This document shows, in pieces, positions 1 through 64,000 of a stretch of DNA of 64,000 nucleotides. Source of the DNA: Podarcis liolepis (lineage: Eukaryota); the NCBI GenBank assembly GCA_965112155.1, contig OZ218106.1; one strand, written 5' to 3'. The notes beneath the pieces are model-generated. The model made no database searches. It had not been told where the DNA came from and was given only the letters and a program-made list of their open reading frames with translations. The stretch's first letter is position 1, and each line of letters starts with the position of its first letter. Both the position numbers and the translations under genes were made by a program.

Positions 1-480
1 TGGTTAGGGTTGTGCTGTTAGTGACCAAACCTACCGCTCTTTGTTAAAACGTTTTTAATGAACATATGGAATCTTCTCTATGACATTAAGGCACCTAAGC
101 AGAAGAGGAAAGACTTCAAAAATAAATGAGTACAAAGCACCATTTGACATTGATTTCAGTGGATTCATGATTGAAGTACAGTAGTTGAATGATTTGTATT
201 GTTAGAAGGAAAAAAGTAAAGAACAAGCCCAAATTCTCTGGTAACAATGGCTTGGGAGAGCAGGGGGGAGGTGGTAGGATGGTGTGTTAGTGCTTCTCTG
301 CTGACCTCTGCTAGTGACATGGGGCGGAGGGGGGGGGGACTCCACTGTAGCAGAGTATTGATGATTTTGGATCCACTGGATCTGAAGTCCAACAGATTCC
401 TAGAGTCTTTACTGTTGGGCCCTTCATCTACTCCAGCCTGGAGCATGTGTAGTGAAAAGAAGGAAAGAAACCATTCTGTA

Positions 481-624
481 CCAGCCTGTGGAATGCCCTC
501 TCGTCAGATGTTAAGCAGATGAGTAATTATATAACATTTAGGAAACACCTGAAGGCAGCCCTGTATAGGGAAGCTTTTTAATGTTTAATGTTTTACTGTG
601 TTTTTATATGGAAGCAGCCCAGAG
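481..624 (+). mobile_element. L2 LINE 3' end fragment running into the assembly gap
   Basis: ctgtggaatgccctc...aattat...acatttaggaaacacctgaaggcagccctgtatagggaag aligns by eye with the 3' end of the L2 copy at 46450-46600. Confidence 0.85.
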
Positions 625-801
625 NNNNNNNNNNNNNNNNNNNNNNNNNNNNNNNNNNNNNNNNNNNNNNNNNNNNNNNNNNNNNNNNNNNNNNNNNNNN
701 NNNNNNNNNNNNNNNNNNNNNNNNNNNNNNNNNNNNNNNNNNNNNNNNNNNNNNNNNNNNNNNNNNNNNNNNNNNNNNNNNNNNNNNNNNNNNNNNNNNN
801 N
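625..801. other. Assembly gap (177 N)
   Basis: Run of N. Confidence 1.
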
Positions 802-928
802 TGGAAGCCAATGGACCTATGGACCTTTTGATCTGGCTATAGATTTCACACGTTGTTCCCCTCCATACTTTGTCCACATTGTTCCTGTAAAGCATGAGCT
901 TTTTGTTGTTGAGCTTTTTGTTGTTGGG

Positions 929-1049
929 CAGTGGTGCCCAAACTTTTTTCAAAGAGGGCCAGATTTTTGATCAAGTGAACATGCATGAGCTTTTTGTTGT
1001 TGAGCTTTTTTTAGGATTAGGCCCCCAAATTGGACTTTGGACATACCTG
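929..1049. mobile_element. hAT-type MITE
   Basis: Imperfect TIRs CAGTGGTGCCCAAACT / ACTTTGGACATACCTG. Near-identical 8-bp flanks CTGTAAAG (885-892) and CTGCAAAG (1050-1057). Confidence 0.65.
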
Positions 1050-2609
1050 CTGCAAAGAATAAGCAATTTGTAGCATCCATAACATTTAAGAAGATACCTG
1101 GAGGATCAGAAGGAGATCCTAATATATTCCCAGTGTTCAACAATAAGCCTACCGATTTTCCAATTTGCCATAAGTGGGAGGAAATCAGTGCATCTGCATG
1201 TCATTGAACGCTTAAGAGTCCATATCATTCAAATCCTTCTTTATGGACAGACTCCTTCACCATGAGGGGCATATCCTGATGGTTACAAACATTTTAGTAC
1301 ATGAATTTCACTGTTTATTTATTAATGCTGCTTAAACTGTTTCTGCCTCAGCAGTCTGAGCCATCCTTGCCTATCTTAATCCAAATATTTAGTAGCATAT
1401 CTGCTTTTCTCATCATTAGGTACATCAGACTGTGCACTGATATATGTCGTGAACAGGGATGGAGTGAAATAATTATTTCTCTGGATAAATTCCACTGCTG
1501 TACTGGTATTGTGCTGGCAGCTGGATGTGACCCTGGAATTTGTGTTGCATGAACAAAGGTAGAGAGGAATCAAGGTCAGTGAATTCATTGCTATTAATTT
1601 GCAAGCTCATTTTTGACCTTGTTGCAACATCGGATCTTTGAAGATGGATGGTATTAAATATTATATTTTATGTAGGCTACAATCTTCTTAATTGTTTTAT
1701 TACTATATTTCGCCAAAAGCAGTTTAAAAGTCATGAGCTTTAACAAGCTCCTTTTATACCATCCACTGCCTCTGAGTATTTTGCAACTTTGTTTCTTGGG
1801 AGGTGTTACCAAAGCATTATGACTTTTGCTCTTTTTCCTCCTGAAAAAAGGGAAGTTGACAATTAATCCTCAGTGATAATCCAAGAATGTGAGAAGTGGG
1901 AATGATCCTCAATAGGTCCTGCAAGTGGGCTGGCGTGCTTTGCTGTTCTTGTTTAAATGCTAGTTAGCCCTGTTCCCGAATGTTTTCACTTTGCCTCTTT
2001 TGTCTTTTTATTTTGCCTTTCCGCTCTGAACACAGAGTGCTCAAGGCAGCGAATTTCATTAAAACAGCAGAAACTCCAATATACGTTACACAATGAAAAC
2101 AATTAAAAATCGCAAAAGTATCACTCAGTAAAACAAACCGTCAGAAAATACACAAAATCAGATTCAAGGGAGGCCAGTAAGGTCTACTGAATACCCTCCA
2201 AGTGTCCTGATTTTCCACGGACAGTCCTGGAATTACGAAAGCCATCCTGGCTTCTGGTTTGGTCACGGAATGCCCCTATTTAACCCATCAGTGCTTCCAC
2301 TGCTGAACTTGAGGAAGAAGATGAACTGGCTCTTTTCCTGAGCGATGGCGGCTGCAGCTGCAGAGGCTGAGAGGGAGCACCATGTTGCCTCTCCATGGCC
2401 GCTGCTGCCGGCCTCCTCCTTTGGCAGCTCATAGTGGCTGCTGGAAGGCAGGCAAGGAGGAGGAGAGGCTGCCACCAAGCCCCACATGATGCGCTGGCTC
2501 TGAGGGGCAGGCAGAGGGCAGAAGCACCCTGGGTGGGAAAAAAGGGAGAGTGAAGCAGAGTACAAGGAATCTTGATTATTATTTTTTAATGCTTTGTGCA
2601 TGTAATCTT

Positions 2610-2977
2610 AAAAGGTAAAGGTAAAGAATCCTTGACAGTTAAGTCCAGTCACAAATGACTCTGGGGTTGTGGCGCCCACTCGCTTTACTGGCCGGGGAGC
2701 TGACGTTTGTTCACAGACAGTTTTTCCAGGTCATGTGGCCAGCATGACTAAGCCACTTCTGGCGAAACCAGAGCAGCGCACGGAAACGCCGTTTACCTTC
2801 CCACTGGAGCAGTACCTATTTAACTACTTGCACTTTGACATGCTTTTGAACTGCTAGGTGGGCAGGAGCAGGGACCGAGCAACGGGAGCTCACCCTGTCG
2901 CGGGGATTCGAACCACTGACCTTCCAATTGGCAAGCCCTAGGCTCAGTGGTTTAGACCCCAACGCCACCCGCGTCCC
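2610..2977 (-). mobile_element. Full-length Sauria SINE
   Basis: Minus strand: tRNA-like head (GGGACGCGGGTGGCG...GGTTCGAATCCCCGCGAC), typical body, (ACCTTT)n tail. Degenerate TSD ...taatctta on both sides. Confidence 0.93.
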
Positions 2978-3324
2978 TATATCTAATCTTACCCCATTCT
3001 AAAATTTATTTATTGGTGTGTATTTTTCTTTTTGTAAATCTGCCAAAGAATAAAATTAAATAAAATTGGGATTATGGGATTTTCTAAGGACAGTGGAGAG
3101 TGTGTGTCCTGTGTCCTGTTGGTGTAAGTGGTGTTGGCCCTTCTCATATGTAGCATAATCCTGCTGCTGCTGCTGTGTTGGACAATTATTTCCGATTGCT
3201 AATTTTCAAGGAGTGTGTGTCCTTTACGTTCACACTGATAGCCCCATTCTAACATTAGCAAAGATGAACATTTATTTTGTTACTTTCCCCAACAATTGGG
3301 TTATTTCAACATAATAGTGCGTGT

Positions 3325-3325
<1 letters not shown>

Positions 3326-3358
<33 letters not shown>

Positions 3359-3369
3359 ACACACACACA
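3326..3369. repeat. (CA)n microsatellite
   Basis: Direct observation. Confidence 0.95.
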
Positions 3370-5499
3370 TGTAGATGGGCAGAAAATTTCCCACAGATAG
3401 CTTACAAAAATACCTTTATTAATAATGATGGCAAATGACATCTTCAAACCAATTATTCTTGCCCCATGCAGCAACCTTCACCAGCTGCTTTTGAAACAGC
3501 TAACATACCATTCCTTGTTTATGTAGATTTGACCTGTCTCATAATAATTAGCAGGTATTTCCATTAAAAAAGCAGAAGAGTGCCCTTATGTTCACTGTCA
3601 TCATAGCATTGCAGCAGGTGTTCTAATGCAAATATTTAGGATTAAAATGCCAGTGCTGTAATTGAATAGTCTCTGTTAAATGAATCAGAGCTTTCGACTA
3701 GCCTGAGTGCTGGGATCGCTAAGCACTGTGGCTTGATAGCAGTGTAGCTTGCAGTGGTTATACATCATGGCTACATATACTGTGGACATTGGTTGATACA
3801 ATGGTGGCCATTGAGGAAAGTTGTTGTGCAGTGATGGGTTCTAATCTGGCATTTCACATGGTTTTATTTCTATGGATCATGGCATCAGTGCAGCTGGCAC
3901 AAGTTGAAACTAAAATGTACCCTTCATGAAAAGCTCCTCTCTCAGATGTGTCTTGGAAAGAACAGCTAACATCCTGACCTTAATTGTTGCAGAAAATATC
4001 AGAGCACTAATCTTTATATTTCCCAGAAATATCTCGTTATCACCTTGCTGTATGCAGGAACCGGCCTTCACACAGTCAATGGAATTCTCTTGCAAAGTAA
4101 ATTTACGACTCAGGAACTGTAAAGATAAAGATGTGGTCTTCCCAAAATTAAGGTTGTGTCCTCTGCACTTCAAACTTATCTCTCAAAGCCCAGTAGTACA
4201 CTAGAGAGAGCAAACAACAGTTCAAAGGACTTGATATTGTGCTATTTACTCACCAAGGAAGCCCCCTGCCCTCTCTATAGCCGTTAGCTAGAGTCAAACT
4301 ATACTTAAACCCATGGTTTTCAATGGTTTGTTAGCTCACCGCTCCAACAGGACCCCTTCTTTCCTTCTCAGTGATCTCAGGGATCAAGCCTCTTAGGCTT
4401 CACTGGACTACAGACCAAGAAACGGTGTGAGGTTGTGTTGCTGGCATAGGATTTGAAGGGGAGAGCTTAACTCTTGCAGAAGGCACAGAGCTCAGCTCCT
4501 TGACTTTGTGCTCCTCTATTTTCCCTCTCTTGTAGTGTGAATACTGTGGCACATTGCTGTATTCCCTTTTTCTAGGCTTTGGGTAGTTAGGAACTTTTTA
4601 ACTCTTATACCTTTTTTATTACAATGGTGTTGTATGTACTGAATGATTATTTGCTGCCTGTATATCAAGAGAGTTTGTTGGAACTATACACATGTGGGCC
4701 CAGATGTTTGCCTCATAACCGTTGGGAATTCCTTGCTGTCATCTTGGGGTGGTGAGGAGAACACAGACCCTTACCCAGCAACTATCAGGGAATGACGGTG
4801 GTAAAGGCAGTGCCATCCAGCTGTGTGGTTGCAGATTGGATATATGATGTATCAGCCTCTGTTTGCTAATTAATTCATTGGATGCCAACAAAATTTGCAG
4901 CTGATTCAAAATTTTGTGTATTTACATAGCTTCACAAAGCACAGGATCAGAAAATGTTAGCAACAAACAAAACACAGAAACACTGAACTTATCCATTGTT
5001 CCAGACTGTATTTCGATTTTCTTGGCTGGCTGGTGCTTTCACCTCCAGGAACAGAGAACAAAGACAGAGGAAGGCATCGTGCTTGAGTGTGTACAGTTTG
5101 TCTCTTTACATGGAGTCCCCCTCCCTCCAGAACTTGACCACCTCTTTTCACTCTGAATTGGAATCCTTCAAAGGTTGTTTCTTCATGGAAAAGGAGCTAC
5201 AATCCAGCTTTATATGCATCTGTTTTAAGGTCAGAGATGATTCTTCCTCCCATCACATTTTTACAAGTGGCTTGTGCAGATATTGCAGCCTTCCAACAAC
5301 ATTATGAGTGGCCATTATATCACATTTTATTGTTTCCATGCAATAAGCCTGTTTTCTCTTTTTGCAATGCATCAATTTTTCCAAGGCCAGTTCAATACAT
5401 TTTGCTGCTCGAGACAGCTGGATTAACAGCTGGCATTAATTTCAATATGTTGTGTTCTCCACTATGCCTGAAATTTGGATTGCATTTATATCCCCCCCC

Positions 5500-5695
5500 T
5501 TTTTCTCCAAGGAGCTTGAGGTAGCATACATGGTTCTCCCTGCCTTCTCAAAATAATCCACACAACTCTGTCAGGTAGGTTAGGCTGAGAGGCGGTGGCT
5601 AGCCCAAGATCACCCAGTAAGCTTCATGACCAAATGGGGAATTTGACCCCTGGTTTCCTGGGTCCTAGTCTTGACACTCACCACCCCACTGCACT
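5500..5695 (-). mobile_element. Diverged Squam3/MIR-like tRNA SINE
   Basis: Reverse-complement similarity to the plus-strand copy at 48886-49140 (ggctagcccaagatcacccag vs ctgggtgaccttgggctagtc). Confidence 0.65.
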
Positions 5696-6345
5696 AATTC
5701 TTATTTAGGGGACAGAGGAAAGACACCTGGTCCCTGTTTCCTGACCTCTAGTATCTGCAGTATCAGGCAGCTGTTTCTCTCTGTTTAATGTTTGGGCTAG
5801 CCCTTTACTAGAAAGGGCCTGAATGAGCTTTTCCTCTTTAGCTCATGTTGTGGAGCCCAGAGGCACAGAAGTATGCAAGCAGGATTTCCTAACTTAGCTT
5901 TGCTCCACTTAAAGAAGCCCAGCATGCTCACCTTCCCTAAAGGCCGTTCTTGCCACACAGGCTGCTAGAAATAGTTTATGTCTTGTGACTTTCTGACTTT
6001 CTTCTGATTCCATTGTTTAGCTTCTTTTCCTAAATTTGGGGATCACTCCAGGATCTAGATCTAGAGGTTTTACTATAGACAGTACGGATGTACACTGTGG
6101 CTGTCATCAGCATGGGTGTCTAACACAGCTGTCCCTGATGACTATAGATAAAAGAACCTGTATCCCCCTCCTCTGTCAATTGCTCTGCAACAGCAGTGCC
6201 TCTTGTATAATATGTTCCTAGCAGCTAGAACATGGCTTTAGCATGCAGATCTAGGCTGGCTAACCTCTACTGGTTGTTGGGCTCAGCTCCTATCAGGCCC
6301 AGCCAACATGGCCAATGGTCAAGGTTGATGGGAGTTGATCTAGAG

Positions 6346-6596
6346 CAGGGGTCAGCAAACTTTTTCAGCAGGGGGCCAGTCCACTGTCCCTCAGACCTTG
6401 TGGGGAGCTGGACTATATTTTGAAAAATAATACTGAATGAATTCCTATGCCCCACAAATAACCCAGAGATGCATTTTAAATAAAAGGACACATTCTACTC
6501 ATGTAAAAACACGCTGATTTCCGGACCATCCGCGGGCCGGATTTAGAAGGCGATTTGGCCGGATCCAAGCCCCGGGCCTTAGTTTGCCTACCCATG
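6346..6596. mobile_element. hAT (Charlie-like) MITE
   Basis: TIRs CAGGGGTCAGCAAACT / AGTTTGCCTACCCATG. 8-bp TSD ATCTAGAG / CTCTAGAG fits the NTCTAGAN target preference. Confidence 0.85.
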
Positions 6597-6649
6597 CTCT
6601 AGAGTGATCTACAAAAATCTCAAACTCTGACATAAGTGATGGATAGAAC

Positions 6650-7321
6650 CAGGGCCCTCTTTAGCATATGCGCCACTGGGGTGCAAAGATCCGTAGAGTG
6701 TCCCCAAATTTAGTTTAGCCCCCCAATTTACTTTTATTATGCTTATGTCAGACACCACGCTTATGCCTTATCTCTTGTTTATGAAAGAAGGGAGGAAAAA
6801 GAAACAAACTTTTTTATTTGCTCATTTATTTACAGTACACTTATACTTAAGTATACACCACCATCACACTTAAAGTTATAAGTATTGTTTAGGCACCTAC
6901 TTAGGAGAAACATCAGTCGTGTCAAAGGTGCCGCTGACCCTGCTGCCGCATAACAGCTCAATACAATACGTAACATAATATTTTGATGTAAGAGTTAATT
7001 TTGCGTGCACGGTGCTGTTGAGAATGACAAGTGTCATTGTTGAGTCTGACAAGCGCCACCGTTGTGAATGATGTCACAAGTGTCTTTGGTAAATGAGCGC
7101 ACAAAGTCGAAAGTCCTTTAGTGAAACAGTAGGTATACATTTCGGTTATACCTAGGTATATATGTATTTTGTTTTTCTAGCTTGATCAAAATTATTAATT
7201 ATTTCATAACAGGTAGATAGTTAAGAGCTTAGGCGGCTTCAGTGGCGGGCACCTGGTGCTCCCCAGAATTCGGTGCCTGGGTGCCCTGCACCCCTTTCAC
7301 CCCTGGGTAAAGGCGGCCCTG
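6650..7321. mobile_element. Non-autonomous hAT element (672 bp)
   Basis: TIRs CAGGGCCCTCTTTA / TAAAGGCGGCCCTG. Perfect 8-bp TSD GATAGAAC (6642-6649, 7322-7329). Confidence 0.9.
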
Positions 7322-8220
7322 GATAGAACTATACCAGGGATAGGGAAGTTGAGGCTTTGGAGCCCCTCTGACTAATTCTTGGGACTCTCCCAAAACCACA
7401 TCCCATTGCCAGCTAACCTCCCCCCCCCATCTCAGGTCACGTCCCTCATCAGTCCTTCTTGGGTGTCTTTCACCTGGCTAGAAAGCATCCTTGAGCTCTG
7501 ATAATGCCTCTTGCTGCATAGATAGGGACATTTGAGTGTGGGTAGAAGCAAGATCGAGAGAGAGATGTTTATGGGTAGAATGACGCCTACTGTAAAAAGG
7601 TAGAACTAACATTTGTGGCTCTACTCATGTCATACCCCTCAACTGTCCTGATAAAATTGGAACATTGTTTTTGTGTGTGCACAACATGCATTTTTGGGTG
7701 CCAGGATCTTGCATTGCAATCTTGCCCCCCCCCCCTCAAAAAAGCACTTTTTGTGGGCCTTCTCCTGCAGGGCCCAAAACACACTTTTTAGGCACTGGGG
7801 GAGCACGGGCACAAAAAAGTACATCTTTGGGAGCTGCGATCTCACACATGCCATGTGATTCGTGTGGAAACACAGCCCCGGAAGACACGCATCCCGGTTT
7901 TTCACTTCAGTATGTCATGTTGGGTCTGCCCACCAACTGGCATTTGGCCTCTAGTAGGGAACAGATCCCTCAGGCTGAAAAAGGTTCCCCAATTCTGGGC
8001 TAGATTAAAGGGCTTCTGAGCATTATTATTTTTCCAGAGTCAGCTCCAGATCTGAGGTGTCCTTAGCAATGAGCCTTCTGGTGGGGTTCTCTCCTCTATT
8101 GGTAGGCCTCAGAGGTGGCAACCACCATTTTCATGTCCTAGAATTCTCCATTGGGAGAACAGTGGTATTTAGACCCAGCCACCAGGTGATTCCTGGACTG
8201 TGTGGCAGAACACTGGATCA

Positions 8221-8395
8221 CAGGAAGCTGCCTTATGTTAAGTCCATTGATCTCATTATTGTCTACCAAGACTGGGAGCGGCTTTCTAGGTTTTCAGGCA
8301 GGGATTTCTCCCGGCCCTGCCTGAAGATGTGGAGGATTGAACCTGGAGCCTCCTGCATGCACACAGATGCTCTACCACTGAGCTATGGCCCTTCA
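8221..8395 (-). mobile_element. Squam2-type tRNA-derived SINE
   Basis: Minus-strand head GGGCCATAGCTCAGTGGTAGAGCATCTG...GGTTCAATCC with A and B boxes. Related copies at 58216-58392 and 29180-30055. Confidence 0.75.
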
Positions 8396-11300
8396 GCTAA
8401 TGCCAGGTGTTGATGCTGGCCCCAGTTCATTTGAAAGACTGGATCTATTGATCATGAAGACATTTTTGTGAAATGGTTTTCCTTCCATGCTATGTCATGT
8501 CTGAGAACAGATGTCTTTTTATGCCACAGACAATGGATAGGAGTGTCTATTCCAGCAGCCTGCACGTTTCCAATACGGAACATTAGCTCCCAAAATGATT
8601 TCAGAAGTCTGAAGCTGCTGGCTGTCGATAGAGAAACATCCATGAGTGGTAATGATTTAAAAGGCTGTCTTATGGGAATTTTTTTGTGATTCAACATTAG
8701 GCTTTTTTTAAAAAGAAGAAGACGACGAAGAAGAAGAAGGATGTTTATAATGATGATAGGAAACCTTCACTAAGAAAATCTGCAGGTAACTCAAAGGAGA
8801 TGAGACAAATAAGTAAGAAAGTGTGCATAGTTTGACTGCAGAAAAGTCAAAAGGTCCTGAGTATAATATATTAGAAAATAGCTAAATGTGGGGTTGCATT
8901 TCTGAGACAAACATTATGTGCCAAATTGGCTGCCTCGGGAAAAGCAGCAGTTTGGAAAAGGATATTGGAGTACGTTGATGGCAAGTTAATAATAGGCATA
9001 TTAAAAGGAGACTTTCTGGATACCAAGGTCCAGGTTTGGGGCAAGTACTCTTTGGTGAGAAAACCCCAGCAGAGATTTAAAATCACAAAGCATGCAGCAA
9101 AGTAAAGTGTGGAAATATAGGCTGTTGGCTTTTAAAAACATGCCCTTTTGAGTTCCAAAACTTTGCTCTCTCCCAGCATAGGAAAAGGTAATATTTGGTT
9201 AGTTAAAAATTGGTTTACTTACAAACTCTCAAAAGGTTAGGTTCATACATCAATCAGAAAGGTTGCATAGCCAGTAAAACTTAGTTTAGTTTCAAAGTGG
9301 TCAAAGTTTCTAAATTGTTGGTATTATTGGAGCAAACAGCTCAGACCTCCTCACACATTTAGCTTCCTCAGTAGACTGGAGGTTGAATAATAGGCTTGAT
9401 TAGCTCCCTCCGAAGGTGAAGGGGAGTGAGCTAGCTAAGCCTGGCAGGACAGCTTACTCTATGGTATTAACCCCTTCATGCATTAATTAGACTCAAGCAT
9501 GTTGGTTATATGAAGCTGGTTATCCCACAGAGTACAGTAATTGTATTTAGCTGTTTCAACAGAAGCATATCAGTGCGTCACTCAGTGCTCTGATCAAAAG
9601 AACCAGACAAAAAGGGAAAATATTGATGAAAGGCAAATGAGAATGGATTTATGCGTAACCTATTTCCTTGAGTAATTTCTAGCATATTAGTTTTAGCAGT
9701 GCCCATATGTTGACTATAGGTAAGGTATGGGCCACATATAAACATATGGGTGATGTGGAATATACCGGTACCTCAACTTTCTTCTCTCTCTCTCTCTCTT
9801 TTAAAAAAAGAGAAACTAGAAACAGCTATCAAAGATGAGAATCAGTCCCCCAATTTTAGTCAAATGCCCTAACCCTCCATTGCATCATACAGTTCAGTTT
9901 TTAGAAGAAGTGTTCAGATCTATATGTATATTTTTCTCTTCTTGAAACTTCTTCATTAAGTTACCAGTGCTTACATACTATCTTTTTAGTATATGCATTA
10001 TAGATAGATGCTCCAGTTTTACAAAGACTGCCAAGTTAACAGCCTTCAATTAGTCAAAAAGATAGTCCTCCTCTAATCACAAACTCAGCAGGCAATTGAA
10101 TCAAAGGATTTAAAATCTATTTCAGCAATGCCTCCCAGATAACAGCATTGATCTGGATTGTCCCCGTTCACATTTTCTTGTCTGGCAAAGTAAAGTTTAA
10201 TAGAACCCGAGATGCAGGATGGCGGCTATACTGCAGAATATATGTAATTAAATGTCTTTCAGAGACACAGGCTTAAGCAGATCCAACATAGGTAAAGGTA
10301 ATAGGTTCTGTTAAATTATTGAATGTAAATGATGTGCAGGGGCAGGCTGAACAGCTGATTCCATCCAGTTTGGGTCCCTGGTACTCAATCATACATCCAT
10401 TCCACACAGCTCCATCTGTTGTGCGACATTGCTTTTCAATCCATCCCATTCTATCCCGTCCCATCTTTCCCGTCCCATCATGCACCTTTTGTACACATTT
10501 TGTGTGTACTTATGTAGAATGCACACTTGTCAATGCTTTCACCAGTAAAATTTGCATTATGTATACATCTTTTATGCAAGATGTGATGGTATTTTTGAGC
10601 TAACCTTTTGCATGCTGAAAATGCATTGCAAAACTGGGAGAAGGGAATAATCTGAATGGGAGTTGTATTCTGATCCACAAGCAAGTTCAGGAGCATCGCG
10701 TCAGGTCAATCTGCTGTAAAAAAAATGGGCCAAACAAACCAAACTTCCTCCTCTCCCTGCTAGTACGGGTGTATGTAACATAAACACCAATCTACTTGAT
10801 TTCTCATCTACCTAAAGGAGGGAATCCAAGTTGAAATAGCAGATGGGACTTAATGTGTTCATTAGTACAATATTGATTTGTACTAAGATGCCATAACAAA
10901 CAAGCAAGTGCTTTCAACTCAGAGCTACTCCTTTAGTAATCAGCCACTATCCCTGTGTCTTCCCTGCCTTTGAAGCTGGAAGAGCTTCAGAGCTATGGAA
11001 TTTCCTGAGAGCAGTAGAGAGGTAACACTTCTCAGTCCTGCTGGTCACTCCCAGCCACACTCAATGCTTGTATTCCCAATCATCTTTCCTTAAACATATA
11101 TACAATCATGGGGTTGTAACCTGAGGGTGGACACCTGAATATTGCTGCACTGAATGTGCTTTCACCTGTGATATGCAAGAAACCTGCCTATTCCCATTGT
11201 GTATAGCTACAGTAGTGCTGCATTTTTCAATATTCTCGAATCAATAAGGATCAAATGTTAAAGAACAGTTTCACAGCACACACCTAGACACATTTACTGG

Positions 11301-11461
11301 GAGTAAGTCCTGTTGAAAACAGTGGGAATTACTTTCAAGTAAACATATAAGCCATGATGCTGTAATTCACTTGCTTTTATGGCATTTCCTAAATTCTGTG
11401 CTACTTGTACTATAAATAGGTATCACACACACAATGGAGAAAAGCTAAAATGAGTTCTAGA

Positions 11462-11463
<2 letters not shown>

Positions 11464-11512
<49 letters not shown>
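11464..11512. repeat. (TC)n microsatellite
   Basis: Direct observation. Confidence 0.95.
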
Positions 11513-11515
<3 letters not shown>

Positions 11516-12392
11516 TTCATTTGCTTTATTTTCTCCTCTTTAATTAGTTTCATTCAATCACCCATCATTGTGAAGAGAATAAAGCAGTTAACACCAGAGC
11601 AGTCACTATAACTATGTATGCACTAGTGTCTTAAAATGCAGTGAGCCCATTTCCCTTTGCTGTGTTTCAGGTCACATTTGCACATTGTTGAACACACTGA
11701 ACACACTAGAGAGGAGGTGGGGGAGGGGTGCTTGCACATGACCTGCTTGGTTTCCCTTGGCCCTGTAACCTCAGCAACTCCTGTTCATGAAGCTATCATC
11801 TGCACATGTGCTGTAATCTGCACAGACGCAACAATCTCAAGTATACACACCTCAGCTCACCTGTGAAGTGAATTTGGCTTCAGTTTAATTGAGGCAGGCT
11901 TGAGGAGAAATGCCTCAAAGAAACTACAGGCAAGTACTGCATTGAGGTAGCACTGTGTATGCACTGATTCAAAACCCAGCGGTGGGAGCACACTAGAGCC
12001 AGAATAAATGGTAATGTGTACACAGCCTATGATTACATATAACCCAGACTCTATAATCAGTAAAACAGGTCTTTCAGAACGGACAGTAATGGGATTCATA
12101 AAGCAGACCCAAACTTTGGCCCATTTCCCATGCATTTGATACTCGCACAACAGCAACGTCCCTCCCTCCGGCATTATTCCTTTCTCTTTTTAGCTGCTGG
12201 CAACAGTCTACAAATGCTGAGTAAAAGCTATTTAATCAGATCATTTTTTTGCCGTGTGCTGTATTATAAATGAAAACAAATCTAACTATCACAATTTTGA
12301 CTGGGATACAGAGACAGGTGGATTACTGAGGTGCAAAACTTATGAAGTGATTCCTTATCTTGTTCCCTGTAGCACTACTTAAGCATTTACAG

Positions 12393-12483
12393 ATAATGAT
12401 AATAATAATAATAATATATTATTTATACCCCGCCGATCCAAGGCTTCCAACAATACAATAGTTCTTCAGCCATTAAAAGCTTC
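12393..12483 (-). mobile_element. Internally deleted L2 3' tail with (TAT)n end
   Basis: aataat...tttataccccgcc, ggcttccaaca and cattaaaagcttc match the reverse complement of the L2 tails at 46520-46685 and 560-624, and the minus copy at 48380-48510. Confidence 0.7.
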
Positions 12484-12617
12484 TGCTCGGGGGTCGCATA
12501 ACTAGTTAGCATGCCAGAGTCTCATTCATTATCGGAATTAACCAGAGAAATTGCTCCACCAACTAAGAACGGCCATGCACCAACACCCACAGAATCGAGA
12601 AAGAGCTATCAATCTGT
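12483..12617 (-). pseudogene. 18S rRNA fragment (135 bp, rRNA pseudogene)
   Basis: Reverse complement reads ACAGATTGATAGCTCTTTCTCGATTCTGTGGGTG...GCATGGCCGTTCTTAGTTGGTGGAGC...CTGGTTAATTCCGATAA...GACTCTGGCATGCTAACTAGTTA, a universally conserved eukaryotic 18S segment. Most differences from the recalled vertebrate 18S are CpG-to-TpG/CpA changes. Confidence 0.95.
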
Positions 12618-12877
12618 TATTGCCAGCACCAGAACTGGACACTATCCCTCTCCCCTTGTCCAGGCACAGCAGGGGTTCCACTATGGTGGAGGTGCCCCCA
12701 TCCCAGGGGAGTCTGATGGAGAAGATCTGATACACCATCCAGCTAACAGCAGCAGTGTGTTACTTTTTCACTTTTAGTTTAGTTTATTAATCAAAGAAAC
12801 AAGTCACATTGAGTTAAATGGGGAAGTGTGTATGGGACATGAAAGTCTCATGGAAATGAAAAATAAATCAAGCTATA

Positions 12878-13082
12878 AAAAGGTAAAGGTAAAAGTAAAG
12901 GACCCCTGACAGCTAAGTCCTGTCACTTAGCTGAACCCCAGAATGACTCTGGGGTTGCGGTGCTCATCTCACTTTACTGGCCAAGGGAGCCAACATTTGT
13001 CCACAGACAGTTTTTCTGGGTCATGTGGCCAGCATGACGAAAACCGCTTCTGGTGAAACCAGAGCAGCACACAGAAACACAC
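12878..13082 (-). mobile_element. 5'-truncated Sauria SINE
   Basis: (ACCTTT)n tail and body similar to 2610-2800. Confidence 0.88.
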
Positions 13083-16000
13083 CTACTGTATCAAGCAAAA
13101 TAGGTGGCTATAGACTTGGCTTAAATCGTGCAGCTGTTTAAACTTTTCATTCTGAAAAGCTGTGTTCTGAAGAGGTGGCAAATAGCTATGCACTTATAAT
13201 ATCCTACCACTTTTGAAATGGGGGAAAACCCACACATTTTGGATTATGAAATTTATAATTGAAAAACCTTGTTCCCTTGCAACCACAATTTTTTCAGAAA
13301 GAGCTACCAGCTTCTTACGCTCATCTTGACTGGTCTGATTGCAATCTTTTCTATTTGTGTTATGAATTATACTGTAGTGTCAAAACAGAATATAGTCTAA
13401 TTTTTCACACTATTTTTATCGTACTTCTGTCCAGATCCTCATCCAAGGAGCTCCGGGAAGCTAACATAGGCCTTTTTGCTTTTTTGGGTGTTATTACGGT
13501 ATTTCACAGCACCCTCTCACAGAACTTGGGATCATCCGGTCAAACTGATTGACACTAGTCTTGGTAGGACACACAAAAAAGAAGATGCTTTTTTTTATAC
13601 AACACATAATTAATTTACAGAATTACATGCTACAAGATGTGACTACGTCTTAGGTAGCTTTAAAATGTCTAGACCAATTTATGGAGGACAGGACTATTGA
13701 TGGGGCTTCACTGCACTATCATTGCTGCTAAGCCACCCTTCTAAAACTCTGATAGATTTTTTTAATCCATTTTTTAGATATGTTTCAAGAAGAGTCCTTT
13801 GGGATCAGGCCAAAGGCCCAGCAAATGTTTTCACAATGGCCAGGCAGATGCCCATGGCAAGCTTGCAAGCAGGTGCTCAGTGAAGCAGCATTTCTCTTCC
13901 TTGTGCTTGCCAGAAACTGGTATTCAGACATATGTTGCCTCTGACAGTGGAGGCAGTACATAGGCATCATGGTTACTTTTTGATGACTGTGAGACTCTTA
14001 TTTCCATGGAAAATTGTTGACTAATAGCAGTGATGTCACTTGCAAGATTTGGGGACCTAGAACACTTGAATAAGGATTTACAAATATTTCTGTACTGCAT
14101 GTTACTGGTAAATCTCCAAGTTAAGTGTTACTGATTGATTTTTATTATTATTTACATTCAAAAAAGGTGCTAATTATGTATTTCCTGTGGAGCCAATTAA
14201 AGGTGCTACATACATTTAGTCATATCCCCAGACAGTGCCAGCCCTGAATTTCAAAAAGTGTGTGCAATTTGCCTTTAGTGATAGCAGTGCTGGATATGGG
14301 GCGGTGCAGGCAGTCCCCTCCTCCCAGTGTGCTGAGTCAAGGGGGCACAAGACTATGACATAGCACATTTTGAGAGCATGTTCAGAATAAAAGGTGAGAT
14401 TGGGGAGGGACCAACTTTTGTCCTCGCTCAGGGCATTGTATTACCAAAGTCCACCCCTGGTGACGGCATTGTTCAGCTCTCCTTATTCTATTATTCATAA
14501 TCAATCCAGAGGGCATTTTACTATGGCCCTTCTCTTTACAGCATAGCAGGATACTAAAAATTGTTTTGTCAGCTGGGGGTCGGATGCAGAGGGCAGTCTT
14601 CTTTCTTCTCTCTGCTCTGTGTCCAGCCTTGCCTTTCTGGGCTTTCGAGAAAGGAATTCTCTATGTCCTCCACCTTCTGGGCTCTGAAACAGTTGGCTGG
14701 AGGACTGACAGCCACCCCACCCCTCTCCCTTATTTTGCGAGACACCCGAGCTCCTCAGAATGGAAGAAGCACCCACGTTGTGCAGGCAACAGAATGACCT
14801 CTTACCTTGCCACTTCTTCCCTTTGCTGCGGGTGAATTGTTGATGCTGTCAGGCAGGCACTGTTCTTCTCAGGGCATAGTGTGTACAGGGCTGACTTCCA
14901 TGGCCTTGGCATGCTGTGGGAATGCTGCTGCCAAGCAGATGCCTGGCAAATTGCCATTACTTGCTTCTTCTGGGGGAAAAAATGACAATGGAACAAATTA
15001 AGAAGGAAGCCTATTCTGCTCATTTTAACTTGCCCCTGTGCGGTGACTTTGACTGTGCAGTGACCATAGTGGTGAACTTGGGTACTAATAGCACCCTGTG
15101 CAAGACCAAAATTCCACCACCTCCCAGCTCTTGTGCTGCAACCAAGGCACCGACTTTAGCAAGGAGGCACTGCCTTCTCAAAGGCGGGTAAGAAAAACAC
15201 TAGGGAAGAAGACAGGAGAGCCTCATGCCTCCTTTTGAAAGCCCAGCACCTTGGCTCAGTGCCCAGTGTGTTTGCACCACTCTCCCAGCCCTAAATCCAC
15301 CCCCACAATACATCAGTTATACAACTTGTAAGTATTATTTTATCTCAATTCTGTATTCAGTCAAATAACATAATTAACAGATTTTCTTTTCAATATTCTT
15401 TATTTTATTTTCAGATGGTTGATATATTAACCAGCAGCAATCCTATCACTTAGGATGGCTAACAACACTTAAAAGGAACAAAAGGGGCAGAGCACAGATT
15501 TATTTTTCAAAACGTTTCAAATATCTCTTCCCTTTCATCCCTGCATTTAGTACTTTCCTTTCTTCCCTGAAAAGCCAATTCTGTTTTTTCAAATATGTGT
15601 GTGTGTCTATGTGTGTTGTGTACACACTGAATGTTAAATTAAGACTATAGCTGTTTCATGACAGTGATTAAAAGTCCATTCCAGTGCAAAAGTCCTTTAA
15701 AGTTAGACTTTAAATATTATCCGGGGCTGGACATTCTAAGCTACCAGTTCTGGCAGTAGATGCAGCAGGGTCGAGTGGTCGCAAGTTGTTGGAAGACAGA
15801 AAACCCGATTGCCATTTGCTCTGATTAAGTGATAAAATGTGGGTTTATCTAGAGAAAGTGACAGAAGGGAAAAAAATGGTCAGACATGAACCTGGAAATC
15901 ATAGACCTGTTCCTAGAAACTCAACACAAAAAGAAGTATAGATCAGACGTCTTGCAAGGACACTTTTATTTTCAGAACCTGCTGAAGACATTCTTATTTA

Positions 16001-16491
16001 GACAGACCTACCCAGATGTTTAGAAAGTATGCATGAATTTTAATTTCTTTTAGCCTGTTCTATTGTGGTTTTCACTTTCAGTATGTTTTAAATTATGGTT
16101 GTAAAGTTTTAGTGATACCTTTCTTGTTTTATCTTTTTTGTAAACCACTTTGAGCCTTTTCCCCCACAATCAAGTGGTATATAAATTTTATGAAATGAAT
16201 GAATAAATGAAACGCTATAGCCAAGATGGCTGGTGGCTGTGGAATGATGAAATAAAGAGAAATGCTTCTAGCCTGTAACACTATAGTCAATGACATTAGT
16301 TAGTAGCAAGTTCATGACTCACACAATAAAGTGCTATCATGTAACATAACATTTGGAATTAATAACCACAAGAGGTGGTAATAGCCTTTAGCTCCTGTGG
16401 CTTTTAAAAGGTTAGAGAAATTCATAACACAGAGTCATATCAAGCGACAGCTATGTGACCTCTATATTCAGACATATTATCCCTCTGATTA

Positions 16492-18752
16492 CACTGGTCA
16501 ACAACAAATTTGTTGTCTGCATTTTTTCTGTTGATTTAGGACGAATCTGATGCGCTGAATCCAAAAATCACATTGGTTTTGCTCAATCAGGTCAAGTTTT
16601 TGAGCTATGGCCACATGTCGTTTTTTACGTTTTTGTTCACATGTACGCTTGTGTGGAGCATTTTAGAAGAAGTTGGTGGGGGTAAAATGCCATGTCGAAT
16701 AATTGTTTTGATTGGAAATGATTATTTTAATGACAAGAAGTATTTAGGTCCGATAGTTCTGGGTGATTATGTCAAAAAGGGATCAGTTTGAAGTCATAAA
16801 ACCTCGAAATCTTCCATAAATTGGTGCGGCAAAGCATAAAGTTATTTTGGTATTAAACTTGGTGACCAGGATAAAGCTTGGGCACCACACATGGTGTGCA
16901 AGGCATGCACCGAGACTCTACGTGGGTGGACCAATGGCAAGAGGAGTCTGAACTTTGGAATTCCCATGGTTTGGAGGGAGCCGACAAACCATGTCACTGA
17001 CTGCTACTTCTGCGCTGTTGATGTGACTGGGATCAACAGAAAGAACCAGAGCAGCCTCAAGTATCCTGATCTTCAATCAGCACGTCATCCTGTAGCTCAT
17101 TGTGATGAAATTCCAGTGCCTATCTTAGGAGAACTTCCTGACATTAGTGACGAAGATGCCTCCAGTGTTGAAGGACATGAAGAAGAAGAAGTGGTTCTTG
17201 AAGATGATGCTCCACATCCATTTTCCCAAAAGGAGTTGAATGATCTAGTTCGCGACCTCAGCTTGTCAAAGGACTCTGCCACACTGTTGGCATCCAGATT
17301 GAAGGAAAAAACCTCCTCTCTGACAGTGCTCGCATCAGCTTTTTCCGCAACAGGCATCAAGAGTACCTCCGTTTTTTCTCGGAAGAGAAGGACCTGGTGT
17401 ACTGTGCAGATATTGCACAGCTTCTGCTCAAGCTTGGAGTGCCACAGTATGAACCCAAAGATTGGAGACTGTTCACTGACAGCAGCAAGCGATCACTGAA
17501 ATGTGTTCTGCTACACAATGGCAACCAGTTTGCCTCTATACCCCTGGCTCACTCGAGTACACTGAAGGAGAACTATGAAGCGGTGAAGTATGTGTTGGAG
17601 AAAATTGGTTATGATCAGCGTAAGTGGTTTATTTGTGTTGACCTGAAGATGGTGAACTTTTTGTTGGGACAACAGTCTGGCTTCACCAAGTACCCATGTT
17701 TTCTGTGCATGTGGGATAGTAGGGACCGTGCTCAGCATTACACGAAGAAGGACTGGCCTGTGCGGGAGGAATTGGTGTCTTGCAGAGAAAGGAACGTCAT
17801 CAACGACCCTCTGGTGGACAGAGACAGAATATTCTTCCCACCACTGCACATCAAGCTCGGCTTAATCAAGCAGTTCACCTAGGCTCTGGACAAGGATGGT
17901 GACTGCTTCACTTACTTGTGCCAGGCTTTTCCAGGATTGACCATGGAGAAGTTGAAAGCTGGCATCTTTGACGGTCCTCAGATCCATCAGCTCATCAGAG
18001 ATCCAGAGTTCGGAAACTCAGTGAACGAAGTGGAACTGGAAGCGTGGAAGGCATTTGTTCTGGTAGTAAAAAACTTTCTTGGCGGTCAATAAGGCCAGAA
18101 ACTACGCAGAACTTGACAACAGCATGCTGACTGCTTTCAGAAACCTGGGCTGCAACATGAGTGTCAAGATGCACTACGTATTTTCACATATGGACCGGTT
18201 TCCTGAGAACCTGGGTTCAATGAGTGACGAGCAGGGGGAGAGATTCCATCAGGACATGAAAGAGATGGAGACCAGGTATCAGGGTCGCTGGGACGCAGTT
18301 ATGATGGCTGACTACTGTTGGACTCTGAAGAGAGACCTCCCTGCCGTCGAGCATTCCAGGAGTTCCAAGAAACGGAGGTTCAAGCCCTGAAGTTTGAAAA
18401 ATGGTGAAGCAACATGCAATTTACGTGTACTTACCTTTATCAATGCCCACCATTCAGTTTACAGTAATCGATGTTTCTATCAGGTAATCAATATATGTTG
18501 TTGGAAAAACATTTTTTTCCTCTTAAAAACATATTTAGGATGATATGTGTTGACAAAAATCAGCTGATAATGCCACAAAAAATGTAATCGATTTTGTCAC
18601 AAGATCTGATTTTTTTCAAATCAACATAACACAAAAACCTGACCTGATGGAGAGAAAGGGATGCCATTTCCTGATTCAGCAGTGCAAAAATACACTAAAT
18701 CAGTTGTAGAAATCTAAACAACATTCAAAAAGTAAAAAATTGTTACCCAGTG
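16492..18752 (+). mobile_element. Chapaev3-type (CMC superfamily) DNA transposon, internally deleted and disabled
   Basis: Ends CACTGG...CCAGTG with long imperfect inverted similarity (gctgaatc, atcaggtca.gtttttg on both ends). 3-bp TSD TTA (16489-16491, 18753-18755). Encodes a transposase remnant. Confidence 0.88.
16852..18390 (+). pseudogene. Chapaev3 transposase pseudogene
   Basis: Motifs YFGIKLGDQDKAWAPH, PMVWREPTNHVTDCYFC, WRLFTDSSKRSLKCVLLHNGN, DLKMVNFLLGQQSGFTKYPCFLC, PPLHIKLGL, SDEQGERFHQD, split over ORFs 16891-17499, 17397-17882 and 18079-18390. Frameshift near 17310, stop at 17880, a further frameshift near 18080. The N-terminal part appears deleted. Confidence 0.88.
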
Positions 18753-18889
18753 TTATTTGAGTTTGGGGGAAAGTATCAAGAGATTTCAATCTCTGTTTTG
18801 CTTTGTTTATGAGCTTCCCAAGTGCCATGTGGTTGGCCAGTGATGATGGAAGAAAGCTGATGAACTAGATCACATCTTACAGTGGAAAA

Positions 18890-18970
18890 TTTTGCATGCT
18901 TACTCAGAAACAAGCCCTGCTATGTTCGGTGGGGCTTACTCTTAGGTAAATGTGTATAGGATTGCAGCCT
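18890..18970. mobile_element. Short palindromic repeat family (about 80 bp, ancient MITE-like)
   Basis: Pattern catg.ttactcagaa.taag...cttact...gtaaa...tataggattgc. Diverged copies near 11285-11365, 33070-33155, 35365-35430, 51835-51910, 58100-58148 and 59380-59460. Confidence 0.55.
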
Positions 18971-20733
18971 TTGTCTGATCCAGCATAGACAATTCTTATG
19001 ATCCTATTGAGTCAATTAAGGTCCAGCAGCCATGTGTGACCCAGTAGTTGCTATTTTCAATTTACTATGACATTTTCCTGGGGGAAAAAATTAATTACTG
19101 GAAATCATTTTTTAACCATGTTCTAGAGATGAATTGCAGAATGCAGAATTTCTACTGAGCAACTTAAAAACAGGAATTTGTAATGGAAGCGCCAACATGA
19201 CATTAACTACAACTGTACAAGTTGCAGTAATGAAGGGTTTGATAATGTGCCCGATAATGACTTAACTATTTTTTTTTTTGTTTGCAGCAGGAATAAGAGT
19301 GAGACTCATTTAACTCCTGTAACCATACATTACCACACACATTTATTCAGCTGTTAAAGTTCACTTACAATTGTGTTAGCCTTCTGCAATAAAGTATGTT
19401 TCTATTCCAAGGTTATAATGGACTTGCTAATGGGGTATTGACTACAGTTTCTTATCATCCATCTTCCGATGGCAAGGTGTTCATTACTGTTCACTTAATA
19501 ATTCCCAGTTTTCTTCACATCCACATAAAATTGCTTTTATTATGAATCCATTCAAGTCTCACTCCCCAGTAGTCACAGCAGCAGTCAGTGTTTAATGAAG
19601 TTGGGTTTCAGTGTATCGCTCAAAACAGTAATTTCACATGCTTCCAAGCTCCGAGGCTGTGTTTTCTTCCCCTTTTGCTTTTGACAAACATGTGCACATA
19701 ATGATGCCTTTAAAACAGGGTGAAATTTGTGCACTGTCATTTCGGTTGATGTGGAAGTTAAACATAAAACTGACTTTGTAAAAGGGCTTGTCACAGGCTT
19801 GCTGTGCTAACCGCACTGTGTAGGCGGAGGGACGGAGTAGGTCTTCAGACGCTTTAAGCATGGGTATCACTGGCAATTACCCAGGGTTAGCAATAAACAG
19901 AGTGTTTATCTGAGAAATGGTGAAAACAAACACACCATTTCCAGTTGGACAATTTCTTTACAAAATATACAATAAAATGAAATATGAGATGAATGTGATT
20001 ACAACTAGTAATCTCCTAAACCAATTCCTCCCCACTGAATTCCATCCTCTTCTTCTTCTAAACTATTAATTTACAAAATCCCCATACAGAAAGATTTGCA
20101 TTCCCAGAGCCATAAATGTCTGGGACCCAAGTCCCTGTATCTGTTGCCTGAGGCATCTGCCTCACTCTGTCTAACATTAGAGCCAGCTCTGATTGTAGTC
20201 ATTCAGGTTTTAATTATTTTTTGTCTATTTATATTTTATTAGGATTAGGATTATTTACTGATTTGTATACTGGTTTTAAACTGTAAGTAGTGTGCAAATT
20301 AGTTTTGCACTTTTGTACAGTGTCCTGAAATCTCTTGATGAAGGGCAAGTGACAAATAAAAAATAAAAAACGAAGTGAGATTGTAATTGGGACACATTGT
20401 CCCACTGTTTCCCCTTTAGATTAACAACATTAAAAATATGCTTTAGCGGAGGTACCCTTGATTTTAATAGGAGAACATTTAAACAGGTGCCTAATTCCTC
20501 CATTAAAATAAATGGGGCCTAGAGCGTCATTTACTTTGGCTGGGTCATGCCCAACCATTGCAAAATAATTAGATAGGTGTGCACACATTAGAGGAAAGAG
20601 ATGGGAAGTTTCAACATCATTATTCTATAAACTTTAAAGGAAACACACTTGGGTCATAGAATCATAGAATCATAGAGTTGGAATAGACCACAAGGGCCAT
20701 CGAGTCCAACCCCCTGCCAAGCAGGAAACACCA

Positions 20734-23646
20734 TCAGAGCACTCCTGACATATGGTTGTCAAGCCTCTGCTTAAAGACCTCCAAAAAAGGAGACTCCACC
20801 ACACTCCTTGGCAGCAAATTCCACTGTTGAACAGCTCTTACTGTCAGGAAGTTCTTCCTAATGTTTAGGTGGAATCTTCTTTCTTGTAGTTTGGATCCAT
20901 TGCTCCGTGTCCGCTTCTCTGGAGCAGCAGAAAACAACCTTTCTCCCTCCTCTATGTGACATCCTTTTATATATTTGAACATGGCTATCATATCACCCCT
21001 TAACCTCTTCTCCAGGCTAAACATGCCCAGCTCCCTTAGCCGTTCCTCATAAGGCATCGTTTCCAGGCCTTTGACCATTTTGGTTGCCCTCCTCTGGACA
21101 CGTTCCAGTTTGTCAGTGTCCTTCTTGAACTGTGGTGCCCAGAACTGGACACAGTACTCCAGGTGAGGTCTGACCAGAGCAGAATACAGTGGCACTATTA
21201 CTTCCCTTGATCTAGATGCTATACTCCTATTGATGCATCCCAGAATTGCATTGGCTTTTTTAGCTGCCGCGTCACACTGTTGGCTCATGTCAAGTTTGTG
21301 GTCAACCAAGACTCCTAGATTCTTTTCACATGTACTGCTCTCAAGCCAGGTGTCACCCATCTTGTATTTGTGCCTCTCATTTTTTTTGCCCAAGTGCAAT
21401 ACTTTACATTTCTCCCTGTTAAAGTTCATCTTGTTTGTTTTTGCCCAGTTCTCTAATCTGTCAAGGTCGTTTTGAAGTGTCCTCTGGGGTGTTAGCCACC
21501 CCTCCCAGTTTGGTGTCATCTGCAAATTTGATCAGGATGCCCTTGAGTCCATCATCCAAGTCATTGATAAAGATGTTGAATAAGACCGGGCCCAAGACAG
21601 AACCCTGTGGCACCCCACTAGTCACTCTTCTCCAGGATGAAGAGGAACCATTGATGAGCACCCTTTGGGTTTGGTCAGTCAGCCAGTTACAAATCCACTG
21701 AGTGGTAGCATAGTCAAGACCGCATTTTACCAGCTTCTTTACAAGAATATCATGGGGCACCTTGTCGAATGCCTTGCTTGAAATCAAGGTAGGCTACATC
21801 CACTGCATTCCCTTCATCTACCAGGCTTGTAATTCTGTCAAAAAACGAGATCAGGTTAGTCTGACATGACTTATTTTTCAGAAATCCATGCTGACTATTG
21901 GTGATCACAGCATTCCTTTCTAGGTGTTCACAGACTGTTTGCTTAATGATCTGCTCCAGAATCTTCCCTGGTATTGATGTCAGACTGACTGGGCGATAAT
22001 TATTTGGGTCCTCTCTTTTCCCCCTTTTGAAAATAGGGACAACATTTGCCCTCCTCCAGTCTTCCGGGACTTTGCCTGTTCTCCAGGAATTCTCAAAGAT
22101 GACTGCCAGTGGTTCTGAGATCACACCTGCCAGTTCTTTTAATGCTCTTGGATGCAGTTCGTCTGGCCCTGGAGACTTGAATACATCTAAACTAGCCAAG
22201 TATTCTTGTACTATCTCCTTAGTTATTCTGGGCTGTGTTTCCTTTGCTGAATCATTTGCTCCAAATTCTTCAGGTCGGGCATTGTTTTCTTTATCGGAGA
22301 AGACTGGGGCAAAGAAGGCATTGAGGAGTTCAGCCCTTTCTGTGTCCCCTGTTTGCATTTCACCATCTTCTCCTCTGAGTCACCCCACTGTTTCTTTGCT
22401 CTTCCTTTTGCTACGGACATACCCATAAAAGCCTTTTTTTGTTGCTTTTAACCTCTCTAGCAAGCCTGAGTTCATTCTGTGCTTTAGCTTTTCTGACTTT
22501 GTGTCTACATGTGCTGGCTATTTGTTTGAATTCCTCTTTGGTGGTTTCCCCCCTTTTCCATTTTTTGTACACATCCTTTTTAAATCTTAACTCAGTTAAA
22601 AGTTCTTTAGATAGCCACCCTGGCTTCTTTAGGCACCTTCCATGTTTCCGTCTCATTGGTATTGCCTGAAGTTGTGCTTTTAGTATCTCCCTCTTAACAA
22701 ACTCCCAGCCATCATGAACTCCCTTTCCCTTTAGTATTACTGTCCATGGGATCTCACCCAGTACTTCCATAAGTTTTATGAAGTCGGCTTTCTTAAAGTC
22801 AAGAAATTGAGTCCTAGTATGCTTGGCTGCTCCTTTCCGCTGTATAGTAAACTTCAGAAGAGCATGATCACTCGCGCCTAATGATGCTTTCACTTCTACC
22901 CCACTAACCAGGTCATCAACATTGGTTAGGACCAGATCTAAAATGGCTGTTCCTCTTGTTGCTTCTCCCACTTTCTGGACAATGAAGTTGTCTGCATGGC
23001 CAGTGAGGAATCTGTTTGACCTTATGCTCTTGGCTGAGTTTGACATCCAACAAATATCCGGGTAATTGAAGTCCCCCATTACTACTATCTCCCTTCCTTT
23101 TGCATGCTTGGCCATCTGTTCCAGGAAGGCATCATCTATGTCCTCCGTTTGGCTTGGGGATCTATAGTAAACTCCCACAATGAGGTCTCTGTTATTCTTC
23201 TCTCCCTTAATTTTGACCCAAATGCTCTCACTTTGGCTTTGAGGTTCTAAATCTTGGATCTCTTCACAGGTATACACATCCCTGACATATAACGCCACTC
23301 CTCCTCCTTTCTTGTCTGGTCTGTTTCTCTGAAATAGATTGTATCCCTCCATTATTACATTCCAATCGTGGGACTTATCCCACCAGGTTTCAGTGATTCC
23401 TATTATGTCATATTTAGTTTGCTGTACCAAGAGCTCAAGCTCATCTTGTTTATTTCCCATGCTTTGCGCATTAGTGTACAGACATTGAAGTCCATTAATC
23501 ATTCCCCCGTGTCTCTTATTTAAGGATTTTTTCCTCCCACCACTAGGTCTGCGTGCTGTTTGCTCCATTTGGTCTATGACATTTGGATGATCATTTTCAT
23601 CAATTGATAGACTCCTACCTTCAGGAGCACTGTCTCCCTCCCCCAC
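20734..23646 (-). pseudogene. CR1 ORF2 (APE endonuclease plus reverse transcriptase), about 3 frameshifts
   Basis: APE motifs LYTNAQS, GITETWW, MGDFN, SDH. RT motifs [22 protein letters not shown]. Four consecutive ORF pieces. Confidence 0.95.
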
Positions 23647-23651
23647 ATTAG

Positions 23652-24731
23652 TCAGTTTAAAGCCCTCCTGATGAGGTTTCTGAGATTTTTGGCAAAAACA
23701 TTCCTCCCAACTGTTGTGAGGTGCAGCCCATCGCTTGCCAGAAGTCCATCTTCAAGAAACTTGTCCGTGATCTAAGAATCCAAACCGTTCCTGTTTACAC
23801 CATTTGCGAAGCCAGCTGTTCACTTCCACTATTTCCCCCTCACTCCCTGGGCCACGTCGTTCAACTGGGAGGACAGATGAGATGACAATTTGTGCATTTA
23901 ATTGCTTCAATTTCCTGCCCAGAGCCTCGTAGTCTCTTTTGATCTTCTGGAGGTATTGCTTGCAGTGTCATTGGTTCCCACATGAACCAAGAGGAAGGGG
24001 TATTTGTCAGTGGGTTTTATGATTCCTTGCAGTCGTTCAGTTACATCTTGGATCTTAGCCCCGGGGAGACAGCACACCTCCCGAGACATCTTGTCAGGCC
24101 CACAGATCACTGTTTCTGTTCCCCTCAGTAGGGAATCCCCTATCACCACTACACACCTCCTCTTAGGTTTGGTCGGGGTTCTTCCGTGAGCTGTCCGTTC
24201 CAAGGTCGCCTGCACATTCCCTGAGGACTGACTTTGCTGCTCATCTTCATATACCTGATCGACTGAAATGAGGGAGAGATCCTCAAATGGAGTCTGCTCT
24301 TCATCTTCCATGCTAGGGGAGGGGAACTCAAAGCGATTGTGTATTTCTAAACAATCAGAGCGAACCCTGGGCCTCCTACTTCTTTGAGTCACGTTTCTCC
24401 ATATATCTGGCACCTGTGTTGGTGAACTAGCCTCCTTCTCAGGGGTGTCCCCTATCTCCTCCTTGGTGGAGACGGTGTTCTTTGTTGCTTCCAAGAAGAG
24501 CTCCAGCTCTCTAATTCTTTGGAGCGTAGCTACACGTTCCTCCAGTTGCTGGACTTTGTCTTCTAAGAGGGCAATCAACATACAATTGCTGCAGGTAAAG
24601 CTGCCTGCAACCTTTGGCAAGATGGCAAACATTGCGCAGGAACCACAGGCGACTGCAGCTGTTCCCTCACCCTCCATCTTGAGAACGTGTCGTTGGGGGT
24701 GGCTACAGTGGTCCTCCATCTTAAAAAGCAT
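23652..24731 (-). pseudogene. CR1 ORF1 (zinc finger/leucine zipper plus SGNH esterase), frameshifted near 23950
   Basis: CGSC...CSNC, coiled coil LEDKVQQLEERVATL, GDSL and GTND motifs. The shifted frame continues to DGLHLT...LIRRALN stop. Confidence 0.9.
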
Positions 24732-26969
24732 GAAGACAGGACAAATAACCCCCCCAAAAAAACCTAGGTCTCCCCCAAGAAACGTTTGAGACTAGCTCCC
24801 CTAAATCTAAAAGATGGATCAAACTGCACGCGCCACCAGGCACGCCCGCCGCTGCCCTGCAAGATCTGATAAACTCTTCCCACAGCTAATCACCTGACTC
24901 AACAGAAACCCTGCCCCCTCTGACCTTTGCACAGGGAGAGCAGCTAATCAGCCACAAAGAAACACACACACAAGAAAACTCTTTTGCTCCTTCTTCAGCT
25001 GCTGCCCTGCAAGCTCTCCCAAGGGTCTTTGGGACAGTGTAACAAGCTAAAATACAAAGTAGGAAACAGTCAACCTGCTACTCCCAAAGCTTCTTTCACA
25101 GATTTCCTATAGTGTACACTATGTCCAAAAATGTAATCCTGTACAACTAACATAGATCAAAACTGGGATGTGTTTGATCACTGTTTTGCCAGTGGCAGAC
25201 CAAGACTCTGCTTTGAAATGCAGAGTTTGTTGTACTACAAAGCGATATTATCTAAAACCTTAACACTGTTCCACTACACGTAGTATCTTTCTAAGTTTAA
25301 TATTACTGTTTCACATCTATAATACAAACGAGGAGGTAAGGTATTGGTTCCCCAGATAAATATATGAAGTTTGAGCTTTTCATTTAAACTTCTTTTTTAA
25401 AAATGAAAATGAAAATGAAAGTGCCTACATTAAGCTTCTTAAGTTTGTATTTCCTTTTCTGTCTCAGATGGCCAAGTTGTCATTGTAACTGTGCAGTTGG
25501 GCTTATTGCCTCTTGGTAATCTAAGTAATTTGGCTGTATTAAGTAGGAACTAAATTTGCATTGTATGTAGGATACACTTTGTAGTTATGAAACCTTTCAA
25601 AGTGAAGATTTTTGTCTCAACTGAAAAGTTTGCAGAAAAGTTCAGTTCTTTATTTTAATGGAGCAGCTATAGATTTGAATTGTTAATTATGGGCCATATG
25701 GTTTGGTACATTCACACAGGGCAGAGGGATGATCAGATGACCAGATTTGAAGAGAAGAGCCAGGAGGTAGCTGTCGAGGAGGAAAGTAAGCTATAAAGTC
25801 AGCTCCCACGCCATATGCCAGTTTAGGCATGCCGTAGTGACATGAGGGCAGCAGGTAGGGAAACCATCTCTGTGTGAATACAGAAGCAGGGTCAGGCTCT
25901 AGTCAGCGATTCTGTGCCGCTCGTTCTTTTGAGCACCAAAATTATAATGTAAAAGAAATTTCAAGTCAATACTAGGAATGGAAGGTTCTGAAAATTTTTG
26001 TTTGCTTGTATTCTCTTTTTTTCAGTTTCAATTTAGTACTCCACATTTCTGCAAAAAATAAAAATAAAATAAATCTTCATGAAATATTTCTCCTAAGCAG
26101 CACATTTTGTATGCAGTTTAGAGTAATGCACACATTTTTTGCAAGCAATTTCTCCTAATATTATTCACTTTTGGATTTCCCCCTACTAATATATTCATTT
26201 TTATGCACACGTTTCCCCAATGTATGCATTTTTGTAAACATTGGTTGGAGAACTGCATTGCAAAATTTGAATAAGTGCAAGTTTTGAAGAAGGGCTATGG
26301 TTTGGTTCTCATTGTATAAAGTTTGATATACTGCCGGAGACATCTGGTAGTATATAACAGTTGACATGCAATGTCAACTGTCACTAGTGTTAACTGAAAG
26401 CTATATTCAGTGGTATATATTACAAGGATACATGCCTGTCAAAGAACTTTTACATGCCTTAAAGATTCCTGAGACTTGCTCTGCTGTGCCTGCTTAGTTC
26501 ACACAAAGCCTTCCAATGGCCTGTTGCGATTTGACAGTTGCTTGGATATCCAGTGTTTTTCCCCTGTGAGAGAATAATCTTCTGAAGAAGACTGGTGTTC
26601 GTGGAAAGATTTCTTCTGGTCAAGGAAAGATACCTTCTGTGAATAGAACTCTCATTCTGTCCCATCTCTCCCTCCCCCTCAGTAGCAAGTTTGTCCTAAA
26701 ACACTCCCAATATTCTCTTGCTGCCGCACATTGCATAGGAACATCAGCAGATATTTGATATGTGATGGCCTGTTTCATCTTACAGCATTTGATAGATAGC
26801 TTGCAATTATATCTAGTATCTAATGACACTTGACAGATTACATTAAATAGTAATTTGTATTTGACACTTGATAGCTAAAATTTGCCTTTCCTGGTCTTTG
26901 GGTCTCCAAGAGGTCCTTGGCCATGTCATTGGTTGATTTTCTGCAGTCTTATTGGTTTGGAGGCTGGGC

Positions 26970-27225
26970 CCCAAACCAATGGCTTCAAGTTACAAGAAAG
27001 AAGATTCCAACTAAACACCAGGAAGAACTTTCTGATGTTAAGAGGTGTTTGACAGTGGAACGGACTCCATTTGAAGGTGTGGGCTCTCCTTCCTTATAGG
27101 CTTTCAAGCTGAGCTTGGATGGCCATCTATTATGGATGCTTTAGTTGAGATTCCTGCATTGCAGAAGGTTGGAGTAGATGACCCACGGGGTCTCTTCCAG
27201 TTATACAATTCTATTGTTCTATGAT
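26970..27225 (+). mobile_element. Older CR1 3' fragment
   Basis: aatggcttcaagttacaagaaagaagattcc...ttcctgcattgcag...ttctatga, homologous to the CR1 3' end. Confidence 0.85.
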
Positions 27226-29277
27226 ATGATAGTGTGATTTGTTTCTGCTGATGTTGTACTGTTGAGTATATTGGGACAGGGGGTTAATTACATTTGTTAA
27301 CTCCATATTTTCATTTTATGTTTTCTTTGATATATATATTTGTATGAAGAGTGGTACAGAGAGTAAATAATCAGAAAGCATTTGGATTTGAAGCTTGTGA
27401 AATAAAAAACAACAACCAAGATGTGCTAAGAAGTTTAATTCATTCAAATTTTGAATTGAAGCTTGACAAGCAAATAGTGTTTGCAGTTTGCTCTGTAAAT
27501 TTGGAAAATTCACTAAATTTTGACTTTTAACTTTTGCTGTAGTTGGGTTGCTTTCTATATCTTTAATTCAGTGGTATAGAATTTGCCTCCTGATAAAGAG
27601 ATGCAACAAAGACCTAGAGATGGACAAAGACATTTAATTTCCTGTGACTAAAAAATCATTAAGTGGTAAAATAATAAACCAAACAATGAAAGAGTTGCTG
27701 CCTTTTAGTGGTTATAATCTGCTGCCTGAGTTGCCCCTGCTGGTAGTTTTAAAGGAGATAAAATGACATTTCAGAAATCAGTTTCTCAATCTATCTTTCA
27801 AGGTATGAAGATGCATTCGGAGCAGCCTGAAAAATGATTTGAAATATTGTTGACTGATAAATTGACAGCAAAATGTGCTGTCTTTTCTACTGTGTTCTGC
27901 AGTAGACCTGGCATAAAAGAGTTTAAAGTTTTGTTTGTTTGTTTGTTTTGCTTTAATGCCCAAGAATGTGATTAACTGGAGGTGAGCCATGGTTTACCTT
28001 CCTTTGGCACACAGGGGGATATCTACCTGATACATTTCAAGCAACAAGGAAAGAAGAACAATATAAAACTGACATGTATTAACTCCCATAGAAAGCAGTG
28101 TGCCTGTGTTAGAAGAAATAACACCTTGAGTTGCAATTATTTTTTGCAATGGGGAGAATAGTATACAGGTTCTGAACTATAACATGCCATAAAAACATTA
28201 TATTGCTGCAATTGGGGGAAATAAATAATGCATGTCACCAGACAGCATGAAGCACAGCCTAGATGAATAGAGGCACTGCGTTAGCCTTCTGCTAAATGCT
28301 GAATTCTCCATATTCTGATAACTCTTCCTTTGCCTATAGCATTTTTCTCTGGTTCTGATCATCCATCCTCTTGAGGGGATTTAAATCATATCCTAGATAT
28401 AAATATTTGCATAGGGAGAAATTGCTGGAAATCTGCAACAATAAAGCTATTTTTATTTACAAATTGTCTTTCATAAATTATCTGCTGTTCAAGTGATTCA
28501 GATCATGGAATGTGCTTGTGCAGACAGATGGGGGAAGGCATACTTATTTGACATTTGCAACCACCCACCCACACAAATGTTTTCAACATGATTTAAACTG
28601 ACAGGGAGAATCTGCGATTTACATATGGAATGGTTAGGGCCGGATTAGAGGATTTGAAAGCTGGTGTCAAAAGAAAATTCTACTGCCTTTTCCCCCTTTT
28701 CTTGTTCCCATTCCCTTTTCTGTTTCAGAGGCATGAAGTTCAGTATCACTACGCCCCCACAAGGGTATGCAATTGACTGTAGTTTCAGGCTATAACCCTG
28801 GTGGTTGTGGTGGCAGAATCTGCATTATATATGCGTTGGTCCTGACCTTATTCTTCTTTACACTGTTGCAATCTGGCCTGGCTTTTAGACTTTAATACTC
28901 CAGGTTCTGTGCAATACTAGCTCATAAACTTTAAAAAAATTGCTGCTCACTGATAGCTACAACGCTTTGGGATCCCTTTAGAAAAAGCCCCCATATGCAA
29001 GGAAAGACTCAGGAGCTGTTGACTCAGCTTGGATTTCCCCTTGAATATACCTGCAAGATTAAAGTGTTCTTGTTATTTCATTATGGGTGATTGTGGAAAC
29101 AAGCTCAGAGTAGTCTAGATACTCATTCTTTCATAGCCAGATAATTACATTGTTGTTTTGCCCTTCTGTCCACCCTTTCTGGTAGAGATGTAGCATGTAA
29201 AAGGTCCCGGATTCAATCCCTGGTATCTCCATGTGGGACTAGGAGAGACCTCTTCCTGGATATTGCAGATATTAATA

Positions 29278-29513
29278 CAGTGGTAACTCAGGTTACAAAT
29301 GCTTCGGGTTACAAACACTTCAGGTTACAAACTCCACTAACCCGGAAGTAGTACCTCAGGTTGAGAACTTTCCCCCAGGATGAGAACGGAAATTGCTCGG
29401 CAGCAGCAGGAGGCCCCATTAGCAAAAGCGCTCCTCAGATTAAGAACAGTTTTGGGTTAAGAATGGACCTCCAGAACGAATTAAGTTACCGTAGTAACCC
29501 CGAGGTACCACTG
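29278..29513. mobile_element. Tc1/mariner (Tigger-like) MITE, copy 1
   Basis: TIR CAGTGGTA(A)CTC...GAGGTACCACTG, TA TSD. Same family as 36533 and 58867. Confidence 0.9.
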
Positions 29514-31498
29514 TATTGTGCAGCTTGAAGCAACTGGATGCATAATGAAAGATTGGAATGAAAGATTGCTGAGACCCACATCCAAATAATTCCATACAAC
29601 ATATGCTTATCCAAGCATGGGCTCACCATCATCTTAGAAATAATTTTAAACAGGATTGAGATCAAAACTCTCTCCCCTCCCCCCATTCCAGCCTCCATTC
29701 CAGTCTGAGGCTGTGTGCTCCTGGAGTGAGCTCCATTATCACCCTTCCAAGATGGCGAATTTGCAATTCAATAGCCTCCCATGTGATCTAAGGTGAAACA
29801 CCTTGTCAGAGCTACCAGAGAACAACAGTTAATTATCAACCCATCCAAGAGCTCAGAGAGCTCTTCTTCCTTTTCTTTATCTTCAGTGGAATCTTCCAGT
29901 TAAACCCTTTCAGCAATGCACATAGGCAGTCTCCATTTCAGTGTAAATTAAACAATTATACTTAACCTGGAATCCTGGAGAACCACTGCCAGTTAGTGAA
30001 GAATCTAGGCTATACTGAGCTAGAGGAAACAATGGTCTGATGAAGTATAAGGCTCCCAGACTTGCTGTGCTCCCTTGTTCCTGTGACCATGTTTCGAACT
30101 TTCAATTCCTTTTGGTTTCCTGTCGTGGAATTTTAATTTGTCTTATGCTGTGTTGCCCTTGGGCCTAGTGAAATAACTGTGAACTGTTTTCTTAAGAGCA
30201 GCCTAGCCCCAGAATTCCCCACCAGCCTCTGTTTTCCCTCGGTCTATGTGAAACCTTGCTGCAGGTCTGCATAAGAGCTCTGTCAAGGAGCTGAATATAA
30301 CCCTGTTAGCAACCAACATCTCTGTGAAGCCTGAATTCTATAGATAATGGCTTAACAGACAATGCACACTCCTTTCATTGCTCAAACAGCTCAGCATATA
30401 AAGACAGAAAATACATATTTTTTCCTTTCTGTTGAGGCAGGCTAGAAAATCCCTCTGTTTACTATGTTTGTCCTTCTGAGAGATTTCCAGTGATGTGTGA
30501 TGAAAGTGATTTCAAAGCTTCAAATAGACTAGGGCTTGTCAATTTAGCATACATTGTGGGTAATTCCAGTTCAGTTAGATCAAATTGCACTGACTTGTGC
30601 ACCAGGTTTTCAGTACTTAAACTATGACATGGCAGTCTACAATACAGTGAAGTGCATGATAATCTGCATATCACTTACAAGAACTAGAGACATGTTTTCT
30701 TTTTCTTGTTGCTTTATCATTGGCAGGAGAACTGTCACCTCCAGTCGCCAAAGTGCTGAATGACATAGGCACACAGGTACACAGTCTAGCCCTTTATATG
30801 AACATGTGAGCCAAAGATTTGGGCATTTAGAAGATTTCACCACCCCAGGGATACATATGGAAGCAACAACAACTATGTGAACCTTACCTAACCTGAAGAT
30901 AATGGGCACCATATCTAAAACTATACAGCAGGGAATGGGGGACTTGTGGTCCTCCAGATATTGTTGGATTCCAACTCCCATCACTTCCAGTCATCATGGC
31001 CAATGGTCAAACATGACAGGAGTTGGAATCCCACAGCATCTGGAGGGTATCAGGTTGGAGAAGTCTGGTCCAAGGGAACACATTTTGATTCTTAGTTTTG
31101 TGCTCATTTTTATTTGTGCTTTTAGAGTACCACTGGTGAAAAGTACATAGGATGCAAGAAGGAACATACTTTGACTTCAACCAAAACAAGTCAGAGCAAG
31201 TCACCAAGCCAATGCACAGAGTGGATATTATTCCCAACATGTGTTCAAAGAACACAGAGAGAAGGAGACAGGCCATGGATCCCACTATTGCCCTAAACAT
31301 GTCCAAACCTGCTGGTTCCATCTCCAACCTTTGTGCCTTGAGTGGGAAGGTCTGAAGGGTGATTCTTCTCATGTTCAGGTGAACATGTTTAGAATCGTCT
31401 CCACATTCAGGAAACCTACATGGTCAGGGTTTCTGATCAAAGGGAGGATTCAGAGGCTCTTCAAGTTGAATGCACAATGCTCTTTACAACTTCTGTGT

Positions 31499-31634
31499 CA
31501 GGCATCCCCAAACTTGGCCCTCCAGATGTTTTGGGACTACAACTCCCATCATCCCTAGCTAACAGGACCAGTGGTCAGGGATGATGGGAGTTGTAGTCCC
31601 AAAACAACTGGAGGGCCAAGTTTGGGGATGCCTG
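31499..31634. mobile_element. Near-perfect palindromic hAT-type MITE
   Basis: CAGGCATCCCCAAACTTGGCCCTCCAG...CTGGAGGGCCAAGTTTGGGGATGCCTG. Degenerate relatives near 30928-31067, 42445-42537, 43396-43516, 47340-47475 and 47952-48084. Confidence 0.85.
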
Positions 31635-31725
31635 TTCTATGGATTTACCAATTGCTATATTTGTGTAGCCATGGTGAAAAGAAGTTGAATACATCTGTTT
31701 CACCTGTTGAGGTGTGAATTCATAT

Positions 31726-32426
31726 TGAAGCACGTGACGTTAGTGGGTTTTGGCTAGGTGCACAAAATTAAGGATCAGACAGACGCAGCAATGGAGAATA
31801 AGAAGGTGAAGTTTATTGCCAGGCAATAAGGACCCAGTTGGAATATCTTCCAAAGAACTGGGACCCCGATTGACAGAAATGCAGGGGTCTTTATACCTGA
31901 GCAAATCACAGCAAATCATAGATCATAAGACAATCATGAGGGACTCATAATATTGTCAGCAAAAATCAGCCAATCTGCAAGCAGTTGTCACGCTTCTAGC
32001 TCCTGGTCTAGCACTGGTCAAGCACAGGGTTCCAGTTCTGCTTTCCGATGCTCCCAGTGACGCTCAGTCTAACCTTTCCCCTAGTTATGACAGGACAGGG
32101 AGCTTGGACATTTTGTGGTTTTGCTCTTCCTGTTCTGTGGATTAATTTAGCCCGTTCTGAGGGGAATTTGTACCAGAATCTCTGATTCATGTCTTTCCCC
32201 TTTGTCCGGGGTACACAGATGTTTTTAGGGGAAAGGTCGGCTCCTAACTTTGCTGTTTCAAGCAGTTTGCAGTTAGCTAAGGCACAGCTTCCCTTTTGAT
32301 TCAAATGGATTATAAAGTACTGTAATCCTTGATTTGTGTAAGCATATATGAATATATATTGAATATATTGATTACTGATAACTGATTATATGGATAGCAT
32401 AGGGGTAGCCCTTCTTCCTTGCCTCA
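31726..32426 (-). mobile_element. ERV-type solo LTR (701 bp)
   Basis: TG...CA ends with inverted termini TGAAGCA / TGCCTCA. Perfect 4-bp TSD ATAT (31722-31725, 32427-32430). Minus-strand TATAAA (31890-31895) and AATAAA (31812-31817), CCAAT at 31970-31974. Confidence 0.8.
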
Positions 32427-32434
32427 ATATCTCC

Positions 32435-32486
32435 TCTTCTTCTTCTTCTTCTTCTTCTTCTTCTTCTTCTTCTTCTTCTTCTTCTT
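32435..32486. repeat. (CTT)n microsatellite
   Basis: Direct observation; explains the poly-Arg ORF 32372..32668. Confidence 0.95.
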
Positions 32487-34635
32487 GGTTTAGATTTTTG
32501 CTGCTGGCTATTAGGAAATGAGTTAAGGTAGACAAATTCCCATCCCAACCAATCACCCTTTGTATTTCTACTCTCTGAGATGCCTGGTGTATTTCTGATC
32601 CTCAGAATGCCTGTAGATTTTTCAGTATTGTGCATTATCTTAAAAAAAGGGAATGTGGGGGAAAACAAGCCACATAATATTTTTTAATAATACCAAGAAA
32701 TTAAGAAGTAGAAATCAAATTAGCCTTACAGATCCTATCATTTATTGGTGCTAATACAGAGAAGAAAATTCTTATTAACATATTATATTCCAAACTATTG
32801 GAAGCCAATATGTAAGAAACAAAGCACCTGAATAGTTAAAAAGGGAAGGCACACAAATCTTTGTGTCCAAATATAACAATTTTCCTGAGATGACATATTT
32901 ATGTAGAAAGAATAGTTGTGCTCATTAACCATATCAGATTGCCACAAATATGTCGGATGTGATATAGCTGAGAAATCATTTGAAGGCAATTTCAGAGAAG
33001 CTGATTTGTTCAATGTTATCACTAGGCTGGAACAGAAAATGTAGAAAGCAAGGTCCCCCAATACTTGCAAGCTGATCCTATCCATGATTACTTAGAGGTA
33101 AGTGATATTATTAAATAACACTTACTCTCATGTAAGTCTGTATAGGATTGCATTCTCCCTGTATTAATTCATGCAGATAATAAATAAGTAGTATATTTGC
33201 ATTTTTTTTCAACTGAAGAAGGATATGAATTTCTACCTGACTTGTTTAAATTAATTTTCTTTACTGAGAATGCCATCCATTATTCTGACATGCTTTATAG
33301 CAAGTGCAAATTCTTGATTGCTGTTGCATACCAAAGAAAAGGTTTTTGCTATCTATACCCTCACCAAAGCCTACCTTTAAATATGTCAGAGGCAATTTAA
33401 ATGCCATTGCCTTAGCAAGTATTCCAAGAATGTATCCAAATGAGTTTTTTGGGGGGTTGCGTGTCAATGTGATGGATATGTTTATGGTGTTAATAATGGG
33501 TTTGTGCCCCCCCCCCCAGATATAAAAGCCTCCTTGGCCGGATTCAGAAATTATCCCTTCTGTTGTTCTCTTCACATATCTTTCTGCAAGCAGCATTACA
33601 ACAGCAGTGGAAATGCATAACTTATTACCCAGGAAGTACTGAATAGTTTCTTTATACCTTTGAGTACTCTTTGAGTACTAAGCCAGCTAGTAGACATATC
33701 CAATTGAAAACTTGATAAAATCATGTTTTCTTGGTGAAAATCCTTTTTTTTCTGGTACAAAATCAAAGTTACATGGAAGCTTATCTTTCAAATAAGGAGC
33801 CATGACTTGTTGTTTGGAAATCCACAATTATCATTGTGATAATACTGAGACTTCTCTTGAGAGCCAGGAAAGACATTTCCTATTACTCAAGAAATGCAAT
33901 AACTTAATTGTAGATGGTATGGGGACATTCTGCCTCTGCCTCTCTCCTTCTAGACTTCCATGCTCCTAATGTCATCTTGGTATGGTTTCTAGCAGGCCGG
34001 TGTATTCCTGTCTTAATATCGCTTCCCTTGCACCTGGTTAGGCAAATGGGCTGGAAGGAGAAATTGTGTCCAATCCCGTAGAAAATGAAGCATTGGTGTG
34101 GTATGTGGGCACACATTACATTGGCACATTGGCTGACATGGTGCCAAGTCACTACTCTTTTAAGTCCAGCCCACCCTAACCTGGCCCTTTTCAGAACTTT
34201 GTACCCTCCTATCCTATATGTTTTGCTGGTCACATGGGAGCCCTCTATTAGCCTAACTCAGTCGAAGATTTATGATGTGGGGGGCCCTTGTGGGGGGCTA
34301 TCCACTCACCTAAATAAATATGTCTATGTAAAAATCAGGGGTATATGAGAATATGTTTCTGGGTTTGCAGTGTGCTCCCCACTCCCCAACAATCCCCACT
34401 CTAGGTCAGGCAGGAAGAAAAGGTGGTGATAATAATGATAACTGGGTCCTCCCCACAGAAAATGATCAGGTAACAATAAGGGAAAATATGATTAAAAATT
34501 ATGGTGATACAAATGAAGATGATAATGCTTCTGCACTGATCCACCCCACAACCAGACAAATTGGGAACAATCCAGGAAAAGATGATGATGATGATGCCTC
34601 AGCACTGGGCTTCATCACCCATTGAATGATGGCAA

Positions 34636-34638
<3 letters not shown>

Positions 34639-34680
<42 letters not shown>
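34639..34680. repeat. (AT)n microsatellite
   Basis: Direct observation. Another (AT)n lies at about 40646-40672. Confidence 0.95.
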
Positions 34681-34682
<2 letters not shown>

Positions 34683-36532
34683 CTGTTTCTCCATTAACAA
34701 TTTATACTAATAACTTGGGAACCCTCAGCCTCAAGGGATCCCAATCCTGCACATAGCTATAAATCCCTCACTGGTCTGACTACCCCTGTTGACCCCCCCC
34801 CCTTTGGCTAACTCTGCACAGCTTCTAGAAGGGTTCTGGAAATATTGGCATGGGTGGAGATCAGTTAAATAGGTTGATCAAAGCTATAGGGCAGCGTGAG
34901 CAATTAGAGGAAAAGTTAAACATTGGCAAGCATGCTGAGGCAGCTGTACGATGAAAGGAGGATCCCTAGACTTGTCATAAAGGGCTGTGTGATGCTGGTG
35001 GGGAAAGCAGATGAGGCTTGCTGAGAGCACATTCCTAAAGACCTGGGGCTCCGGGGGTTAGTGAGTCAGGAAGGCCTCTCTCAACAAAAAGGTAGCCAGC
35101 TGGGCAGAACTAGGCTATGTCTGGCTTATTATGCCCCACCCTGGGATAGGCTCACTCATGGTACACAGGTGAGTAAGAGGTGGCAAGGCTACCTCTGCCT
35201 TAAGCTATTCTGACACAGCTAGTCAGCTTATAATGCGGAGTTCAGCCTTTGCATTTGTTTGTTTGTCTGAAAACAGACAATCTAAAGTGTGTGGGAAGTG
35301 GGTTGAATGAATCTTTTGTTTCCAGGGCAGCAAAACATTCCCTCTGCCAATGCAACCCAATCCCATCCATGTTTGCCCAGGAGAATTGGAGCTTATTCCT
35401 AAGTAAGCATCCATGGGGCTGCATCCTTGGAATTGTATGTCTGTTTCACTTAAGCTCCTTTTCTGCCCCATGACAATCTCTCCCTACACTATCCCTAATC
35501 TGAAAGTAATTATCGCAGTCATATCTTAGGCCTCTGAGCTGCTTGAATAATAATGAAAGGATCAATGTTGGCAGCGGTACCTCAGATTAAGAGGCTGATT
35601 GAGGCTTAGTTTTTCTTAATTATTGACCCAGGTTCTATAACTTGTTTCCCCCAGGTCTGAGTGGAGAAATCCACCAGATCAGACTGGGCCTATTGGATTA
35701 AAAAAAGAAAAAGTGTGTGCTACAAAAGAAGCATATCTATTAATATTTGCAGGCAGACATACATCGTTCTCAATTTTCAAGGCTTGGCAAATGAGACTGG
35801 AAGTAATTCAATTTTTCCTGTAGCAGACAAATTAATGTTTTTAACATTCAGCTCAAGTGTAAAGCTTGCCCAATAAATAGTACAGATTGGTTCTTTATGG
35901 CTTGTTTGTTGCAGCTTTTATTGATCCTTTTTTAAAAAAAACCACCATACATATTCAAGGACAACATTAACAAATTAGGAAGGAGAAATATAAGTGAAAA
36001 AGTAGATCATCACTTAGCTTGTGAGTTCTTCTAATTCTTTAATATCGGTTTCTGGCTTTGTGTGACCGATTACTGTGAAAGAGCCCATCAACATGGCTTT
36101 GCCTGAAGGTATTGTCTGATTAGAGTCTGGGATCTGACAAAAAACGGTGTTAGTGTTAGTTCCTTCATTGGCTGTTCGTAGTCTCCTGAACAGATAATTT
36201 CCTACAGTAATGGGATCCAAGATGAGTGCTTGCCAGATTGTGTGTCAGATACAGCAGTTTTCTACTTATGGGGGGCACTCCCACCAGCAGAAGTGATCAA
36301 CTTTCACTGATTCTTCTTTCCCCAACAGCCGCTTGTGTACCTCAAAATATTTTCTGGAGGATTGGGGCATGAGGAACTGTGTGACAATAGGGTTTTGCTA
36401 CAAAATGTATAGCATAGTCCCTGGAACTTCTCATTCCTTGGAAAAGAGGGGAGCATAATCTTAATAAACATATAAGAAGGAAATTCTTGCCACAAAAACA
36501 CAGTGGCTTAAAGCTAGAACAAGTTACCGGTA

Positions 36533-36758
36533 CAGTGGTACCTCAGGTTACATACGCTTCAGGTTACAGACTCCGCTAACCCAGAAATAGTGCTTCAGGT
36601 TAAGAACTTTGCTTCAGGATGAGAAAAGAAATCGTGCTCCGGCGGCATGGCAGCAGCAGGAGGCCCCATTAGCTAAAGTGGTGCTTCAGGTTAAGAACAG
36701 TTTCAGGTTAAGTATGGACCTCCAGAACGAATTAAGTACTTAACCTGAGGTACCACTG
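36533..36758. mobile_element. Tc1/mariner (Tigger-like) MITE, copy 2
   Basis: TIR CAGTGGTACCTCAGGTTA / TAACCTGAGGTACCACTG, TA TSD. Confidence 0.92.
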
Positions 36759-38564
36759 TAGTTATGTTTAACTCCTGCCGAAATAAAGAGTAAGTTATTT
36801 GCATGACTACGTTAATCTGGATATAATCAGAGTGCCATATGCTGTCAGAGATTGCTTGAGAAGAAGGAATATGTTTAGCAAGACACTTTCAGATGTTCTG
36901 CAAAGCAAGCTGTGCCAGATCAACGGGAAACAAAAAGCACCCATTGTAAGCTACAGAACACTCCTACTAGTTCCCAATTTAGATACACTAGAGCAGACTG
37001 TGGATGATTTAGAGCAGTAAAACTGTACAATATTGTCCAAGAAGAGTCATTGCTGTACAAAAATAAGAATTGGTTTGATGATGAATTGTACTTGTTCCAC
37101 CATTTTTACTCTATACTTTTTGCACTTTAGTGTAAAAGAGAAAACTGGTAGGGGGTGCAAAAACTTTCCATCAGTTTTCATCATGCTTCCATCTCACTTC
37201 TAAAGTGAGAATGTATGAGAAGTGATTTGACGTCTCCACCTATAAGAGAACATCTGTATTCATCCTATGCTGCTAGTGGTTTACAGCATAATAGCCCTCA
37301 GGTAACACATCATAAGCTGATTGGGTTTAGTCTGGGTCTCTCAATTACTTGCTTCATACCCTTTGAGCTTCTTCTGACAGGAAAATTTGCACCTTTGAAT
37401 CTGTGGAATCATATAGCTAGATTGTCTCCATTTTCCAGAATGCTTTGATGCTAACTTTGATAACACTATTCTCCATTATTGAAATCACATGGAAGCAGTT
37501 ATATGTACACATGCTCCTGTGTGTGGCTGAGCCAGTGAATTATAGCTAGTCAAATATTTAGCTAAGACTCTGCATACTGGTGCTTGGAAAGAAGCATTGA
37601 CACATTTTTGCCTATACAAATTTGCACATAAAGGGGGAAAACGTAGAAGATAAGCGTCAGAAACAGTGAGGTCAGTGATAGCCAAACATTCCTGCTATTG
37701 GTTAATGGCTTTTCCCACATAGGTCTGAACATGCTGACATTTTAGGCATGCGAAAAGTCTTCTGCTTGCAGAATTCACATGTTTCTGGTGATTTTTACTA
37801 CATATTCTTCCATCGGGATTACTTGAGGAATAATTGCAGTGTTACACAACCTGATCCCACCTCGTGTTAAACCAAGACTACACAGATAGCATGACAAAGT
37901 GGGTTAAAATCTGTCTCAATGTTTTCTCTTGGACTGCTGATCTATAATTACTTACTTGCAAGTAGTCTCAGTACAGTGAACAGGATGATTTGTGACTTCA
38001 ATCTGTGAGAAAGAGATGCACACATAAATAGCCAGATGTCAAGTAAGGATGCGTTAATCTCTGCCAGGGTCATTGCCTGACTGATGACAGGATGCTGCAT
38101 GACTCATTAATGCTGTTAATAAACTATAATGTATTATCTTTGTTATCGGAGTGAATCGCATTCTGGTCTGTCTTTCCACCTTGCTGATAATGTCAGCTCT
38201 GACATTGTTCCTCATTTACATGTCACTTTCTATTCTGTTCTTCAGCTCTGACTTGATTTATAATTAAAACAATGTCATTAAGATCAACAGACTTATTGAT
38301 CTTTTCACCAAATAGTTCACATGAAGTAATTATTTCATTGATTGTGATGTCCTTTCTATGTATGTTTGGCTTCCATGGAGATGCTGTCACTTTAATTTTC
38401 CCTTAGAGGGTGTTATACCTTTTTCTTTTTTCTTTTTTGAAAATTTATCAGTATTTGGTTGTATCAAATGGTGTCACTCAGCTTACTGTAAAGCTTCCGT
38501 AAGGAAAACAGGGAAGGAAGCAGTTTTCAGTGATTCTCCCCTCCCCTGTAGCCATCCCATGCCC

Positions 38565-38723
38565 CATAGGAGTCAATTCCCAGGGGCTGTGGGGGCTTTG
38601 GCCTCTACAATAAAATATTTGAGGGGGCCGGGCCCCACAAAGTTGATGGGTATTCCCATTCAAATGGTGTGTGTGCACTGTATAATGGGCTCCCACAATA
38701 TTTTATTCAAGTTGGCACTCCTG
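38565..38723. mobile_element. hAT-type MITE nested in an older palindromic element (about 38490-38850)
   Basis: Imperfect TIRs CATAGGAGTCAATT / AAGTTGGCACTCCTG. 8-bp TSD CCATGCCC / CCATGACC. Confidence 0.7.
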
Positions 38724-40640
38724 CCATGACCCACTAAAAGTGCTTTAGATGTCTCCCTCAAACCTGTGGAGCAGATATGGAGGTTGTGAAAGGGCTGCAG
38801 GAAAATGGGTGAGTCACTGAAAATTGCTCATTTGTGATGACGGAAGCCTTACTACCACTTTTAGGGTCCAATCCATTAGGAAGTAATTATGCAATTGCTC
38901 TCTTCTCTCAAGGTCTTTTTGTAGACAGTGCAATACATTAATGCAACATGACTTCATTTAAACTCATTTTCACTCTGGTAAATTGGTTTTTGTTTTGTTT
39001 CACAACTAAAATTATTTCCTCACTCCCTCAAATTTTCTTGAAAAGCCTCATTTCTGAATTTTGATAGTGAATAGTCTCAAAACTTTACCTACATATATGG
39101 GCATCTGTATTCAGCAAAATTTTAATTCTAGGATTTTGTATCAGCTAACATTTGACAATTATCTTAGATGTAGTCATTGACATTTGGCAGTATTTGACAA
39201 AGTATATTCCTTGGTATAGGATTTAGTAAGTTTTATCTTAGGTTCACTCAGATTCTACTCTATAAACCCCAAATTTCACTTGAAATTTTGTAAAATACTG
39301 GGCAGAATCTAGCGTTGCACGAGCCATCGTGAAGGGGAAGATACCACCTTATTTTGCTCTGCTTGCAAGGTGCTTTCCACTCAGTCTTCAAAGGTTTCTA
39401 TTTTCCACTGCAGCCACAAAGGGGGGGGGGGAGATTGACTTGAAGGCTGCAGGAGGCTGCAATGGGGAGGAGATGGCAGGAAAGCCCCATTGCATGAGTT
39501 AATTTCCATTCATAGAACTTGGGGCCATATTGGCTGTAAGTCCTGGAAGACCTCTTCCTTGCCTTGCAGGCCTTTTCTCATCTAGCCTGGGAAGGCAGGG
39601 CCCTGATTGGCTTGAGCTCCATATACTGAGGCTGCTGAACAGACTCTTGGGCTGGGATGTTGTACTGGGGGTTTTATTGGTGCAAGTTGTTGTTGCTGTT
39701 GTTTTTGTTTTAGATATTGCCATTTATGTCGAAATTGTTCAGTTTGGTTGTGCATTTGTTGTTGTTTTATTTATTGTTTTATGCCTACTTTCGTTCTGTT
39801 GCCGTTATGTATTATTTTCATGTTGTAAACTACCTTGAGCATAGTCTGAACTGTGGAAAGGCAGCGTGCAAATGAACTTACATATGAATGGATCAAATCC
39901 CTTGTTTTAGCTAATTGGGCTAATTGTCAGGTTCCATGGTAGCTATGCACTTGTCAAAGGATGGCAGAGCTTTCATGTTGATGATTCTGCTGAGAGCACC
40001 ATTTGAGAATAAATGCTTTCAAAAGCTTAATATACTTCAGAGGCATCTGCTGTCACTGGAGTATCATTTCTCTAAGAAAGGTATTTTTATTTTTGAATGG
40101 AAACCACAGCTTTTATTTGCTTTTCTTATTTCTCAGCAACTCATTTGACAAACACTTATTTTGCAGGCTTTTGTCAGTGGCAGAAGGCATGCCATATTCC
40201 ACTGCGCACAAGAATAGGGTTGGTTTTTTCATTAGTATGTCTGGAACAGGTCAGTGTAAATATGTCAAGATGTTGTTGTAGTCTAATCAAATGATCATGC
40301 TGCACTAGCAGAACTGCTAAAGGGTCAAAAATGCACATATAGCCAGCTCTACAAATGTCATTTTTACAAAGCAGCTGCAGGACTTGGTGTGTATCTTTCT
40401 GTTCCTGCCCCCCCTTTCTTTTATTTTCTTTAACTCTCCACCAGTTCTATTCATTGGCTTGGATCTTAAGATTCTTTTGCATGAACGAGAGGTACTTCTG
40501 CTCACATAGGAATGGTTGATTTTCACATATCCTCCCAACACAAAAGTTGAATTTTGGGAGCTGAGAAAACCCTGCTTTGCAAGTGTTAAACCATTCGATA
40601 AGTAGAACAAGTGTTAGGATCCAAGACAATTCATTTTTTA

Positions 40641-40672
<32 letters not shown>

Positions 40673-42279
40673 TTAGTGCAATAAAGTGAAGTAAGTAAAC
40701 TGGATTCCTGTTCACTGCAGAAGCAACTTCCTAATGCTTCACTTTAAAGCAAAAGAGCAGGTACAATGTTTGCTCTAAGCCCATCTTTAAACACTTAACT
40801 GACTATGATGAACCTTGTTCTAAATTTTGTTCAACATTTTGAAAAATCACAACCTTTTTATTGGCAGCAAAATTAACAACTCACATACTTTTAGCAAATG
40901 GCAGTGTATACAGTGTATACAAGCTACCCTTGTTTTTTGTAGGAATGGTCCTCATATCAGGTTTTCACTCTGGGGCTGGATCCTGAGAGATTTAAGGGGA
41001 GCATCATGGAGACAGTAGGGCCCACCAAGCTGGATCTGTCTGAGTGGCTGGATCTGTCAGTCTTTTCTGAATTTCCCACAATGCTACTTTACTTAATGCT
41101 CACTCTGGGACATTGTGGGAAATTTAAATGGTTGCGTCCAGCTGTCATTTGCAGTTCCGCCACAACCACTACTGCTGATTAAACTCATGTTTTAAACTGG
41201 CCTTGAAGAAAATCCATTGAGACATCACCATAAGTAGCCTGTGATTTGCATTTTCAAAAATTACACATGCTATTATCAAATTGCTGAAATTGGCACCTTT
41301 CCATTTCTCTCTCTGTCTCAAGAGGATAATGAGGATCCTATGATTAGACAGTTCAATTGGAAAACATACTTTCACTGAACAATAGGTTTGCATTCGAACA
41401 ATGTTTCCTTGCTGTGATCTTACTACAAAAGGAGTTTGAGACTTTGTATCTTATACTGCTTTACAATATAGCTTGGCATCTTATACTGATTTAACCCTAA
41501 TCTGGCTTTTGATTTGCATCTTGTTTCTTCCATTATTTGCCTTCTCAGTGTGGAGCTAATGGCTGTAAGCTGCTACTGTAGCTACTTTCTCTGTCTTTCA
41601 GATTACAGAATGTATGTGCCTATGGGCTTTCCCTAGGTATGTTGAGAAACAAACAGAAACAAAAAGTATACTTATTAGAGCTTGTGTCATCAACCTTTTT
41701 GGACTGGTGAGCAAATTTCAGATTTTGAAAGAGCACCGTGGGTGTCATATACAACATGGCTGCCATGGTGATCTGGCATAACTCAAAATGGCTGCCATGG
41801 AAGCATGACAAAATTAGAATGAGTATAATCACCTAATTTCAGATTTCAACGAGGCTCTTAAACCTGTATAGTCAATCAGGTCATTTCATTTATATTTTAA
41901 CATTGATTCTGTTAACATTTGTTCAGTGGCACAAATGCTTTGGGCATTCTCTGAAGCTATGGAATTGTCCTCATTGTTCTTACAACATATCTGCACAGGA
42001 ACCTGATGGAGGAGTAGTTGCCAGCTGCTGGTAAAAATATGTATCAACTAGTTCTGTCTCTCAGATCCACACATACCTTTCTTCTGCTCTTTCCAGGTAC
42101 TTTAAAGCTCTGTGGCCAAGTGCCTTGTTTTGTTTTTTGCTCTGGCGCTTTCTCAGGAAAACCCACTCTTTAAAGCTCTGTTGGGGCAAATGGAAATCCA
42201 TGGAAACCCCTAATTAATATTTGTTCCAGTTGAATGCTAAAGAGAGGGTTTTCATGGGAAAGGCTCTGGGGCAGCAAAA

Positions 42280-42282
<3 letters not shown>

Positions 42283-42322
<40 letters not shown>
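42283..42322. repeat. (CA)n microsatellite
   Basis: Direct observation. Confidence 0.95.
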
Positions 42323-42324
<2 letters not shown>

Positions 42325-44329
42325 GCTATTTTCAGATACAGAACTTTTCAGCACAGACCTGGTCCTGGAAAGATTGGGGCAAAAGGTATATGTGGATAAG
42401 CCCTCAGAGTAAATGTGAACAGACATCAGTATGCATCTACAAGTCAGCCTCCAATAACCTTGTACCCTCCCAATGATTTGGACTATAACTCTCATCACCC
42501 CTGACCATTGGCCATAGTAGCTAGATTGGGAAAGGCTGCAGTATGTGAATGGCATGGAGTAAAGTTTAAGTGCATTGGTACTGGAGGGAATGCATGTGTG
42601 CATAGTAGCCTAGAGTCCCCTTTCAACACAATCTAGCCTAGTATAGGCTCCCATATAGCCTGGTTCAACTCATGGAGTGTTGAATATGGAAAGTTCCTAC
42701 CAAAATGTTTCTGCTAAATATCTACAGTAACTTAGAAATTGTATGTTTGTTTGCTTCTTCCACATGTTTCCAGCTATTGCCATGAGGCTAGTGGAAAGCA
42801 AACAGTTCTCGGGAAGAATTCCACCTCACACACAAGCCAGTCAATTTTAAAGCTATATCTCTAGGCACTTGAAGTGCCACTGTGTGTTTTTCAGGGAAGT
42901 AAATGAAGCCTGTTTCCTGATTACCCCAAGGTAATTTTGATGCACTGTCCAGGTTAGCTGTATTTCAGTACCAATCCAACACTACTTGTTTGTTTGGTTA
43001 CTGTGTGCAATTTATTTACCTAATGAAATCCCACTCCTATTCAGCCTGTTTTCCCCTCTAGTATAGTGCTTCTTTGCTCAAGGTAATAGAATGAATGAGT
43101 GGTTCAGAGTAAGGATTAGCATTCAGAGCCTTCCCAGCCCTCAGTTCTCTTCTGTAATCATTCTACAGCCACATTGACTTCTGGTCCTAATAGCACTTTG
43201 AATATTTTTCTCTGTAGGTATGCCTCAAGTGGCATAACTTTGCACTGAAACAACACTCTAATGAATAGAAAGTCAATGAAGGAACAAAGGAGTAATATGT
43301 AATGCAGTGCTTGGACCAGCTTTTATTGGTGTAAGGGAGTAGAGTTGGCCATTTTTATTGCCTTGCTTAACTTCTCATATTGTTCACTGTAAGATAAGGA
43401 TGGGGAACCTTTGGCCTCCAGATGTTGGGCATCAACTACCATCAGCATGGCCAGGGGTCAGGGAAGATGGGTGTTGTAGTCCGACAACATCTGGAGGGCC
43501 AGCTTCCCCATCCCTGCAGCAAGAAATTGTGTTGATGTATACAGAAAGAGGTGCTTATTGGTAGAGGTGTCAACAAAATGCAGTGGGGGAAATGTCATCC
43601 TAACCTCCTTCACAGGGCCATAGCAAGAATAAAGTGTGGGGAAACCCATAAAGCACAGAACCCTGAATTTCTTGGAAGAAGGTAGGGACAGAAAAGGAAC
43701 CAAGAATAACACATCCTGCCACTTGGCACCACAGTAAAATGGCTCTCTTCCAACTGGGAAAAGTAAGTTGATTATGAGAAATAATACACGTTTTGCCTCG
43801 GCCTAATATTTTACTTTTCAATTGAAGCTTAATATATCAAAATGGAATCTCAGAGAAAAGCAGCTGCCCATGCAGTCCTCCTTAAGAGAATGGGATCCAA
43901 TGATTCTTAAAAGGCTGTAGGGAGGCTAGAGAATAAGCAATAAAACTTAAAAGCAAGCTCCACAATAATAATTCTTAACAAAGGATAGAGGGCCAAACAG
44001 AACAGTTAAGATAATTTATGGCACAAATGTCTATAAAAAAGCCATTAAAGACAGATAAAGAATTCAAGGCAGTGACTCAGAGCTATCCTAACAGAAACAT
44101 TAAATAATTGCCTCCTCTGCAAGAGACGATATGAACTTCTGGAAGTGAAACAGTGTAAGCATTAAATCCTAAGCTAGAACATGTTAATACCAAGCGCCCT
44201 TAAAAGCATTCCTTCAAATATTAATGCTGGTGCAGAGAAATCAGGATTGGGACACCAATATAAAATGCAACAAACAAGAGGTAGGACTAAAGCAGGTCTA
44301 AATCGATGGACCCTTCATTACTTATTAAG

Positions 44330-46555
44330 TGCCATGGTCAGATCACTTCCTGGTGCAACTGGACTTCTCCGCAACCCTTCCCCTCTGCAGGGAGGTGGGA
44401 CCGATTCGGATGGTCCGCCCCCACCACTTAATGGATCCAATTGGCTTCCAGAGAGTGGTAGGGGATGCTTTATCCCAAGTTGATGACCTTTCAGCTGATT
44501 CTCTGGTGGCACGCTGGCATGCGGAGTTAACCAGGGTATTGACTGTCTGGCTCTGAAGCGCCCTCTCCGATTGCATGGAGCCCGGACAGCCCCGTGGTTT
44601 TCCCCGGAGCTGAGGGCGATGAAACAATTGTTGAGACGGCTAGAGCGGCGGTGGCGGAAAACTCATTCTGAATCAGACCGGACACGGGTTAGAGCTCAAT
44701 GTTGAGCCTACCAAGTGGCAATGGCGACGGCGAAGAGGGCCTTCTTCGCCGCCTCCATTGCATCTGCAGAAAACAGCAGCATGAGACTTTTTCAGGTGGT
44801 TCACAATCTATCGGAACCACCTGTACCACCGGGGCCTGGTAGGGACCCCAAGATCTCCTGCAATGCTTTTGCAAAGTTTTTTGCAGATAAAATCGCTCAG
44901 ATTCAGAAGGAGGTAGACTCCACCGTGGGAGCAGGGCCAGGGCGGGAGAGTGCTAGAGTTCTGTCTGGTCCTGTTACATGGGATCAATTCCAATCTGTTA
45001 CTTCCGAGGATGTGGACAGGCTGCTTGGACAAGTGAAACCGACCACCTGTCTCCTTGATCCTTGCCCATCCTGGCTGATAAAAGCGAGCCGGGAAGGGCT
45101 GGGCGATGGGCTCTGCGGGGTGGTGAATGCTTCCCTCTGTGAGGGAGCCTTCCCAGACCCACTGAAAGAGGCGGTCATTAAACCACTTCTTAAAAAAACA
45201 TCTTTAGACCCGGCCAATTTGGTCAACTATCGCCCAGTCTCAAATCTGCCATTCTTGGGCAAGGTGATTGAGCGGGTGGTTGCTGAACAACTCCAAGCAC
45301 GCTTGGAGGAAACGGACCATTTGTATCCCTTCCAATCGGGATTCAGGCCTCACCATGGGACTGAAACTGCCTTGGTCGCGCTGGTTGATGATATCCGGCG
45401 CGCTAGGGACAAAGGTGAGAGCTGTTTCCTAGTTCTGCTGGATCTCTCAGCGGCCTTTGACACCATTGACCATAACATCCTTCTGGACCGTCTAGAAGGG
45501 CTGGGAGCTGGGGGCACTGTCATACAGTGGTTCCGCTCCTTCCTCCTGGGCCGTGTCCAGAAAGTGGTGGGGGGGATGAGTGTTCAGACCCCTGGGCTCT
45601 CACTTGTGGGGTGCCTCAGGGTTCTGTCCTCTCCCCCATGCTTTTTAATATCTATATGAAGCCGCTGGGAGAGATCATCAGGGGGTTTGGACTGGGTGTT
45701 CATCAGTATGCAGATGACACCCAGCTTTACCTCTCCTTTAAATCAGAACCAGTGAAGGTGGTGAAGGTCCTGTGTGAGTGCCTGGAGGCGGTTGGAGGAT
45801 GGGTGGCGGCTAACAGATTGAGGTTGAATCCTGACAAGACAGAAGTACTGTTTTTGGGGGACAGGGAGCGGGTTGGTGTGGGGGATTCCCTGGTCTTGAA
45901 TGGGGTAACTGTGCCCCTGAAGGACCAGGTGCACAGCCTGGGAGTCATTTTGGACTCACAGCTGTCCATGGAGGCGCAGGTTAACTCTGTGTCCAGGGCA
46001 GCTGTCTACCAGCTCCACCTGGTACACAGGCTAAGACCCTACCTGCCCGCGAACTGCCTCGCCAGAGTGGTGCATGCTCTAGTTATCTCACGCTTGGACT
46101 ACTGCAATGCGCTCTACGTGGGGTTATATTTGAAGGTGACCCGGAAGCCGCAATTAATCCAGAATGCGGCAGCTAGCCTGGTGATTGGGAGTGGCCGCCG
46201 GGACCACATAACACCGGTTCTAAGAGATCTTCCTTTGCTCCCAGTACGTTTCCGAGCACAATTCAAAGTGTCGGTGCTGACCTTTAAAGCCCTAAACGGC
46301 CTCGGTCCTGTATACCTGAAGGAGCGTGTCCACCCCCATCGTTCAGCCCGGACACTGAGATCCAGCGCTGAGGGCCTTCTGGCGGTTCCCTCATTGCGAG
46401 AAGCAAAGCTACAGGGAACCAAGCAGAGGGCCTTCTCAGTAGTGGCGTCCGCCCTGTGGAACACCCTCCCATCAGATGTCAAAGAGATAAATAATTACCT
46501 GACATTCAGAAGACATCTTAAGGCAGCCCTGTTCAGGGAAGTTTTAAATATGTAA
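44330..46555 (+). pseudogene. L2 ORF2 (reverse transcriptase) remnant
   Basis: [60 protein letters not shown]. Frameshift in the G-run near 45570 and stops upstream. Confidence 0.92.
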
Positions 46556-46635
46556 CGCTGTACTGTTTTTAACACTGATTGGTAGCCGCCCAGAGTGGCT
46601 GGGGAAGCTCAGCCAGATGGGCGGGGTATAAATAA

Positions 46636-46685
<50 letters not shown>
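44330..46685 (+). mobile_element. 5'-truncated L2 LINE
   Basis: End of the APE domain (WSDHFLV), RT domain, L2-type 3' UTR and (TAT)n tail at 46636-46685. CpG-rich, hence relatively young. Confidence 0.93.
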
Positions 46686-46687
<2 letters not shown>

Positions 46688-48379
46688 TAAACTGCTTATT
46701 TATTATTATTTCTTTATAACATTTGTACCTTGGTCTTCAGCTGCAAAGTCTCCCAAAGTGGCTTTACACGAAATCAGTTAAAATTGTCCTGCAGGTTTAC
46801 AATCTAAAGGACATGGCACAGAACGGAAAGCGACCAGGGAGGGATGAGGAAAAATGCCAATTTACAAACAATTCTTAAAATTAAATAGCAGTTCTAAAGG
46901 ACTAGCATGGAATGGAAACTGTTCAGAGGCGGGGGGGCGTCTGATGGAGCAGGTCTGTCAGCAGAATGGGTAGAATGAACCTTGCTTCCCATCTCTCTCT
47001 CACTGAGGCAGCTCTTCTGTGTTTCTTCACGTGGAGGTTGCCATTGTGTGGTAAGCTGGTCGTGTGATGTGGTTTCCTATGCCTATTGGATTCTTTCCCC
47101 CAAATCAATGCAAATCTTACTTTTAAGATGTTTGCACTGCCATTGAGAAAAATGCTGCATTCGTATGGATGGTGATCCCATGCTACAAAAATAGGGAGCA
47201 ATGTGGTTGCTGTATCACGTATGAATAAGGGTTCTGTATTCAACAACTAGCTTCTTGTTCATACCTCGATACAATTTACACTTAATGCCTCTCTTGTAAG
47301 CCCAGTTGAGTTAGTGTATGGATAGCTCACTTCCCTAACTAAAAGGGTGGGAAAACTGTAGCTTTCTGGAGGTTGTTTGAATAAAACGCCCATTATGCCT
47401 GTTCACTTGCCATGCTGGCTGGGACTGGCGAAAACTGAAACCCAACAACCAATGGAGGGTCACAGGTTCCCATGTGCCTTATTAGAATTATAATTCTCCT
47501 GCTTTGTTTGTGTTGTGCTTAGGGTCTTGTATGGAATTCAGATATTAACACTTTATTTGGTTAACTATCCATATGCATAATTTTTCTCCTTTTCCATTCC
47601 AATTCTATAATTTATTGCAAACACAAAACGAATCATATTCACATGCATCTCACAAATCTAGAATTTGCCATATAGGTATATGAATTTTACCAAACGTTTA
47701 GGAGATGCGTACATAGCTTTAAGTGGGTTGTATAAGTAGATGCATTCTCAGCATTTTCCTGATATATGAATATATGCTGGGGCTGAACTTGACTTTCAGA
47801 ATAAGCCTTGTAATTTCTATGCTCACAATTTTCAACTTGACTATAGTTCAGCTCTGATTTCACGCTGCCACGACAGTGTGCTTAATGTGAAATTTATGGC
47901 TTTAAGCATACTTGACTGTGTGCCTGATTGTGGCCTATGTGCTCCTTTATACTGGGGTGGGGAACCTGTGGTCCTTCAGATGTTGATGGAGCTCAGCACC
48001 AATCAGCCTCCTTAGTCAGCATGACTAATGATCAGGAATGGTCAGAGCTGTAGTCTTGCAATACCCTGAGGTTCCCCACTCCTGCTTTATATAATGTACC
48101 GGTAATCTTCAACCACAGATAAAGTCTGAAGATTTGTACTGCTTTGGATTGCACAACTGGGGACCCACTAAGCTGAATGCTGCCCACCAGCTACAAACTG
48201 TGGCCTGCCAGTTGCTTGACAACACTCTCCTGTTCCATTTTTGCAGCCCTAGACAAGCACCCAAACCAAGGAGGTCTGCCTGCAGCCAGTGGAACAGTAT
48301 TCAGCTCTGGAAACTCTGTGCTTGACAAGTGATGTATTCAGCTGGCATAGGGACCTCCCATTCCATAATGATAATTTTA

Positions 48380-48664
48380 CTATTTATACCGCACACATCT
48401 TACTGGGTTGCCCCAGCCACTCTGGGCAGCTTCCAACATATATAAAAACATAATAAAACATAAAACATTTTTTTAAAAACTTCCCTATACAGGATTGCCT
48501 TCAGATGGCTTAGGGGTTTGATAACTCCATACCCTACAACATTTCTCCAATGAAAATAGGGACATCCTCAAGAAAAGTGGGGCATTCTGGGATCAAATCA
48601 GAAACCATGACGGCTTGTCTAAATCAGGGACATCCTTGGAAAATAGGGACACTTGGAGGGTCTG
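48380..48664. mobile_element. L2 3' tail (minus, 48380-48510) adjoining a short MITE (48528-48664)
   Basis: L2 tail motif ccccagccactctgggc. MITE termini CATACCCT(A)CAA / TTGGAGGGTCTG, with a related terminus at 2190-2260. Confidence 0.6.
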
Positions 48665-48885
48665 AGCTGGATGTGTCAGAAGTTGTTCAGAACACAATAA
48701 GAGCTTGCTGGATCAGGGATCGTGCTCTCATGGTGGGTACCCAGATGCCAAACCCTCAAGCAGGACCTGAACACGAGAACTCTTCCCTCTTGTGGTTTCC
48801 AGCAACTGATATTCAGAGCACTGTGCCCTCTGAGTTTGGAGTCAAGACATAGCTATCAAGGCTAGTAACCATCAATAGTTTTCTA

Positions 48886-49140
48886 TGAGAGCCAGTTTAG
48901 TGTAGTGGTTAAGAAAGATAGACTCGTAATCTGGTGAACCGGGTTTGTGTCTCTGCTCCTCCACATGCAGCTGCTGGGTGACCTTGGGCTAGTCATACTT
49001 CTCTGAAGTCTCTTAGCCCCACTCACCTCACAGAGTGTTTGTTGTGGGGGAGGAAGGGAAAGGAGAATGTTAGCCGCTTTGAGACTCCTTTGGGTAGTGA
49101 TAAAGCAGGATATCAAATCCAAACTCCTCTCCTCCTCCTC
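48886..49140 (+). mobile_element. Squam3-type tRNA SINE inserted into an older minus-strand CR1-like tail (about 48700-49370)
   Basis: GAGAGCCAGTTTAGTGTAGTGGTTAAG head, ctgggtgaccttgggctagtc core, (CTC)n tail. Confidence 0.8.
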
Positions 49141-49913
49141 TGAATTTGTCCAATCCTCTTTTATTGCCATCCAAGTTGGTTGCCATCACTGTCTCCTGTA
49201 GGAACAAGTTCCATAGTTTAACTATGTGCTATATGAAGAAGTACTTTCTTTTACCTGTCCTGAATTTTCCAGCATTCAGCTTCATTTTATATCCATGAAT
49301 TCTAGTGTGCTGAGAGAGACAGAATAACTTTCCTCTGTCTTCTTTCTGCACCCCAGGCATAATTTTATAAACATAATTGATTATTTAATTTCTATACTGC
49401 CTAATATATTAAAACTATCTCTAAGTGGTTGTACAGAAAACTGGAGCAACAGCAGATGACTTAAACAAAATATTATAAAAATACACCAATGCTACATAAA
49501 TGCAAAGTTACTAATATCTAAAAATCAATTATTTTCCTTCTGGCACACCCTCCCTCTCAGCCTCTGGGTTCTCACACAGGGTCCAAACAAACTCTCAGCT
49601 CACCTACAAAAATCTCACAACGAAAAGAGTTCCTGGAAACAGCAGATAGCATCCAAGTCTTTCACTCTAGACTTGCTTGTTATAGGCAGGGGTGGGTAGT
49701 ATGTCCTCATGCTGTGTCCCATTCAGCTGAACTCTCCACACCCAGTTACAAGTACAGAAGGTTTGTTGAGTTTCCCAGAGGGTACAAAGGATGGGGAAAA
49801 GGCCCCCCTCCACTCCCAGGTCTTCCTTCAATCTCTGTCCTCTCCACCTCCTCTAGCTACTTCTATCACATCATCTCTCGCTAGCCATTTCTCTACACCA
49901 GAATGGTTTAGAC

Positions 49914-50134
49914 CCGTGGTTCCCAACGTGAGGCACAAGCCCCACAGGAAGGCAATTTGATTTTTAAGGGGGCAATTTGGAAGCTTGTTTAGACTAAGTT
50001 AATGGCCTTTTAGGCTTCCTCCACATGAATAGGAGTTCACCTTTTGAATAATAAGAATTATATGTCACAGGGGGGCATCAGGATTTTAGAGATTCTTAGG
50101 TGGGGCATGGTCAAAAAAAGGTTGGGAACCACTG
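49914..50134. mobile_element. hAT (Charlie-like) MITE
   Basis: TIRs CCGTGGTTCCCAAC / GTTGGGAACCACTG. 8-bp TSD GTTTAGAC / GTCTAGAC. Confidence 0.85.
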
Positions 50135-51012
50135 GTCTAGACTTATTCCAAGTGAACCTTATGGCCAGCAGCAAATGAACATTTGGTTATACTTTAGCTT
50201 ACTCTCACACGTTTGTAACATTTGAAAAAACAATGAAAAGGGACCTATATGCATAATCAGTTTGCTTCCAAGCTTATCTTGCCATTATGAAAGGAAAATA
50301 AAATTGCCTTTCCTTCCTGTCACATTTTCCCCACCCTTCACGTCAAACTCCAAATACTTTCCCCCACAGATGAAGGTTGCAATTGTATGCACTATAAATT
50401 ACTGTAGTCAATCTGCCTGGAAATTCTGTTAGAAAGGTGCAGAACAAGGTTAGAGGTTCTGCCTAGCTGTCACAGTGTAATCATTTCAAAAGAAAACTCA
50501 GACACGTTATTAGCAATGATCTGCCTTCAGCTGATCAAACATCATGACATTGTATCACAACTTTAACATAGTTTTATAGTTTGTAAATCATATCTTATCC
50601 ACCTCGTGATTGTATTTCAGGCAGCCTAATCCTATGGATCAACTTCAGCTGCAAAAGCACCCACTATACTTTAAACGGCAAAAGATGCACTCACAACTGG
50701 CACAATGCTTTGCTATGTATCACCTGCCACAAAAGCCGCTAAGTTACATGTATTACATCAGATTTCGCAGGATGCTAAACACTTTCCACTCATAATAAAG
50801 CATAGCTATACAGCTATGCCTTGAGGCTGAAGAGTAGACCCTTTAGCACACAAGGCTGGGATTGTGTCCAGTCACCAGTGTCCAAAATGTGGAAAAGAGC
50901 ACTGTGAAATAAGCTTGAGACAGACACATTGTGCACAAATGCATAACAGCAGTAGAGTTCTAAACCAGTCGCCTTAGGAGCTGAGTAAGAATTTTCTGCC
51001 TGCTAAGCAGTG

Positions 51013-51570
51013 TGTCACAGAGGTTTTTTTTTTTTTAGTTTTTCTCCACCTACTCTGCACAGTTTCTGTTCAGTTGTTGGTTTCATTAGTGAGGGTTGCT
51101 ATTAAATAGGTCAATTAGGCCACATTTTGGCAGGTATGTGTGGGAATCCAACAGGAAGGGTAAGTTTAAGTGAGCACCCTTGGGCGCTTTTGGGGTGAAA
51201 TGTGAGTCCTGAGAGTTGCCTGTTGATATAGTAAGGATTGCTTTTGGAGCCAACTTGTGAGGCCCCTGGCCTGGAGGGGATGGGTCAGGAAGGCCTCTCT
51301 GCTCACCCAAATACATGGGGCGTAAGAGGGAGGGATGGAGCAGGTGCCCCCCTTTCTTCAGAGCAAGGTCAGGGTTTGCCCAGATTGACAGTTTATTAGA
51401 TGCTTTGCACAGAGTGTCATCTAACAGATCCTCAGTTATAATCTGAATAAAACTGCTCTATGTTTAAACCCACTTCACCTTGTGTCACATCTTCTTTCCT
51501 TTGTTTTGGTCACAAGAAATACATTGGGGGGATTTATAGAGCTTCTTATCCGACAGAGATTATTGCAACA
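51013..51570 (+). mobile_element. Possible old solo LTR
   Basis: TGTCACA...TGCAACA ends and AATAAA at 51446. Shares GTCAGGAAGGCCTCTCT and TTAAATAGGT with about 34830-35215. TSD is ambiguous. Confidence 0.4.
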
Positions 51571-51659
51571 GTGCAAGCTCATTAGAGAGCAATGAAGCTG
51601 AGCCTTAGCCCAGTTATTTCTCCCAGTTTTTAATTATTTATTCATTTGATGACATTTGT

Positions 51660-51720
51660 CTTCTTCTTCTTCTTCTTCTTCTTCTTCTTCTTCTTCTTCT
51701 TCTTCTTCTTCTTCTTCTTC
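51660..51720. repeat. (CTT)n microsatellite
   Basis: Direct observation; explains the poly-Phe ORF. Confidence 0.95.
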
Positions 51721-54700
51721 ACTTACATAAAATCTCTAAATGCTTTACATAGTAAGGGTCTAAATTTCATTTTTGTTCAGGGTCTATTTAGAAGCTCCAG
51801 AATTCACAGGTTTCATGTTTGGGTTGCAAAAGTGTACACATTTACCTAGGAGTAGGTCCTACTGTATCCACTGGAACTTATTTCTCAGTAGATAGGTATA
51901 GGATTGCTTCTTTAGTTGGGCTTGTAAAAAGCACTTGTAAAACGCACACCCTACTTTTGAAACTCCCCTGAGCTGTCAAAGGTTGTGCAGCGTTAAGAGA
52001 AATAATACCCCAAGGGCCTTATTTACATGCTGAGTTTGGCATAGGAACCTCTGGATCACAGCCTACAATTCACATCCCTAAAATAATTTATGTTTTTATA
52101 ATCATCATTTATTTTTATGGCTGCTTGATGCTAGGGCCTAATCATCTGAGCAGAGTGAAGAGGATGAACAGCTTTGTGACGGTTTATACTGAAAATCTGC
52201 TAATTTATTCTCTGTATGAGTTACGCTTCCAAAAAGTGTTTTTTCACATAAGATTAACACTTCTGAATTCTTTGGGAGAACAGGTGTTGGGATTCACTTC
52301 TAACTTTGCAAACTTGGCATGGTGCTTCCAATGCTACAGGCTTGGCAACTTTGCCTTGTGAAGAAAAGAAACCAAGGCACACAGTGCCACATAATTACAC
52401 AATCATTTACAATGCGATGTAAAACCTGACAAACAAACATAGATGCACACTTGGAAGGGGAAGATAGAAATCCAGCAAGTTAATTTATGGAACCCAGCAT
52501 TGGAATCCAGCGATACCATTTTCACCAGTATTGCCTCTGGCTAAGAGCAGGATGGTGTAAGCAATATGGTTGCTGGTTGCCAGCTATACCAATATTTTCT
52601 CCCTAGTATAAACAATTAATTGATCACAGCCATCATGTTTGTGTTGCTTCTGCAAGCAAAATATGAATTAGGAAGAACAGAAGAACAGCTCTGCTGGATC
52701 AAGGCAAAAGGCCTAATTCAGCATCCTGTTCTTACAGCAGCCAAGTAGATGCAAATGGAAAGCCCACAAGAAAGACCTAAGTGCAACAGCATTCACCCCT
52801 CTGTGGTTTCTAGCAACTGTTATTTGGAGGCATGCTGCTTCTGACAGTAAAGAGAAAACCTGGCTATTATGACTAGTATTCATTGAGAGCCTTACCATGT
52901 GGCCTATGTCTCAGAGGACAATGTTTCTTGTTGCTGTGCTTCATAGCCACACATTAGACATGCGAAAGAGTTCAGAAACATTTCCTTATGTTTTAATTGA
53001 ACCATAGCTTATTGTGTCATATGAACCCAACAAACTGACCAGCCTTAAGTATGATGTGTTGAAGCAAGCCAACTTCAAACCATAATTTAAGAAGCTGGTG
53101 TGTTTCAACAAAACATAGGTCAGATTTACCACCATTTAGGGTTATGAAGTAATGCTAAACCATGGTTAATTTAAGATGGAAGTGCAAGCTTCTGATCTCC
53201 TCATGGCTGCATCTGCACTAGATAAGGAGAGGGGAGGAGAGCATGCAAGCCCAAAGCAGTATGCTTGCATGTATGAAACAGACCTCATCTTTTTTATCAC
53301 TATTTGGTTTAGGAGCTGATTAGATTGTAGCAGGCAAAGTAAACAGCCATAATTCTAACATATGCAGTTGTGCCTCAAAGCACCATGCTAAAAATATTTA
53401 ATGGTGTAACTATTTTAAAGAGGCTCAAATATATTTTTTCCGTTCCATAGAAACATGCATTTTGTTTTTGCCATGATGAAGTTTTGTTCATTTAAATTCC
53501 TCTAACATACCACTCCATTTAGCAATTGGAGAAATATATGAATCACATTCACTCTAGGTACTGGTGAATTCTTTTAATAACTGTAATGATCTTATCTTGT
53601 ACACGTGTCTAAGAGTGGACTTTTCTCCTAGCCACTGAAAATTACTATTGTCAGTGTTGTTAATATTTGTTGGATTTTCCAGTAAGGGAGGCATGATAAA
53701 AAGCATTCTGAAAGGATACTATTTTGTTTCTTGTATCTTTCTCCACTACTGCAGGTTTTAAAATATGCCGACATTAAGAAGATTAAGTATAGAAAGTGAA
53801 AGCTAACTAACCGAAAATTAATTGAACATTTATAAGATGCACACTTCTTCATTTGTGCTTCAGTGGTGGAAGATTGGTGGCTTGTTCCTTCAACAGTGAG
53901 ATGGGAAAATAAATCACATAATTTTCAGAACATTTTGATTTTATCGTTTGGGGAATTATCAGCGTCATTTATAGGATGCCTCTGGCATGATTTATTATAT
54001 GATTCTACAAATAATGTTTAACAGAGCAATAAAATCACATAGTTTAACACTAAGGTGACCTTCATTTAGAATGTGCAAGTGAAAAAAGAAATCCATTCTT
54101 CTTGCTATTAAGGTTCATGTACATCATCATAATCATTTTCATTTAACAGTTGTGCCTTGTCTCAAAACAACGCTTCAAATGTAGTGTCATATATCTGGAG
54201 CAGCTAGCCTCTGGAAATATTTCAAGAGATGTGACAGAAGTATTTCGGTGCATCTAGTATATTAGACTGCTGCATATCCCAAACACACAGACACCCCAAC
54301 CCCCAGGAAGGATGCTATAAAAAGTAGGTAAGAGCCTTTGGGGTACAGTGGATGGAGTATCAGACTAGGACTAGTAAGAAATCCCTGCTAAGTGTTGAAG
54401 ATCACAACATGACCTTCGGCCAGTCTCTTCTTAAGCTCCCTGACAGGAATGTTGCCACTCTGAGCATTTTGGAATAGGGTTTGTCAGAGTTTGGTACACA
54501 CATTGAAGCTCTATGCAGAATGAAATAGCTTGTTAAGACTCCTGCTTGACAGTATAAGGAAAACTTAAGGATTATTTCTCATGACAAAGCCATTTTAAGT
54601 GTAGGTTTTGCATGTGGCCAACATGGAGCCAAGATGTTAACACTATCACATGCTAGTTCATGCTGACTAAGCTTGGAGCAAAAGCAGGAAGGAAGTAAAG

Positions 54701-55364
54701 CCTGTGTAAAGAATCTAGTTATCAACAAATAGTTATGGAGGAATTAGCAAGGAGAAAACAGGTTGCTGTTCTGTCTATCACCACTCACTGTTTCAGGTAG
54801 CTCAATTGTTGTTTTACACCCAACACCTCTGAGGCTATTTTGAGTGAGACACATTGCATAGATCATCCACAAACCGTAGTAAAAGAGGTAGAGACGACCC
54901 CAGTGGAAGCAATCCATCCAGTTCTGAGTTAGAAGGAGATCTTGCTTACATGGAGATGATAGCACATCCCGCCCCCCGGAAAGTATTTCTTTAATGAGGT
55001 GCTTTCTGCTTTGAGGGCTTGTTATTTCCCCCGGTAATGATTAGGCATAACTTTTCTATATGTTGATTATGTTAAGCCACGTGGAGAAGCAGCAGTTAAA
55101 ATGAAGATTGCTCACTTTCCTCCTCCTAAATATGCAAATTGTGGATCATTGGTGTTCTGAATTGGTACAGTAGGATACAGGAGAAAGGTACATCACTGTG
55201 GACATTTGAATGGAACACCAAACCACAGTTTAGTGCTATGTGAGCAAGTTTTTCTTTCCTCCCACTCCTTGCCTTGTGTGGTGACAGAGCATGCAGTTGT
55301 ATTGGGGGCTAACCTCAGTGTACTGTTTTAAAATCAGGACAAATGGTCATTAGTTCAACTATGT

Positions 55365-55519
55365 TGCTGTATAGCTTAGTTGGTTAGAGCATGGTGCTGA
55401 GAACACCAAGGACACAGGTTTGACCTCCCTATGGGGCAGCTGCATATTCCTGCGTTGCAGGGAGTTGGACTAGATGATCCTCACCATCCATTTCAACTCT
55501 ATAATTCTGTGATTCTATG
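55365..55519 (+). mobile_element. Short SINE: tRNA-Ile-like head plus CR1 3' tail
   Basis: TAGCTTAGTTGGTTAGAGCATGGTGCTGAGAACACCAAGG resembles tRNA-Ile(AAU). Followed by ATTCCTGCGTTGCAGGGAGTTGGACTAGATGA...ATTCTGTGATTCTATG. Confidence 0.75.
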
Positions 55520-56949
55520 GATTAAATTGTGGCTCCTGATCTTGGCAGGTTTGATAAACCAGAGTTAAAATGAGCCACAGTTTCTGGCTTTTGAATCCCC
55601 TCTTTGTGGCCATGCTGGAGACGGGGTGGGGTGGGGAGCAAGCTCATGCATATAACTATGGTTTAGCAATATATCTGATAAACTATGGTCTAGCATTATA
55701 GCCAAACCAGCCCATTGTACCCATGAAACCTGGAGCTATGTGGCATGCACTGACCTGGTCAGTGCAATTGTGGTTGCTTACTCAAACCCTTGACTTTAAA
55801 CTGATAACGTGTACTAGTGCAGAAGTTTCTTCCTCTATAAAAATGCCCACTGTCTTTGCAAAAGGAATAGTGTTAGGAATATATTACATGGACTTGACCT
55901 AGCTGATCCCCACTCTCAGTTATAAAAGGCACTTAAGGCATGAATCTTAGAAGATTTAGCACAGATTCAAATAGAACTGTTTTTAAAAGCTAAGCTACTG
56001 CCTGGAATAGAGGAGGGAAGTCCATAGGAATGACAAATGCACACCATGGCAATAGGTTCTATGCAAAACCAGGCACTGCAGTAATTAGAGAGAGGAGGGG
56101 GAATCCATTAAATAAAAGGATTGTCTTCTGCGCTCTGATACTGCAGGAACCTCCATATGTTATATTTTTGACATGCTCATAATTTAAGTCCTTCATTTTC
56201 TTCTTGTAATCTTGTAATGCCTTATGTGCTCATCTTTGCCTTTTAATTCATTCCATTTGGGTTATAGCTTAATGGTAATAAGTAGATAGCAAGTAACATG
56301 GAACTAGAGTCATTATATTGTTTCCCATTTTGAATGTTTAGTGGTTGCTAGCTTTTGGGCTTTCTGCCAAATGCAAGTTTCCATTCTTATTTTAATTAAT
56401 TTAGAACTTCTTGGTCTTTATATGGGGGAGGAAGAAAAAAAAGCATTTAAAAAGGGATTTTTCCAGTGCCGAGCATAGGATTCGCCTCACCTTTTGAAAC
56501 TTCTCATTTAGTAGTACTCATATCTCAGCACGTGTAATTAATCATGTCGGGTATTTAGGCTCAGATCCAAAATTCTGCAAATTAGCTTGGTTGTTGTTCC
56601 CAAAATAATTAGGGGGAAAATGACTCCAAATAAACCTCTTTGTTGTTGGTCACCTTTCTTGCTGTTTTCTCTGGTGATGTCTTTAAAAATGCACGACCAC
56701 ATGTAAGAAGACATTGTTCCATATGAACACACTTCAAGGTGCAGCAAGTGCAGATTTATCGATCACATGTGGCATGAGATGTAGACATCTCCAATTAAGA
56801 AAGTGCTTGTTTTCATGCTTATCACATTTGTGTAGCATTCAAATGGCTATGTATAGTTGCTGAGGGCACTGGCTGGACCCACATGTTTTCCCAGGACTTC
56901 CTTTAATGAGGCTGTGCATTAGCCAGCTATCGGTTATCTATGACATCAT

Positions 56950-57415
56950 TGAGGAACCTTACCCCATGGGTCATCTGTTCCGACCACCTGCAATGCAGGA
57001 ATCTCAACTAGATCGTACATGACAGGTGGCCATCCAACCTCTGCTTAAAAACTTCCAAGGAAGAAGAGCCCACCACCTCTTGTGGGAGTCTGTTGCACCA
57101 TCAAACGGCTCTTACTGTCAGAAAGTTACATTTAGTCAGAATCTCTTTTATTGTCACTTGAAGCCATTGGTTTAGGTCCTAGCCTCTGGAGCAGGAGAAG
57201 ATAAGCTTGCTCCATTCTCCACGTGACAGCCCTTTAGATGTTTGAAGATGGCTCTCATATATCCTTTCAGACTCCTCTTTACCAGGCTAAACATCCCCAA
57301 CTTTCTCAACCATTCCTCATAAGACTTGGTTTGCAGACCTTTGATCATCTTGGTTGCCCTCCCCTGCACATGCTCCAGCCTGTCATTATCCTCCTTAAAT
57401 TGTGGGGCCCAGGCA
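56950..57415 (-). mobile_element. Older CR1 3' fragment (ORF2 C-terminus plus 3' UTR)
   Basis: ORF 57172..57369 (QGRATKMIKGLQTKSYEEWLRKLGMFSL) is homologous to the C-terminus of ORF 20734..21525. Confidence 0.9.
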
Positions 57416-58215
57416 GAACAGAGCAGGAATATTACTTCCCTTTATCTCCCTATTCCATGATACCCTCTGTAGGATGTATCTTTCAACAACTTGGCAATGA
57501 TGATGAAGAGTGGGCTGTGAGTTTTTCTCAGTCAACAAACACCCCAGTCATTTTGTACTCTATGTACTCCTATTATCGTATGCTCATTTTACCAGAGTAG
57601 CATTCTATGGAAGACAAGTGGGACTTGTCCATCATGCTGCTTATATGTTATGCAAATCCACTGTATGATGTTAACAATAGCAATTTGCATCGTGGCAGCC
57701 AAAATGACATCTGAGTGGATTTATTATACATCACTATAACTAATCAAGGAAAGGATTGTACAGTGTATCACTGCATAGCATCCTAAGGGCCCTGTGAACT
57801 TCCAGAAGAAATTGTCAGGCCTATTAAACGTTTGGTCCCCAGGCCATGACACACCAGCCATTTGCTGCACAACAACCCACCACCTGCTTGATAAATCCCT
57901 AGTTTGTGAAGCCTGATGAGTTCTTCCAGCATCTGGCAGTCTTCAGAGCAAGACTTTTGCGCTGCAATACGTGGACTGAGGATCACAGGTTGTATAGGCT
58001 TATGATAGTTAATTGTGCACTTGGCACCACACACGCAATCTGTATCAGGGATGGCGGAAATTGCCACTTTCTGCTATGCTGGTACATAGGCAATGGAGCT
58101 GAACTCAGCAGTACTTACTTCTGAGTAAACATATTTGGGATCAGGCTTCTTGACTGGAGGACCAGCAGTGCACTGCATCTCCAAGGATCAAGCCATTGTT
58201 TTGATGATTGGAACA

Positions 58216-58392
58216 TAGGAAGCTGTCTTGTGCCATTTGTCCATTGAGCTCAGTATTCCCTACACAGACTGGCAGTAGCTCTCTAAGGTTTCAAGCAGTA
58301 GCCTTTCCAGCCCTACCTGGAGATGCTTGGGATTGAACCCAAGTCCTTTTGCACACAGGAGAGATGCTCTACCACTGAGCTTTGGTCCTTCC
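58216..58392 (-). mobile_element. Squam2-type tRNA SINE
   Basis: Similar to 8221-8395 (gatgctctaccactgagct, ggattgaacc). Confidence 0.75.
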
Positions 58393-58866
58393 CATTTAAT
58401 AAGTTTCCATCAACACTGGAACTCATAAAGCTGGATTCAGAATTTCAGAGTATGAGCAATTTCACTACGGAACCATTATTCTCTGTTTCTTTTTTACACA
58501 CATGCTTGCAAAGATTTAGAAAGCTTCAGAATATGTTGGCATTTGGTTTGCGAATCAATAATGTGCAGATTTGATTCTGATCAGAACTGTCAGGTACAGA
58601 AAGCTCTCCACCGGCAAAAGCGGCAATACTTTACATGAAATCTTGGCATTGCTCTTGGCAATGATTCTTCAAAGACATGTGTGTTGCACTGAAAGCTGTC
58701 GGGCGGGTTTGAGGCTTTTGCAAATGGTAGCCGCAACAAAATGTTACAATATGCAGTGCTCTCTGATCAGGATTCCAGTTGCTTCATTCAATTCTACTTT
58801 TCCATTCCCCCACACACATACCCAATGGAATAATCAGGCTTCATGCCCTCTAGGGGTTTTCCTATA

Positions 58867-59099
58867 CAGTGGTACCTCGGGTTACAGGCGCTTCAGGTTA
58901 CAGACTCCACTAACCCAGAAATAGTACCTCGGGTTAAGAACTTTGCTTCAGGATGAGAATAGAAATTACACAGTGGCGGCGCAGCAGCAGCAGCGGGAGG
59001 CTCCATTGGCTAAAGTGGTACCTCAGGTTCGGAACAGTTCAGGTTAAGTTAAGAACGAACCTCCAAAACGAATTAAGTTCTTAACCCGAGGTACCACTG
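58867..59099. mobile_element. Tc1/mariner (Tigger-like) MITE, copy 3
   Basis: TIR CAGTGGTACCTCGGGTTA / TAACCCGAGGTACCACTG, TA TSD. Confidence 0.92.
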
Positions 59100-59954
59100 T
59101 AGATTCTTCAGAACTTCTGCAAACCTGCTGGAACCTCTCCCTTGCGCAAGAGTGTTGTTGTTTTGGCTACATAAGCAATGGCACTCAGAGGCTGAACAGA
59201 GGGAAGAATTCAATAAGTTTCAAAGGGCCTACAAGTAGGTAAAGAATCCTTTTGGTTCTTATTTTTGTGTGATGATCTGGGCTTTTAAAAGTCTCATAAA
59301 AAAAGGACCCAAGCAGTTTCTGTTTCAGCTTAAGGTTTACCTTTGTGAAAATATAAACGATGAAATCATGTCAAGAAGCCTGATCCCAAATATGTTTACT
59401 CAGAAGTAAGTACTGCTGAATGCAGTGAAAATTTCTGCTGTGCACGTTTACAATTGCAACCCTCATAAAAAAAAATTACCATAAAAAGTACCTGGATTTT
59501 TAATACACATGCAAGCTGAAAACACCTGCCCCAGCCTTTAAAAAAGGAGTGTATTTCATAAAAGGGTACTAACGATGTATTTTTGCCAGCATAAAGTATG
59601 CACAGAATAAAACAAAGGGAAATGCAATGATTTCTTCTTTGTTTACAAGTTGTGCTTGTGTTGCAATTTTACCGCATAGACTCTTCCTTGATTTATTAGC
59701 TTTCAGAGTCGAGCTCTGCTGTGCTGTTACGTTCTTTTGCCATGTAAAGCACCTCCAAAGACCTCCTGCTGCGAAACTCTATTTATTATTCATAGGATTC
59801 ACTGGGAAAAGCAGAAGACGAATAAGACCAGAGCAGTCACTGCAACCTTCTCAGGTCAAACATTTTGGCTTCTAGACTCCCAAAGGTGACATCCTTCCTG
59901 CTTTTCCCACAAATTACTGGAAAATGGAACATAAAATGCTAATGATTTTTGTTG

Positions 59955-60196
59955 AAATACTAGGTGAAACACAACCAGAGAGGAGGCTGGCCTTTCATGG
60001 AAAGAAACAAGTAATTTTAAAGGCTGTTCAGTCTCCTTGTCAGGGCCTTGGGGTCTTGAACGAAGGTCTGCTGTAGTACAGGCACACAAATACTAGGGAA
60101 AACATAAGCAGAGAGGAAGTTGGCCTTTCATTGAAAGGAATAAGTAATTTTAAACACTGCTCAGTTTCCTCATCAGGGCCTTTGGGTCAGGCACAG
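59955..60196. repeat. Diverged tandem duplication (period about 133 bp)
   Basis: aaatactagg...gagagga.g.tggcctttcat.gaaag.aa.aagtaattttaaa...tcagggcctt at 59955 and 60088. Confidence 0.85.
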
Positions 60197-62813
60197 AGCA
60201 CTACCTCACCAGGGGCTTCTCCAAGCCATAGTTTACTGTGCACTTGCCACTGTTCGTGTTCCCATTTAATTTATGTAGTACACATGACATTACCCTCAAA
60301 CACCTTGTAAATTTGGATTTACTCAATGCAAGGATAATCTGATAAATTGGGGAAAATCAGGCTCCAAACTGCTCTACTCAGGTTCACAATTTGCTTTGGT
60401 GTTTGGGGGTGGGATCAATTGTTACTCTCTGCTATTCCCCCTTTTATCCCTGCTACTTCTTCAGCGGTTTCATTTCTTTTACACTTGTGTTTGTAACTAT
60501 TTCTGGTGTGCTCCTGGATGGAGATACTTATTTCTTATGATCTCTCACATTTGCACAAAACCAGAAAACAGCGCAAGCAAACCACACTGAAAAATTCTAC
60601 ACCAGATATTGGCAGCAATCTGAAAAGTGTGTGATGAGAATTTACAACTGTGTTCATCTTTTCTGACTGTGCTCTTAACCTCAGGTGCCCTCCTGTGTGT
60701 GTGTGTGTGTGTGTTCTTTTGATCCCTTAGATTTGCACAAAATCAGAAAACTGAAAAAGTGTCTGCTGAGAATTTACAGTTCCCTGACTAAGTGCTTTTG
60801 CACACTTCTTGGGTGGCACAGCTGTTGGAGTGTGTGCCCAGTCAGTACTTAATCAGCCTAATAGAATCAACAAACTATAAAGTGGGATAAAGACCAAAGG
60901 CAACACCAACTGGTGTGAACAGAAAAGACCAAAGTTGTCCCTCATATACAAATGCAAATAAAGCCTGGTGTGGACTACTCTGGTCTGACTCAAATGGGGA
61001 ATAAGTGGATTAACAGGTAAAGAATGCTCAGATATGGACAAACCCCATATCTATTTGAGCTTTCCCCCATTTTCCAGATTAGGTGTTCCCTGGGCACTAC
61101 TGTGAAGCAAAACCTCCTTCTAACTTCAATGTAAGCACAACTGCTTCACAAGCAACATGTCCCACAGACTCTGTTCTGTCAACTCTGCCAAGACTACCTT
61201 CACATAAAGCATCAGAAGGATGTGGTTATTTGAAGCAGATGCACTTTTACATGCAAATTACAACTGTGCAATAAACAAGAAATTAAAATAAGGGTACAAT
61301 CCAAAGCATACTTTCCTGAAAGTTAACTCAATCAAAAACTATAGCAGTAATGGCTCCTTGTGGTGGAGCAGAGTCACAGAGTCACCTTCCTGATACTGAT
61401 TCAATCAACAACCTTGCCCTTGCACTTGACTCGATCTAGGTAAGCAGCAGCAATGTCCGGGTTGGGAGGGTGGCTCCATGCCTCTGCACAACCACACACA
61501 CATTGCTGCTGATCGATAGTAATCACAGCAAGTCTATAATGGGATGGGGAAATTGTGTAAAAGAAACCATTTCTCTTCCAGAAATCAAAGAAGTAGGGCA
61601 CAGATTGGTCCCTCCCTCCCAAGATCCTCCACCTTTTATGCTCCCACCACAATATTTTTTTTTCTGGTGGGGCTGCTGCTGCTACTCCATCTGTTCCTTC
61701 ATAATGTGTCTTCTTAGATTCAGCATATACCTAGGTTATGTTTACCTAGCCCTTTTGGCCAAAGCCAGACTGCTTTCGAATGGCCAAATCAAAGAGCTCC
61801 CAGCTATCACTATTCATGAGACCATGTATTATGCTTCATGCTGGTGGCAATTGAATGTGATCCATGTCCAACGAGATCGTGCCACAATGAGCGTACCATG
61901 AAATTGTATTTGGCCATTATCCTTCTATTATTGGACTGTTTATAAGCAGTGGAATCAAATCTCTCAGAGGACAATAGTGACACCAGTGGGGATGCTCTTA
62001 ATCTGGTGGCTCTTTGAAGCACCTTAATGACTATAGCGGTGTATTCTTTGTTTCGAGCTGAAAATCTCTCTGGATGTTTTAGCCAGTCAATGGTATAAGC
62101 TGGTTGCCCTTGTAACAATTTATGCTGACTCTTTGGTTGGAAGCCAGTAGATGCATTCAATTACTAGGGATACAATGAAAGTGAGAGAGGTGGGATGAAT
62201 CTCAAACATGTGCAGAAAATGAGGAGTCAAAAGGATAATAATTGGGATGGCGACATTTTCCTGAAAAATTCAAGATTCAGTCATTCAAATGAGAAGGGTG
62301 GTGTTGGGGAACAGCACTGAGGTTTTGAAGGGAGAATAATTAGCCAACTTGATACTGGCATACTCCAGATTTCTTTAAAAGTAAACACACTTGCTAAAAA
62401 TGGACAGCTTTCAGGAGCCCAGTAAACAGCCTCTCCAGCTTCTCACACTTAAAAGGATGGCATGGGATTTTCAGAAAGTGCAGGTACCTGGAAAGGCAAC
62501 AGAACTCAGACTACATGAGGCAATTTGCATGAAAGAGAGGCAATGTGCACACTATACCTCTACATTGCATTTGAAGCACATTTCCCCCCTCAAATAATTC
62601 TGGACACTGTAGTTTGCTCCACACAGTTACAATTCACAGCAGCCCTTAATGAACTATAGTTTTCTGAATTCTTTGGGGTGGGGGGGAATGTGCTTTGAAT
62701 GTGCTTTAAAATGTCACAAAACCCCTTGGGTGGCTTGAAAGTAAGGTAAGCACATCAAAAAACCCCAGAGCCCATCCATGATAATTTAACCAGCATTTTC
62801 CCCCTCCTATGAC

Positions 62814-62878
62814 CTGGCGTGCTCTGGTCCATGGGGTCACAGAGAGTTGGACACGACTAAACAACTAAACAACAACAA
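62814..62878 (+). mobile_element. RTE-BovB 3' tail fragment
   Basis: CTGGCGTGCTCTGGTCCATGGGGTCACAGAGAGTTGGACACGACTAAACAAC(AAC)n, with ATGACC on both flanks. Confidence 0.85.
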
Positions 62879-64000
62879 TAATGACCATTTTTGAATGCAA
62901 TTTCTTTTCTCATTAATTGATTGAGAATGGTCAGTGGAAGGAACAGAACTTTAGTGTATGCCCCTATTTTGAGATAGGCTGTAGGAGAGAAGTGCAAGTT
63001 TTTCAGCCCCTGCAATGCTGTGATGATAAAAACTGCAATTTTGGGACTTCCATGGCAGCTTGCCATTTGGGAAATCAACTCACACAGCAGCCTTTTTGGG
63101 TCCAAATTTAGTAAAAACAGCAACAAACAAATAAGCCCCTAACTAACAGCAGGACAGACTGTCTAAGTGGCATGTCCCTTTTCTATATCCTCAGTTACAT
63201 GCTTTTTATGTATGCTCAGCGTGGGTGTACATTTCATTACATTAGCAAAAGAAGAAAAAATACTACTGTAACGCCACAAAAGCATGAAATATATTTGTTG
63301 CTTCTGAACATTCCTGTAAAATAACTGTCTAAACACATTAAGGCTCAACATTAGCACAGAAGCTGCAGACCTGAAGTGGAAAGTGTGCTTTAGTCATCCT
63401 TCTCCCCTCATCCAGCTTTGTGGGCCGTACATTTTTAATGTAGCAAAGCAGTAAGATGGCTGCTAGCTCTCTTAAGACCCAGACAGCTGTGGTTTGTTCT
63501 TTAGAGTTACAATGGAGCACAGTTCAGCACCAGAATACATTTCTATTTTTCTGGAATGGAATATAACCTATAGAGAGACGGGAGAGGTACTGAATTCCAA
63601 AGTGCAATAAAACTCAAAACACTTCAGCAGAGTGGTTAACTAAGCACAAAGCAAAAACTTTCTACAACCCTCTTGAAATTGAACTGCTTGCTTTAAAAGG
63701 AATATGTCCTTACTATCTTATAAAGCCTTTATTTTTAGTGGGATTCTTTTTGGAGGTTTTTGAGATGGTGTGTGTGACAGAGATGGGAGGAGATGGGATG
63801 GGAGGCCCATTTTGGGTCAGGTCCAGTTGGAGGGAGACTGAATCAACCACCAAATGGGGCCAGCCTATTTGAGTGGGGTGAGTTTGCTTTTTGAGCTGCC
63901 CTCCCTTAGACTATTTATCCAATCACTGCACAAATCAGGTCAGAAAAAAACAACAAGAACACAGAAGACACTGGAATCCAGCAGACCGGTAAATAACTTT

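Follow-up and report, generated by a model that had tools for sequence, protein, structure and literature searches.

The window analysed here, 64,000 nt of Podarcis liolepis DNA (contig OZ218106.1; assembly total 1.57 Gb), carries on its minus strand a fragment of 18S rRNA fused to the 3' end of a LINE. Read 5' to 3' on that strand, a GC-rich segment (12618-12755) is followed by the 18S piece (12617-12483) and by the LINE tail (12483-12393). The 18S piece meets the tail directly and in the same sense, without a spacer and with an overlap of two bases. The features, with the basis of each assignment in brackets, are:

12618..12755, no strand assigned: GC-rich, CpG-free, single-copy segment (DNA search, CpG count)
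12618..12623, minus strand: six bases forming part of a 10-nt repeated 18S word (word match, noticed post hoc)
12483..12617, minus strand: internal 135-bp 18S rRNA fragment in the sense of the tail, with six substitutions (Rfam and comparison with the genome's own rDNA)
12483..12484, minus strand: joint, GG in both parents and now AG, likely through CpG decay after joining (comparison with the parents)
12393..12483, minus strand: last 91 bp of a LINE 3' UTR, which we take to be L2-type, with ~25 bp of (TAT)n at its end (sister-copy alignments)

The analysis confirms the 18S rRNA–L2 fusion. The original prediction had placed 135 bp of 18S rRNA at 12617-12483 on the minus strand, and the Rfam model SSU_rRNA_eukarya matched at this piece with an E-value of 1.4e-19. 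Compared with the genome's own 18S rDNA, 128 of 133 bases were identical over 12485-12617, and 129 of 135 when the comparison was extended to 12483. We fetched 29 rDNA units (from 39 scored and 157 candidates), and all 29 were identical across the 135 bases. As the fetched units are invariant here, the six changes are private to the copy. Four are CpG transitions and two are transversions; 4 of 18 CpG positions were changed versus 2 of 117 other positions (Fisher p 0.003), which bears out the CpG decay proposed for this part, and 5 of 9 CpG are retained. We are dealing here with an old copy residing in the genome rather than with an rDNA read that was misplaced. The cmscan alignment continued past the 18S end (12339-12482), a spurious AT-rich fit to which BLAST gave no support. 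No 18S sequence resumed beyond the LINE tail, where the best local score of 15 corresponded to a 10-nt match, so the LINE did not insert into a longer 18S copy. Matches to tRNA, 5S or 7SL families were absent from 11500-13700 at E up to 1. Internal 18S sequence carries no rRNA promoter.

The tail had been described as an internally deleted L2 3' UTR with a (TAT)n end in the orientation of the 18S piece, and a failure of 12393-12483 to align to the L2 consensus had been named as the finding that would count against it. The stretch did align to an abundant LINE: sister copies of the family match it in their 3' UTR and in the same sense. Genome-wide, a 30-nt tail probe gave 183 matches within 3 mismatches and 0 in the control; our sister-tail comparisons cover the 29 of these 183 that were fetched. 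All 29 are LINE ends. Most extend upstream and are ~76-84% like the window copy at ~44330-46690, and several reach less than 30 bp upstream of the probe, i.e. very short LINE tails are common. Relative to the sister copies, the window tail lacks 10 nt at 12454/12453, and at 12441-12439 it has 3 nt in place of 28 nt that include the terminal hairpin. This hairpin is present in 25 of the 29 sister tails and absent from the window tail; on folding it formed in both intact tails (z -4.85 and -1.88), and the window tail scored -1.46 without such a hairpin. Ordinary copies lack it as well (L033, L043 and L045; four of the 29 sister tails), so that its loss is no mark of a special family.

ORF2 of the parent LINE family encodes a reverse transcriptase, for which Pfam shows only RVT_1, and a comparison of the LINE protein with the PDB returned no match. 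We provisionally assign the family to the L2 clade on the assumption that its C-terminal motif, 3' stem-loop and short tandem repeat are those of L2; PMC6050309 gave no help in naming the clade. The window holds a 5'-truncated long copy of the family at 44330-46690 (plus strand), with a reverse-transcriptase domain in its ORF. There are 1392 candidates for the family in total, and since the best copies are 96-97% identical, it was recently active. The four longest of 20 fetched copies begin ~1.1 kb further upstream with an AT-rich leader. Eleven LINE-probe matches with the same letters and strand lie within 350 kb on one contig (G000:C2, ~114.93-115.28 Mb), which suggests a tandemly duplicated block. 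Other elements were noted in the window as well. A near full-length, frameshifted LINE with an endonuclease domain and RT-like ORFs, presumably CR1, occupies 20734-24791 (minus strand), and at 16840-18390 (plus strand) lie disrupted ORFs that resemble a transposase, are spread over three frames and begin with a Cys/His-rich part; they have no Pfam match at E 0.01 and putatively represent a Chapaev3-like DNA transposon.

At the joint, the 18S parent continues with GG after 12485. The LINE parent likewise has G at both places, that of 12484 (all 29 fetched copies) and that of 12483. The microhomology suspected earlier as 'CC' is therefore present as GG on the minus strand, two bases long and common to both parents. 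The window base at 12484 is an A that matches neither parent and is likely explained by a CpG change after joining. Taken alone the two-base overlap is weak evidence, because by our own arithmetic chance expects it in roughly 1 of 6 joints.

With its RNA-derived 5' part, its LINE 3' end with a terminal repeat and the direct same-sense fusion of the two, the locus shows three features of an RNA-LINE chimeric retrocopy. We consider it likely, with a probability of roughly 0.8, that it arose in one reverse-transcription event in which the LINE enzyme switched from L2 RNA to 18S rRNA. From established target-primed reverse transcription we infer the following order of events. The LINE enzyme would have primed at a nick, starting on the (UAU)n end of the L2 RNA, and would first have copied ~125 nt of the L2 3' UTR. 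It would then have switched template onto 18S rRNA via the 2-base GG overlap and copied 135 nt of it. The free cDNA end would then have been attached to chromosomal DNA at 12617 or no more than six bases from it, leaving no target-site duplication that can be recognised. Since then the copy has decayed. Having neither an rRNA promoter nor the L2 hairpin, such a copy would be unable to spread.

A second chimera of this LINE family was found in the same genome. When we searched for a U6 3' end within 140 nt of a LINE end, the genome pattern gave one match and the control 0. At this locus (L101:1497-1620; G000:C1, ~134676725-134676850, plus strand), a 103-bp tail of the parent LINE family is fused to the last 19 nt of U6, and there is a candidate 5-bp duplication. 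It serves as a positive control, as the same LINE family made another RNA-tail chimera here. The locus sits just downstream of a CpG-rich stretch. Full-length U6 copies directly followed by a sense tail of the parent LINE numbered 0 among the best 30 of 48 scored, so such chimeras are rare in this genome. Most of these best 30 U6 matches (L051-L080) look like retrocopies. A-rich tails and clear flanking duplications are seen, for example, in L055, L057, L059, L061, L062 and L071, and several of the 30 run into AT-rich coding-like sequence that is presumably L1.

Where the insertion ends on its 5' side depends on the GC-rich segment 12618-12755. Its G+C content of 56.5% is reached by 1.8% of the window's 138-bp stretches and places it in the top 0.3% of local 138-bp windows, a standing that would fit a tripartite insertion, with this segment templated by a third RNA during that one event and the element starting near 12755. 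Such an origin would alter the boundary and not the mechanism. Its other argument is a gapped, same-sense likeness of the segment to the middle of LINE ORF2 (score 44; 1 of 500 dinucleotide shuffles did as well); this likeness, however, contains six gaps, has no counterpart at the protein level and came from one of seven targets tried, and scores against 29 loci of the closer LINE subfamily were 22-36. The segment had also been proposed as a possible L2 5' region, an idea that found no support: BLAST showed no match with the 5' ends of the longest LINE copies (four, out of 20 fetched), leaving only the weak ORF2 likeness. Searches for a parent were likewise negative. The DNA search returned one candidate, the segment itself, and one whole rDNA unit gave no match. 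A pattern search yielded 4 extra matches versus 1 in the control, none of which extends past 28 nt. Only the segment itself appeared below E 1 in the protein search, and Pfam had no match for the three frames compared, out of six. CpG content speaks against the tripartite origin, too, as the segment has 0 CpG versus 10.9 expected while the 18S part retains more than half of its own; in this it resembles the CpG-poor flanks (CpG ratio about 0.17-0.20) and differs from the 18S piece. No duplication of at least 6 bp brackets any candidate boundary, and none beyond 4 bp was found at the 12755 edge. We therefore regard the tripartite insertion as doubtful, yet worth keeping in mind, and the segment as probably older flanking host DNA.

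The probable 5' boundary near 12617 adjoins six bases, 12618-12623, that together with the first four bases of the 18S piece repeat a 10-nt word found 187 nt further along 18S. A match of this kind was equalled in 0.43% of 20,000 random flanks and was noticed after the fact; the six bases may have been added in a further short template jump within 18S, or the match may be chance.

The flanks were also looked at in related sequencing runs. The left flank was partly present in 20 of 24 runs, labelled as six organisms, with a share of 0.35-0.61. In each of the four examined among these 20, one contig spans 12000-12382 and continues for another 33-39 letters, to where the window has its (TAA)n tract; this may hint at a tail common to the relatives. 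On the other side, 12618-12884 was found in 0 contigs in 4 of 4 runs, a zero count of a sort that can be false in this search. No empty site turned up in the runs examined. The flanks contain repeats of their own. At 11968-12031, in the left flank, lies a ~60-bp multi-copy repeat, with dozens of contigs per related run at ~88-92%. A multi-copy short repeat at 12885-13080, which we take to be a Sauria SINE, is 78-86% like copies in the window and at other loci and is independent of the fusion.

A different route to the same structure would be the ligation of an 18S breakdown fragment to a cut L2 RNA by an RtcB-like activity, with the joined RNA then copied in one pass. RNA ligation has been shown for U6/L1 chimeras (PMC6789731), and it would yield the same sense and the direct joint seen here. 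It predicts no overlap, whereas GG is common to both parents at the joint, an argument that carries little force given the chance expectation. The mechanism in that report moreover relies on the cyclic-phosphate end of U6, and we saw no sign of such an end at this 18S position. We judge this route improbable.

Two separate insertions, of a stray 18S fragment and of a 5'-truncated L2 tail, might also have come to abut by accident. Both ingredients exist in this genome, in the form of tail-less 18S fragments such as the one at L050 and of the very short LINE tails mentioned above. LINE ends identified by exact motif occur 2 times in 64 kb and 4 times in 93 kb, i.e. about once per 23-32 kb; from this density we calculate that same-sense abutment within 2 bases would arise by chance in about 1e-4 per fragment. 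This makes two independent insertions unlikely, and together with the lack of 18S sequence past the tail it leaves an accidental meeting with very little probability.

The earlier reading had left two options, a single template-switch chimera and a retroposon family carrying 18S sequence, to be told apart by whether many loci or one share the junction. With 2 mismatches allowed, a degenerate 27-nt pattern for the junction had a single match genome-wide, this locus, and 0 in the control, and the central 18S motif within 220 nt of a LINE end did the same (one match, control 0); pattern searches of this kind depend on motifs that are almost intact, so that heavily decayed copies would escape them. 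One locus at the junction argues for a single chimera, and it is this option that survives. A 41-nt probe carrying the variants private to this copy had two matches (control 0), this locus and L050:1450-1723 (G000:C6, near 65632300, minus strand). The latter is an older dispersed 18S fragment, 85% identical to rDNA over 214 bp, with an extra 51-bp piece upstream. Its ends differ from those of this locus, it has no such LINE tail, and it abuts an opposite-sense repeat that is presumably a CR1 3' end. It is an independent 18S fragment and not a second 18S-plus-tail locus. Nor was rDNA sequence found near any of the 29 fetched sister tails (of 183 matches).

A head plus a LINE tail is, in outline, the anatomy of a SINE (PMC5786205), and a 28S-derived SINE has been published (PMC4994717). 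One copy of an 18S-headed, L2-mobilised SINE family is nonetheless barely credible here. A SINE family has multiple dispersed copies and an intact LINE-recognition tail; we found one locus only, L050 having different ends and no tail, and the hairpin is missing while L2 recognition is described as requiring 3' UTR structure (PMC4476161). A single locus with a lost hairpin is not a SINE family. In a variant of this idea, there would be an L2-mobilised SINE lineage with an 18S head, and the locus would be either its founder or a damaged member, the other copies being too decayed to find or residing in related lizards and the GC-rich segment being a promoter-bearing 5' part. This is a long shot; if true, the literature that we searched has no earlier example of an 18S-headed element. 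An assembly artefact joining an rDNA read to a repeat is practically negligible, as it would carry array sequence, whereas the copy differs at six places, mostly CpG transitions, from 29 identical units.

The closest known relatives of the template-switch chimera that we favour are U6-L2 chimeras, in which 5'-truncated U6 is joined to a short L2 tail, as reported in platypus, with three in Anolis (PMC4476161). They are like the present locus in that an abundant structured RNA, truncated at its 5' end, immediately precedes a short 3' piece of L2. Their duplications are small or missing, and template switching has been proposed for them; in this genome, L101 is of that type. They differ in their passenger, as the 18S fragment of our locus is internal and truncated on either side; the term 'rRNA' has 0 occurrences in the main text of that paper. 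Primate 28S-L1 chimeras resemble our locus as well. In bioRxiv 10.1101/2025.02.02.635956, internal rRNA fragments of 50-482 nt are described at 18 loci, 83% of them in LINE sense, so that internal rRNA fragments, LINE sense, size and one-off events are shared. There the LINE is LINE-1 and the rRNA 28S, versus L2 and 18S here. Neither '18S' nor 'small subunit' occurs in the main text of that preprint, whose supplements could list 18S cases.

SINEs with rRNA-derived 5' parts offer a further comparison. SINE3 has a 5S head and includes 5S-Sauria of Anolis (PMC10946416), and SINE28 is derived from 28S (PMC4994717). Both share an rRNA-derived 5' part with the fusion, and SINE3 a LINE-derived tail as well, but they are multi-copy families, and here there is one copy with a damaged tail. 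The table of rDNA-derived elements in the 2024 review gives 5S, 28S and spacer sources and none from 18S (PMC10946416). For the L2 clade itself, inserts of ZfL2-2 are described with blunt or truncated target sites and with extra nucleotides from 5' template jumps (PMC2666801, PMC4245944). Template jumps at the 5' end and the frequent absence of a clear duplication fit the present locus; the ZfL2-2 extra nucleotides, however, number several nt, compared with 135 nt of a named RNA here. Our searches of the open-access literature found no case of an 18S-L2 chimera.

The kind of chimera is thus already known from U6-L2 and 28S-L1, and an 18S rRNA passenger on an L2-type LINE is an added case that alters no existing model. 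Its importance is modest: the range of RNAs open to capture by an L2-type reverse transcriptase is extended to 18S rRNA. The locus shows the first step thought to yield LINE-tailed SINEs and, being promoterless and broken in its tail, is a dead end on that path. In comparisons of related lizards, the presence or absence of the fusion could be used as a marker.
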